Below, piece after piece: positions 1 through 64,000 of a DNA stretch of 64,000 nucleotides. The position numbers were made by a program, and so were the translations under genes. The notes under the pieces are model-generated. The model was not told the origin of the DNA and did not search any database. It saw only the letters and a list, made by a program, of their open reading frames with translations. The DNA comes from Rebecca billardiae RCC1528 (taxonomy: Eukaryota; Protista; Haptophyta), in the NCBI GenBank assembly GCA_965240325.2, contig OZ251240.1:1116001-1180000 (forward strand), given 5' to 3'. How positions within the stretch are numbered: the first letter of the stretch is position 1; each line of letters opens with the position of its first letter.

Positions 1-977
1 TGGTGCCAGAAGCGGCAGACAAAGTCGGGGTTTGTTCTCGCGCACAGCGAGTAGGCGCGCTCGCGCGTGACGAACGCGCCGCCGCCGTCGTCGTGCGGCC
101 GCTTGATGCGCTGCGCGGCCGCGTCGGATAGCCTGAACGCGCACTCCAGCTGCGCCTCCGCCGGCACCATCTTGGGCGGCAGCTGGAGGAAGCCGACCAT
201 CTGCCTGAGCACGCCAAGCCGGCGCGTGCGCGACGTGAGCGCCTCAAACGTCCACATGCCCAGCCGGCAGTTGACGGCGAGCTCGCGCCCGAGGTTGGGG
301 TTGCGGAAGGGCGTCGGCGTGTAGCACTGCTTGCGCGAGAAATCGCGGTACCGGTGCATCGTCCGGTTCCACAGCTTGGCGAAGCGGATCCCGTCGCGCG
401 CGAAGTCGTCCGCGTGGAACTTGCGCCTCGGGATCTGCGCGGTGTGGGAGCCGTATGGCGTGTGCTCGAGGTTGTACTCGGCGAAGAAGGCGTTGTACGG
501 GTCGCGCACGACGGCGATCGCCGAGGTGACTGCGAGCATCCGCCACACTTTCGTGCGGTTCAACGCGGGCCACGGCCGGATCAGGCGGATGGGGAGCGCG
601 CTCGAGAACTGAGCGTGATGAACCTTCACGACCACGACGTCGTGATCGACGCGGCCCTCGCCGGCGAAGCCTGCGGCGATGAGCCGCTTGTCCTTCTGGA
701 CGGAGCCCGTGCGCACGGCTGTCGCGCGCTCGAGCAGCATGCGCACCATCGTGTTCCCGCAGCCGGGCACCGTCCATAGGATCGGCGGCGCGTACCGCTG
801 CGCGCTGCCATCGCTCCCGATGAACTTGCCGCGATGGCGCAGGAACCGCGCCTGGGGCGAGGAGCAGCCAGCCGCTGCCTCGTCGGCGAGCGCGTCCGCC
901 TCGGCCGTGCTCTCTGGCGGGGCCGTCGCCGCTGCCAAGGCAAGCAGCGCCACCATGGCAGGCGCGATCGCCGGCAT
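1..977 (-). CDS. WSCD-like sulfotransferase-family protein, 3'-truncated by the window edge
   Basis: Open frame from ATG 977 to the window start (absent from the ORF track because it has no stop). Hydrophobic N-terminus MPAIAPAMVALLALAAA; motifs LWTVPGCGNTMVRMLLERATAVRTGS, GFAGE, VVKVHH and IAVVRDPYNAFFAEYN match the WSCD1/2-type sulfotransferase pattern. Confidence 0.75.
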   Translation of the reverse strand, partial: MPAIAPAMVALLALAAATAPPESTAEADALADEAAAGCSSPQARFLRHRGKFIGSDGSAQRYAPPILWTVPGCGNTMVRMLLERATAVRTGSVQKDKRLIAAGFAGEGRVDHDVVVVKVHHAQFSSALPIRLIRPWPALNRTKVWRMLAVTSAIAVVRDPYNAFFAEYNLEHTPYGSHTAQIPRRKFHADDFARDGIRFAKLWNRTMHRYRDFSRKQCYTPTPFRNPNLGRELAVNCRLGMWTFEALTSRTRRLGVLRQMVGFLQLPPKMVPAEAQLECAFRLSDAAAQRIKRPHDDGGGAFVTRERAYSLCARTNPDFVCRFWH

Positions 978-1149
978 GGGTGATCGACTGTCGACGGGCA
1001 AGCCCGGCGGGCGATGGCGGCGCGTGCTCCCGACGGCAACCGGCTACTTCGAGATTCAGATCTCCTGACCGATCTCGACATCATTCTCGTCGCGTTTCGA
1101 ATGCGCGAATGGCCGGCAGCAGCTGCAGAGCGGGTCGGTTCCTCCGACG

Positions 1150-3652
1150 ATGGTGGTGAAGATGCATCCGCCCAGCGCGCGGCCTCGTAGCCGCCCATCG
1201 ACGCCGACGGGCGCGACGCCATCTGCCGCAATGCCGTCCATCGCCAAGTTCGCGCGCCGGCCTTCGGCCGACGGCGCCCTCACGCGCATTGACTCCCTTC
1301 CTCTGAACCCGTCAGATGCCCATCTCCTGGCGAGCGCGCACAGCTGGCGCGATGAGAACGTCGCGCTTCGGCACAAGGTGGCGCAGATGCAGCAGCAGCA
1401 GGCGGAGTACGGTGTCCACGCCGCAAGGACGCGCTCTCGCCAGCCCTACCGCGCCGCGGACGAGAGCACGCGCCTCGCCGGACTGCAGCGCGAGAACGAG
1501 CAGCTGCTGAGACACAACGCAAAGCTGAGCGAGCAGGTGTGCGCATGGGCGCGGTGGGAGAGGGCGGAGGCTTGTCTGGGCGCATGCCTGCACCTTCCCC
1601 CCCGCGCGCTGCAGCCGCTGAGCCCAACCGCGGCGCGGGCCGGCCACGCGTCTGCCGCGCGCGCGCCCCTGGCGCAGCTCGTGCATGCGACGCAGGTGCT
1701 CACGCCCATGACGGGCGCGCTGCCTCGCACGATGCAGAACAGCCTGGGCATCATCTCCGCGGACTGCGCCGCCGCCGAGGCCGAGGTCTCGCGCCTCGCC
1801 GTCGACGTGCAGGCAGCCATGCTGGATTCGGTGCACGCGCTCGAGGGCGCGCACAGGGAGAACGCGCTGCTGCGCACGGCCGTCGATGCGCTCAAGGCGT
1901 CCAGCGAAGGTGTGCGCAACCCTCAGCTCGCGAGCGCGGGGCCAGCGTGCGCATGCGCGACCGCGCGACACCCGACGCGCGACGCTCGGCCCTGCACTGG
2001 GCTGCGCTCACGGCTGCGCTGCGTCCGCCACCGCCGACCAACTATCGCCGCGCCGCTGCGCAGGCGCGGCGGCGGGCGCCGCGGGCGCCGACGCAGAGAG
2101 CGCGGCGCGAGATCTGGAGCTCGGCGAGCTGCTCGCCGCGGCGCGCGCGGAGATCCTCACGCAGACTGCCCGCGCCGAGCGCGCCGAGCGCGAGCTCGCC
2201 GTGCTCCACGCCTCTCTGGAGGCGCTGAGTGCGGCCAACGGCCGGCTCCTTGCGGGTGAGGCCGAGGCGGCGCGGCTCCAGGAGCAGTTGGAGTCGGAGC
2301 GGGCGGCGCATGCGCGCGAGCTCGCGCTGTGGCAGCACGCGTACGCGGGCGCGACGAAGGAGCAGCCGGCGGCGCACACGCCGCCGGTACCGGCTGATCA
2401 GCAGCCGCAGCAGCGGCCGCGCACGCGCGCGCCGCCACCGCCGTCACTCGCGCCCCCGCCGCCGATACCGCCGCCCGTGCCGGCTGCCACCGACGTCGCG
2501 CCGCCCGCTGCACAGCCGGCGCCTGATGCCGGTGCGCCCGGTGTGCAAATGCCGCCGCAGGGGGTGCCGGCAACCGCCCTCCCATCGGGCTTGCCCTACG
2601 AGGTGGCTGCGCAGCAGCCGCTGCAGCCGCTGCAGCCGCTGCAGCCGCAACAGCCGCAACAGCCGCAGCTGCAGCAGCTGCAGCCGCAGCCGCCGCAGCC
2701 GCAGCAGCCGCAGCCGCAGCAGCCGCCACCGCAGCCTCAAGCTGACTCGGCAGCTGGTCAGCAGCCATTGCCAGCCGCGCAGCCCTTCACGCCGAGCACT
2801 CACTTCGACGGCCGAGCAGACCCCGTCACGCCCGCGTCGAGTGCGCCGACCGAGTCTGCTCATCAACCGCTAGAGCGTCACCCCTTGCCGGCGCACCTGC
2901 CAGTTGGGGCGGAGGCGCCGCTCGCGCCGGCCACACGCGCGGAGGCACACGCGCCGGAGCTCGGAGCGGCAGCAGCGCAGCCCTGCGGCTCGGGGACGCC
3001 GGGTGCGTGCGCCTCAGCGCAGCCGCTCGCGCCGGCCGCGCCGACGGCCGCCGCCTCGAGCGTGCCCCACCCGGCCGAGGGCGCACCTCCGCCTGCGCAG
3101 CAGCCGTCGGCACCGACAGCCGCCGGGCCGCAGCCGCTGCAGGCAGCAGCGGCGGCGGGCGGGCAGGACTCGTCCACGCGAGCGCCACAGTCGGGACAGC
3201 CGCTGCCGCAGCTGCAGCCTGCGGCTACGAGCGCGGAAGCACAGCAGGGTGTGGTGCGCACTGTGTCGACCGGCGCGGAGCAGCAGCCCGCGCCACAGAT
3301 CGGCCCCAGTCCGGCCGCGCTCGAGCGCACCGCATCCGCACAGCCCGCAGGCGCGCAGCTGCAGCCGCAGCCTGTGCAGGTGGCCAGCCCCTCGCCGGGC
3401 GCCGGGCTCGGAGCACCGACGGGCGGCGGCGTCACAGACCAGCAACCGGCTCGCCCTCTACCTTCGCGCAACGAGCCGCAGGGCCAGGGCGGGTCCGGAC
3501 TGCTAGCTGCCGCACCCAAGTTGGGCTTGGGCTCGCACTCGGCCACATCCGCGGCCATTCCGACTCCGAGCAGCATGCAGCCTCCTGCTGCTGTGGCTCC
3601 GGCAGTGAGCGCAACCACAGCAGAGCAGCCAGCAGGGCGGCCCGCGCAATAG
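1150..3652 (+). CDS. Hypothetical coiled-coil protein with Pro/Gln/Ala-rich C-terminus; 3 exons (introns 1537-1677, 1910-2063)
   Basis: GT..AG introns join ORF 1150 to ORF 1886..3652 in frame (E-G|AAAG). Heptad-like segments and CAGCCG repeats. Confidence 0.65.
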
Positions 3653-3707
3653 GCTGGGCTCCGGTCTCGCCGCGGACCGCGCCGGGGAGTCCATCCGACA
3701 TCCGACT

Positions 3708-5439
3708 TAGGGGGGCCAAACCGCCCATTTGAAAAAGAAAATCAAAGCCGCGGCGCATTTTCGCTCCACCCTCGGCCTTTTGGGGTGGCGCGGAGCCTTT
3801 TTCTCGGACCTCGCTCGAAAATCGAGCTCCGACGCCTTCGGGCGCTCAGAGCTCGGTTTCGCTCGAGCACGAGCGGCCGGAGGCAGTGGACCGCCGCGCG
3901 CTCGCGTCCCATGAGACGCCGAGATGGTCTCGGGCGCGCGCGCGCGTGACGCTGGTGGGCGCTTCTGACCCTTGCTTTTGCGCCACCAGCGGCTCACCAC
4001 CCGGTTCTTGGCCACCTCGCGCCGTGCGCGGCGCGCGTCGGCCGGATTGCATTGTCGCGCTGCGTACGCCCGTCACGCTACCGCTCCTTGTGGCTCAAGA
4101 TCAACTCGCCCCGGCGAGATCGATACTCGCCCCAAGTGTTCGTGTGTATCCGTGGATGCCCAGCTCGCCTAACCTGCCCTGCTGGGCCGGAATCGCCGTC
4201 AGCAGACCGGCGCGAGCTCGCGCACAACACCTCCACGGAGCCCGCAACTGTCATGTTCCGCTCGTAGGGCCCGTGTTTGCACCTGCCGTGGCACTTGCGA
4301 TGGTCAGCACGTTGGGTATGGGTCACACGTGCCCCCAGATGGCGTCGGGGCGCCTCCCATTCGCCTCTCAGGACGTCGCGGACGTGCTCGCAGGCAGCGG
4401 ATGGCTCATTCGACAGGTCCGACGTGCACTCGACCGTGCCTGCAAGCGCGCCCCTGTGACGCGCATGCCTGCAGAAGCAGATGCAGATGGGCCCCCATGC
4501 ACCCTGGTGCGCCCAAGACCGGCGGGAGCGTCAGAGACCGTCGCAATCTTGACACCTTGCACACGCCGGCGCTTGCCGTTGGGCCCCGCGCAGCCAGCCA
4601 GGAGCACCAAACAGCGCCGGATCAGCCTCTGTAGGCCGAATATCCGCCCCAAAGCCCAGAAATAGCGCGGAACAGGGTAGGGCGTACCTATATGGACCGA
4701 TCCTATGCAGCCTGGTTTGGTGCAGAGACGCCAGCCACCACCTGGAGCAGGCGTTTGCTGCCGAATCGCATGCTCGGCACTGTGCCGCACTGCGACGATG
4801 ACAGATTTGACCTGCCTCGTAGGTCTCGGCCAGGGAGCGGTGACGGTTGGCTCGAGTGACTTTAAACCTTGACTATGACCGAGAGTACTCCCGGGCTGAG
4901 GACATGGGGCCGGTGCTTTGAGTCCATCATGTCTGCAATACGCCGTACGCATGGCCGTATACACAGTCTGAAAACGTATCTCGCAGCTCGAGATCCGACG
5001 AGACTGTATTCATCAGCATGGCGGCTATATACACGGTGGGTATGTAACGACCAGTGGCTTCCGGGAAACTACGTGTTTGACAGCCTGCCAGTACACAGCC
5101 TATATCGCATGTTGGGACCTGCTGCTGCTGGGGACTCAGAGTCAGAACAATCTTGCTGAGATGCTCTATCAAAGTGAGGTCGACATGGTCTATATGTCAC
5201 ATATATGACATATAAGACGGCCGTTACATGCCGTTTCCAATAAGTTCAGGCTCATTCCAATAAGTAAATATGCTAGCCGTTACGCCCTATATTCAGGGTA
5301 TGTGCACCTGATATTTTTACTTGGCTGGCCCAGACCCCTCCAGAGGGCAAATGATCCAGCCCGAAATCAGCGCTAAGCACTCGCTAGGACCAGCGCTCGT
5401 AGCCGTCAGTCACGTCACAGTGCCACTTTGGCCCCCCTA
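3708..5439. mobile_element. Putative non-autonomous hAT-like TIR element
   Basis: 13-bp perfect inverted repeats TAGGGGGGCCAAA (3708-3720) and TTTGGCCCCCCTA (5427-5439). Flanks share only CATCCG (imperfect TSD). No transposase recognised. Confidence 0.4.
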
Positions 5440-5670
5440 CATCCGTGCTGCGGTGCTGCTGCTGCACATGATGATGATGATGAATTGTCTGTCATTCTGT
5501 CAATTGATGATCGATGATCATGATGTCACTGACACTGTGATGTGTCTCATGTGACACGGCCGGACGAAACTACATATATTATATATATATATATATAATA
5601 TATATATATATATTATATATATATAACTATGAATAAATTAGTATTATAAATTACTATAGTAGCTAGGTCT

Positions 5671-7300
5671 TATGGCCCGCGGTGCAGGGCGGAGCGCGCA
5701 GCGTGGAGCCCGCACCAGCGGGCCCGAACCACGTTTCAAAAAGATCTTTGATCAAGAAAAAAGGGACGGGGGGCGATTTTTAGGGCTGGCGGAGACCGAG
5801 TTTCGAGTTTTTGAGATCGCATAGAGAGGTCTATTAGGCCGAAAATAACCGCGCCCAGCTGATTCCCTTAAGTAAAGTGCGATCTGGACGTCAGCTGGAC
5901 GTGACATGAGTGTAACGGTTCGTTACGAGCGCGATTTTGTGGGTAGACTCTCGTTCATGTGTGATAGTTTGCCTCCGCCTTGATGAATATGAACTTGGCT
6001 TCGCGGCGGTTGGTATCTAGAGTCTAAAACCCGCAAGCCTTATTGAAAATACCCGCGCAGCTATTCGTTGCCAGCCCATTCCATAGTCACTGACTTACCG
6101 AGCTGGCGAGCTCAAAACCTGCCGCCGTCGCAAGCACGTGACGCGCAGGTTCCTTCGGGGTGGCGAGCGAGCCGCGACGACTCTTGGTCCAAGCCTCCAA
6201 GGGGGCGCTCGATGGGCAGGTGCGCGTGGCAAGTGCCGAGTGGCGCCTGGAGCGCGCGTCTGCGGCGGGTCCCGACGGCCGTCGACATCGCGTTCGTGCC
6301 CGCTCACTAGTCACTCCGCACGCCCCTGCCGCGCCCTGTCGATGCCTGCGCGGCCGGCCGGCGCGCGGCCGCGCCGCCGCCGCCGCAGCCGCCGCCCTGT
6401 GTTCGGGCTCTCGCAAGCTCGGGGGCAGCGGCGCATGATGCCGGACTGATCGATCTCTGAGTCTCCGACTTCACCACACGCCCCCCTTGCCATGCCTCTC
6501 CGCCAGGGTCTCCCAGAACTCTTCTTCAGAGCAGGCGCAAGTCGAACTCGGAACTGGCCGCGGCCCCGCGCGCCGTCGGCTCCCCGTGGCTGTCAGCTCC
6601 GCGTGGCCTGGGCGCCTGGCGTGCCCAGAGCTGGCCGTGCCTCTGCGACGCGTGCCGAGCCTGACCGAGGTGTGTCACCCCGTGCACGCGCGGCGCGCGC
6701 AAGCACCGGTGCTGCATGGCTGCTCGCACCGTGCTCCCTGGCTCGCGCGGTCAGTCAGCTCGGCCGCGTGGTGCCTGGTGTGCACGTACTGAGTCGCGCT
6801 CATGCGTCGCTCACGCCTCGCGCCCGCCTGTCGGCCGTCGCGCAGGCGCGCAGGTCGAACCCTACTGACCTGCAGATCATCTACTCCTGCGCTGCTGGCG
6901 TCGCGGCGACGACGGTCAGCGGCAGGCCCGAACGAACGGTCGAATCCGCGCGGTCCCGCGCCGTCCGGCTCCCTGGCTGTCAGTCAGCTCCGCCGGTGGC
7001 CTGGCGTGCAACAGTCGCGCTCGTGCGTCGATCACGCCGAGTCGCATCCGCCTGTCGGCCGTCGCGCACGCGCAGGGGGTCAGGTAAGGGCCGTCTGTGA
7101 TGAGGGCAGCTCGGCCGACGACCGACATCCACACTCGGCGCACGCCGGCGGCGGCGCGGCGCTGGGCCTGGGGCGGCGCGCCGCTGGATGGAGTCTAGTT
7201 ACACGTACACGTACGGGACGACTGCGACGGAGGGTGCACCGCCACCGCGGGCCCCGAACTACGTTCGTTCTACGGAAAAGGACCGCGGAACGCGGTCATA
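5671..7300 (+). mobile_element. Non-autonomous Helentron/Helitron2-like element, copy A
   Basis: About 120-bp left end and about 75-bp right end are homologous to 16786-16900 and 18601-18667. 5' GGCCCGCGGTGCA has a subterminal inverse near 7235-7253 (with a 6-bp duplication). 3' hairpin GACCGCG-GAA-CGCGGTC then ATA. Confidence 0.6.
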
Positions 7301-7554
7301 TATATCATATAGCGCGTTATATAAAGACAAAGTCAACCGGCGGACGCGCGCGCATTCTCGGCATTCTGCAGCATGAGCAGCCGGCTGCAGCCGCGACTCG
7401 TCCGCCACTCTGACTCTGGCTCTGCCAGTCCGACAGTCAGTCCGTTCCGCAGTCCGTGTGCAAATACACGATCCTCTGCGTCGTATCCCCGCCGTCAAGC
7501 GATCGAGATCGCCACGTGGAGTCGCCGCCCACGCGCCCCGCGGCCATAAATACC

Positions 7555-8649
7555 TCAGACGCGCTGCTTCGCCGTAGGGTCCGCCTTGAACTTCTGCGCC
7601 ATCGCGGTCGAGAACTGGCGCGAGTAGACGTGCGGCGGCACGGTGGACAGCGGTTTCGGCGCGAAGATTTTGATGGCCGCCGCTACCTTTTTGATGAGCG
7701 TCCACTCCTGCAAGAAGTCGATGATGCCGAGGTAGTAGACGTACAGGTAGCCATCGTGGTGCTGCGGCCGCGCAGTGGGGCAGGGGTGTCGCGCGAGTGC
7801 GCGGCAGTGCGTGCACCCTCAGCCAAGCCGCTCGCATGGGCGGCGCCGACAGCACGTGTGCGCGCCGCGTGCGCGCGCGTGTGCACGCGCGCGTACCACC
7901 ACGAACTGCTTCAGCCCATCCGCGGGGGGCACGGTCTCGCCCGTCCCGATCTTCATCACGCCGACCATGAGCGAGTAATCCATGGTGCCGAGCAGACCGA
8001 ACAGCTCAGCGTCTGCCTTGCACATGGCAATCACGCGCTCCGCCTGCGGCGCGGCGAGCGAAAAGTGCTTGGTGAAGGCCTCCTTCTTGCCCGCGTAGTA
8101 GCGCTGGCGCGCGGACGTCTGCAGGAGCGGCACCATGTCGCACCCGTACCAGCACGTGTGGAAGTGGAAGCAGCGCTTGTTCACGGTCGGCACAGACTCG
8201 CCATCCTGGTCCATCACCTTGTCGTCGCGGTTGCCCTTCAGGTCATACTTCCTGTGCCAGATCGTGCCCTCGCGCGAGGGGAAGCAGTTGCGCATCGCGA
8301 GGTAGTGCTTCCCGTGGCGCGTGAAGTGGAGGAGCACCGGCACGATCAGCGACTCGTTGCGCAGCAGGTGGTCGACGATGTCGCCGCCGTGCTTCAGCAG
8401 CGACTTGTGGTCGTCGCCCGCGAGCTCCTTCACGAGGTACTTCCGATCGGGTTGGACCAGGGTCATAGGTTTGCCGCCCTTCCCACCGAACTTTTCCAGC
8501 TGTGAGAAGTCGAGCTTCTCCAGGAAGGAGGCGGGCACACCAACATGCTCGCGCAGCTTCTTGTAGAGCCCGTCGTTGTGCGACGTCACCGACTCGCCGC
8601 CGACGTTGAAGGTGCCGACGTCGCTAGCGGGACGGATTCCCGAGTCCAT
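7555..8649 (-). CDS. Phosphatidylinositol-phosphate kinase (PIP5K family), minimal catalytic domain; intron 7762-7896
   Basis: Motifs GGKGG, YLVKE, YDLKG, MDYSLMVG, YYLGIIDFLQEW and STVPP; phase-0 intron joins KQFVV|HHDGYL. Confidence 0.9.
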
Positions 8650-9550
8650 GATCGCTCCCGACAGACGTGCGCGCGTCCTCGAAGGGCGGGGGCGCGCGCT
8701 CTGCCCCGAAGACACGATATGCCGAGGTGTGCCCGGCAAAGGTGCCCACGCCCACCTGCCCCAGGCAACAGGTAGCCTGATTGGCGCCTGCGCCTTGCGC
8801 CCGCCCGCCCGTGCTACTCGCGAATCGTAGTTTTCGGCCGCATCGCGACTTTTTTGCGGGCAACTTTCGCCGCTCGCTCGCGAGCGAAGGAAGGCGAGAA
8901 AAGTGACAATGGCTGTCGACCTGTCCGGTATGGTACTCCGGTTCGTCTTCTGCTTCGAGTCTTCGACTCAACAAGCAGCCGGACTGATTTCAGCATGGAG
9001 GCGCCACTCAAAGTATGGAAAGCGCCCCTCACCTGCCTGCGCCTCTGTTTTGTGGCGGTGTCTTTGTGCAGTGTTGGATGGCGTCAATCACGCCTTAACC
9101 AAGTGTGCACGTTAAAACATAGTAAACTGTAAGACTGTCCGCTCCATGCTCCATGCATGCGGAGTGAGGTGCCTGTCCGCGTGTCCTGTCGGTGGGTCCC
9201 ATCCGACCGGCCAGCCAGCCCTGGCAGCCCACTCGTGGATGACTCGATCAGCCGGCAGTGGCATTGTCAACGCCGCACGAGCGCACACGACAGCGGGTGC
9301 CCTTCGGATTGGCGGCCAAGCTCGCGGAAGCTCGCGGTTGCGTGTAATGCCACTGCACGGTGGCTGCGACCACCGGCGGCGGCGCCGCGTGAAAGTGCCG
9401 CCACTCGCCAGCGCGGTCCCGGGGCGGCCGGGCCGCGCGGGTCGGAGCGGCGGTCACGGTAGCTCTGCGGGATGGCGCCTATTTGCCACTACGGCGGTGA
9501 TACTACTAGTAGCGTAGGGTAATATTCCACTTGCCACTACGGCGGCATTG

Positions 9551-10618
9551 TCATTGATGTGAATCGGGTGACGCCGCCGGTGAATTGGTGATGTTGGGCG
9601 CGATGCGGATGTCGTCCACGGCATAGCCATATTCACGCGCTTTGGCAGCCACGAGCTCGGCGACAGCGGCGTCGGCCCGCCGCAATTCCGCCCACGTGGG
9701 AGCGCGATTCAGTTTAGCGCCCCCGTGGTGTCGCGGGTTGACCGCTGCACGAGGCTGCTCCCCGCTCTTGGCAGCCGCAGGGCAGAGCGGGGATCCCAAG
9801 TGGCGCGCAAGCAACGCACAGATCTCGGCAGGCGGCGTGTCCTCCACCCGGTACCGCACGTCCGCCACGGCCTCCAGCTGCTCGTTCCATGTGAGCCAGT
9901 GCTTCGCCACGAGCACGAGAAAGTCGGGCTCCAGCCGACTCTCTGGCCGGACGAGCGCGCGAGGTCCCTGGCCGTGCCAAGGTGTGTAGTGCAGGATGTA
10001 CGCCCAGATCCGCCGGTACCGGTTGGCGAGACGTCCGCGCGGCTTGCGGTCGAACAGGGTGTACGGCGATTTCCAACACGGATGCGGCACGGCCGAGCAC
10101 GTGTGCTGCCCGTACACATGGCGCGCGAACTCCGAGAAGGACTTGATGACGTTCAGCGGGTGGCGCACCTGGTGGGCAACGACGCGGAAGAGCCGAGTCA
10201 CACGGTCGTCGCCGCTCGTCACGCCGCCTTGGATGTAGATCCGCTCCGGGGGGCTTAGCATCTGCGGGCAGCGCGCTGCCCACGACACGAGCTCGTGGCC
10301 GGGCACGTCTTTCTCGTGTTCAATGCGCGCGCCAAGCCGCCGGAGTGCGTCCGTCGTGGCCGTCGTGCCAGACGCTCCGGTGCCAGTGATCAGTACGCCA
10401 CCGATGCGCGTGGTCCCAGCCGAGTGCGCGCAGCTGGCATTGTACTTGCATAGTAATACTGCCTGCCGGCACGCGTCGTCATGGTAAGCCACAGGGAAGC
10501 CACGCACCGCCGCAGGCCCTGCGTCCGCTGCTGATGCGCCCACGAGCACTGCCAACATCGAGACGACCGGAGCGTAGAGGGAGGGGCGCGACGAGTCCAC
10601 AAGGCGAGGCGGGCACAT
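9551..10618 (-). CDS. Sulfotransferase-like P-loop protein (start uncertain)
   Basis: LITGTGASGTT, IEHEK, HQVRHPLNVIKS and YRVED motifs; hydrophobic N-terminal segment; intronless. Confidence 0.65.
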   Translation of the reverse strand: MCPPRLVDSSRPSLYAPVVSMLAVLVGASAADAGPAAVRGFPVAYHDDACRQAVLLCKYNASCAHSAGTTRIGGVLITGTGASGTTATTDALRRLGARIEHEKDVPGHELVSWAARCPQMLSPPERIYIQGGVTSGDDRVTRLFRVVAHQVRHPLNVIKSFSEFARHVYGQHTCSAVPHPCWKSPYTLFDRKPRGRLANRYRRIWAYILHYTPWHGQGPRALVRPESRLEPDFLVLVAKHWLTWNEQLEAVADVRYRVEDTPPAEICALLARHLGSPLCPAAAKSGEQPRAAVNPRHHGGAKLNRAPTWAELRRADAAVAELVAAKAREYGYAVDDIRIAPNITNSPAASPDSHQ

Positions 10619-11259
10619 CCGAGCTGAGGTCGTACGCAAGGCGAGTCGAAGGCGGGCGCTTCCTCGATGGCTGCAAGACCTCATCGCCCGACCGTTGGCT
10701 AGTCTGGCATCACCAGAAGGCAGAACGCGGCCGCCATTCCCTTGCCGACCGGCCGGAAGCTCAAGAACTGAACAAGTGCGCTCTCTGCTGACCAGTCCCT
10801 CTTTCAGCGATCAGTGTCTACTCTAACTAACTAAGCTGGAAAGCCTACAGCAGTAAGACTGTACCGTACGTAGCTGACGGCGCTGTGCCGAGGGCCGTAG
10901 GCTCCGAGGCTGTGCGGTGTACAATGCTGAATGCTGTGCGCGTCAACAGCTGACAAAGTCGCTCCCGGACCACGGCCGGCCTCGGCCCTGGTCCCTGGCC
11001 AAGGCACCCATCCGTAGGTATCGGAGCATCAGGCAGCCGAGCCCGAGGACGACTTGTTTGAGCCGCCGCGTCGACCAGCTATGCGGGCGGCGCAGGGTGC
11101 GGCAGATGGCACGCTGGTGATCATCGGCATGGCACCACGACACCCGATTGCTGGAAGTACGCGAGAGCCGGGCTCGTTCCGCGTGTGTGACGTGAATGCT
11201 CGGCCATGGCTCCGCAGGGGAGTGTGGTGAGCCACGTCGCACCAGCCGCGTGCGCGCGC

Positions 11260-12021
11260 CTAAGAGATCTGGCCGCAGTCGGCGACGACGACCGGCGCGC
11301 TGGTCTTGCCCTGCTGAGAGCCGACCTTCTCGGCCTTCTGGATGACGTCGAGGCCGTCGACCACCTTGCCGAACACGACGTGCTTGCCGTCGAGCCATGG
11401 CGTGTCCGCCGTGCAGATGAAGAACTGCGAGCCGTTCGTGTTCGGCCCGGCGTTCGCCATCGAGAGGCAGCCCAACCCGGTGTGCTTGCCGCAGATGCCG
11501 GCGAATGTCTCGTCCGCGAACTTCTCGCCGTAGATGCTCTCGCCGCCCGTGCCGTTGCCGCGCGTGAAGTCGCCGCCCTGGCACACTGCGCGGCGGGACG
11601 GAGGCGGCGCGGCCAGCCGGCGCAGACGCCGTCAGCACCGTGGCGCAGCGCGCTCGACGCGAATGGGACACGAAGCCGCGCGCTCGGGCGCGCGCGGCGC
11701 GCGCGCGCACTGAAGCCCGGGATCACGCGGTGGAACGCGGAGCCCTTGTAGTGCAGCGGCTTGCCCGACTTGCCCACGCCCTTCTCGCCCGTGCAGAGCG
11801 CGCGGAAGTTCTCGGCGGTCTTCGGGCACGCGTCCGCGTAGAGCTCCATGACGACGCGGCCGGCAGGGGCGCCGCCTGCGCGGAGGCGGGGGCGCACGCC
11901 AGTCAAGACATGAGCGCTCGAGATCGAAAACGCGCGTGCGGCTCGGAGGGCCACGGCGCGCGGTGCTGAGGGTGCACGCACCGATCGTCATGTCGAAAAA
12001 CACCTGGGGGCGGGCGGCCAT
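11260..12021 (-). CDS. Cyclophilin-type peptidyl-prolyl isomerase, copy 1 (exons 12021-11982, 11875-11711, 11585-11260)
   Basis: [24 protein letters not shown]|[36 protein letters not shown]; GT-AG introns restore the frame. Confidence 0.95.
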
Positions 12022-12434
12022 GGCTACAGCTGCGTTGCTGCGCGGGGGCACGCAGCGCTCGGCGGAAGGCGCGTGAGCTCGCGGCGCGCGTGAAACAGGT
12101 GCTCAGGCACAGGACGGGGCATGCGCGGCGTTGCTGACGGCGTATGATCACGAATGCACGCGTAGATGCATGTCGCCGCGCGCGGGACGCGCCCGTGCGC
12201 CGCGCGCGGCGCGCTGCCGCGCCGCAGTCGCGACCGCGTCCGCCGCGCGCGTACTTGGGTCGGCGGCGCGCACGTCGAAGGGCGCTGCGCAACCGCTGCA
12301 ACTGTCCGGGTCCAATCAGAGATCGCCTATTCGCCCAGGTCTGCAAGCGGGTTTCGTCTCGAATGCCAATAACTTCTCGCCTTTTTTTTACCGCGCGATA
12401 CGGAATTGCCGAATTACGGAGAATACCAACGCGG

Positions 12435-13214
12435 TCACTTTCCATCGGCGATCTCGCCACAGTCCTCGATGACGACTGGCGCGCTCGTCTGCCCACTCCG
12501 CGAGCCCACCTCCTCGATGCTCTGCACCACATCCAGGCCCTCGACCACCTTGCCGAACACGACGTGCTTGCCGTCGAGCCACGACGTGTCCGCCGTGCAG
12601 ATGAAGAACTGCGAGCCGTTCGTGTTCGGCCCGGCGTTCGCCATCGAGAGGCAGCCCAACCCGGTGTGCTTGCCGCAGAGGCCCGCGAACGTCTCGTCGG
12701 CGAACTTCTCGCCGTAGATGCTCTCGCCGCCCGTGCCGTTGCCGTTCGTGAAGTCGCCGCCCTGGCACACTGCGCGCCGAGGCGTGGGCGGCGGACAGCA
12801 GCCGTCAGCATCGCGGCGCCCCGTGGCGCAGCGCGCTCGAGGCGTTCGGCGCGGAGGCGGCGCGCGCGCGCACTGAAGCCCGGGATCACGCGGTGGAACG
12901 CGGAGCCCTTGTAGTGCAGCGGCTTGCCCGACTTGCCGATGCCCTTCTCGCCCGTGCAGAGCGCGCGGAAGTTCTCGGCCGTCTTCGGGCACGCGTCCGA
13001 GTAGAGCTCCATGACGATCTTCCCGACGGACTTGGAGCCTGCGCGCAGCGGGGGCAGGCACGCGTGCACGTGCATTGGCCAGGCGATCGGGTGCGCAGGT
13101 CGTTGCGACCACCGCTACCGCTCGACGCTCGCCGTTGCGCGCTCGTCGGACGCGCGCGCGCAGTGCGCGCTGACCAACCAGCATCTTAAAGAAGACCTTA
13201 GGCCGGGCAGCCAT
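12435..13214 (-). CDS. Cyclophilin-type peptidyl-prolyl isomerase, copy 2 (exons 13214-13175, 13038-12874, 12769-12435)
   Basis: Same motifs and identical intron positions as copy 1; tandem duplicate. Confidence 0.95.
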
Positions 13215-13393
13215 GATGGTGTCGAGCAAGGGGCAAAGTGTCCCTGCCGTGGGACGGGCGCGTGGGCGCGGGAGCGCGCGCGTGCGCCTCAGCGCGCGTG
13301 CGTCGCTCGCACACAGCGTCGCGAGTGTCGACGGCGGCTCACGTGTTTCCGATCGACGGCGGAGGCGACGACGGCTCGATCGGAATTTGAACG

Positions 13394-16300
13394 ATGGCTG
13401 CCCCGGCCCCAGGTGCCGGCCTGTTCGTACTCGTCGGGGAAGGGCAGGTCGAGCTCGAGCCAGAGCTGCGGCTCGGCGAGCTCGATGTGAGCGCGCGCAT
13501 GGCGGCGCTAGCCGTCGAGTCCCTGCGCTACCGACTGCCGGAGGTGCGCGCCCGCCACGCCGTGTCCGAGAAAGTACCGGAGGACGCTCTCTCCATCCTC
13601 GACTATGCGTCCGCGCACGCGCAGCACGTGGCGCGCGCGCTCGACATGCCGCAGGGCGAGCTGAAGCGCTGCCTCGAGTGGCTGGCCTCCGTCCAGCGCT
13701 GCATGCTGCGCGGCGTGTACGCCGACTTCTCGCGCCAGCGCGCGCCCGAGGGCGCGAGCGCGCTCGAGGCGCTGACGACTGGGAGCGCGCTTGTCATGGC
13801 GGCGGCGCCCGTCGGCTCGCTGACCTGGCGCAACCACCTGCTCATCCGCGCACACGTGCGAGCGACGCGTGTGGGCGCGCCCATCCCCGCGCCGCCCACA
13901 CCTCCGCCTCCATGGGTGCGCGAGCGCGCGCTTCGCGCGCGCCACACGGGCGGTGAGCACACGAGCGCCCGAGCGAGCAGTGCCGGTGCCGCGCGCACGC
14001 CGCCGCTGGGCGCGGCGGGTCTCACGCCCGCGCGCAAGGGGAGCGGCGGCCCGAGCTACTACTTCGGCTACGTCCCGCCTGCCGCCGCAAACGCCGCCCC
14101 GCCCGTCCGCGCCGCGCCGACTCGCTCGCCGGAAGCGGCGGAGGCGGAGTGGGCGTCGGCGCAGCGACCGATAGGCTTGTGGCTGATGCAGTGCGCCCGC
14201 CTCCTCGCGCCAGCCGCCGCTGGCCAGCAGCCGCTGCTGGCGGCGGCGGGCGCGGCGGCGGCGCGGGCGGCAGCGCCCACCACGGGCGCGCTGGCGCCAG
14301 CACCACGCGCGCCCGTCCCCGCCGCCGGCGGCGCGCCTGCAGAGCAGATCGACCCGAGATTGTATCTCGGGCGCGATCAGATTGACCCGAGATTACATCA
14401 CGAGCGCGATCTCGGCGCGCCGACCGATCTCGCCGTCGCCGTCGCCTTCTTCGCGGACGGCGCGGCCAAGTCACGTGACAGCGCGAGCACGGTGCCGAAC
14501 GCGCCGCCACCGCCACCGCCGCCGCCGCGGCGCGCCGCCGCCGCGCTCTCCGTGCGGTCAGACGCCCCCGGCATCGGGCAGTGCGCGCCGGTGCGCGCGC
14601 GCGAGGCGCGCGCAGCCATCAAGGCGATGGTGGGCGCGGCGGCCGCGATCCCGGCGGCGTCGCTGGCGCGCGCCGAGGCGGCCGGCGGCGGCGCGCACGA
14701 GGCCGATCGGCTGCTCCTCGGCAGCGCGCCCCAGCCGCCGCTGGGCGCGCCACCGTCGCGCGCGCAGGTCGAGCGCGCGCGCCGCGTCGCCGCCGTCGTG
14801 CAGCAGGCGAGAACGATGGCCGCCGGGCTCACCGCCGAGGCGGAGCGGCGGCAGAGCGCCCTCGAGGGCCTACGCGCGCGCGCGTGGGTGCTCGCGGACG
14901 CGGCGAAGCTCCGGCTCTCGCGCGCGATGGACGACAAGGCGTGGGCAGCGGCCGCCGTCGCGGCGGAATCTGCAGAGGCCACGCACGCCCTCGCCCGCAC
15001 GTTTGATTCCCTCTGCGATTCCCTCTGCGAAGGAGCGTCGACGCGCGCGCGGCCGGCGGCCGAGGCGGCGGCCGGAGCCGAGGGCCACGAGCCGGGTCCG
15101 TGCGCGCAGCACGCGCCGAGCAGTGTGCCGCTGACGCCACCGCCGACCGCGCCTCACGCACCCACGCCGGCGACGTCGACGGCGACGACCGGCGCGGCCG
15201 CGCCGCCGTCAGCGCGCCCGCCCGCGCCGCCACTGCCGAGCGGCGCGCTGGCTAGCTCCCGGGAGGAGCTGCCTCTGCTGCCTGCGCACGCGATCGTGCG
15301 TGCCGCGCTGCTGGGCAGCGGGGGCGGTGCTGCCGCCGCCGCGGGCGGCGGCGTGCGCATCCGCTCAGTGCTCAGCCTTCCGCGCGGCCGTGGCGCGGGG
15401 CGTGCGCGCGCGGAGGCCGCGCCGCCAGCCGCCGAGCGCCCGCGCGCGCGCCCCGGCGCGGCTGGCGTGCCACACGACGGCCTCGAGCGCATTGCCCGCG
15501 CGGCTGCGGAGGCGGCCAGGGGCCTCGATGCCTTGCTGAGCGCCGCGCTCGCGCACGCGCGTGCGGACGCGGACACCGGCCTGCTGAGCCCGCACTGGCC
15601 TGGGGAGGGCTCTGCCAAGGGCGGTAGCTCTGCACTGCGTCTGGGCCTGGCGGCGCAGGCGACGCACACTGACGGCTCTCACGACGCGCCAGGCGCGCCG
15701 CCATCGCCGCTCGTGCCAGCAGGCGACGCCGTGCGTCTGGGCCTGGCGGCGCAGGCGACGCACACGGACGGCGCTTATGACGCGCCAGGCGCGCCGCCGC
15801 CGCCGCCTGCCGCGTCATCGCCGCTCGTGCCAGCAGGCGACGGCAGCACGGCGCCGCCGAACGCGCCTCCGCCGCCACCGCCAGCGGAGCCCGCGGAGGG
15901 CGCAGACGACGACGGCTGGTGGGTTGTTGACGCGTGGGGCGCAGTGGCCCTCGCCGTGAGCCAGCGCGCGCCCGGCGGCGGCGCGGAGGAACCCTCGCGC
16001 ACGACGCTGCTGCTCCTGCTGCCTGAGCCGGTTGCTGAGGTGATGCGCGCCCAGGCGGGGCCGGCACGGCGCGAGGAGACCGCGCAGGCCATGGCCGGCG
16101 GCGCCCCGCCCGAGCCACCCGCTGCGCAGCCACCGTCGCGCGACAGCGCCGCCGCGCCGCTGGCGGGCGCGCCGGCCGGCGAGCCCAGCGCAGGCGGTGC
16201 CTGCTGGTACGGCTGCCTCCCGCGAGAGCGCACCCTCGCGCTGCTGGACGCACTGTTCGAGGCCGAGCTCGAGCTCGCCGTGAGCCGCTCGTACGAGTCT

Positions 16301-16534
16301 CCCCGCGCGGCCTTCCCTCCGGCCTCGGGCAGTGCGGCGCGCGACGGCTCACTCGCGGGGGGCGGCGTGTCCGGCACGCCCCAGGGCGGGCGTGGGCTTA
16401 GCATGGAGCAGCACGAGATGCTGCTGCGCGCGATGACCGGAGGGCGCGCGTGGACGACCGGCGAGGGCACGAGCATGCGAGAGCGCGAGCGCGCTCTCGA
16501 GCTCGCCACGCCCGTCTGGCGCCAGTCCAGCTGA
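13394..16534 (+). CDS. Large Ala/Pro-rich hypothetical protein (1046 aa)
   Basis: Long ORF with coding-like codon usage, divergent from cyclophilin 2. Internal duplications QIDPRL x2 and [28 protein letters not shown] x2. Confidence 0.6.
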
Positions 16535-16785
16535 TGCCGTCTCTCCGCCGGCGCCCGGTCATACTGGCATCCGCCAGGCTCAGGCTGACGCGGGCGTGAG
16601 TGCTGCCACTGCTGCCAGTGCAGAGACCAGACGTCCAGACGAGTGCTGCCCTCATCGTCGTCGCCGTCATACTGCGCGCGCTATATACCGTGCGCGTATA
16701 AATATCCGTCCGCCATCCCGCCGCGCCATCATCGTCACTTATTCACGCGCAGCATTTAATAATTGATATATCGTCGCGTTAGTAT

Positions 16786-18667
16786 TATGGCCCGCGGTGC
16801 AGGGCGGAGCGCGTAGCGTGGAGCCCCGCCGGGGGCCCTCACTAGTTGTCAAAAAGATCTTTTGATCAAAGAAAAGGGGACGGGGGACGATTTTGAGGGC
16901 TTTGGAGGGTGAATTTTCGCTAATTTTCGAGGGGTACACCGTACATTGCTGTCTATCCGCAAGAAGCGATTGACGAAATAGGCGCGCCCGGACGTGAGTC
17001 ATAAGAAAGATCGAAGGCCGTCACATTGTCAGTAAACGAATCTGCGCCATTGTGGTAATGCCCGGGGCCGGACTCCGCCCAGCACCAGCACCGGACAACA
17101 GTGATCCACTCCGGACTGGGCGGTCGGCGATCGTTCCCCGCGATGACCAGTGGGTCACCGCCTCGACCGCAGTCAAACGCGGGGGCGCGGGCGCGCGCGC
17201 AAGACAGATCAGAAATCCTGATTCCTGGACGCGCACGCGAACCGGCTCGGCATGCGGAACGCGTTGATGCGCTTGGGGACGCACGACATCGGGCCGTTCT
17301 GAAACGACACCGGGCGAAACTCTACCGCGACCGCGTGCACGCGCGGACCGCAGGCCGCGTGACGACTGCGACACTGCGCGACGCGAAGGAGCAGGTGCTG
17401 GCGCCGCAGATGGCGGTGCGGGCGTTCTGCCCGAGCTGCAACAACCCGCTGCTCTCGGGCCAGGTGCATCAGCGCATCCAGGACCGCCGCTGCCACGTGC
17501 TAACCAAGGTGGTCAGGGCATGAGACACGCGACCGTGTGCGAGCAAGGCGTGCCAAGATGATCGACACGGCGAAGCAGGTGGTGATCGAGGCGCTGAGCC
17601 TGATCATGGTGAGGCGCATCTTCTCGACCTGCCCGACGCGCAGACCACGCAGGCGTCGCTTCCGGGCGCGTGGGACTCGCGCACCAAGACGCTGTGGCAC
17701 GTGGACCCTGTCGGAGTCTGTGCGCGGCGCGCGCGCGCGCGTGCGCGCGCGACGGGCACGTGGCGCGCCGACCAGCCGTACGGCGCTGACTGTTGACGCA
17801 CCTCGCGCATGCGCTACCCCGGCCGCGCCGCCGCCGCCGCCGCGCAGGCATGCTCTCGTAGGAGGAGACGGCGGAGCTGCGCGCACACATGGCCGCGCGC
17901 GGCTCTCGGTCGGACGCGGTCGGCGATCACGGGCGCGCTGCCGGCCCGGCGCGCCGCTGAACGACGAGTAGGCCGCGCTGGAGGAGTACGTCCGCCGCCG
18001 CGCTCCGCCTGCGCGAGCAGCGCTCCGCCGCGCCCGACCCGCTGGCCGAGCAGCTGCGCAGCGACCGCGCCATCGCAGAGCAGCTGCAGCGCGACGAGAT
18101 GGCGGCACGCGCGGGCGGCGCGCCCGTGACGCTGCACTCGGCCGAGGTCGACGAGGACGCGCAGATGGCGCTGGCGCTGCTGCTCGTGTGCGAGGCGTGC
18201 GACCAGGACACACGCGCGCTGCGCAACGCTGAGCGCCGGATCCGTTTTCGGCGCCGTAAGGTACGCAAGGCGCTGGCAGCGGAGCGCACCGGGGCGGCGG
18301 CGCATGCGCGCACGCGGCGCGCTCGCGGTCGATGCGCGGCAACTCCAACCGCCTCGGCAAGCGCAAGCAGCGGGACGAGGGCGGCGCCGCGGCGGCGGGT
18401 GCGATGAACAAATCGGACGAGCGCGCCAAGTCCCGACGCATCGCCAACGCCGCCAAGCTGTTCGAGGACATGGACGGCGACGAGATCGCGGCCGCGGCGC
18501 ACGCGGCGGGCAAGCTGGACTGCCAACTTGCGTGACGCGTCTCGCAGACTGCCACTGCCACTGGGCCTGGCCCATTATAAAATTGAGCAGCCGAGCAGCC
18601 GACGGAGGGTGCACCGCGGGCCCCTAACTGCGTTGGTTCTACGGAAGGACCGCGGAACGCGGTCATA
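16786..18667 (+). mobile_element. Non-autonomous Helentron/Helitron2-like element, copy B, with degraded coding-like cargo
   Basis: Same termini as copy A. Perfect 13-bp asymmetric IR (GGCCCGCGGTGCA near the 5' end; TGCACCGCGGGCC at 18610-18622) and hairpin at 18648-18664. Confidence 0.65.
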
Positions 18668-18902
18668 CTGCTATTTATTGGGCGCGGCTGCAGAACTCGG
18701 GCTTTAGCTTATCGGGCGGATTGATGATGCATCATCAGTCAGACCATCACGGATCACCATGTCCGCGCATCTCACATATCTGGCCAGCAGCACTAGTCTC
18801 AGCTGCTATACGTATTATAGTCGTACGACAGCAATAAGCGCTTATTAGCAATAAGCAGTAGAATCCGGCCGACGACGGCGGTAGCTACGCGCCCGTAACG
18901 CG

Positions 18903-18932
18903 GAGAGAGAGAGAGAGAGAGAGAGAGAGACG

Positions 18933-18966
<34 letters not shown>

Positions 18967-18988
18967 GGGAGAGAGAGAGAGAGAGAGA
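18903..18988. repeat. (GA)n microsatellite
   Basis: Seen directly. Confidence 0.95.
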
Positions 18989-19040
18989 GTCTGATCGAGA
19001 GGAGAGAGTCAAATAAGTCGACGATCGAGTCGTCACGACG

Positions 19041-20195
19041 TCAGGCGGGGCTGCTGCTGCTGACTGCTGGCAGCTGCCTGCGCCAGGGCGGTCGCCTAGG
19101 GTCGATGTGCTTGGTATCCGGCGAGCCATCGGGAATACAGCAGTCGGCGAAGTAGGCCCTGATGGCAATCTGCAGGCGTTCGGCGGTCTTGGGGTTCGGG
19201 TTCGGCTGCTTCTTGCTGTACGGACAATTCATCTTGGGAGTGCCCATGTGCTGCTGAAAAGTGTTCCACGCTGTGCACGAACGATTTGTGAACTGCATGT
19301 AGAACGCGACACACTTCACCTGGTGTAGGTTGGCGTGCAGGATACCGCATCGTTCCGAGCACGCGTGGAGCGTCTGGTTGGCGAACGTGGGCTGGCTGCT
19401 GAGCTGCCGATTCCACCGGCACGGGAGGATGTGCACCATTGCCGGATGCATGGCATGCAGCCAGACATACAACGTCTGGTCACCGAGGAAACCGATCCAC
19501 TTCCCATAGCGGCCCGTCGCGACCCAGTCGACGGCCTCGTGGTAGGCAGTGCTCGACCTCATCTTGTCCAGATCGAGCAGCTGCACGCCGCCGTTGAGGC
19601 TGACGTGAGGATTGTAGATGAAAGTTTGCTCGCGAGCCACCGCGAGCACTGCGTCTGGGCCCATGCGGTCAAACTCGGTGTTCAGCTCGGTCACATCACC
19701 CACCATGAGGACGTCGGTGTCCACCAAGATGAGACGGGATACATTTGCCGGCATGAACAGGTGCGCCAGGGGCTTGTACAGGTACTGCAGGCCTGGGCCG
19801 TGGGACAGCTTGCTCATGAGGCCGTACAGGCAACGTCCGTACTTCGGCAGCTTGATCTGCACGATGTTGAAGCCGGGCACGGGCTGCGGGAAGAGGAGCA
19901 GCAAGTGAAAGCGCACGCGGCTGCTCGTGTTGAATCCAGCCGCGGCTCGTCGGAGAGTACGCGCGTCGATGCCCTTGCGCGTGTCGAAGAATCCGACATC
20001 AATCCACGGCTCGCCAGAAAGAGGGTCCACGCGGTCCGCGTCGGCCTGCGGACGAGCGATTTGGCGGAAGATGTCTGACATGTTGGCGGGCGAGCAATTC
20101 GGCGACACTGGCGGGGGACCCTTCTCGTAGCACACGCCCAGAAGGGGTGCGCACACCACCACCACGAGGGCGCGAAGGCGATTCCCCGCCGCCAT
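19041..20195 (-). CDS. Glycosyltransferase family 8 (XXYLT1/LARGE-like)
   Basis: LYKPL, ILVDTDV (DxD), NGGVQLLDL, LGDQT, LPCRWNRQL, ILHAN; signal/anchor MAAGNRLRALVVVVCAPLLG. Confidence 0.85.
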   Translation of the reverse strand: MAAGNRLRALVVVVCAPLLGVCYEKGPPPVSPNCSPANMSDIFRQIARPQADADRVDPLSGEPWIDVGFFDTRKGIDARTLRRAAAGFNTSSRVRFHLLLLFPQPVPGFNIVQIKLPKYGRCLYGLMSKLSHGPGLQYLYKPLAHLFMPANVSRLILVDTDVLMVGDVTELNTEFDRMGPDAVLAVAREQTFIYNPHVSLNGGVQLLDLDKMRSSTAYHEAVDWVATGRYGKWIGFLGDQTLYVWLHAMHPAMVHILPCRWNRQLSSQPTFANQTLHACSERCGILHANLHQVKCVAFYMQFTNRSCTAWNTFQQHMGTPKMNCPYSKKQPNPNPKTAERLQIAIRAYFADCCIPDGSPDTKHIDPRRPPWRRQLPAVSSSSPA

Positions 20196-20804
20196 CGTGT
20201 GCATCACGGACCCGCTGCGGGGTGGGGCCAACCAAGCCCCCCAACCGCTGAAAATTAATGTCCAAAACGGGATTGACGGGCAGTCCTTGGGCGACGCGAG
20301 CGCCCGCGCGCGGCAGCTGGCAGGCCGCCAGCAAGCGGTTGAAATGGCGGCGCACGAGATCACAAGGCTGTCGACGAGGAGACCGCAGTGCTACGGCCCT
20401 TGGCAGGGCGAGCAAAAGGAGGGCATGCCAGACATGCGTATCGGGCCTCGCGGCGCGTGTACGCATGGCCACCGCCAGCACGGGGCACCGGACCTGATCT
20501 GCACCGATGTCGCTGCCAATGATGTCGCTGCCAATGAGGGCGCTGCCAACGCGCTCCGCGGACATCCTCCGTCAGCAGAGTCGCCATTGTCATCATCCGT
20601 GGCCTCAAAACAGGCCATGATGGCCTCAGTTTTGAGCCCGCCCGCTGACTATATATAATAATATATCACTATCAGTATAAAACCATTTTAAGACCGGTCA
20701 CAGGCTACGAACAGTTGGGTGAGGGTATTTTTCAATATACCACGGACTCGACTCGAGCCTTGACGTATGTACTACCATACGTAGGGGGCTGGGACGAGTG
20801 GCAG

Positions 20805-21801
20805 TCAGTCCCGCTTGCTTGAGCCATCTGCACGTGTCGAGCCGCCTGAGCGAGGCTTGCTCCCACGGCGCGCGATTCCGACGAACTGGTAGAGCAGCGT
20901 TACGTTGAACACGCCGTTCAGTAGCAGCGCGCTGTACCCGGCGCACTCGCGCCCGTGCCGCAGCACGAGCGCCGACGTCCACGCGAAGAGCGCGAGCGAC
21001 GTCACAAATTGAACGACCTGTCCGCGCCGAGCCAGCAGGCGCGCGCAGCGGCCGCGCTCTTGGCGCAGCGGGTCAGGCGCTCGCGCGACGGGCGCGGGCG
21101 CGGGGGCGCGCGGGCGCAGACCTGGAACCGCGTCACCCAGCGCTTCCACTTGGGCGGCGCGCCGAGCGTGCACAGCAGGAAGTAGTAGTACATGACCACG
21201 TGCACGGCGGTGTTGAAGAGCATGCCTGCCTGCCAGAGCGACACGGTGTACTCGAGCCACGCCCAGCCCATGAAGAGCACCAGCGCGTGGTGGTAGACCT
21301 GCGGGGCGGTCGGGGCGGGGCACACGGCGCGTTGGGCGCGCCGGTGCGCGGCGCTGCTCCCCGCGCCGCCGCGCGCGGCGCTCCAAGCGCACGCGCCTGG
21401 AAGCCAAAGTTGGGTGGCCGCTTGCCGCGCAGCAGCTGCAGCGGCGTGTCCAGCAGCTCGTAGTACTTCGAGAGGTAGTACACGTAGCACCAGCCGTACA
21501 TCGCGCCCGACGCGGACTCCGTGCCGGGGTCGGCGCAGATCAGGAACCCTAGTCCAGACGGAGACGACGCGCCTCGGCGCAGGACCTCGATCAGAACGCC
21601 TCCAAACATGAGCGCCGACCCCGCGACGAGAATCACGTTGTGTGCGATGTTGGCGGTCCTCAGCCACCGCGGAGGCGTCGCGGGTGCCGTGGCTCCGAGC
21701 CTCGAGGCCATCCCAAGCGAGAGGGCGACGTACGCCACCGACACCGCCGCCGGCCATCCCACATGGCACAGCGGCGCGCTCGACCACGTAAACGACTCCA
21801 T
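20805..21801 (-). CDS. ELO/GNS1/SUR4 fatty acid elongase; introns 21299-21396 (GC-AG) and 21018-21121
   Basis: HNVIL, YYLSKYYELLDT, FQ|VYHH, NTAVHVVMYYYF and WKRWVTRFQ|VVQF motifs. Confidence 0.9.
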
Positions 21802-21951
21802 CGTGCTGGGCGTCGCCCGGTCGGTGACGGTGTGCCGGGTGCGCGGTTCCTCCCGAACGCTCGCTCCGGGCGGACGTGAGTCCTCGGTCGCGAGCGGACG
21901 GGAAGCAGCGCCCTCGCGGCAGCAGCTCGGAAGGGCGCCAAGGATCGTCGT

Positions 21952-22626
21952 ATGGCGAGCACGACGTCCATGGCTCGCGTGCTTGCGCAGCACGACCTGG
22001 TGTGCCACATCCTCAGCCACGCGAACAACGGCCAGACCCTCTGCCGCGCAGCCTGCGTCTCGGCAGTGTGGCGCAGCGCCGCGGCCGAGGATGAGGTGTG
22101 GGAACCTGTGACGCGCCGCTGCCTCTGGCGCGCAGGGACCGAGCTGCTCGACGGCTCTGCCGATGGCTGGCGCGTGAAGCACCGCCTCATTCTCTCCGGC
22201 GCGTGCCGTCACTGCGTCGGGACGCACCTGCCCTCGCAGCACACGCCAACCGACACCATCGTCTGTGCTGAGAGCAGCTTCCTCGCCTGCGGCCGATGCC
22301 GACCGAATCCGCGGTGCGCGAGCCGCTGCGTGGGCTGCGGTGGGGACAGGAGCTGCCCTGTCTGCGAGGACACGCACCCGATGCCGCCGGGCCGCCTGCT
22401 GTGCGCGGACTGCGCGCCACTGTGCGGCTCGTGCGGCCGGCGCGTGTGCGAGCGGCACATGCACCGCGCGGCCGCTGGCGCGGGCTATGACTCCGACCTC
22501 CATGCGGAATCGGCCGGGCTGTGCAGTGATTGCATGGACGCGGAGTACGGCGCGTTTGATGAGGGGCGGCGCAACGCCTGGCACTCTCACGAGTTCACAG
22601 GAGACGGGCCGTGGCATGTCTTTTAG
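21952..22626 (+). CDS. F-box-like protein with Cys-rich (CxxC) C-terminal region
   Basis: DLVCHILSH..LCRAACVSAVWRSAA..DEVW F-box pattern; more than 7 CxxC pairs. Confidence 0.7.
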   Translation: MASTTSMARVLAQHDLVCHILSHANNGQTLCRAACVSAVWRSAAAEDEVWEPVTRRCLWRAGTELLDGSADGWRVKHRLILSGACRHCVGTHLPSQHTPTDTIVCAESSFLACGRCRPNPRCASRCVGCGGDRSCPVCEDTHPMPPGRLLCADCAPLCGSCGRRVCERHMHRAAAGAGYDSDLHAESAGLCSDCMDAEYGAFDEGRRNAWHSHEFTGDGPWHVF

Positions 22627-22729
22627 ATGCTTATCATATGGTAGCAGGGAGTTCTGCGCGGTGTCTGTCCGGCGGTGCATGTCCGAATTCCCCCCGAATG
22701 ATTATTCATATATATAATTTTTTTTTCGG

Positions 22730-22851
<122 letters not shown>

Positions 22852-23505
22852 AATTCTGGCCTCCATCTTCGGGGGGGGATTCTGCCATTCTGGCTGTCAG
22901 GGGTCGGGGTGTGTGATCCGGACTCTCACTCCCAGCGGCATGCCGCATGGCACGCCAGTGACAGTGGCGTGCCAAGGCTATAACAGCGACGGTGAGTCCC
23001 GGTCGTCAAGTGCCGGAATCACTGCGCTGCCAATCTCACCATCTCGGACCCGGCATCAGTCAGTACCGCGCACGCAGAGAATGAGTGAATGTCACAGTCC
23101 TGCACAGCCATGAATCTCACCCTAACGACTACATCCGAGTCGATCCGCAGACTCATCACTCAATCTACTCAATCTCGACGAATGGCGGGTCCCATCCGCC
23201 GGGCCCCGTTCTCGCGGGCGTTGTCCGCCGTTGTGCTGCTGACTTTGTGCTCAGCACACGGTGCGAGCCCGGCTCCGCGGCGCTGTGGCCGCGGTGCCGA
23301 GCACAGGCAGCATGCCTACTGCTTGCCGCGCCAATCACGCAGTAGGTGCCAGGAGTCAAGTCGAGGCAGGCTTCGCCGAGGACAGTGTGAGTGTCATCCC
23401 CGTCCGGGAGAACACGGCGCCCACGGACTGGCTCAAAAATCAGAAGGACTGGGAGGTGCCTGCTTGATTCCCTTCAGTCTTCACAGCACGTGGGCGAGCT
23501 CATCG

Positions 23506-25119
23506 ATGGCGGCGAACGCTTCCGCGGCGGTCGGGCTCCTCCGGCGCAAGTCGGGGCGCGGCGACGCGCGTGCGACGTTCCTTCTGGCGGAGCGAGCTGA
23601 GGATGGCGACGGCATCATGCAGGACGAGCGCGAAGCCTTTCGCCTGTACACCCTCGCCGCTGAGCGCGGCTTTGCCGATGCGCAGGCGAGAATGGGCGAC
23701 ATCTACAGGGATGGCGAGCTTAGTCAGCCCGTGGACTTTGAGGCAGCCGTGCGCTGGCTCCGGCTGGCGGCCGAGCAGGGCCATGCTCACGCGCAGTGCA
23801 ATCTGGGCTGGTGCCACGAGCAAGGCAAGGGTGTGCTGCAGGATCGGGGCGAGGCAGCGCGCTGGTACCGGCTGGCGGCTGAGCAGGGCTATGCGGATGC
23901 GCAGTACAACCTGGGCGTGTGCTACGAGCAAGGCATGGGTGTGCAGCAAGATTGGGGCGAGGCAGTGCGCTGGTACCGGCTGGCAGCCGAGCAGGGCTAT
24001 GCTCACGCGCAGTGCAACCTGGGCGTGTGCTACGAGCAAGGCAAGGGTGTGCAGCAGGATTGGGGCGAGGCAGTGCGCTGGTACCGCCTGGCGGCCGAGC
24101 AGGGCATGGCTGTCGCGCAGTGCAATCTGGGCCTGTGCTACGCAGAAGGCAACGGTGTGCAGCAAAATCGGGGCCAGGCAGTGCGCTGGCACCGGCTGGC
24201 GGCCGAGCAGGGCTATGCCGAAGCGCAGGCCAAGCTGGGCGGGTGCTACGCGCTTGGCGATGGTGTGCAGCAGGATGGGACCGAGGCAGTGCGCTGGTGC
24301 CGGCTGGCGGCCGAGCAGGGCAATGCACAAGCGCAGGGCATTCTGGGCGATTGCTACCTGCAAGGCTTGGGTGTGCAACAGGATAGGGACGAGGCAGCGC
24401 GCTGGCGCCGGCTGGCGGCCGAGGAGGGCCTTGCTGAAGCGCAGTTCATTCGGGGAGAGTGCTACGCATTTGGCGAGGGTGTGCAGCAGGATTGGGGCGA
24501 GGCAGTGCGCTGGTACCGGCTGGCGGCCGAGCAGGGCCATGCCGAAGCGCAGGCCAAGCTGGGCGGGTGCTACGCGCTTGGCGATGGTGTGCAGCAGGAT
24601 CGGACCGAGGCAGTGCGCTGGTGCCGGCTGGCGGCCGAGCAGGGCGTTGTTGACGCGCAGTTCAATCTGGGCCTGTGCTATGAGCAAGGCCAGGGTGTGC
24701 AGCAGGACTTGGGTGAGGCGGCGCGCTTGTTCCGGCTCGCTGCTGATGGCGGGAGCGCACAGGGGCACATCTGGCTGGGATCGCTGATGCTGCAGCGTTC
24801 CGGAGTGGAACTGGATGTGGAGGAGGGCGCTCGGCTGCTGCGCCGTGGCCAAGAGCTCAATCCCAGCTTCAGAGATCACGTGTGCGATATGCTGGCTGCG
24901 TCAGCTGGAACGCGCGAGGTGGTCTCCCAGTGCTGCATCGCCTGCGCACAGACAGGCCGTGGTCTGAAGAAGTGCGAGAGGTGCCACGTGGCGGTCTTCT
25001 GCTCGCGTGAGCACCTGCGCAGCTCGTGGAAGGTGCACAGACCCCACTGCATCAAGTGGTGCGCCGAGGCAGCAGGTGAAGCCTCTGCCGCCGCTGCGCC
25101 CGCTGGCCGCTGTGTTTGA
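23506..25119 (+). CDS. Sel1-like repeat protein (about 12 repeats) with C-terminal MYND zinc finger
   Basis: 36-aa repeats AQxNLGxCYxxGxGVQQDxxEAVRWYRLAAEQG; CIAC..CERC..CSREH..HRPHC; intronless. Confidence 0.9.
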   Translation: MAANASAAVGLLRRKSGRGDARATFLLAERAEDGDGIMQDEREAFRLYTLAAERGFADAQARMGDIYRDGELSQPVDFEAAVRWLRLAAEQGHAHAQCNLGWCHEQGKGVLQDRGEAARWYRLAAEQGYADAQYNLGVCYEQGMGVQQDWGEAVRWYRLAAEQGYAHAQCNLGVCYEQGKGVQQDWGEAVRWYRLAAEQGMAVAQCNLGLCYAEGNGVQQNRGQAVRWHRLAAEQGYAEAQAKLGGCYALGDGVQQDGTEAVRWCRLAAEQGNAQAQGILGDCYLQGLGVQQDRDEAARWRRLAAEEGLAEAQFIRGECYAFGEGVQQDWGEAVRWYRLAAEQGHAEAQAKLGGCYALGDGVQQDRTEAVRWCRLAAEQGVVDAQFNLGLCYEQGQGVQQDLGEAARLFRLAADGGSAQGHIWLGSLMLQRSGVELDVEEGARLLRRGQELNPSFRDHVCDMLAASAGTREVVSQCCIACAQTGRGLKKCERCHVAVFCSREHLRSSWKVHRPHCIKWCAEAAGEASAAAAPAGRCV

Positions 25120-25617
25120 CACCGTGTAAGCTAGTTGGCCAGGGCAGCCCGAACCCGGGGCGGCCGCCATGGCCATGCCCCGATGATATCGGGGCACTAA
25201 TTGTCAATAAGGAATAGCCAATCGATACAGTGATTTCCAATTTCCAATCCAACATTTTACTCGCAGTCACACAGTGGCGGCACTCGACCGCTGCGGCGGC
25301 GCTCGCACAAAATCATCCAATAAAATCAATAACACGCTGACCTGATCATAAATCGACAGCAAAACAGCATGATGGGAGGCAACGTACATCCTACGACCTC
25401 ATCTCGAAGCTTCTGAGACAGAATCAGACGAACGGACGAGTCACCGTCCGGGAATCTTTGACCTGCGAAGACGATGTGTCGATGTGAAATTACTTCGCAA
25501 AATTAGCCGACAGCTCGATCCACGCTGAAGCTCCACTTCGTCCGCAATGTCTGTGGCAGCGCGGTTCTCTCGACACTAATAATGTAAGCTAGTTTTATAT
25601 TAAAATACTACTGACTA

Positions 25618-26084
<467 letters not shown>

Positions 26085-27906
26085 TTGACCTTGCGTACGT
26101 AACCAATGCCTGGATGCGGCAGGCGCATACTTATATATATATATGATGCAGACACTCCTAGTTGGGATTTTCTCGTCGTCGTAGAACATGTTGCAGCCCA
26201 CAGCAGGCTGCCGTGGGGCACAGCAGGCAGCGACCAGAAGCAGGCGAGTGCGCGAGATGGATATCGCGCGCGTTGGCACGAAAGCGGCTGCGAAACAGGC
26301 GGCACACAGCTGAAAGCAGCGCAGCTGAAAATCGAGCTCGGCTGGCTCGCCAAGCAGCCGGTGCGGGTGGAAAGCCGAGATCGAATCTGACGAGGCGGTA
26401 GCTTCGGCGAGCCTCTTCGGCGAGCGGATACTGCAGCTTCGTCACCTGGCTGTAGCAGATGAGTAGACGAAAGCCAATCGATGAGCTGGAATATTGCTGG
26501 ACGACGACCGCCGAGTTTGTAGTCATTGATGAATCAAAGCTGCTGCTTGTATGATGCTTGATGGCGGAGAATGGTGAGCGCTCGTGGTGACTGCTCCGTT
26601 GTCAGCATGATGGCGGCCGGATTATTTGTATTCGCCATGATGCTGTATGCGCGAACAGGTATAGCGCTTCACCAGCAGTGGGCCAGCTCGGCTGGAGGCG
26701 TAGGGTACCGAGGCAAGCGGCTGCAGCGAGCGCGTTCGAGGGTGCGTTATTGACCTCGATGAGAGCCAACTGGTTCGCCCTGTACCGGTACGACGCTAGC
26801 GGGCAAAGTCGATCGGCGGCGGGTGGTATGGCCACGTACTTCTCGCCAGCGGACACAATCGATTATTGTGCCAATAACACCACATATAGATATAGATATA
26901 CATATGCATACATTTCGATACCGAATTAGAATAGTTCATCCTGGGCAGTACGTGCGCATGATTTCATCAGCATATCATCAGCATTTATTCCTCTCCTCTG
27001 TTGTACGCGGGGCCAGGCGCGTCGGTCCCCCAACCACCCGGACGAATGATTAATGACGAATAATATTTATCGGGTCGACGTCCCTGACTGAGGCTGCAGT
27101 TCGCCCAGGCACTACCCGGTACTGTCTATCTAATCTACCCTCACCCTGCTCACTGCTGCAATCCATTACCTATGGGCCTCGTCTTATGTATTCATCACGT
27201 TATTAAGAGGCTTGACCGGACGACTCACAATAATCGGCACCTGCTGACTCCTGAATAAATTGTCTGGCTGAGTCTCACAGCGGGATTCTACGCGGCCTCA
27301 CTCTCAGTCACTCACGCGTCTCACGCGGTCGTCCGATCAGGCCTAAGTTGCTGCGCTACTGCAAGCTGCGAGGCCCGAAATAATATGTTTTTATCAGCTG
27401 CTAGGAGTTATTACAGTGTAAGATTCTATGCACCAATCAATCAAACCGCGATATCGGGACTAGCAGCTCAGTAGCTGCACTGTTCAAGCGCCATGCCGCC
27501 CCCCGCATCAGTCTAAGCGGCAGAAGCCTCCGCCACTCCGGGCCAGGCCCAGGCTCCGCCAGGCGGCTAGATCAGTCAGCAGCACGTCGTCAATCGGCAG
27601 TGAGTGAGTGACGTGATATGACTAGCAGCTGATGATGTCGCGTGATCATCCGATTGGCGCGGTCCCGCCGCGTCACGAACTCAACTCACTGGTCAACACT
27701 GTCAGCCCCGCCATGCGACTGCGTGATGATGGCTGCACGGCTGATGCGTGCCTCGCCGTAGCGGCCTGTCGTAGCCCGCGGGGCCCGCGGACCGGCGGAC
27801 TCAGCGTGGAGGCCGCGGACTCGGCGGAAGGGCCGTGCCTATATATATATATATCCGGGGCGGTACTATAATGATGCTGCTGATCATCGATGTCATAGCG
27901 ACAATG

Positions 27907-27908
<2 letters not shown>

Positions 27909-27988
<80 letters not shown>
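27909..27988. repeat. (TA)n microsatellite
   Basis: Seen directly. Confidence 0.95.
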
Positions 27989-27989
<1 letters not shown>

Positions 27990-28196
27990 CTACGACGCGT
28001 GATCGCGTCTAGTTATCATCCGAGTTGATGATGCCACTTGGCGAGGACCACAGTGAACGTAGGTATGCAATAAAAAGCGCCGGCGACGGTCAGACTACTC
28101 TCACTAGCTGTACTCAGACTCAGCATCTGCGGCATCTCTGGAGCCGCACCGTGGCGCGGTCATCGTGCCGCTAGCTGCGGGCAGCGGGGATGACGC

Positions 28197-29868
28197 TCAT
28201 CTGCGTCGGCGTGCCGCGGCGCCGATGCTGCTCAGCGCGTCCTCGCTCTTGTGCGCTCCGTCGTCCGCTGCTGCACCATCCACGACGCCCGACTGCAAGC
28301 AGGCGTCGCCGTGACTTGCAGGCGGGGTGGACGCGTCGCTCGCGCCGCTCGGCCCAGGCGGCGCCCCGCCCTTGAGCGGCCCCTTGGCGGGCGCGCCACG
28401 CGCCACCGGCCGCGGCTGCAGCCTGAGCTGGGCGGCGAGCGATAGCAGGAGCGCGACGCAGTGCTGCGCGCACAGCCACAGCCACACCCACGGCGAGAGC
28501 AGCACCGCGGCCGGAGGCGACGGGTGCTGCCGCCGAACGGAGGGCGCGCACGACGATGCCGCGGCGCTCGCGGCCGCCACCGGCGCGGCGGCAGCTGATG
28601 CCGTCCGGTGCTGGGGCGCTCGCGCTCGCGCGCGACGCGAGGCCGCCGCGCGCGCGTGCTGGAACTGCAGCAGTGCAAGCAGCAGCGAGCGCACGCTGAA
28701 GGCTGGCCACAGCGTCTGCGTGCGGTGCGTGTCGGGGGGCGCACGTGTGAGGCCGAGCGCGCGCGCACACGCACACAGCTGGGCGCGCGCACGGGCCTGC
28801 GCACGGGCCAGCCGAGCACGTCACGTGAGCCCATGAAACCGCGGGCAGGCACCCAGCACACAACCGGCACGCACCTGCGTGAAGATGACAGTCGCGCGCT
28901 CGGTGGCCAGCTGCCACATCAGGAAATTCGACAACCGTCGCTCACCGGACGTGCGCACGACCAGGTCGACGGGCGGCACCTGGGGCGCCGCCGGGGGCAC
29001 GGACGGGCAGCCCGGGCGGAGGGGTGGGTGCGCGTGCGTGGGTCAGTGGGAGGCGGGTCAGTGCGCCCCGGGCACGGGGCACCCGTCAGGCGTGCGGCGC
29101 GCGCGCATCGCGTGGTGCGCGCGCACGGCACGCGGGCGCAGGAGCGCGCAGGAGCGCGCAGGGGCCTCGATGCGCTGTCGCGCGCGCGCGCACCGACGCC
29201 CCCGTGGTGTGCACGCGCGCGGTGAGCAGCTCCGCCTCGACCGCCTCCTCGCACACGTCAGCCGCAGCGAGCTCGCCACTCGAAACGCGCGCGGCGAGCG
29301 CGCGCGTTGCTGCCAGCAGCTCAAAGTGGCTGGTGTACGCGAAGCAGACGTTGAGCAAGGGGCCGACGTTGCCCCGCGTGTGCGCAACGGCAACCTCCAT
29401 CTCCCTGCGCACGTCGTGCGGCACGAGCGAGAGGTCGCCGAGCAGCTGCAGCCGCATGCCGTACCTTCGCACGAGCGCGTTCTCCGACTGCAGGTGGAGG
29501 AACTTCTCCTTGGCGAGCTCCATCAGCGCGGCGACCTCGGCGGCGGAGCGGCGGAAGTTGTCGATTGAGAACGCGTAGACGGTCACCGCCTCCACGCCGA
29601 GCTCGAGGCACCACTCCAGCACCTGCTCGAGCTTGTCAAAGCCCAGCCGGTGCCCCGCGCAGAGCTCGACGCCGCGCGCGCGCGCAAAGCGGCGGTTGCC
29701 ATCCATGATGAACGCGACGTGCTTGGGCACCTCGCCGGCGCGCATCACAGCACAGCCGAGCTGCACCCACAGCGGGAGCCGGGACGCGGGCCTCGACGGC
29801 TCATGAGCATGCTCCTCCGGGGCGGAGCACGCACCGTGCGCCATCGTCATCAGCTGCTTCAGACTCAT
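28197..29868 (-). CDS. DHDDS: cis-prenyltransferase (dehydrodolichyl diphosphate synthase-like); exons 29868-29215, 28979-28875, 28715-28197
   Basis: PKHVAFIMDGNRRFAR, YAFSIDNFRRS, LNVCFAYTS, DLVVRTSGERRLSNFLMWQ, LWPAFS. Confidence 0.9.
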
Positions 29869-29967
29869 CGCGGTGGCTGCAATAAATATCTCGCGTCCGG
29901 CGACGAAAAATCCGAACGGGCTTTGCGGGCGGTCATCGTCCGTTTCGCGGCGGCGAACAGTTCAAGC

Positions 29968-31963
29968 ATGGTGGCGTCCATGGGCGACAAGGGGTACGCA
30001 CCTCCGCTCGGGCCCTCGGCCACGGCCCGCGCCGTCCACGAGGGACGCTCTGCCCAGCCTCACCGTATGTGCGCCCTCCACTCGACTCCCCTGCGCCGCA
30101 GGAGCCGTAGCCTCCCCCAGAAGCTCACGCTCGAGCATGTCTCGCCGGCGACGCGGCTGCTGGAGAAGCGCCGGCAGATGTTCGAGGTGCAGGAGGCCCT
30201 CGACGCGCAGAAAGAGGGTGCGCGCGCGCGCCGCCGCCCCAGCGCGCAGCGCAGACACGGCGCGAGGCGTGCCACCCGCGCCCGCGCTGGCCTCATCAGC
30301 CACGCCGCCACGCGCACCGTTTTCGCTCGTGCGCGTGTGCTCGTCGGCGCGCAGAGTACAAGCGGCGCGAAGCCGAATTCAAGCGGCGCGAGGAGAAGCT
30401 CAAGGAGCGCGACCTGGCGCTGCAGGAGTCGCTGATCAAGTTCAACAAGTTCCTGCAGGAGAACGACTCGAAGCGCGCCCGCGCCGAGAAGAAGGAGCGC
30501 GACGAGCTCAAGCAGCGCGTAGCCAAGGAGTCAGAGATCAAGCGGCTGCGCGAGACGCTCGAGCGGCTCAAGCAGGACAAGGTGCTGCGCCCGGACTGCG
30601 CGCGCCCGGACCGCGGCAGGGCTCGGCTCGCCCCGCGTGCCGGTGGCGGGAGGACGCGCTCGGCGGCCGGCAGCCGGACGCGCGGCGTGGGGCGGGTGGG
30701 CGGGGCAGCGGCGGGAGGCGCGGCGCCGCACCGCGGAGGGCGCCTGCGGTGCGTGTGCCCTCCGCGCGTGCGCAAGCGCGCGCGCGCTCACGCCCGCTCC
30801 GCCCTTGGCCGCCCGTCCGCCGCGCGCCGTGCAGGTCGAGATGCAGGCCATCCTGCAGAAGGACCTGCGGTACCAGCAGTACCTGGAGAACGTCCTCGAC
30901 TCGACCGACGAGTACCCCGAGATTGTGGAGCTGCTGCTGCGATATGAGACGCTCGAGGCGACGCACCAGGATCTGGTCGAGCGCTCGCGCGAGGGGCAGG
31001 CGGTGAGCGAGGACCAGTCGGCGCTGAACAAGCGGTGCGCGCCGCTCGCGCCGCGCCGCGCGGGCGCCCCCGGCCACGGGCTGGGCCGTGGCGCCTGGGG
31101 GGAGCGCGCGCACGCCGCGTGCCGCGCCTAGCACCAGGGGCCGCGGCCGGCCGCCAAGCCTCGCCGTGCCTGGTGCCGGCGCGGGGCCGCCGCCGCCCCG
31201 CGCTCTCTCTGAAGGCGCCGCCCGCCCCGCCGTCGCTCGCGCACGCCTCGCCCACCCCGCCCCGTGTGCGCGCAGGTACATCAAGGAGAAGGTGGACGAG
31301 ATCCTCGAGTACAACAACCAGATCGCGATGCTGCAACAGCGGTACGAGGCGGTCGTCTCTCAGGCGAACAAGCTGCAGGCGGAGACGGACCGGCGGCTGC
31401 AGGACGCGGCCGAGAGCACGCTGCAGCTGGGGCAGGTGCTGATGGCGTGCGACAACATCTACACGCGGTGCATGCAGACGTCGCACGTGACGCGCAAGAA
31501 GCTGCTCTCAGCCGAGGACGACAAGGACGCGGCGATCGAGAAGCTCAACCAGATCAAAGACTACCTGGGAGATCTCATGTACATTGTGCGCACCTACAGA
31601 CCGGAGGGGCGCGTGCAGGAGGCGCAGCAGCAGCAGCTGGACGCGTCGCAGCCGCAGGCGATGGTGACCGCGCGGGGCGGCGCGAGCGGCGGCGTGCCGA
31701 CCGTGGGCGTGAGTGGCGTGAGCGGCGGCACGCTCAACACGAGCGTGAACAGCACAGCCAAGCAGGGCAGGAGGTCGGGCACGGCGAGATCCGCGATCAC
31801 GCTGGGGGTGACGGGCGCCAGCGAGGCGAGCGGGGTCGGCGGCCCGGGCGCAGTCTCGGCGTCTGCGGTGCTGCCAGGCACCGGGCAGGTCGGCCAAATG
31901 GGCCCCTCGGCCGGCAGCGCGCCGCCGACGGCCAGCATACGCAACACGGCCGTCACAGAATGA
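29968..31963 (+). CDS. CFAP73: Cilia- and flagella-associated protein 73 / CCDC42 family (DUF4200); introns 29994-30101, 30218-30354, 30582-30834, 31035-31275
   Basis: HVSPATRLLEKRRQMFEVQEAL and DLALQESLIKFNKFLQENDSKRARAEKK; all four introns preserve the frame. Confidence 0.85.
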
Positions 31964-32419
31964 CGATCCGTGATGGCATCAATGATGCCGTTGCGCGACG
32001 TGCGACTCCCGACTCCGGCCTCCGGGGGAGTCGCCAGTCGGCAACTGGTCGCGAGCTGGCTGCCGAGATCCGACTCCCGAGTCGGCACTCCGGCGTCGGA
32101 GTTGCGCTATACTTGCTTCGTCGCGGGACAGCTTGATGATGTGAAATTCGCACGGGTATTATATATACTTAGACTTTATAATTATTATTAGGTGACGGCG
32201 GATGATGAATAATCAAGCCGCCTATATCCGTCGTAATATCGTCATCGTCATCATCATTCATCAACCTTCAACGGCATGAATAACGGCATCAACCGAATAA
32301 CCGATATGATCGTGTCATCAACGATGAACTCATCATCAAGAGCGCCGCCATCATGCAGATCGACATCACCAGCAACACAAGAGCGCATGCAGACATCACC
32401 AGCAACAAGGGGATGTACG

Positions 32420-33547
32420 TCACTGCCAAGCTCCGTCGCCATGCGCTGAACTGCTGGTAGTGGCAGTGGTACTACTGGCTGCAACGATCTGCACGTCCGC
32501 GACGACGTGCTCGATTTTGGGCGCGTACGATTTGACGCGCTCGACGTGCACCACGTCCACGCACGCCCACTCGCGCCCGGCCGCCGCGGCATGGCGGCGC
32601 AGCGAGCTCACGAGGTGCGCACACCACGCGTCGCGCGCGCCGTCCGCTGTGCCCACGTTCGCGTGCACGTGCAGCCAGCCGCCCGCCGGCTTGAGCGCGG
32701 CCACAGCGAGCGGCCATGCTTTCTCGGAGGATGGGATGAGGCCGAGCGAGATTCGGTCTGCCTGCGCGCGGAAGCTGGGCAGGGCGTCGGCGTTGTCACC
32801 CGGGTGCACGGTGCAGCGCGACGCCACGCCGTTCGCCTCCAGCGAGCTGCGCAGCGCGAGCAGCGCGTCCTCGTCCCACTCGCACGCGTGCACGTGCGCC
32901 GCGCGCCCGTGCACCAAATACGGCAGCGTGAAATAGCCGATGCCCGCGTAGAGGTCGACCACCGTCTCGCCCGGGGTGCAGAGCCGGCCGGCGCGCATGC
33001 GCTCGGTGCCGTTGCCCGAGGCGAACATGTTGCGGGTCACGTCGAACGCGTAGGTGATCCCGTTCTCGCGGTGTCGCACCCAGCCTGATGGCTCGGCGGC
33101 TTCAGGCCACAGCAGCAGCGCGCGCGACTTGCGATGCTCTGACGGCTCGACGGGCGCCTGCACGCCGATGCGCGAGACGCCGATGATCGCCGCGCACGCG
33201 CGAAGCGCCTCGCTCGCCGCGCGCGCATCGAGCACGCGCGACGACGCCGAGTCCACCACAGTGCGCGCGTCTGCAGCATCGCCGGCCACGCCACCGCCGC
33301 CTGCCTGCGCGCACGCAAAAATGTCGTGCTGCGATGCAGCGCTCGCGAAGAGCGCAACGTCGCCGAGCTTCTCCCACTTCCTGGGGAGCCCCTCTGCCAG
33401 CGCGAGCGCCGCGCTCTCGGGCACGCCCGCCTCGATCAGCGCGGCGGCGACCCCAGCATGCAAGCGCTCATGCAGGGGCGGCCGGCGAGCCCCCATTGCT
33501 GAGCAGCCAGTGGGAACGCCGAACGCGGCATCATCATCGTGCGACAT
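32420..33547 (-). CDS. TYW2: tRNA wybutosine-synthesizing protein 2 (TYW2/TRMT12)
   Basis: LPRKWEKLGD, WVRHRENGITYAFDVTRNMFASGN, VVDLYAGIGYFTLP, LGLIPSSE, VKSYAP. Confidence 0.9.
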   Translation of the reverse strand: MSHDDDAAFGVPTGCSAMGARRPPLHERLHAGVAAALIEAGVPESAALALAEGLPRKWEKLGDVALFASAASQHDIFACAQAGGGGVAGDAADARTVVDSASSRVLDARAASEALRACAAIIGVSRIGVQAPVEPSEHRKSRALLLWPEAAEPSGWVRHRENGITYAFDVTRNMFASGNGTERMRAGRLCTPGETVVDLYAGIGYFTLPYLVHGRAAHVHACEWDEDALLALRSSLEANGVASRCTVHPGDNADALPSFRAQADRISLGLIPSSEKAWPLAVAALKPAGGWLHVHANVGTADGARDAWCAHLVSSLRRHAAAAGREWACVDVVHVERVKSYAPKIEHVVADVQIVAASSTTATTSSSAHGDGAWQ

Positions 33548-33585
33548 CGTCGATCGGCAAATTCTCGCGTCCGCGCCTCCACTTG

Positions 33586-34743
33586 ATGGCGTCGTCCGCG
33601 GACGATGACGCGCTCCAGGCCGCATACGAGGAGGCCGTGGCGTACGTGTTCCGCAACGCGAGGCTGGCCCTCGGGACACACCTCGCGCCCCCTCAGCTGT
33701 GGGAGCGGTTCGAGGGCCTGCTCGACGCGCTCGGCCGGCCGCACGATGGCTTTCGAGTCATCCACCTTGCCGGCACGAACGGCAAGGGGACGGCGAGCGC
33801 GCTGTGCGACTCGATGCTGCGCGCGGCGGGGGAGAGCGTGGGGCTGTTCACCTCGCCGCACCTCCACTCCTTCAGGGAGCGCATCCGCATCAACGGCGAG
33901 CTTGTCTCGCGCCGCGCGGTCGTCGACGCGCTGACAGAGATCCGCGCCCACTGCGACGCGGCGGGCGAGCTGGCGCCGTTCGAGAAGCTGACGGCGCTCG
34001 CGTTCGTGTGCTTCCGCGCGGCGGGCGTGCGCTGGCTCGTCCTCGAGACCGGCCTCGGCGGCCTCTGGGACGCGACCAACCACGTGCGCGCGCCCGCACT
34101 CGCGGCCGTTGGCATCTGTCGTATCGGCCTCGATCACACGGCCGTGCTCGGGCCGACGATCGAGGCGATCGCGAAGGAGAAGGCGGGGATCATCAAGGGC
34201 GGCGGGGAGGGCGGCGCGCCGCCCGTCCCCGCCTTCACCGTCCCGCAGCGCGCCGCCGCCACCGCCGTGCTCGCCGACGCGGCCGTGCGTGCGCGCGCGC
34301 CACTCATCACTGTCAACGGGAGCCATGGCGCCGTGCTGCGCGCTGAGCGCTTGTGGGCGCGGGAGCAGCAGCGGCAGTGGGAGGCGGAGGCGGGGCAGCC
34401 GACGCCGCCCCGCGCGCCGAGCCTGCCGCTGTGGCTCCAGCCGGAGCACCAGCGCTGCAACATGGCCCTCGCTGTGTGCCTTGTGGCAACAGCCCTCGGC
34501 GTGGACGTGGGCGGCGCGGGCGCGGCCGACGCGGATGCGGAGCCGAGCGCCGCGGCGGCCGCGGCGGCGGCGGCGGAGGAGGGCGAGACCGCGCTCGACA
34601 GGCTGCTGCTCGGCGCGCTGCGCACAACTTGGCCGGGCCGGTGCGCGCGCGCGCGCGCGCGCTCCACTGTAGGTGTGCCGGATGTTGGGGGAACTCCGTC
34701 ACCGCCGTGCCATTCACACCCCCACCGCCGCCGCCGCCGCCAC

Positions 34744-34782
<39 letters not shown>

Positions 34783-35617
34783 GCCCTGCGCTGCCGCCCA
34801 CCCGCCGTGCTGCACGCGTGCGTGCAGGCTGGAGTCCGTCCGCGTGCTGCCCGCGCAGCCCTCCGAAGGCGCGGCCGCGCGCGCGCTGCAGTTCGACTGC
34901 GCGCACAACGAGGACGCCGTGCGCGCGCTGCTGCACCACCTGGCAGCGAGCTCAGCGGCGCGCGCGGCGGCGGCGGCGGACCCGACACTCCGCCCACCGA
35001 GCGAGGCAGGGGGTGCTGCCGCCGCCACCTCGCCGGGCGCGCCGCCGGCCGGGCCCGTGCTCGTCTTTGGCGCGAACCGCGACAAGGAGACGCGCACGTT
35101 GCTGGATCTGATCGGAGCCTTTGCTGCAGGCAGGCCGGTTGAGCTCGTGGCGCCGCCGCCGGCGTCGGCGCACGCGGCCGCGGGCGCGGGCTCGCTCGCA
35201 GACCTGCTTGACGCGCCTCCGGGCGGCGGCGGGCAGCGCGCGGCGGCGCAGGGCTCAGCCGCCGCCGCCGCCGAGCCGGGCGGCGCGCCGCCCGCGCCTC
35301 GCGTGCCACGCGTCCTGCTCGTGGCCTCGACACACCCCAAGTCCTCCGAGCCCGGAGCGCTGCTCGAGGTCGCGCGCTCGCTCGAGCCGAGCGTGCGGTG
35401 GGAGGTGGCGGCCTCCGTGGCGGACGCGGTCGACGAGGCGACGGCGGGCGGTCCGGACGGAGCGCAGCCGTGGACGGTGTTCTTTGGGTCGGTCTTTGTG
35501 GTCGCGGAGGCGCGCGCGAGGCTCGCGCGCACGCACCCGCACGCACTGCGTCCGGGTGACTGGGCGTTTGAGCAGGATCGGGAGCCGCAGCTGCAGCGCA
35601 CCACCGCGACGGCCTAG
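33586..35617 (+). CDS. folC: Folylpolyglutamate/dihydrofolate synthase (FolC family); intron 34641-34827 contains (CCG)n/(CTG)n
   Basis: HLAGTNGKG, FTSPHLHSFRERIRING, ETGLGG..DATN, IGLDH..EKAGIIK, WPGR|LE, DCAHN, FGSVFVVAE. Confidence 0.92.
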
Positions 35618-36508
35618 CTAAGGCTGAGTCTGGCTGCCGCCTGACTCAGCGGCCACCAGCACGGACGAGTGGCAGCGTAGCTGGCAGAGCCGGCGGCGGC
35701 CCGGAACTCGTCGATCACAATACACGCACGGCGGCACGGCCCACGCCTGCCTGCCGACTGCTTGGCCCGGGCGGCTGGCCGCCTGGACTGAGAGTCATCT
35801 GAGACTGATGAACGACCGCTGAGACAGTCAGGCTGAGTGCTGCGCGGCGGATCAGAGTGATGAATCAGTACGGACGCGAGTCTGCAGCACTTAGGCTTAG
35901 CTGTACTGTCATCACGCCTTAGTAACGGGAAACGGCAAGTGTGCTGCACGTTAAATCATATATTCATATATATATAGTCGTACAAACTGTAGTCATTCTC
36001 ACTGACACTTAATAACGAAGTACGTCCAAGTATATAGCTTATAACTACCCGCGGTTAACGATGCATGAAGTTATACGGTGACTATAAGTTATTATAATGA
36101 GTTATACGATTACCAGGTCTGAAACTCTGAATAAGAGTCTGAAGACAGCTGCTAGTGACTACAGTTTATTTGTTTTAACGTGCGTAAGGCTCACGGTGGC
36201 AGGTTGCCGCGCCATCCTTCATCGCAGTACGACGAAGAATATTAGGCCCGTAGGGCGTGAATAATCCGTCATCAATAAGACAATAAATAAATCACTGATG
36301 AATAATGCTGACTGATGATGAGCCGCAGACGACCGCACCGTCACCGTGTCCGTGGCCGCAGGCGCAGCTAGACGCTCACTAGTGAGTCGGACGACATCAT
36401 CGGTCTGATCGGACGGACGCCGAGTGAGTCACGACTGCTACTGATACTGAGTCTGGATGATGCCAGCGGTCGCGCTCGCGCGCTGATGACTGGTGCGCAC
36501 GACCCGGC

Positions 36509-37225
36509 CTACGCTTCTGCTGTCGTCGGCGGGCCTCCGCTCCCAGCGTGGAGCGCGATGCGTGCGCGTGGCGGTGCGAGCGTCCCGGGAGCACCCGCGC
36601 TGTCAGTGTCAGTGTCACTGACAGCTGCGCTGCCTGCAGCGGCGCTGCTTCCGTCTGCAACACACTCCTCCCAATAGCGACCGAGCTGGTGGTAGGCGTG
36701 CAGCAGCTCTCGCACCTCGCGCAAGCTGAGCTCGTCGGCATGCCGCCCAACGAAGCGATGCGCCGACTCCGGCGGCGGCGCGTTGGGCGCACGCGGCGGC
36801 AGCGGTGCCGAGATGACGAAGATGGCGTGTGGCGCGCTCAGCCCCACATCCGCCTCCGCCTCCCTCAGCACAATCGCGTGTGCTTCGCAGCGTGACTCGC
36901 CGTCAGCGTGGAGCGTGATGGCACCGTCGGGCTCGAGCGCACCGGTGGAGCCATCGAGCGTCTGGAACCGCCTGCGTACGCCCGCTGCGCCGCCTTCGAG
37001 CACGACGGTGTGTGCACGCACGATCTGCTCGTCGCATGGCACGCCCGCCAGCGACTTGTCCTGCGGCAGCAGGAAGACGGCGCGGGCCCAGGGGAACGGC
37101 GACGATATGAGCGGCGCCGAGGTGAGAGCCTCGCGCAGCTGACCACTCTCGTCACGCACGAGCGCTGCGAGCAGCCGATTTCGCTCCAGTTCGAGGGCAA
37201 GGAAGGTTTTGAGCCCCGCCGCCAT
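36509..37225 (-). CDS. Hypothetical protein (238 aa), weak resemblance to the ANKRD27/VARP N-terminal region
   Basis: ATG-initiated ORF with globular-looking composition (FLLPQ..SL, AHTVV, FQTLDG); the family resemblance is an unverified impression. Confidence 0.55.
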   Translation of the reverse strand: MAAGLKTFLALELERNRLLAALVRDESGQLREALTSAPLISSPFPWARAVFLLPQDKSLAGVPCDEQIVRAHTVVLEGGAAGVRRRFQTLDGSTGALEPDGAITLHADGESRCEAHAIVLREAEADVGLSAPHAIFVISAPLPPRAPNAPPPESAHRFVGRHADELSLREVRELLHAYHQLGRYWEECVADGSSAAAGSAAVSDTDTDSAGAPGTLAPPRARIALHAGSGGPPTTAEA

Positions 37226-37317
37226 TGCTCGGCATGGCGCCGTGCCCGCGATTTGAATTTGCGAGGCCAGAGGTGCGCGGAGTCGGTTGGTAGCCCCCTG
37301 TCTTCCTGGACGTGCGC

Positions 37318-37734
37318 ATGGAGGCCGACCGGGAGCACGAGCTCAACCAGGTGGAGGACCAGTTCATCGCGGAGCTCTTCCGGCTCACGCGCCTCGTCGA
37401 TCCGAACCCGCTGCCCGGCGTGCGCCAGAGTCCGGAGGAGGAGAAGGCGCTGGCTGAGGCGCAGGAGCTGTGGGACGGGCTGCGGAGCGCTCAGCACCGC
37501 CGGATCCTGGCCAAGTGCCTCGCGTGCCTGTCGCTGCCGAACCCGACGTACTTCCAGGATGCCGCGACGTTCCTCATCTTCGTGCAGCCGTCGCTCTCCC
37601 CTGTGCTCCATGGCTGGGTCGAGCAGTCGCTGCGTGACACGCTCAACAGCGCGCCCTCTGATCTTGTCTCGCTGCACAAGGTGCTGCTGCGCGCGCTGTA
37701 CAGTCCGGGTGGCTACTCGAGGGCGCATTTGTGA
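37318..37734 (+). CDS. Small helical hypothetical protein
   Basis: ATG ORF with strong GC3 bias, head-to-head with the gene starting at 37225. Confidence 0.6.
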   Translation: MEADREHELNQVEDQFIAELFRLTRLVDPNPLPGVRQSPEEEKALAEAQELWDGLRSAQHRRILAKCLACLSLPNPTYFQDAATFLIFVQPSLSPVLHGWVEQSLRDTLNSAPSDLVSLHKVLLRALYSPGGYSRAHL

Positions 37735-39089
37735 CGACGGTTTGGGGCCTGGCTCTGGCTACGTGCGGCTCTCTGCGTCGCGCATGGCCTTGACAGAGGG
37801 ATGATGTTGTCAGTGGATGATGCATGCAGGCGCCCGCCGCGATGAGTTGCGCGCCGGCGCCACCAGGCGTGAGACTGAGTGACTGAGTGAGGCGCTGCCA
37901 GCCGCAGGCTCCGCGCGACCGGGCCGAGACGGCCGGAGGGACTGACTAGGACTACTTCGCCGCGGGCGGGCCGACTCGGCGGGCGGTGGCCACCACTGTG
38001 GTCGTGGCAAGCAAGCCGCCGATGATGCCCGACGGGCCGACGAGAGTCGAGTCCGAGCCAAACGCCTTCTTCGGACTGGCTTACGAGGTCGAGGCGGTAA
38101 GCTCCGCGCGGGCCTCCGCCGAACCCAGCGCCACAGATGCCATCGTCGGCGTCGCGAGGTACTGCGCCGATCTGGCGGAGATCCAGCGGCACGTAGCGGC
38201 GATCAAGCAGCCGCCGAGCCGCATCAGATGACGTGCACGAGGCGGCCTCATGGAGAAGCTCGTATCAATCACATCCGACAAGCCTACTACCCGATAACTG
38301 TCGATAAGCCACCCGCTGCTCGCCGACTTGCCGCCGACTACTACTCGCGCTGGCTCGTCATCAACGGGCGCGGCCTTCGAGCCGTCACCCGCGCCGCCCG
38401 CGGCTCGCGGCGCCGTCGCAGAGGTCGCGAGCTGCACACAACATGCACACCGACGCGAGCCGCTCGTACCACGTCGTGCCCGACGGGCCGTGCTCAGCGA
38501 CGGCTGCAAGTCTACGCGGTACGCCATGCAGTCGGTTGTGCCCTGCGCCGCTCGCCCCGCGCCTGCAGACCGGTGGGCCATCCGCGGTGCGTGCCGTTGC
38601 CGCGCCGTCGTGCCCGAGCGGCCGTGCGCAGCGACGACTGCATCGACGCGCGCCTCGCCGTGCGCGGCGTGCGCCTCGGTGGGCTGCGTGCAGAACCGCG
38701 GTGGCGGTGCGGTGCCGCGCTGCCGCGCCGCGCGCGCGCGCCTGCGACGCGCCACCGGATGATACCGTTAGTCAGCGCTGAACGGCCAATAATAACTCGT
38801 CCCATCGTCGTCGGGTCTGGTCTGCCGGCCCCTAACCACTTAGAGATAGAGAGCAGACGATCGTCTTACGATCTAGCTAGACGGAGAGACGCTGCTAGTT
38901 AGCAGTGAGTGCTACGGTGCTAACTAAGTGAGACGGACGAGAGGTACGCCCGGCGCAGCGTCATTGTCATATCGTCATCATCAGACATACTCATCAGTCA
39001 TCACAGCCTCGCACAGCGCTCGTTGTTGTTGACGACGCGATGACGATGCGGATAATAATGATCTCGTCATTGAATTGATTGATGATGAC

Positions 39090-41499
39090 TCAGCTGCTGC
39101 CGACCAGGCGGAAGCGCTGCGAGTGCGGCGACCCCGTTGTGGCCGCGCGCGAGGCGCCGGCGACCAGTTGCGAGAATGACGGGAAGCCCTGCTCGCCACG
39201 CAGCAGGCCGGTGGGTCGCGATCGCGCCGCCGCCGCCGAGGGCTGCAGCTGTGCGCGCAGCGTGCGCACCGACGTGGCCCCCTGCCCTGCTGGCACCCGA
39301 GCTCGGGGCTGCCCATGCGCCGCCTCGTCGGCTGCGCATGCGCGCTGCGCACGCCCAGCTGGCTGCGCGCGTGCCGGCGCCGCGACCGACGCGGTGGACG
39401 GTGTGGAGGGCGCCGAGCCCGCGCGCGCGGCGCCGCTCGACGCGCACGCGGCTGGGCGGGTCTGCGGGCGCGCAGCAGGCTGCTGCCCCAGGGGCGCAGC
39501 ATGGCCGTCGGTGTTATGGAGAGCGCTCGGCGCCGGCGCGGCTGCCGAGTGCCCCTTGCCCGGCGCGTGCGAGGTGGCGGCAGCGCCAGGCGGCTCGGCT
39601 GCGCGGCCAGCGCCGCGTCGAGCCGACGCTGCCGTGTCGAGCGGGTGCGCCGCCATCAGCGGCTGCTGCCGCCGCTGCAGCCGAGCGAGCGCCGCGGCCG
39701 TCGCCTGCGGCGAGGGCGCGCCGTTGGCGAGCGTGGTCCGGAGCGCGGTCGCGGACACCGGCCGCCGCCTCGACCGCGCCGAGGTCCGGGTGCCGGCCGG
39801 CGTCGGAGGCTCGCCGGCAGAAGCGTGCGCTCCGCCTGCGCGGACATCGGCGGTGGGCGCGGAGGGCCCACCGGCAGAGCCGTGCGGCGCGCGCGCGGCC
39901 GCGGCCGCGGCCGCATCGGCAAGCCTCAGCGCTCCGGCGGAGTGCGCCCCTTCAGGGCCCACCACCCACGCACCAGCCGTCGTAACGTGCGCCGGGTGCC
40001 CCTCTGGGCGTGGCGAGCGCGGCGTGTCGTCGTGCAGCGCCGGCGTGGCCAGCTGCAGCGCCGCGCGCGCCTGCGCCAGGCCCTGCAGCACAGGCGGCGA
40101 GGGCGGCGAGCTCGGTCGCGCGCGCGCCGTGTGCGGCCTTGCGCGCTCGCGCGCGAGCGCCGCCGAGGCCGGCGCGGGTGGGGGCGCCCGCACGCCGAGA
40201 TCGACGGTCGGCGGCGAGAACTGCGTGTGGCCGTGCACCACGCCGGCGGCCGCGGCGGCGGCGACCGCCGCGCTCGCCGCCGCGAGCCGGCGGTGCGCGT
40301 CGTCCGCCTGCGCGCGCAGCGCGCCGACATCCAAGGAGCTCAAGGGCGGCTGCGCGGAGCCTTGTGGCGCCGAGCCGGCGGCGCGCTCGGCGCGCGCGTG
40401 CCCGTACAGGGCGACGTCGTCTTCGAGCGGCGGCCTCGTGCTGCTGGCCGCGGCTGCCGCCTGCGCGTGCGGCCACATGGCCGCGCGGTGCGGCTGGCGC
40501 AGCTCGGGCTGCAGCGTGACGGGCGAGCCAGCAGCCGCCTCTGAGAGAGGGCGAGGCGAGTGTGCGGCCGCAGGCGGGCGCGCGCGCGCGGCCGCGCGCG
40601 AGTGCACGCTGATGGGCACCGAGCGCGCGCTGCGCGGCGAGTGGGTGCCCGATGCGCGGCCCGGCGTGCCGGCCTCGACCGAGCCGCGCCGCGCGCCACG
40701 ATCCGCGCGGCTGCCCCACGCCTGCCGCCGGCTGCCCTGTCGCCCCGCGCGCGGCGTCGTCGCTCCGGCCGCGGCCAGCGTGTCGGTCGACGTCGCCGGC
40801 GGCGCCTCGCCTGGCCACGAGGCGCCGCGCGCGAGGGCGGCCCGCGACGGCCCGCGCGCCGAGAGGGGCATCTGCTTGAGCAGCTGCACGTACGCCACGC
40901 CGTTCTTCGTCGTCAGCGCCAGCTCCGGCGCCACGCCGTCCGGAGGGCTCGGCAGCTCCGCAACTGCGGGGCTCTGCGGGCCAGGGCGCGCGCCGCCGCC
41001 CTCGCTGAACGCGAGCGCCTGAACGGCGGGGTCAGCGCGGTCCGACGCGGGCGAGCGCGGGCGGCCGCGCACCGTCGTGCGCGTGTCCAGTGTGGCGGGG
41101 ACCAGGTACGCGCGCGCGTACGCGGCACTCGACGGGCGTGGCGAGTGCACGCCCCGTGGCGCGGAGTACGGGGCGCGTTCGGCCGCTAGCGGCGCCGACC
41201 GCGGCGTGGGGGCTGCCGAGACCCGGCGAGGCGCGACCGGCGTGCTCACGGGGCTGCTCGTAGTGCGTTGGACGCGCGAGGCCCTCGGCCAGCTGTTTGC
41301 GCTCACCGGCCGCACCTTGGACGCGCGTGCGGCGCGCGGCTGCTTACTGCCGGGCGCCTTTGCCGCGTCATCGCCACGCGGCGTGGAGACGGCAGGGATG
41401 CGGATGACGGCATGCATGGCGGCGACGTGGCGGGTGGCATCCGCCTTCGATGAGCCCGCGCTCGCCGCGGCGGCGTCCCGCTCCACGCCTGCCTCGCCT

Positions 41500-41530
<31 letters not shown>

Positions 41531-41705
41531 ACGACGCGCGCACACCCGCCACCAGCAGGTGGTCCACCTCAGCATGGAGCGCGCGGAGGTCGGTGCGCGA
41601 GTCGGCGACGAGCTGGCGCGTGCGCCTGAGCTCGGCGTCCACCCGCAGGTGCGCACCTGCCCACGGCGGGTAGCGCTCGACGACCGCGCCGGCCAGGTCA
41701 TACAT
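39090..41705 (-). CDS. Low-complexity Ala/Pro/Ser/Arg-rich hypothetical protein with short coiled coils
   Basis: 871-aa ATG ORF; N-terminal helical segment (VDAELRRTRQLVADSRTDLRALHAEVD). Confidence 0.55.
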
Positions 41706-41998
41706 CGTGGCGGCCGGCCGTGGCGCCGTGCGCGCCCCCCGGCACGAGATCGATCGTGCAAATCGCGCAAGGTGCGCCCGGCGTGTTCACTGAGCAGTGG
41801 ATCTCACGTCCGGCCGCGGCGGCGCATTTTCAATTTCGTCAGCAGAGTCGTAGTAAGTAACGACCTTGGCATCGCCCTCGGAAGGCACCGGCAAAGAAAT
41901 AGAGGGGGTAGAACCGAAAGCTCTCCCGATTAATATGGTTTCAGACTGCTCGCTCCGGAACACCGGGCTTCAGCTTCGTCACGCCCTCAGGCGCGGAG

Positions 41999-43064
41999 AT
42001 GCCCTGGTTGCTCCTCGCCCTGCACCTCGTCGCAGCCGCGCTGACTCTCGGCTCGTGCAGTGCACGCCCGACGTGCAGCCCGGGGCTTGAAGCCATGCGA
42101 CCACGCAGAAACTCCACCGACCAAACCGACGACGCGAGCGGCGCCGGCGATGGTGTCTCCAGGTGCGCCCGCGACCGGGCCTGAGCGTCGAGCCCCAAAC
42201 TTGCCCGCGTGGCGCGCGACTGCCCAACACAGAGATACTGCGCGTAATTTCGTGTCCCTAAAGTATGGAGCCAGCGGGGCAGTGTGCTTACCCACCGCTC
42301 GAACCTTGAGGGACACGAATCTCACCCGTTTTGGCGCCCCCGAACCGCCCTCGTTTCGTGCGCACTACAGGTTGGCGGCGAACTGGTGGGTTGGGGATAT
42401 CAACATGGCAAAGGCGCTGGCGGAGCACCTGACGGGCAACGGCACGCCCCACGACATCATCAAAGACCGAGCGCGGCATGTCCCCGGTGTCGTAGACGGA
42501 CGGATGGTGTACTACGTGAAGCCGGCCGGGCAGCCGAGCTATCTATGCCCACCGGCTCCTGTTTTCCAGCTCGAGCAGTTGTTGGCGCCCCTCTACGAGG
42601 ATGGGGCTGTCGAGGAGCGCGCGCTCGCTGCATTGCTCGCACGCGACGAGTTCGCCGAGGTGCTGCGGTCTGTCGCGCCCACGGTGGGCGTGTCGCTCGA
42701 TTCGTCGGACGGCGCGCACGGCACGGAGCTCGAGCCTCGGGCGAGAACACTCGGCCTCATCCTCGCACACAAGCCGTTGCGCGTGAATGACCGGCGAGAC
42801 GCGGGCGGCGGGCTCGTGAGCGCGTATGCGCTTCTCGAACGAAAGCTCGGCGTCGGGCACCAACTCGCGCCTCCCGCCCCGCCGCCCCCTGCTCCGGAGG
42901 CACCGCCTCCAGGATGGATGAGGGCTGCGGCCGCCTCGCGGCGCGCCAGCGCCCGTCGTCCTCGCCCCACCGTCGTCCGCCACAAAACGTCGTCCTCCGA
43001 ACTCGCCGACTGGGCGCCGATGCAACAGCGCGCCGACAGGATGAGGATACGTATAGTCGCGTAA
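41999..43064 (+). CDS. Cargo gene: signal-peptide protein of unknown function; intron 42163-42232
   Basis: MPWLLLALHLVAAALTLGSCSA leader; a 70-nt GT-AG intron joins ORF 41999 in frame to ORF 42060..43064 (VS-R|DTARN). Confidence 0.7.
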
Positions 43065-43326
43065 TAATCTGCTATGTAATAAGTACGTACGTAAATTACA
43101 TACAGTAATCCGGCGGCGAGCGCTGCTACTAGCAGTAGCAGGACTCACAGTGACAGTGTCACTGCCCCGAGTCATACAGACACAGCAGTGCCCGGCGCCG
43201 TGGCGCGCTGCTCACCTATATGTATATATAATATATCTGTGACTACTGATATGATGACACGTGACGATATATATATCATCGATGACGCGCTAACTGACAA
43301 TCATTGATGATACATCGTAGTCGAAG

Positions 43327-45012
43327 TCACTCGTCGTCAGCATGATCGCCGCTCACAGCAAAGGGGTCTGCACTGCCGCCCGCGCTGGCTGCATTGCCGA
43401 AGCACGCCTGCACGCCCTTCGTGATCAAGTTGAGGTGCTCGACATCAGCACCGTCATTGACCTCGTCGTCGAGCAGGCAGCGCTGCTGCTCGCTCTCGAT
43501 GTCTGCGAAGAACGAGTCCACCATGCGCTCATCAGCCTTCACCTCCTCTGCTGACTGCCCTTCGCCATCAGCCTCGTCGACGTCTCCAAGCGCAATCGCC
43601 TTGGCAAGCGACTCACGATGCGTCAGCATCGCCTCGGGCGCCGGCACGCTGAGCTGGGCGCCGGGCGACTTCGCCGCGACCGTAGCGAGCTTGGTGCGCA
43701 GGTTGGCCCGCTGGCTCTCCACGGTGAGCGACGTGAACATGTGATCGAGAGCCGTGCGTGCAAAGTTCGGGCCGCGCACGCGCATGTACTTGTCCACGAG
43801 GAACTCGAAGAGGGCCAGCTGCTCCGCCTCGGCAGGCTTGGGGTCGGGCAGCGTGGCAGCGAAGAGCGCTGCGCACTCCGCACTAGCCAGGATGAGCTTG
43901 GACGCCTCGAGCATGATGTCGCCCCTGACGAGTGCGATGTGGTCCCGAGTGAGGACGGCGACGACGTGCTCCTCCATCCTCCACACGAGCATGAATAGCT
44001 CCTTGCGTGGGAGGTAGAGGGCAGAGTCGTGCACGTTGCGCCTGAGCGTACGCACCGACGGCAGATCCCAGAGGGACACGACATCGCTGCTCGCGAGCCC
44101 GTTCGCCTTGAGCCACGCGAGCCAAAAGGGCCCCGCTTCCAGGAGCGCCTTGGTACCGTGGCAAGCGGCAGCCTGCACCTTGCGCATGAGCCAGCCGGTG
44201 AGGTAGTACAGGAGCTGGGCGCGGAGGTCCTTCACATCCGGCGAGCAGGTCGGTGGCACCTGGACGGGTGGGTGGGCGGCGAGCTTTTCGCACGTGGCCG
44301 CGAAGAGCGCCTCGTCCAGCTCGTCCAGGAGCGCGACGTGCAACATGGGCCGAGCGTTCACAGCTGACAAGCTCCGGATCGCCTCCTCTGCGCGCGCCGC
44401 GTGCTCCTGGATAAACGCCTGTCGTGTCTCACGCAGCTCCGAGTGGAAGGCCGAGCGCACGTTGCCGATCGCCGTGGTTGACTTCGCGCGGTGAGTCGCC
44501 ATCACGTCGACCATGGCCCGCACGCGCTCCTCGAGCTCGTCCCCGAGCGCCGAGGCCAGCTTGTCGAAGCGGGCTGGCGTGGGATCACCCATCAACATCG
44601 CCGCATGAGAACTCGTCCGGCAGAACTCGACGGCGCGCTTGACGATGAGCGACCTGTCGCCTAGCTGCTTCAGCGTCGACTCGACGAAGCCGCTCACCGG
44701 CGCCAGCTTCACACGCTGGGGCGGATCGAGGTAGCGCTTGTACGCGAGGGCGATCTGCCGCTGGCTGAGCTTGTGCCGCACCTTGATGAGCTTCAGCTCC
44801 AGCACGCGGTCGATCTGCGGCAAGCCGTTGGCGTTCCCCTTCGTCTTCCTCTTCTCCCACTCGGCGCTCTTCGCCTGGAATACGGCGACGAGCTCCGCCC
44901 GTGCGGCATCGGTGAGCATGGCTGCGGGGATCAGGGGCGGACGACGCCAGTCTTTGCCAAGTGCGGCGGCGCGGAGCTGGGGCAAGCCGTCCGGACTCTG
45001 AAGCCCGGTCAT
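43327..45012 (-). CDS. Transposon-associated protein with P-transposase C-terminal-like motifs; no recognisable DDE core or THAP
   Basis: 561-aa intact ORF inside the TIRs; LYYLTGWLMRK, ALYLPRKELF and YMRVR recall the YIAGY..K / GL.YPS / Y.R.R motifs. Confidence 0.6.
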   Translation of the reverse strand: MTGLQSPDGLPQLRAAALGKDWRRPPLIPAAMLTDAARAELVAVFQAKSAEWEKRKTKGNANGLPQIDRVLELKLIKVRHKLSQRQIALAYKRYLDPPQRVKLAPVSGFVESTLKQLGDRSLIVKRAVEFCRTSSHAAMLMGDPTPARFDKLASALGDELEERVRAMVDVMATHRAKSTTAIGNVRSAFHSELRETRQAFIQEHAARAEEAIRSLSAVNARPMLHVALLDELDEALFAATCEKLAAHPPVQVPPTCSPDVKDLRAQLLYYLTGWLMRKVQAAACHGTKALLEAGPFWLAWLKANGLASSDVVSLWDLPSVRTLRRNVHDSALYLPRKELFMLVWRMEEHVVAVLTRDHIALVRGDIMLEASKLILASAECAALFAATLPDPKPAEAEQLALFEFLVDKYMRVRGPNFARTALDHMFTSLTVESQRANLRTKLATVAAKSPGAQLSVPAPEAMLTHRESLAKAIALGDVDEADGEGQSAEEVKADERMVDSFFADIESEQQRCLLDDEVNDGADVEHLNLITKGVQACFGNAASAGGSADPFAVSGDHADDE

Positions 45013-45142
45013 TTCAGTCCGGGAGGTGAGCTTTCGGTTCTACCCCCTCTATTTCTTTGGCACCGGGACCAACCGTGCGTGCGCCGAGCAGCCGACTTGG
45101 CGGAGCGTCGCGCCACCCCCAATCGCGGCAATTCGCGCGAGG

Positions 45143-47928
45143 ATGGGGGCGTCGCAGTCGCAAGCCGACGCAGTGCCGCCAAGCGACCACGTCGAGGCTA
45201 GACGGCTGCGCGAGGAGGAGCTCCAGCTGCGCATCGAGCGGTACCACGCGGCGCGTGCCGAGCTCGCCGCGACCGACGAGGACCGAGTGGCGACGGCCGA
45301 GTACGGCGAGGCCGCAGAGCGTGTGCAAGATGCGCTCCTCGAGGTGGAGAAGGCGCAGGACTTCCTGGCGCGGATGGAGGAGGAGCTCGAGCGCGTGGGA
45401 ACAACACGCACCGCGGCCGAGGACGCGCTCCGCGCCGCGCAGGTCGAGAAGCAGCGCGTGGACCGCGCGCTCGAGCGGCACAGCCAGCACGCCGAGTCGC
45501 GCGAGCAGTGGCACGAGATCGAGATCTCGTACGAGGCGGAAGAGTGGCTGGACACGGTGGAGGGGGTGGTGCAAGCGGCGGCAGCCGGCCCAGAGAGTCT
45601 GGAGATGGCGCTCGAGCAGGACGCGGAGATCGCCGAGATGTGCGCGCTCGTCGAGAGGGCCGAGCCCAGTCTCGCTTACGTGTTGCATGCGCGAATGGGC
45701 ACGGCGCTCGTGCGGAGCACGGAGGAGCCGGAGCCCGGCCTGGCCGTGCGCAGCGCCGCGGAGGAGCCGGAGCCGCCGCCGCCGCCGGCCGAGGTCGTGC
45801 GCAGCGCCGTCTTGCACGCCCGGCGCATGACGAGCGCGGAGGAGGCGGGGCAGGTCCTAGGGCTGCTGACCACGCCGCTCCCTCTTCTGTTCCCGCACGA
45901 GAAGTGGGCGGGCCTTCCGGACTCCGTCCCCAGGCAGGTGTACGCGCGCGTGCTGATCGAGGCGCAGAGGATGTTCATCGGGATGGGCGATCCGGAGGCG
46001 CCGCGGACGGACGAGTTCTGGGCGGAGGTCGAGGGCTTGACCACGCGGCGGCTGCGCGTGGCGCACGCGCAGCACGAGGCCATTCGTCGCCTGCCGCGCC
46101 CAGACTCGAGCCCGCTGGCGGTGTACAACCCGCGCGCGCACTTTGGCTTTGTCAGCGGCGCGGCGCAGTCGTCCACGCCGCCGCTGCACGCCGCGCTGAG
46201 CGTGTGCCGGCTGCGCGAGCGGCCGGCGTGCTGGCTCAAGCCCAAGGACGAGGCCCAGTCGGGCCACGTGAGCCGCCCACTCGAGATCCGCACGCGCCCC
46301 GCGCGCTTCTTCCACCTCGACGGCGAGCTGCTCGCGCTGAGCGGCGACAAGCGGCACAACGAGCTGTGCGATTCCCACCACTTCCTGGGCTGGGCGAGAG
46401 TGCCCGCGCCCGTCAGGCCGCTGGACGAGTGCGTCACCCTCTCCGACCTGACGGATGCGCGCGGCCGACCGCTGTACGACATGCCGGGCGGCCGGTACGC
46501 GCCGCTGCGCGCGCCGCAGCTCATGACGGGGCGCGTGCTCGCCGAGGCGGAGGCCGGGCGCGTGTGGGGCGTGACCGAGGGGCACGCGAGCGTGATCGTG
46601 GGCGTGGACGTGCGCTCGAGGCGGGAGGTGGCGCGGCTGAGCCTCCCGGCGGAGGTGCGCGCGTGGTGCGAGCGGCACAGGTTTGCCGCCGCGCACATCA
46701 CGCGCTGCGGCGACAGCCTCGTCGGCACGGCGGGCGGCGGGCAGCTGCACGTCTGGAGCGTCTGGGCGGCCGTCGACGGATTCGCAGAGGCGAGCAAGGC
46801 GCTCGCGACCACGCCTGCGGCCGGCGGGAGTGGCGCCGCGCCATCTGACGCGGCCTGGGACGACGATTCGGACAACCGCTCGGACGACTTTGATGACCTG
46901 TGGGAGAGGGCGAGGCCGGCTCAGACGAGGGCGGCGAGACGCGGCCGAGCAAGCGGGCGCGCCCGCTCCGGCCGGCCGCGCCGCCCGCCGCCCACGAGCC
47001 GATCGCCTCCATCCCCCTCGCGCCCGAGGGCGGCCGCTTTTACTCGGGCTCGTGCGAGCGGCTGCGGGACCAGCTCGTCGTGGTCGCACCTCGGGAGTGG
47101 CAGAATAGGCTCAGGCCGAGCGCGGAGAACGCGGCGGACGAGCCGCCTCAGAGGCAGTACAGCTCGCTCCGAGTGGTGGACGCGCGCGCCGAGCGAGTGT
47201 GCGCGCTGCTCGCAGGGCACATGCGCCCGCCGCGCGTGAGCGCGCAGCTCTGCGCAGGCTCGCACTCGCTCGTCTTCTCGGCGGACACGAGCCACGTGGC
47301 GCTTGTCTTTGACCTGCGCGCCTCGCGCCCCGCCATCGCAATCCCAGACTGCGTGCAGCTGCCCGTCTGCCCGAGCGCCTCGCTGCATCACGTGGCTGGG
47401 CTGAGCGGCCCGCCCGGCGTGCTCGGCGTGCCCACGGACGCCGCGACGGTGGCGTTCACGTGGCACGACGGGGCCGAGTGCGTGCGCGCGTTCGACCTGC
47501 GCCAGCCCGCGTGCCACGCATACACGCTGAGCACGGCCAACCTGAGCGTGCGCGACCTTGCGTGGCACGAGCCGAGTGGCTCGCTGCTCGTGCTCACGGA
47601 GAACCGGCACTCGCTCACGCACGGCAGGGCGGCCGCGTACAGGTACGGCGACCGGCTCGAGGATTCGGAGGAGGAGAACCTGCATTACGCCAAGGGGCCC
47701 TGGCCGCCGCGCGCCCAGTTCTCACCCGGTTACTTCCCCGAGCCTCGGTTTGACCTCTCGCACGAGTACGTGCAGGGCGACTACTACCCCATCCTGCAGT
47801 ACCCGTTCCTGAATGGGAGGAGGACGATGGGGCAGCCGCCGCCGGCGGGGCTGCGGTCCGACGCGGCGGTGGAGCCACCCCCGATGCCCGGGCCGACGCC
47901 CTCGTCGACGAGCCCCACCGCCACCTGA
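45143..47928 (+). CDS. Coiled-coil plus beta-propeller-like protein, frameshifted near 46900 (pseudogene or assembly error)
   Basis: MGASQS myristoylation-like start; coding-like frame switches at GACCTGTGGGAG with no usable intron; WD-like segments (LHVWSV, LVFDLR, VRAFDLR, VRDLAWHE). Confidence 0.6.
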
Positions 47929-48339
47929 CTGACGGCTACCGACGCTCGGGCGCGTGGCCCGCATCGTACAGTTTGCGGACAGCGGATGATGTAGAGCCGT
48001 GGCTGGTCGCGGGTCGGCGATCGCCGCGCTTGGCCTCGTCGCCGGTCGGCCCGGTCTCCCTCCGGCCCCGCCTCGCCGTCGCCATCGGGCCAGCCGACTG
48101 ATCCGCCGCATCGGCATGCATCGGCAGCGATATACCATCAGCGGCATTTTCCGTCTTGCCGAAACATATCATTCGATCATATAAATAACAGCAGTAAGCA
48201 GTGACTCATCATCAGTTATTAAATAATGGCCCGCCTGCTAAACAGTAGTAGTATATATATATATATATACTATATATATATAAGACCTTAGAAGTGCGCG
48301 CCGCGCGCGCGCGCGCCGCCGCGCGCGCGACCGCTCTCT

Positions 48340-48372
<33 letters not shown>

Positions 48373-48633
48373 GGAAAAATAACTAGTCATCTCGGATAGT
48401 TACGACTACTGTCGTGTTGATGTCATAATCGACGATCTATTTCGTAGTAGTCTAATTCGCAGCGTCGTCGTCGTGATCGCGCGCGATGATAAAGATTATT
48501 AAAGTTCTATGATGCTGACTGAGACTGCATGAGTGCATGATTGATAGTGCTGCAGTGTTGTAGTCGATACACGGTCGTCCTACATCCGTGACTGTCGTCC
48601 CGTGATGATGATGATGCCGTAGATCGACATATA

Positions 48634-48666
<33 letters not shown>

Positions 48667-49061
48667 TGATGTTTATTCCGCCTTACCAGTTCCCCGGTCA
48701 CGCAGGGGCTTATCACAGTGTCCCTGCGGACGTCGTCAGCAGCGTCGTCCGTGCGGACGAGCGGGCGGTGCGGGAGTCGTCCCACACAGGTGCAAGAGGC
48801 AAACGGCACCAGTAAACTGATGATAGGTCGTTAGACCAATAGCGCCGGGGGAAAACGGACATACGTACCCGGCGGCTTGCGTTCGCCTGCGGACAGCGGC
48901 GAAAGCAATAGGATTAGGGGCCGAGCGCGCTCGTGCCGGTTCAGGGAGGGCAGGTACGACAGCGAGTAGTACCTGGGACTCGACCTCTCCTGGCGGTTGG
49001 ATCCAAGCGCCTGGAGAAGAAAAGAAATCGTGCACGGAGGAAATTCGGAATTAATACAACA
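48667..49061 (-). repeat. 3' LTR
   Basis: Appears identical to 51096-51490. Confidence 0.95.
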
Positions 49062-49074
49062 CCCCCCCTCGACA

Positions 49075-51060
49075 TCATGCCGAAGGCGGCGGAGGTGGTG
49101 GAACAGCATGCAGTATCGCCACGACGTGCTTGAGAAAAGTACTCGTCGCGGTAGCCTTGGTCATGATGTCGGACCGGTTGTCGTCGGTCGGCACCTTCTG
49201 GATCAGCACGGCGCCGTCGGCTTGCGCGCGCCGCGTGAAATGGTACTTCACGTCAATGTGCTTGGTGCGCTTGTGGTGCACCGGGTTGTTCGTCAAATCG
49301 ATCGTGCCCTGGTTATCCTCGTAGATCACCGTCGTGGGCTCCACGACCGGCTCGTTCAAAAACGTGACCAGGTCGCGCAGGTAGATCACCTCGCGGCAGC
49401 ACTCGCTCAGCGCGATGTACTCCGCCTCGCACGTAGACAACGCGACCACGCTCTGCAGTCCGCTGTGCCACGAGATCGGGACCCCGTTGTACATAACAAG
49501 GTATCCCGTCGTAGAACGTCGATCTTCACGATCGTTCGCCCAGTCCGAGTCCGCGTACGCCACCAAATCAGGGTGTTGTGCGTGCGTCGCGTGCCGGAAG
49601 AGGATGCCGCGCCGACGCGTGCCGAGCAAGTATCGGAGCGTGCGCTTCGCGGCGGTCAAGTCGTAGAGCCGGGGATTGGACATCCGGCGTGCCAGCATGT
49701 TCACAGCGTGTGCGATGTCGGGGCGACACGTCGTCATGCAGTACATGAGGGCACCGGTTATCTCCTGGTAGTGCTGGCGGTCAGCGCGCAGCAGGAGGGC
49801 TTGCAGCGGGCGGGGGATCTCGCGCGTCTCGCTGCACTCGGGGGTCGGTGGGTGGCGCTCTCCACTCAGGTGGAAGCGCTCGCACACATCACCGATGTAC
49901 TGGTTCAGGTGGGTAAAAAGTCCGTCCACCGTGGTCTCAAATTCGGCGCCAAGGAACTTGCTCAGGCAGTCCGCGCCCTGCATCTCGTAGTGCGTCAGCA
50001 ACGCCGTCATCAGCGCGTCCAACGCGTTCTTGTCCTTCGAGATGTTCATCATCAGCAGATCGTCGACAAAGTGACCGACGAACACGTAGCCGCCATCGAC
50101 TGCCTTCGAGTAGATGCACGGCGCGCTCGGGCACGGCTCGAACCCATGTTCGAGCAAACACTTACGCAAGTGTAGGTACCACACGCGCCCAGTCTGGCGC
50201 ATGCCAGGGAGCGAATTCACAACAGCCTGCACCGTCTGCGCGGCGGGTCTGCTCCGCCTCGCTCGGTCTCGTCGCATCGGGTCGTAGTCGCGCGGCAGCT
50301 CGGGCGCCGCGGACTCACCAGCTCGTGCGTCGTCATCGCCTTCGGCGTCATCGCCGTCGGCGCTCGGTTGCGCAGCTTCGCTCGCCGCGCCCCCGTCGTC
50401 ATGAGCAGCAGCGCCGCCGTCATCGGCCGCGCCGTCCTCAATCTCAAAATGCTCCTCGCCCTCGCCGGTGAGCTCGCCGTCAGCGGCGTCCCCCAGCTCA
50501 GTCTCGGGCTCGGCATTGTCATCGCTGGCCGCGAATGGAGTGTGCCTCCCCTCGACCAGCGACCGCTCATCAATGATGTACACGTCCTTTGAGTGTATCA
50601 CCTGCTGCTGCCCGTCATCGAGCAGCACCTCGCGCCCCGTCCAGCTGTCCTCTCGTGAGGATGGTCGGGGCGCTCGCGGCATCGGTCTCAGCGGATGCCG
50701 TGAAGGGTAGGCATCGTTGCCACTCCCATCATCATCGAGCTCGTGCTCGACGTTGTCGATCACGGGGACCATCCAGGCCCCCGCCGCGGTGTCGTCACCG
50801 CAAGTGCCACACGCGGGCACGTCAATGCTCGCACGGTTCGTACCGCGCGCGCAGCCGCCCTGCAGGCGGAGGACATTCGAGGTTGCGTAACGGATGTCCT
50901 TCTGGTAGTCACCGAACTCGTACACCACGCCGTGCGTGGGCATCTGGTTCATCAGCGCGCTTTCACTCGGCTGCTCGATGCAGAGCGCGCTGCACGCGAG
51001 CATCATTGCCCGCGCGTTCGTCGCGACACCCGCGGCGCTGCGACCGGCTGGATGGGCCAT
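49075..51060 (-). CDS. Deleted copia pol: integrase remnant, C-terminal half of RT, RNase H
   Basis: GMRQTGRVWY, FVDDLL, YADSDWA, RRSTTGY, VALSTCEAEY, YEDNQG, KHIDVKYHF, SDIMTKA. Confidence 0.9.
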   Translation of the reverse strand: MAHPAGRSAAGVATNARAMMLACSALCIEQPSESALMNQMPTHGVVYEFGDYQKDIRYATSNVLRLQGGCARGTNRASIDVPACGTCGDDTAAGAWMVPVIDNVEHELDDDGSGNDAYPSRHPLRPMPRAPRPSSREDSWTGREVLLDDGQQQVIHSKDVYIIDERSLVEGRHTPFAASDDNAEPETELGDAADGELTGEGEEHFEIEDGAADDGGAAAHDDGGAASEAAQPSADGDDAEGDDDARAGESAAPELPRDYDPMRRDRARRSRPAAQTVQAVVNSLPGMRQTGRVWYLHLRKCLLEHGFEPCPSAPCIYSKAVDGGYVFVGHFVDDLLMMNISKDKNALDALMTALLTHYEMQGADCLSKFLGAEFETTVDGLFTHLNQYIGDVCERFHLSGERHPPTPECSETREIPRPLQALLLRADRQHYQEITGALMYCMTTCRPDIAHAVNMLARRMSNPRLYDLTAAKRTLRYLLGTRRRGILFRHATHAQHPDLVAYADSDWANDREDRRSTTGYLVMYNGVPISWHSGLQSVVALSTCEAEYIALSECCREVIYLRDLVTFLNEPVVEPTTVIYEDNQGTIDLTNNPVHHKRTKHIDVKYHFTRRAQADGAVLIQKVPTDDNRSDIMTKATATSTFLKHVVAILHAVPPPPPPSA

Positions 51061-51095
51061 GCCCGGCGGTCCGTGGTTTCACACGTTTGAGCTCA

Positions 51096-51490
51096 TGATG
51101 TTTATTCCGCCTTACCAGTTCCCCGGTCACGCAGGGGCTTATCACAGTGTCCCTGCGGACGTCGTCAGCAGCGTCGTCCGTGCGGACGAGCGGGCGGTGC
51201 GGGAGTCGTCCCACACAGGTGCAAGAGGCAAACGGCACCAGTAAACTGATGATAGGTCGTTAGACCAATAGCGCCGGGGGAAAACGGACATACGTACCCG
51301 GCGGCTTGCGTTCGCCTGCGGACAGCGGCGAAAGCAATAGGATTAGGGGCCGAGCGCGCTCGTGCCGGTTCAGGGAGGGCAGGTACGACAGCGAGTAGTA
51401 CCTGGGACTCGACCTCTCCTGGCGGTTGGATCCAAGCGCCTGGAGAAGAAAAGAAATCGTGCACGGAGGAAATTCGGAATTAATACAACA
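51096..51490 (-). repeat. 5' LTR
   Basis: Appears identical to 48667-49061. Confidence 0.95.
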
Positions 51491-51705
51491 TATATATATG
51501 ATGACACATCTGATTAGATGATGGTGATGATGATATGAATATATATATGGAGGGCCGTTATATATATTTATATATTACGCCCCTGCCGCGATGGGCCGAC
51601 GACGGACGAGCCGGCCAGTGCCGTCAGGCACTAGGTAGGCAGTGTGGCTCATCGTCGACCGAGCAAACTTTCGGTGTCGGCCGGAGCCTTCTCTCGTCCG
51701 TGCGT

Positions 51706-53134
51706 TCAATGGACTTGGCGCCCGCACCCGCGAACACACCACGCCCGGTGCTTCGGCCACGCTGCCTGCATGCATTCCTCGGAGCACAGCCGCGCGACGC
51801 GACAGCTGTGTCGGACAAACAGCAGCCGCGCAGCGCGAGGGCCCGATTCGTTCGGAGTCCGGGGCAGGGGCATCCGCGGCGGTCCGGGCGCGGCGCGTGG
51901 TCAGTCGGGGCACGCGCCGCAGGCGGGAGTGGACGGAGCCCCGCCCGAAGGCCCCCGCAAGTGCGCGCCGGGCGAAGCTGCGCGCGGCGGCGACGCACCG
52001 CGAGCACTTGAACTTGACAGCGAGCGTGCCGCAGCCGATGCAACGGGCTGCGGCCGAGTCAGCGAGGGTCGGCGAGCTGGCGTGCTCGCAGACGGGCCGG
52101 GCGGCGCCCGCGCGCGGGGCGGCGGCGGGCGTGCTCACCTCGGGCGCGCGCGGCGCCTCCACGCCCGCCACCTGCGCCGCGTGCTCGGCGCACCAGCCGG
52201 CGCCCTCGTCGGCCCTGCGAGCGGGCGGCGTGCACGCCACGGCCATCGCCGCGGGGCGACGCGAAGGCACCGGCGACGGCGTCTGCGTGAGCTGCAGCGC
52301 GCGTTGGCGCTTCGGCTGCGGGGAGCCCCCGGCGGGCGCGGCGCGGCCCTTCGACGCCGGCGTGCCCGCGCCCACGCCGCCGTTCGCGGCGCAGCGCAGC
52401 CAGAACGCGCCCTGCTCGCTGTCACGGGGTACGCCGCGGCCCTCGCACAGCAGAAGGCCAAGAAGACGCTGCGCGCGCGGCAGCTGCTGCTGGCTGGCGG
52501 CGAGCACCCACATCGCGCCGTCGGCGGGGCGCTTCGGGGCGCCCACGCCGTTGAGCACGCACGTGCCGAACTCAAACTGCGCCTCGCGCTGGCCCTGCTG
52601 CGCCGCGAGGGCCCACCAGCGCGCGGCCTTCGCCTCGGCACGCGCCGCGCTGCGCAGCTTGCCGTGCGCGCGGAACGCGCGCGCCCGCACGCCGTACGCG
52701 CAGCCGAGGTAGTAGCGGGCGTCCGCGTCGCCTTGTTTCGCGCTCGCCCGATACTCGGCGCTCACACGCTCCGCCTCCTTCGCCTCTTGGTCCAGCAGCG
52801 ACTCGTCTGTGCCGCCGCGCGCGGCCGCATGCGCCGCACCGTCGTCCCCATCGTCCGCGCTGTCCTTGTGCGTGCTCTGGCTCATCGTGCGAGCGGGGCG
52901 CGACGGCGCCGACGGCTTGCACGGCGCGGCACTGCGCGCGCACGAGCCCAGGCTCTCGTCGTCGCTTCCCGCGTCGGGGCCATCGGCCTTGTTGGCTGCG
53001 CGCGTGAGCGTGCCACGCAGCTTGGCGTGAGACGCGCGACGCGCGCGCGAGCTCGCGCCACCGGCGGGCACCTCGGCCTCCTCAGGCGCGACGAGATCGT
53101 ACGCCACGCACGTCGAGCTCATCGTGCCGGCCAT
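51706..53134 (-). CDS. Sel1-like repeat protein with C-terminal MYND finger; intron 51806-51998
   Basis: Three Sel1-like repeats; splicing gives CIGC..KCSR|CRVARLCSEECMQAAWPKHRAWC, a complete MYND pattern. Confidence 0.85.
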
Positions 53135-53474
53135 GTCTCCCTCGCGCCGCCAGCGGTCGCGCGCTTCTCGCAGAGCTCGTACGCGCCCGCCTCCGCACTC
53201 GCTTGGGCGCACCCTTGCGTGCGTTCGCGCCCTCTTGCCTCCTTGGCCGCACCTTGCGCGCGCAAATGGGCAATCCCTCCGGCCGCTCCGGCTGGTGAGC
53301 AGCGGACCAGGCCACCAGGACTGACCGGACGGGGACGATGGATCTTGCTGCAGAATCTCACTCAGCAGTCAGCACATTTTACCGGACGGCATTACGGCAA
53401 GTGAAGGCCGCGAAAATGACGATTGTTCGCGATGGCGGCCGCCTGCGGGGTTGAGCGCTCGATCCCTCAGCTGC

Positions 53475-54377
53475 ATGCCCCCGCGCGGGCGCTCGAACCA
53501 CAAGAACGCGCATCTCGATGCGTACACGCGGCACAGGGTGCAGTACGATCGGCTCTGTGCGGCGCAGGGATCCGCCCATCTGCTCGACTGCCTGCGCGCC
53601 GTGGCGCCGTGGCGCGGCGCGGACGTCGTCGACGTGGGCACCGGGAGCGGCAAGCTGGCGATGCTACTCGCACCCGCTGCGCGCTCGGTGGTTGGCGTCG
53701 ACCGGCAGCACGAGATTCTTGAGCTCGCGCGCGCGCGCGCGCGCGAAGCCGACGCACGCCACGTGCGCTTCCTCGAGGGCGACTGCTGCACGCTCCCGCT
53801 GCCGTCGGCGAGCGCTGACCTGGCCGTTGCCGGCTGGGCACTCTGCTACATCAAAGCTGAGCACGAGACGATCGACGCGGCGGGCCTGGCGCACGGCCCG
53901 TGGCGCGAGCATCTTGACCTCGCGCTGCGCGAGCTGAGCCGCGTGCTCAGGCCCGGCGGCGTTGCCATGATCATCGAATCGCTTGGCACCGGCGTGTGCG
54001 CCCCCGCTCGCGAAGGCAGCAAGTACTATGCGCACCTCGCGGCGCGCGGCTTTGCGCGTCTCGGCTCGCATGTGCGCACGGACTACGTGTTCGGCTCAGA
54101 GCAGGAGGCGCGCGAGCTGCTTACCTTCTTCTACGGCGGCAAGACTGCCGCGCGGGGCGTGGCGGCTGGCCGACCTGCCGAGCTCGGCAGCCATGGCTTC
54201 GTGGTTCCCGAGTGCACCGGCGTGTGGTGGTGGCGCAAGCCTCGGTCCAACCTTGCCGCTGCGGCTCCCGCGCGAATGCAGGGGGGGCAGCAGGGTAGAG
54301 ACGCGGGCGTAGGTCTTCGCGCTTTGGATGCGCTTGTCGCTGACTGCGCCCTTGGTGCTGTGTCATCCAGCAGATGA
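53475..54377 (+). CDS. Class I SAM-dependent methyltransferase
   Basis: VVDVGTGSG, VVGVD, LPLPSASADL, RVLRPGG; intronless. Confidence 0.9.
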   Translation: MPPRGRSNHKNAHLDAYTRHRVQYDRLCAAQGSAHLLDCLRAVAPWRGADVVDVGTGSGKLAMLLAPAARSVVGVDRQHEILELARARAREADARHVRFLEGDCCTLPLPSASADLAVAGWALCYIKAEHETIDAAGLAHGPWREHLDLALRELSRVLRPGGVAMIIESLGTGVCAPAREGSKYYAHLAARGFARLGSHVRTDYVFGSEQEARELLTFFYGGKTAARGVAAGRPAELGSHGFVVPECTGVWWWRKPRSNLAAAAPARMQGGQQGRDAGVGLRALDALVADCALGAVSSSR

Positions 54378-54520
54378 CAAGAGGGGCCGTCGATGCTGTT
54401 GGTTTTTAATCATGTCGGCGCGGAGCCCGCGCCAATCTACTGCTGATCTGACTGAACAGTATGCAGCAGGGTATCTATATATACATATCGTCTGCCGGCC
54501 ATGCACATATATATAAAACC

Positions 54521-56556
54521 TCAGCAGATGGCAAGGAGCTCCTGGTAGGCTGCGCACATGTGTGGGCCACCAGCCTGTGACAGCTCATCGTGTGTCCCAT
54601 CACCCACGATGCACCCTGCTTCCATGACGACCACACGCTGGCTGGCTTGCCGGATGCTGCTCAATCGATGCGTGACGGAGATGATCGTGGCGCTTGGAAG
54701 GGCTCTTTGGAGAGCCTGGTGTGCTCTGCGCTCTGAGACTGCGTCCAAGTGCGAGGTGGCCTCATCCAGGAGGAGAATGTCTGGCTGGGAAGCGATCGCG
54801 CGTGCAAGCAGCACGCGCTGCTGCTGCCCGCCGGACAACAGGCACCCACGCTCCCCGCAGCGCGAGGCCAGCCCAAGTGGTAGCTCACGCGCGATGACGT
54901 CAACCCCAACGCCTGAGCCGCTGCACGGACAGCTGGCTCGGTGCAGGCTGCCATTGGGCGATGAAAGCGGATGTTGTCAGCGATGGAACGATCGAAGAGC
55001 TTCACGTCCTGGGTGACAACGCACATTCGGCGGCGCAGCGTTGCAGTAGGCACCGCATGCAGGGGAATGCCGTCCAGCTCGACCGCTCCGCTTGATGGCA
55101 GCACCGCCCGCATGAGCAGCGCCAAAAGCATGGACTTCCCAGAACCAGACTGGCCCACGATGGCAACGTGCTCGCCATCTCGGATAGACACAGACACATT
55201 GCGCAGCTGCTGTGTGATGGCTTGTACAGCCGCTGCGTCGCGTTCGTCCTCCGCATCGGCTTTCGACGAAGTGGGCAAGGACACAGTCGCCTGCCGAATC
55301 ACCAGGCTACCAGAGCCACGTGTGACGTCCCCGTCCGCACTGGGTACTCCAACGACCCTGCTGCTCCCACCATCAACGACAAGGTCAGGGGCGTTAGCAG
55401 CAGTGCAGAAGTCCACAGGGTCTGCAACAGCAGGGCCAGCTGGCTCGTCGAGGAGGTGAAAGTAGGTCGTAAGGGCTGTTCGCAGCTGCGGCAGTTTGCC
55501 CACTTCGTCCATCAATCGCTCTGTGGCGCTGCCCCATGAGGAGAGTAGCCCTCTCAGAGCCTCCAGCTGACCCAGGCTGATCCGCCCCGCACGGATGGCG
55601 GAAGTGCCTGCTGCGATGATTGTGATCTGCTGTAGGCCGTCGATGAGGCGGCACGTGGCGCGGAGTACCGAATCAACGTCGTCGGTATGCTCGAGCACCC
55701 GCTGCGCCTGAGTTCCCAATGCCTTTGTGCCGGCCACCTTGCCTTCCACGCAGCCCCCCAGCTGCACTGCACTTTTTTGCGCCAGGGCCTCAGTCGTCCT
55801 GGCATCGAGCTTGCCCAAAGCATCGTAGCGGACCACACCGAGGAGGCCAAGACGCCGCGCGGCAACCGCAGTGAGCGCGAGCGCAAGTGGAGTCCGCGTA
55901 AGCACGCCAAGCAGCGTCATCTGGGTATCAATTTTAGCCATCTCGCCAAGCGCGAGCATCGCCTGCAAACAGCCGGAGATGAATATGTGCGGCCCGCGTG
56001 TCGCAGAGTCGGTGAGCTGCCATGTCTCGCGGTCGCAGCGGCCGACGATTTCGCCAGGCGAGCGCCGACCGCGTCCAAAGCGCTCATCTGAGCGCAGCTG
56101 CGCGCGCACAAGCCGCTGCCTCGCCCGGAATGCCATGTTCCATCGCGCGCGAGAGAACATGGCAGAGCCAACGATGCTCGCGGCCCATATGCCAATCTGC
56201 AGCAGTCCAATCTGGACGAGAGCCGGCGCGAGCGGCTGCACCGAGCGCGCAACGGCGAGATCGATGAAGTTCCCACGTAGCTTTGCCATCAGGACCTCCA
56301 ACAGCGCCCCACACGTCGCGATGGCGGTTGCTGGCACCACAAGGCGTGGATCAGCGCTTGCGAGCTCCGCCCAGACGCGCCGCCATTCTACAGGCAGAGT
56401 GCAGGATGTGGTGTCGTCGCGAGCACGCAGCACCTCTTGCGGGACTAGAAGGTCGCGGGCTCGAGCGACAAGTTTCGCCTGATCGCCCACGTATCCAAGG
56501 CCCAACTTGCCGAAGGGCACCGCCGCGAGCGCGACCAAAGCGAGCGGCGACAGCAT
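54521..56556 (-). CDS. ABC half-transporter (TMD+NBD, ABCB-like) with a 1-nt frameshift at 54904-54907
   Basis: Walker A GQSGSGKS and Q-loop VTQD in one frame; LSGGQQQR, LLLDEATSHLD and THRL in another; adding one G to the GGGG run joins them. Confidence 0.85.
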
Positions 56557-56858
56557 GGCTCGTCGTCTTCCGTTCCTCGGACGCGTGAATGAAGCAGTTT
56601 CCCTCCCAGACGAAATCGGCCCGACTTTTGGGTGGCGGCGGCGGCGGCAGTTTGCTACAGGTCTGTAGTACGACGTGTTCAACACGCTTGTAAGGAGCAG
56701 CTCTGCACCCGCGCAAACTTCATTTATGGCGCGAAGTTTCCGCGGGTACAGCACTGGACACTCATCATATTGGATTAATACAAGTTGAGACTACGTATGT
56801 ATCATACTTAAAACGCGTGTCCGACACGCCCGACATCACAACCCCGTTGGACCCGGCC

Positions 56859-59800
56859 ATGCACGCAACGGCGCCGCACGAGCGCGACGCGCCCCTGCTG
56901 GCGGTGCTGATCCCCTTTCGGATCGAAGGTGACACCCGCGTCCATCTCAAGCAGCTCGCGACGGATCTGCTCGCCGATCCCACGGCTCGGCTGCTCATCG
57001 TGCTTGGCGTCGACGAGGACGACGCTGGTGCGACAGCCAGCTTCCGGCAGGAGATGGAGGGCTACTTCTGCAACGACGCGGAAGGCGGATCGACGCAAAG
57101 GGTTCGCGATGTCGTGTGGCACAGTCTGCCCGCCCACCCGGACACGCCCTTCGCTGCCGCCATCGCGTGGGACGAGATGGCTCACTGCGCGTGGGCGTGG
57201 CGGTCGTCGACCAGCGGCACAGCTGCCCCGTCACAGTCGCCGACGCCGCCTGCAAGCGCGCGTGAGGACGGCCCGAAGGATGAGCGCGTTGAGCTGTTTG
57301 TGATGCTCGGCGAGGACGTCCGCCTCCGCCCGTCCAGCTCAGATGCTCAGCAGACGTCTGCTGGCTGGTACGAGCTGCTGTGCGCGGCGATCAGCTCATC
57401 ACACGCTCACCTGGCCGCTGCTGCAGAGGCTTGCGGCGAGAGCCCGCCGCCACACGGCTTTGGCTGCTTCTGCTTCGAGGACGTGCGTGACACGGGCTTC
57501 CCTTCGTTTCCTGTCGTGGGCCGCCAGCACCTGGACGCCTTCTGCGGGCACATGTGGGCGCGCACTTTCTCCACGACGCGTGGCGTCGGAGAAGAAGAAG
57601 ATGCACAGCTGCTCGGTGCGACTGAGCAGCATTCGGACGTGGTGTCGCCAGCTGGCTATGGCTTCATCAACCAGGACCTCGACCCATGGCTGTTTTGCCT
57701 CTACCAGCCGTGGGGCGCAGCTGTCTTCGTCAAGGGCCTGTATCTCGAAAACATGGTGGGCGGCTGCGGCGGTGAGCCGCGCTACGCCCGCCAGCACGTG
57801 CGCTGGCAGGACGATGCCCTGAGGCTGGGCAGGCAGCGCATCTCGCACCACCTCGCAGAGCTCGCCCTCGCGGCCGGCCGGCCGGCGGTGGCGCCGGCGT
57901 GGCTGACGCTAGACGTCGTGGTGCCCACGTTCCGCTGCGACCTGCAAGCGCTCGACCAGATCGCCAGGCTCGCTGTCCCCCATCGCTGCGCCACGCAGAT
58001 CATCATCATCGTCGACAGCCCTGACCCAGCAGCGCGATCGCGCGTCATGTCGCTCGATGCCCTCCCGCACGTCCGCGTGCGATGCAACGAGCGCAACGAG
58101 GGCGCCTCGGCGTCACGCAACAGAGGCATCAATGAGTCCGCGGCGGAGTGGGTGCTGCTGCTCGACGACGATGTCGAGCCCCACGAGGAGCTGCTCTACC
58201 GCTACGTGGAGCGGCTGCGCACCATGCCTGCTGCCGAGGCGGCTTCCGTCGGTGGCCTGCTCGGCTGCACCTCCTTCCCGTCGCCATTCAACCAGTTCAC
58301 GCGTGCCGTGCAGCTGTCTGACATCACGTACGCCTTTGGCGTGGCGGCAACTGACAGCAATCCGGCATGGGGCGTCACCGCAAACATGCTCATCCGCAGG
58401 ACGGCGTTGCGTTTTGGCGACGAGTTTCCGCGCACCGGAGGCGGCGAGGTGCGCGCAGCGCACGCACCGACGCCGTGATGTGCGATCGATGCGGCGCCTC
58501 CTCGCGCGGCCACACTCGTCGTCGCATGCGCGTCGCCGCTCCGTGGGCGTCGTTTTGATCGCATGCTCATGACCACTCCGCCTTATGGCTGATGCGCGCA
58601 GGACGTTGACTTCTGCCTGCGTTCAGCCGGTGGCTTTGCGGCGACAAGTGCGGCACGCGTGCAGCATCCGTGGTGGTCGGGCGGCTCGCGATCATCAATG
58701 GGCCACTTTTTCAACTGGGCGACGGGCGATGGCGTTCTCCAGGGGCTGTACCCCGATCATCAGTTCTGGGCGCTGCTTAACGTGGCCGAAGCGGCGATGC
58801 TGGGCACGCTGTACCTCGAGTGCACGGCTGCGGTCGCAGCTGCATTGGGCGCGATGTGCATGCGAGCCGCGCTCGCACGCGCGGCTGCGGGGCTGCTTGC
58901 CACGGCTGCGGTCTTGCTCGCAGAGATGTGTTGCGACGTGATTCGCCTGTGCTGTTTGGAGAGCGCTCGGCATCCGCACATCGGTGGGCTCGGGCGCGTG
59001 CTTGCCGCGGCTGAGTCCTCAGTGGTGATCCTCGCGTTGGAGGCCGGCCGGCTTGTGGGCCACCTCAGGCGCGGCGCACTGCTGCGCCACCTCGGCTCGC
59101 GCTTCGACTGGCACTGCGGCAGACATGGTGATGACGTGTCCATCGCGTACGAGCAGCGCAGGTACGCTCTGCGGAGCGTCGCGTACGTGTGCGCGCTGTG
59201 GTGGCTTGCGCACTGTGCGGCCACCGGTGCGCACGTGGATGGGCTGGTCGTGTCCGGCTTTGATGCAGCCATCGCTGCGTGTCTCCTCGCGCGGTGCGCT
59301 TCGCACGCTGCCTGGCCGCCTGGCAGAGCGGGCGGCCAGGCCGGGCGCATGCGCGGCGCTTCCGTCGCGGAGAGCTCGCTGCCGATGCACTTTGCGTTCG
59401 TGGTGGACGAAAGCTACGCGATGGCGCTCGCAGTCGCAATCACCTCGCTCCTCGACCACCAGCCGAGCAGATACGCTGTGCAGATCACGGTGCTCGATTG
59501 CGGCCTGACCAGCACGTCGATGGCCAGGCTGCGCAAGTGCGCGCGCACCAGAGCTGCTGCGCCGGCCACGATCACGTTCGTGAGCCTCCCAGACGACGTG
59601 GTGGCGACGGCGCGCGCGCTTGGGCGCGCACACGGCTGCGCCTGGCCGGTGTGGGTGAAGCTCTTTGCGCCGCAGCTCCTCGAGCGGCTCACTCGCGTCG
59701 TGCTGCTCGACTGTGACATACTCGTCCGCGGCTCACTGCGCCCGCTCTGGACGGTGAACCTGGGCGAGCACGGCTTTGCTGCAGCGCGAGATATCGGGCT

Positions 59801-60554
59801 GCCAGTTGGGCCCGAGCCGCTGAGGGGTGCACTCCGCAACTCGCTCTCCGAGCGTGCCGAGCGTGCCACCGCCTGCTCCGGCCTCGCGAGCGCTGCGCGC
59901 CTTCGTTCCAGCCAGACTGTGTCGTATTTCAACTCTGGCGTGATGGTGCTGCGCCCGGCGTCGCTGCGTGCGGACGGAGCTTTCGAGCGCGCGCTCGCAT
60001 TTGCGGAGGAGCAGGGCAGTCGTGGCGTGAAGCTGAGCTTCTGGGACCACGACGCGCTGAACGTCGCTCTCGTGGGGCGCTGGGTGCCCCTGCCGCTCGA
60101 GTTCAACGCGCAAGGGCTGGGGTCGTACGCTCGGTTCAGGACGCGGCCCGACACTGCCGAGGGCACGCCGGCTCTCTTCTCGCAGGCCGAGCTGCGCGCT
60201 CTGGACGTCCGAGCGCGAATCGTGCATTTCACAGGGCCAGCGGTGCTGAGGCCCTCCGCGGTGCTGAACAGCAAATTCGTACGTGCGCACGCCAAGCCGT
60301 GGGCATACGACCCCGAGAGCACCAACCTGCATGCGAGTGAGTGGCGAACGGTTCTCGATCGCACCCCATGGGCAGGTGCTCGGCCGACGCAGGCGGACGC
60401 GGCGCGCGGGGCACTCGACGATTTGCGCGCATACGCCTCGCGCTGCACCGAGTCCACGGTGCCAGGCGTTGCCGGCTTCTGCCACACGGCTTTTTTCCGC
60501 GCGCTCGCAGGCGAGCTGAGACTCATGAGCGCCAGTGTGCCCAGTACTCAGTAG
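56859..60554 (+). CDS. Multidomain glycosyltransferase: GT2-like, GT2, membrane segments, GT8; intron 58449-58601
   Basis: LAVLIPF..FVMLGEDV..FINQDLDP; LDVVVPTFR, GASASRNRG, LLDDDV, GGGE|DVDFCLR; FVVDESYA, LLDCDILV, FNSGVMV, DHDALN, IVHFTG, KPW. Confidence 0.85.
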
Positions 60555-60906
60555 CGTGTCACTAAGCAGCCGCCGTCTTCTTCGTGATGCACTACAGTCT
60601 TCGAGCAGCTAGTCGTATAGTCATACATGGATCATATCAGCATCATATGCGGTGATGGCGACGCGGTGTCATATGCACATCGATCATATGCGCAGTGCGA
60701 TATTTCTGACGACTGCAGGCATGAGAGCATCATTGGCCATCATGACTACGTACGAACGACGTGTATGTATCGTGCCTTCTCGCGTCTCGATGGATCTGGT
60801 GGCGCGCAGCATTGCTGGCCTGCGCGTTCTGTAGTGTGTGGACACCGTCGCATGCGCTCTCACGCCACCAGCTCCAGCCGCGTGGCCATGCGCACGCCAA
60901 CGGAGC

Positions 60907-61536
60907 CTATGGCGATTTGGAGACAAACAGGAAGCCGCGCAGCGGGTACCCACCTGATGCCTCGTCCGCAGAGCCCATGCCCACGACAGCCGAGAGGAAC
61001 GCGAGCGCTGTGCCGCCATGCCAGGCCCAGAGGCGGCCGATCGTCCAGGAGTCCCCATCGGTATAGTGCTGGGCGAACGAGCCTAGCGCAACCACATTGC
61101 ACAGCATGTAGGACACCAGTGCGCGCATTTGGCCGTACCGCGCGAGCGAGACCGACGCGGATGTCATCGACGTGACAAACACAACTGCGCGCAGCTTGTG
61201 CGGATCGCCTAGGACGAAGACGACGACGGCCGCGCCGAGGACGCCCGCGACGAAGCTGCCTGTCGCCCATGCGATGCTCATGAGCATGATGGCGAAGCCA
61301 TCGAGCTTCTTCACCCACGGGAACGCCGCCACCATGGCCGGGCTCGGCGCGCGCGCGTGGAGGATCCAGCGGTAGGCGAGGCTGAAGGCGAAGATGAGGA
61401 GCATGTTGACGACGAGGCGCGTGCACACGACGCCCGAGCCGGAGAGCAGGAGGGCACATGCCAGGTAGCACGCGGACGACGTCTGGCACAGCAACCCGAG
61501 CTCCTTCGGCTTGCCGAGCGGGCGTGTCGGCGCCAT
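60907..61536 (-). CDS. Small polytopic membrane protein (about 6-7 hydrophobic segments)
   Basis: Hydrophobic ATG ORF, head-to-head with the gene at 61645. Confidence 0.7.
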   Translation of the reverse strand: MAPTRPLGKPKELGLLCQTSSACYLACALLLSGSGVVCTRLVVNMLLIFAFSLAYRWILHARAPSPAMVAAFPWVKKLDGFAIMLMSIAWATGSFVAGVLGAAVVVFVLGDPHKLRAVVFVTSMTSASVSLARYGQMRALVSYMLCNVVALGSFAQHYTDGDSWTIGRLWAWHGGTALAFLSAVVGMGSADEASGGYPLRGFLFVSKSP

Positions 61537-61644
61537 GATTCGGTCAGGCTTGGTGAGCAACCGCAGGACCCAGAAGGCCCGGACTCACGCCCGCCTGTAC
61601 AAATACGGCCATCGCGCGGCCGTGTGCCCGCGGTCCAGACAAGC

Positions 61645-63684
61645 ATGGCATCGGTCGCGCGCTCGCCGTGGCTCCGCGCCGTCGTGCTCGGCCTCGCGCT
61701 GTGCGCGGGCGGCGCGGCGGGCAAGAAGAAGAAGGGCAGCAAGGGCGGATCGAGCGGCGCGGTCGACGACTCGGCCGTGCGCACGCTCGACCAGGCCGAG
61801 CTCGCCGTCGCCGCCGCCAACGAGACGCTCGCCGTCGCGCTGCTGACGCTCGGCGTGGACATCTGCGGCGACGAGTGCGCGAAGCTGGACCGGCTGTTCG
61901 CGCGCGCGGCGCTGGACGTGCGTCCGAAGGAGCCTTCGATCAAGTTCCTCCGCAGCGTCCTCGACCCCTCGCTCGGCGCCGTCGACCCGTCGCTGCTGGT
62001 CGCGCTCGGCTCGCGGCCGATGCTGCCGAAGCTTGTCGTCTTCCGCGAGGGCGAGCCGACGGACTACGGCTCGGCGGCGGCGGCGCGCAAGCGGACGTCG
62101 GGAGACGACGGCGAGGCCGACGCCGACGCGACCCTCATGGCCGCGAGCGTCGGGCTGCCCACCAGCGCGAAGGAGCTGACGAGCGCGGTCCTTGCAGAGT
62201 GGGCGCGGCCGACGGTGCAGACACTCCGCACGGCCAAGCAGACCGAGCGATTCCTTCACCTGGACACGTGGGCGGCGCAGCACGCGACGGACGAGCCGAC
62301 GCGCGTGGTCGGCTTCTTCCCCGACACGCCCGACGTGCGCGAGTCCGAGCGCTACCGCGCCTTCCGCGCGGCGGCGAAGCGGCTGCAGTCGATGATTTCC
62401 TTTGGCGAGTGTTTTGATCAATCGCTTCAGGCGAAATTCCTCGGCACGGCGGCGGAGCGGCCGGTGGTGCAGGTGGTGAAGGCGTCTAAGGCGGAGCGCA
62501 AGCTGCAGTTCGGCGGGCGGTGGACGGCGCGCGTCCTCGCCCGCTTCGTCGCCTCGCACAGGGGCGACCTCGTCACAGACGTGAACTCGCAAGACGCGTT
62601 CACAGATGCGCTGAGCGGCGGCTTCCCGGCCTTCCTGCTCCTGATGCCGGACGAGTACGAGGAGCGCCTCGACGCGATCATGCCTGAGTTCAAGGCGACG
62701 GTGCGCGCGCGGCATGGCGCCCCCTCGCCCCCCCCCGGGCGCGCGCGCCGTGCGGCGGAGCCCGGGGCGCGGGCCGTGTCTCGCGCGCCGAACCGCCCGC
62801 CGCGCCCCTGCGTGCGCTCCTGACCCCCTGCCGTGCCCTGGCTGCCGCGTGCGCGCTCGAACTGCTCGCGCGCGCGCGCGCGCTCCCGACCGACCGTCGT
62901 CGTCCCACGAGCGCAGGCGACGCGCTTCCGCGACCGCATCACCTTCATCTTCGGCTTCAAGGACACCGACCCTTGGCCTGCTCTGATGCAGTCGCTCGGT
63001 CTGCCGCGCGACGCGCACGGCGCTTTTATGGTGTTCCTTGGGCAGGGCGAGAGCCTGTACGGGCACGACTGGGGGACGGCGTGGCTGCCGTCGGTCGCGC
63101 TGGGCGGCGGCATGCAGTTCGGGCTGTACGAGATGAGCGCGCAGCCGCCGGACTCGGCCCACCTGATCACGCGCGAGACGATGGACGGCCTCGTCGAGAA
63201 GTTTCTGGAAACTGCCGACGCGGCCGCGCGCGCCGACGGCGTTCCGGACGAGCGCTCGGAGCCGGAGGCGGCGGAGCTCTTCGTGCCGGCGGGCGCGGCG
63301 GCGGGCGCGGGCGCCGGGGCGGGCGCGCCGGAGGGCGGCGGCGTGCGCGCCGCTGAGTGCGCGGCGGACGGGAGCTGCGTCGACACCGCCGCCGGCGCGG
63401 CCGAGCCCAGCGCCGCGGGCGCCGACGAGGCGGGCGGTGCCCAGCGCAGCACAATCACGACCGCCCCGACGCGCTCCGAGCGCGACGAGGTGAAGGCCCT
63501 GCTGCAGAAGCGCATCAAGGCGCTGGAGGGCCAGCTGCAGGGTGCGCGCGAGAAGGGCGCGCAGCAGCTGCACGCGCTCGCGAGCGCGGTGCGCAGCGCG
63601 GCGCCCGAGCTGGACTTGGCGGCGGTCGCGCGCGACGCCGGGCTGGAGCCAGCGGCGCTCGGCCTCGCCGACAGCTCGGCTTGA
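61645..63684 (+). CDS. Secretory-pathway thioredoxin-fold (PDI-like, probably non-catalytic) protein; intron 62701-62916
   Basis: Signal peptide; PKLVVFREG, VVGFF..FRAAAKRL..FG and ARFVASH thioredoxin-like segments; C-terminal coiled coil. Confidence 0.65.
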
Positions 63685-64000
63685 ATCGCGAGTACAGGGC
63701 GCCGTTGGCGCGAGCGCTCATCCGCGTCTGCTGCTCTGCAGTGCGTCGCGGCTCTCGCACCGCGAGGGCTCCGGCCCTGCCTCCGACCTCCGCGGTCCGC
63801 CTCCGGCCGCGGCATCACGACGTCGAGTGCTACTGTTCGCTCGAGGTGACCGCCGTGACTGGGTCGCCTGGTTGCGGTGGTCGCCGTCGTACTCGACGTA
63901 CTCCTGTCTCCTGCTGAATTGAGAGATGAGTGCCGTCGTGCGCCTGATGACCTGCTTATCGTGGGCATTCCATAGTAGTGTGATCGGAGGTGCTACAGGC

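Follow-up and report, generated by a model that had tools for sequence, protein, structure and literature searches.

A 64,000-nucleotide stretch of Rebecca billardiae RCC1528 DNA (referred to as the window) was found to harbor a 3.2-kb non-autonomous element at positions 41892-45059, which is most probably an internally deleted copy of a two-gene DNA transposon of the P superfamily. The parental two-gene form appears to persist on contig 21 of the same genome with convergent genes for a catalytic protein, ORF1, that has no C-terminal domain (CTD), and for a second protein, ORF2, which may be that domain encoded separately.

Ends, target sites and copies of the element

The inverted repeat arms of the element (41892-41926 and 45025-45059) extend over 35 nt with 97% identity, and their outer 32 nt are perfect. 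Both arms are flanked by the same 7-bp target-site duplication (TSD); these ends and this TSD, described earlier in a sequence-only reading of the window, were both found. A search of the 72-Mb genome gave 13 occurrences of the 32-nt end and 0 of its reversed control, a number far above chance. Furthermore, the 12-nt inverted repeat ACCGGGCTTCAG is located about 50-70 nt inward of each element end. The P element of Drosophila carries subterminal repeats (PMC7776569); by analogy, the 12-nt repeat is a candidate transposase-binding site. Between the ends, two convergent open frames were seen, ORF1 on the plus strand and ORF2 on the minus strand, with the AT-rich spacer that the earlier reading had also reported (Table 1).

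Five full-length, nearly identical copies were detected in the genome, two each on contigs 23 and 7 and one on contig 3. Altogether, the five copies differ by four substitutions and one 2-bp indel, in agreement with the recent insertion proposed earlier. The search for other copies with different TSDs, also suggested in that reading, was positive: each copy is flanked by its own perfect 7-mer (GCACCGG, GTTTGGC, GAGGTTT, GGCCACT, and TTCGGAC). The TSD of a relative on contig 38 fits 8 bp. Segmental duplication as the origin of the five copies was ruled out because their flanks and TSDs are all different. The element in the window is a real, very recently mobile P-type transposon; apparently, it is still active and represents a clean example of an ordinary non-autonomous element of this type.

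Table 1. Features of the P-type element, with positions counted from the first letter of the window
Feature	Position	Strand	Remark
Left TSD, GCACCGG	41885..41891		Same 7-mer repeated at right flank; four other copies with other 7-mers
Left terminal inverted repeat	41892..41923	+	32 nt, perfect; begins CAAAG
Subterminal 12-nt inverted repeat	41962..41973, partner 44998-45009		100% complementary
ORF1, 5' stump of transposase gene	42060..42911	+	99.9% identity to contig 21
Deletion junction	42909..42911		About 2 nt of microhomology; 3444 bp of the contig-21 copy absent
Dispersed-repeat fragment, 3' part	42912..43048	+	Abundant repeat; same private indels as in the contig-21 copy
AT-rich spacer between convergent genes	43065..43326		45.8% GC as compared to 67.4% for the window
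ORF2, 561 aa, ATG start	43327..45012	-	GC3 0.85 as compared to GC2 0.45; intact
Right terminal inverted repeat	45028..45059	-	32 nt, perfect
Right TSD, GCACCGG	45060..45066		Copy of the left-flank 7-mer

The long copy on contig 21 and the origin of gene 1

The copy on contig 21 contains an extra 3.4 kb at the deletion point, and the frame of gene 1 runs there for 1322 codons. This copy consists, in order, of element bases 12-1020, an additional 3444 bp, bases 1018-1184, a 7.8-kb copia element nested in the spacer region, and bases 1193-3168. One end of this copy is intact and the other is missing its outer 11 nt. The spacer is also the segment with most divergence between the contig-21 and the window copy.

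ORF1 of the contig-21 copy matched TNP-like_RNaseH_N (PF21787) with 31.9 bits (E = 2e-7; curated cut-off 24.6). The match to the GBD family PF21788 reached only 15.3 bits (cut-off 24.8) at the correct position, and the weak GBD and RNaseH_C matches appeared in the correct order; in homologues, PF21788 was detected above the cut-off (L049, 25.9 bits; P0037, 36.7; P0038, 35.6; L066, 27.5). The contexts of the D, D, and E motifs are readable in the translation. Among PDB sequences, the sole match was the Drosophila P transposase (6p5a_A), over PHLIK..RN and ..EH.FG..R. Additionally, ORF1 shares 30% identity over 568 aa (E = 6e-61) with a metagenomic protein whose family scores above the cut-offs for both RNaseH_N and GBD. 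These matches identify contig-21 ORF1 as a DDE transposase of the P/THAP9 type whose RNase H fold is probably interrupted by a GTP-binding domain; together with the 7-bp TSDs and the ends of 32 bp, they corroborate the earlier assignment to the P superfamily. A family search of the genome detected a single TNP-like locus, that on contig 21.

The Pfam scan of contig-21 ORF1 gave no THAP match at E ≤ 1 and no other recognized DNA-binding domain. Of the relative anticipated by the sequence-only reading, with the same ends and a THAP/DDE transposase, the DDE enzyme and one shared intact end were thus recovered, whereas THAP was not. An atlas search with residues 110-720 was blank; a word-index search with residues 780-1322 was blank as well, though real relatives exist, and is therefore uninformative. 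A Cys/His-rich stretch of unassigned class was observed near residues 480-510. ORF1 ends about 98 residues past the catalytic E motif (RNaseH_C) and its relatives end 39-70 residues past it. In the Drosophila P transposase about 220 residues follow the RNaseH_C motif, as compared to 39-98 in ORF1 and P0035-P0037; Pfam detected no CTD in P0035-P0040. The CTD is shown by these translations to be absent from ORF1 and its examined relatives.

In the window copy, the plus-strand frame extends from a GTG at 42060 to 43064, with the first well-placed and likely ATG at 42405. Starting from the GTG, 284 of its codons are native; the final 50 codons, up to the stop at 43064, come from a dispersed-repeat fragment and the bases after it. 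This fragment is the sole foreign piece in the window element, and the contig-21 copy has it too. In the numbering of the 1322-codon frame, ORF1 is lost, together with its RNase H part, from codon ~289 into the repeat fragment beyond the ORF1 stop. Insertion of the 3.4 kb into a short ancestral form was rejected: the frame and a conserved N-terminal block cross the junction, and the right breakpoint lies inside the repeat, the other half of which is found only on contig 21. As judged from this alignment, gene 1 is a 5' transposase stump left by a 3.4-kb internal deletion and not captured cargo; hence, the element has no intact transposase, as had been stated before.

The 284 retained codons end within the conserved N-terminal block (residues 185-515) shared with the contig-25 subfamily. 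A Pfam scan of this part revealed no DNA-binding domain, and scans against Pfam and PHROGs gave no match for either ORF of the window. As compared to the KP derivative, the deletion cuts block 185-515 at residue 289, so that a KP-like repressor is at best a tentative interpretation; the stump probably lacks function and would, at most, interfere weakly in the manner of KP.

ORF2 and the C-terminal domain of P transposase

The contig-21 copy carries ORF2 as well, differing by 4 substitutions over 1686 bp. Three of the four are non-synonymous, and a dN/dS-style reading of selection is uninformative with only four differences. Remote relatives of ORF2 numbered 21, and the family comprises about 20 metagenomic and transcriptomic members. 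On four metagenome contigs (L048, L049, L066, and L070), relatives with 24-30% identity are convergent to TNP-like transposases. At three further metagenome loci no partner gene was detected beside the ORF2 homologue, these contigs being short or perhaps transcripts. No convincing inverted ends were detected in a search of L048, L049, and L070; these contigs probably do not reach the element ends. Within the genome, contigs 25 and 2 harbor a sister subfamily with the identical layout, and all ORF2-like loci are located within related elements, bar one diverged paralogue on contig 3. Five to six copies of ORF2 are present as compared to one of ORF1. Since the long copy contains ORF2 and relatives of ORF2 are paired convergently with TNP-like transposases on the four metagenome contigs, the distribution of the gene marks it as native to the lineage, being the lineage's own second gene.

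BLASTP revealed no similarity between ORF2 and ORF1; therefore, ORF2 did not arise by recent inverted duplication of a part of ORF1. A word-index search returned only the self-match. SGT1, suggested with low recognition by an atlas search, was dropped as an identity because it had no other backing.

In the ORF2 protein, three helices at residues ~29-102 form a homeodomain-like region; a helical middle and then a CTD-like core (~256-428) follow, and the tail is acidic. AF2 models reached pLDDT values of 72 and 84. Out of 48,161 chains, residues 617-734 of the P transposase (6p5a_B) ranked top for both the whole-protein and the domain model with Z 9.6, a score that has to be read against the structure-search guidance that Z under ~13 can reflect a common arrangement for helical domains. 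All 118 of 118 residues were aligned with an rmsd of 3.0-3.3 Å; the runner-up chains reached Z 7.4 and Z 6.9. Residues 29-102 resemble homeodomains with Z 5-6, and the strongest conservation within the family was found in the CTD-like core, not in the helix-turn-helix (HTH). Foldseek returned only noise for both models, without the CTD match, and the family profile did not match any PDB sequence. At the sequence level, ORF2 could not be connected to the canonical CTD: Pfam gave no match for ORF2, and among its relatives a single one matched THAP9_C, at E 0.14 only. A genome search with THAP9_C gave no match either and is uninformative since the controls were silent, too. From the models, we predict for the conserved core of ORF2 a fold that resembles the CTD of the P transposase from Drosophila.

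A putative two-subunit transposase and its alternatives

We slightly favor the interpretation that ORF2 is a detached CTD subunit, which would join ORF1 on the transposon ends and contact both transposon and target DNA, by analogy with the tethered CTD in Drosophila. In the solved Drosophila complex, the CTD is carried on a flexible, disordered linker and is packed against the other subunit, which makes a CTD working in trans plausible (PMC7776569). The 3.4-kb deletion reduced ORF1 to a stump with 50 foreign codons and left ORF2 intact; the window copy would provide only the tail subunit and rely on the single catalytic gene on contig 21. The ORF1 protein encoded by this only TNP-like locus in the assembly is the putative source of the enzyme that moved the copies, in support of the mobilization in trans suggested earlier. 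The contig-21 copy itself would be an immobile helper because one of its ends lacks the 11 outermost nt; with its damaged end it resembles the laboratory 'wings-clipped' transposase source. The sequence-only reading had also considered one half of a split system and came close, though in an unforeseen sense: gene 2 resembles a CTD split off from the transposase.

Chances are about even that a whole P lineage in GC-rich marine protists uses a split transposase composed of a catalytic gene and a stand-alone CTD/HTH gene, both of them needed. As activity would then require both proteins, expression of the second gene, and not regulated splicing as in Drosophila, would decide between inactive and active enzyme, and deletion copies would persist as small-subunit donors.

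ORF2 could also be a regulator instead of a required subunit, a free CTD-like protein or decoy that modulates or inhibits ORF1 like the CTD-less or truncated P proteins repressing transposition in Drosophila. Amplified deletion copies would then increase the dose of the inhibitor, and five to six ORF2 genes for one ORF1 as well as the CTD-like fold are consistent with this. The Drosophila protein forms with and without the C-terminal third indeed have opposite activities (PMC7776569). However, since all examined ORF1 relatives are without a CTD, an externally supplied CTD is the simpler route to an active enzyme; furthermore, the pairing of ORF1 and ORF2 is kept across ~30% protein identity, and the copies transposed recently although several ORF2 genes were present. 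We regard a regulatory role as rather unlikely.

It is improbable that the likeness to the CTD merely reflects a common helical arrangement and that ORF2 is an unrelated accessory protein, binding DNA via its N-terminal HTH as a parallel to the second, Myb-like protein encoded by PIF/Harbinger elements. The homeodomain-like N-terminus, the modest Z for an all-helical domain, and the silence of Foldseek and sequence profiles agree with such a protein; yet the CTD topped the chain searches twice with full target coverage and 2-3 Z above the next chain, ORF2 adjoins P-type transposases that are missing exactly this domain, and conservation peaks in the core. The cargo carrier proposed by the sequence-only reading, a Pack-type P element with two captured host genes, would account for short copies without intact transposase and for two ORFs without Pfam match. 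This proposal is hardly tenable: gene 1 aligns collinearly, at 99.9% identity, with the beginning of the transposase gene on contig 21, gene 2 belongs to the parental element and to elements of distant relatives, and the ORF2-like loci lie inside related elements except for the contig-3 paralogue.

The element shares with the Drosophila P element inverted ends of 31-32 bp, subterminal inverted repeats, target duplications of 7-8 bp, a DDE RNase H transposase with a GTP-binding insertion (a probable one in ORF1), and few full-length copies accompanied by amplified deletion copies needing transposase in trans. It differs in that no THAP was found, the TSD is 7 bp instead of 8, ORF1 comprises 1322 codons, including a long N-terminal region that is unrelated, and the CTD-like domain is encoded by a separate gene on the opposite strand and not within the transposase. 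PIF/Harbinger, with its Myb-like protein, and MuDR also combine a transposase with a second element-encoded protein, and the ORF2 N-terminus is HTH-like; mudrA and mudrB of MuDR are convergent, matching the layout of ORF1 and ORF2. These elements, however, belong to other superfamilies, and their second protein is not known to be a domain detached from the canonical transposase. Galileo and 1360 also have a P-superfamily transposase and 7-bp target duplications (PMC4168063). Galileo differs by very long, internally repetitive ends and by one THAP-bearing transposase gene with no second gene. The catalytic core is homologous to that of human and zebrafish THAP9/Pdre, whereas in THAP9 proteins a single polypeptide contains both THAP and the C-terminal domain, and the TSDs are 8 bp long. 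Zebrafish Pdre is present as one full-length copy and many internally deleted copies with TSDs (PMC7776569).

The interest of the window element rests in its family and not in the non-autonomous copy itself. Apparently active P-like elements are extended to a GC-rich alga and environmental protists, and the 'orphan' ORF2 family gains a context and a testable role. The compact pair of helper and mini-element, with 32-bp ends, a catalytic gene, and a small subunit, may be a genetic tool for such algae. If ORF2 is a detached CTD, this would be, so far as searched, the first P-type transposase made of two separately encoded subunits and a natural experiment on the CTD, as the C-terminal third containing this domain separates active transposase from repressor in Drosophila.

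Structure, copies and insertion site of the element

The terminal inverted repeats, target-site duplication (TSD), two convergent genes and AT-rich spacer described by the sequence-only reading were all borne out by the sequence. The spacer comprises 262 bp with 45.8% GC as compared to 67.4% GC in the window.

Coordinates of the element, its relatives and associated features (plain numbers, window positions; element bases run from 1 to 3168 from the left end; G000, genome assembly; C, its contig; L, extracted locus or metagenome contig)
Feature	Position	Strand	Remarks
Inverted repeat arms	41892-41926 and 45025-45059		35 nt at 97%, outer 32 nt perfect, start CAAAG
7-bp TSD GCACCGG	41885-41891 and 45060-45066		directly outside both ends
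ORF1 frame (gene 1)	42060-43064	+	GTG start; ATG at 42405
ORF2 frame (gene 2)	45012-43327	-	ATG start, 561 aa; convergent with ORF1
Imperfect hairpin	42249-42319		upstream of likely ORF1 start codon; 23 nt, 83% complementary, 25-nt loop
Dispersed repeat	42912-43048; other examples L011:1501-1767, L042:1501-1768		starts ACAGTTTACTAAGAATAAGAGACGC
Contig-21 copy, part 1	element bases 12-1020		99.9% identity
Contig-21 copy, part 2			3444 bp absent from short copies
Contig-21 copy, part 3	element bases 1018-1184		
Contig-21 copy, part 4	G000:C21:1524521-1532329		7.8-kb Ty1/copia retrotransposon nested in AT-rich spacer; RVT_2, E 7e-49
Open frame of Ty1/copia insert	L034:1112-7798	-	uninterrupted 2229 codons; RVT_2 and SH3_retrovirus
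Contig-21 copy, part 5	element bases 1193-3168		
Sister subfamily	G000:C25:402887-405933 (L064:4887-7933)		about 3.05 kb
Sister subfamily, duplicate	L065:4887-7927		on 23-kb contig C2
Contig-38 derivative	G000:C38:71415-73542 (L032:1416-3543)		2.1 kb; 83% identity over element bases 1-1020
Contig-3 ORF2 paralogue	G000:C3:658772-660922 (L062:6773-8923)	-	open frame 716 aa, 30% identical
ORF2 homologue adjoining Helitron-like genes	L047:2768-7169 and 9515-11074		11.7-kb metagenome contig

The whole assembly (72 Mb, 41 contigs; the window lies on contig 23) was searched at the DNA level and contained five full-length copies, two each on contigs 23 and 7 and one on contig 3. Four substitutions and one 2-bp indel are the only differences among them. 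Each is bordered by its own perfect 7-bp TSD (GCACCGG, GTTTGGC, GAGGTTT, GGCCACT, TTCGGAC) within unrelated flanks; hence, the further copies with different duplications that had been proposed as support exist, four in number. The window element is mobile and moved recently. Allowing ≤3 mismatches, the 32-nt end occurred at 13 genome sites (10 in the five copies, one on contig 21, two on contig 38) and its reversed control at none; the same search revealed no swarm of short MITE derivatives.

The ATG (45143) of a plus-strand ORF, whose protein starts MGASQSQ, follows 77 bp after the window copy, and on the other side a divergent minus-strand ORF starts (41705) at a distance of 186 bp; upon removal of the element, the two would be about 263 bp apart. 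The site thus looks like a promoter-type site, which P elements are known to favour.

Gene 1 and the long copy on contig 21

The contig-21 copy stretches across 14 kb, and its gene 1 frame extends to 1322 codons. The Ty1/copia insert in its spacer leaves both P-element genes undamaged. Pfam analysis of this ORF1 revealed TNP-like_RNaseH_N (E 2e-7, above the curated cut-off) as well as TNP-like_GBD and TNP-like_RNaseH_C, both below cut-off and in the correct order. The sole match among PDB sequences was the Drosophila P element transposase, over the motifs ..SD.PHLIK..RN and ..EH.FG..R; furthermore, the acidic-residue contexts FDE, CDGAGEN and LEHHFG were seen in the translation. ORF1 shared 30% identity across 568 residues (E 6e-61) with a metagenomic protein whose close relatives exceed the Pfam cut-offs for RNaseH_N and GBD. 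On these grounds contig-21 ORF1 encodes a P-type transposase; it is the one TNP-like catalytic gene of this genome. A relative with the same end encoding a THAP/DDE transposase had been anticipated; the P-type transposase was found, a THAP domain was searched for in it and not detected.

A C-terminal domain (CTD) inside the transposase polypeptide was likewise looked for and not found. The catalytic E of the Drosophila P transposase is E531. ORF1 ends about 98 residues past its catalytic E motif, and three of its relatives (P0035, P0036 and P0037, of which P0037 is an MMETSP transcript annotated as complete) end 39-53 residues past the RNaseH_C match; the Pfam CTD is absent from all of P0035-P0040. 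The Drosophila CTD comprises residues 566-751 (PMC10824691), reaching about 220 residues past E531.

Since the long frame reads as a P-type transposase, the short copies are internal deletion products and their gene 1 is a transposase stump. The left breakpoint lies at about codon 289 of ORF1, the right one within a fragment of about 300 bp of an abundant dispersed repeat 3' of the contig-21 ORF1 stop, with about 2 nt of microhomology at the junction; the final 50 codons of the stump are read out of this repeat. The short copies also carry indels that are private to the repeat fragment of contig 21, and these tie them to a contig-21-type parent. Insertion of the 3.4 kb into a short ancestor was rejected, because an N-terminal block conserved in a sister subfamily (residues 185-515) crosses the breakpoint uninterrupted. 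Deletion cut the stump within this block and removed a Cys/His-rich stretch near residues 480-510; a repressor role like that of KP, the deleted Drosophila form, is possible but unsupported. At least 40 copies of the dispersed repeat were scored out of 961 first-look candidates. Most extend past the point where the fragment in the P-like element ends, and the repeat may form the terminus of a bigger element.

The sister subfamily, with ends about 90% similar to the window element, has the same layout of an ORF1 N-terminal part (33-39% amino acid identity) and a convergent ORF2 (35%, two in-frame TGA), and is a second, independent short form of stump plus ORF2. Contig 2, which carries its duplicate, appears to be a haplotig of this part of contig 25 or to duplicate it. 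The contig-38 element is an older deletion derivative in which ORF2 is mostly lost and one end has mutated and now reads AAAAG; the flanking sequence agrees with a duplication of 8 bp (CAGCGCGC), not 7 bp.

ORF2 as second gene of the family

ORF2 showed strong coding periodicity (GC3 0.85 vs GC2 0.45). It is intact on contig 21, with four substitutions in 1686 bp relative to the window copy, and the adjacent spacer carries many substitutions and indels in the same comparison. A word-index search returned nothing beyond ORF2 itself; an exhaustive phmmer search revealed 21 relatives (22-41% identical), one an MMETSP transcript and the others metagenomic. Four environmental contigs (L048, L049, L066, L070) each carry an ORF2 homologue in tail-to-tail arrangement with a TNP-like homologue of ORF1; among these transposases are some only 62% identical to one another, and their identity to contig-21 ORF1 is about 30%. 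The sequence-only reading had regarded the element as a cargo carrier. Because ORF2 is intact in the contig-21 copy, paired with TNP-like transposases and found in the same layout in the sister subfamily, these comparisons identify it as a native second gene rather than captured host cargo; with gene 1 a transposase stump, the cargo reading was abandoned.

Elsewhere, an ORF2 homologue adjoins Helitron-like genes (DUF6570 and PIF1 helicase), not a TNP-like transposase. The roughly 8 kb flanking the contig-3 paralogue on each side contain neither TIR-like sequence nor ORF1 homology; this paralogue may be a domesticated form of the second gene.

An AlphaFold2 model of ORF2, built from the family alignment, was all-helical (mean pLDDT 72). 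Foldseek returned no match; an exhaustive VIA-align search of 48,161 chains ranked first 6p5a_B, the CTD of the Drosophila P element transposase (residues 617-734). All 118 of 118 target residues were aligned to model residues 256-428 (Z 9.6, which the program's own guidance makes a modest score for helical domains; rmsd 3.3 Å), and the runner-up (Z 7.4) matched a different region. With a separate model of residues 240-450 (pLDDT 84, pTM 0.78), 6p5a_B again ranked first (Z 9.6, rmsd 3.0 Å, 118/118 residues), followed by a chain at Z 6.9; only four chains reached Z ≥ 5. Within the ORF2 family, conservation is highest in the CTD-matching region, whose motifs include LLYY.(A/T)GW, LP, F..VW..E..Y..LLT and Y..MRGRDF. 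Sequence methods gave no link between ORF2 and the canonical CTD: PDB sequences searched with a family profile yielded no hit, and one relative matched THAP9_C at E 0.14. The structural match is raised above coincidence because the domain picked from all these chains is the one absent from the neighbouring gene; we lean slightly towards ORF2 being a transposase CTD encoded on its own. Residues 29-102 matched homeodomains in many rows at Z 5-6 and are, as a lead, a candidate DNA-binding helix-turn-helix.

Proposed mode of action and place among P elements

At its left end the contig-21 copy is missing the outermost 11 nt, and it is therefore probably immobile; its ORF1 and ORF2 frames are both open. 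Its ORF1 protein would move the short copies in trans, and the CTD function would come from ORF2 made by any copy. Of the five short-copy ORF2 genes, three are intact, and two carry a frameshift that changes no more than the final ~14 residues of the acidic tail. The CTD seen in the Drosophila strand-transfer complex consists entirely of helices, and a flexible stretch of disordered chain connects it with the RNase H domain (PMC7776569). Working across subunits on a floppy tether, it is the kind of domain that could be separately encoded. The Drosophila 66-kDa protein, without the C-terminal third, does not catalyze transposition and represses it (PMC7776569); speculatively, ORF2 expression might be the switch here, a role played by regulated splicing in flies.

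The family shares with the P superfamily the RNase H core, a 7-8-bp TSD and ends of about 31 bp. The GTP-binding insertion domain exceeds the Pfam cut-off in relatives and is sub-threshold in contig-21 ORF1. The family differs from the canonical P element in that neither a THAP domain nor a CTD was found in the transposase polypeptide, and is thus a divergent P-like lineage. Full-text searches of the literature, Repbase reports aside, brought up no account of P-type elements that possess a second gene or a detached CTD. The P-type assignment of the sequence-only reading, based here on RNase H core, 7-bp TSD and ends, stands, as does non-autonomy, the transposase gene being internally deleted in the short copies; movement in trans is likewise judged right. 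The window element itself is an ordinary deletion derivative. The interest lies in the family, a P-like transposon with two genes, the second of which may, by a narrow balance of probability, be a CTD encoded alone.
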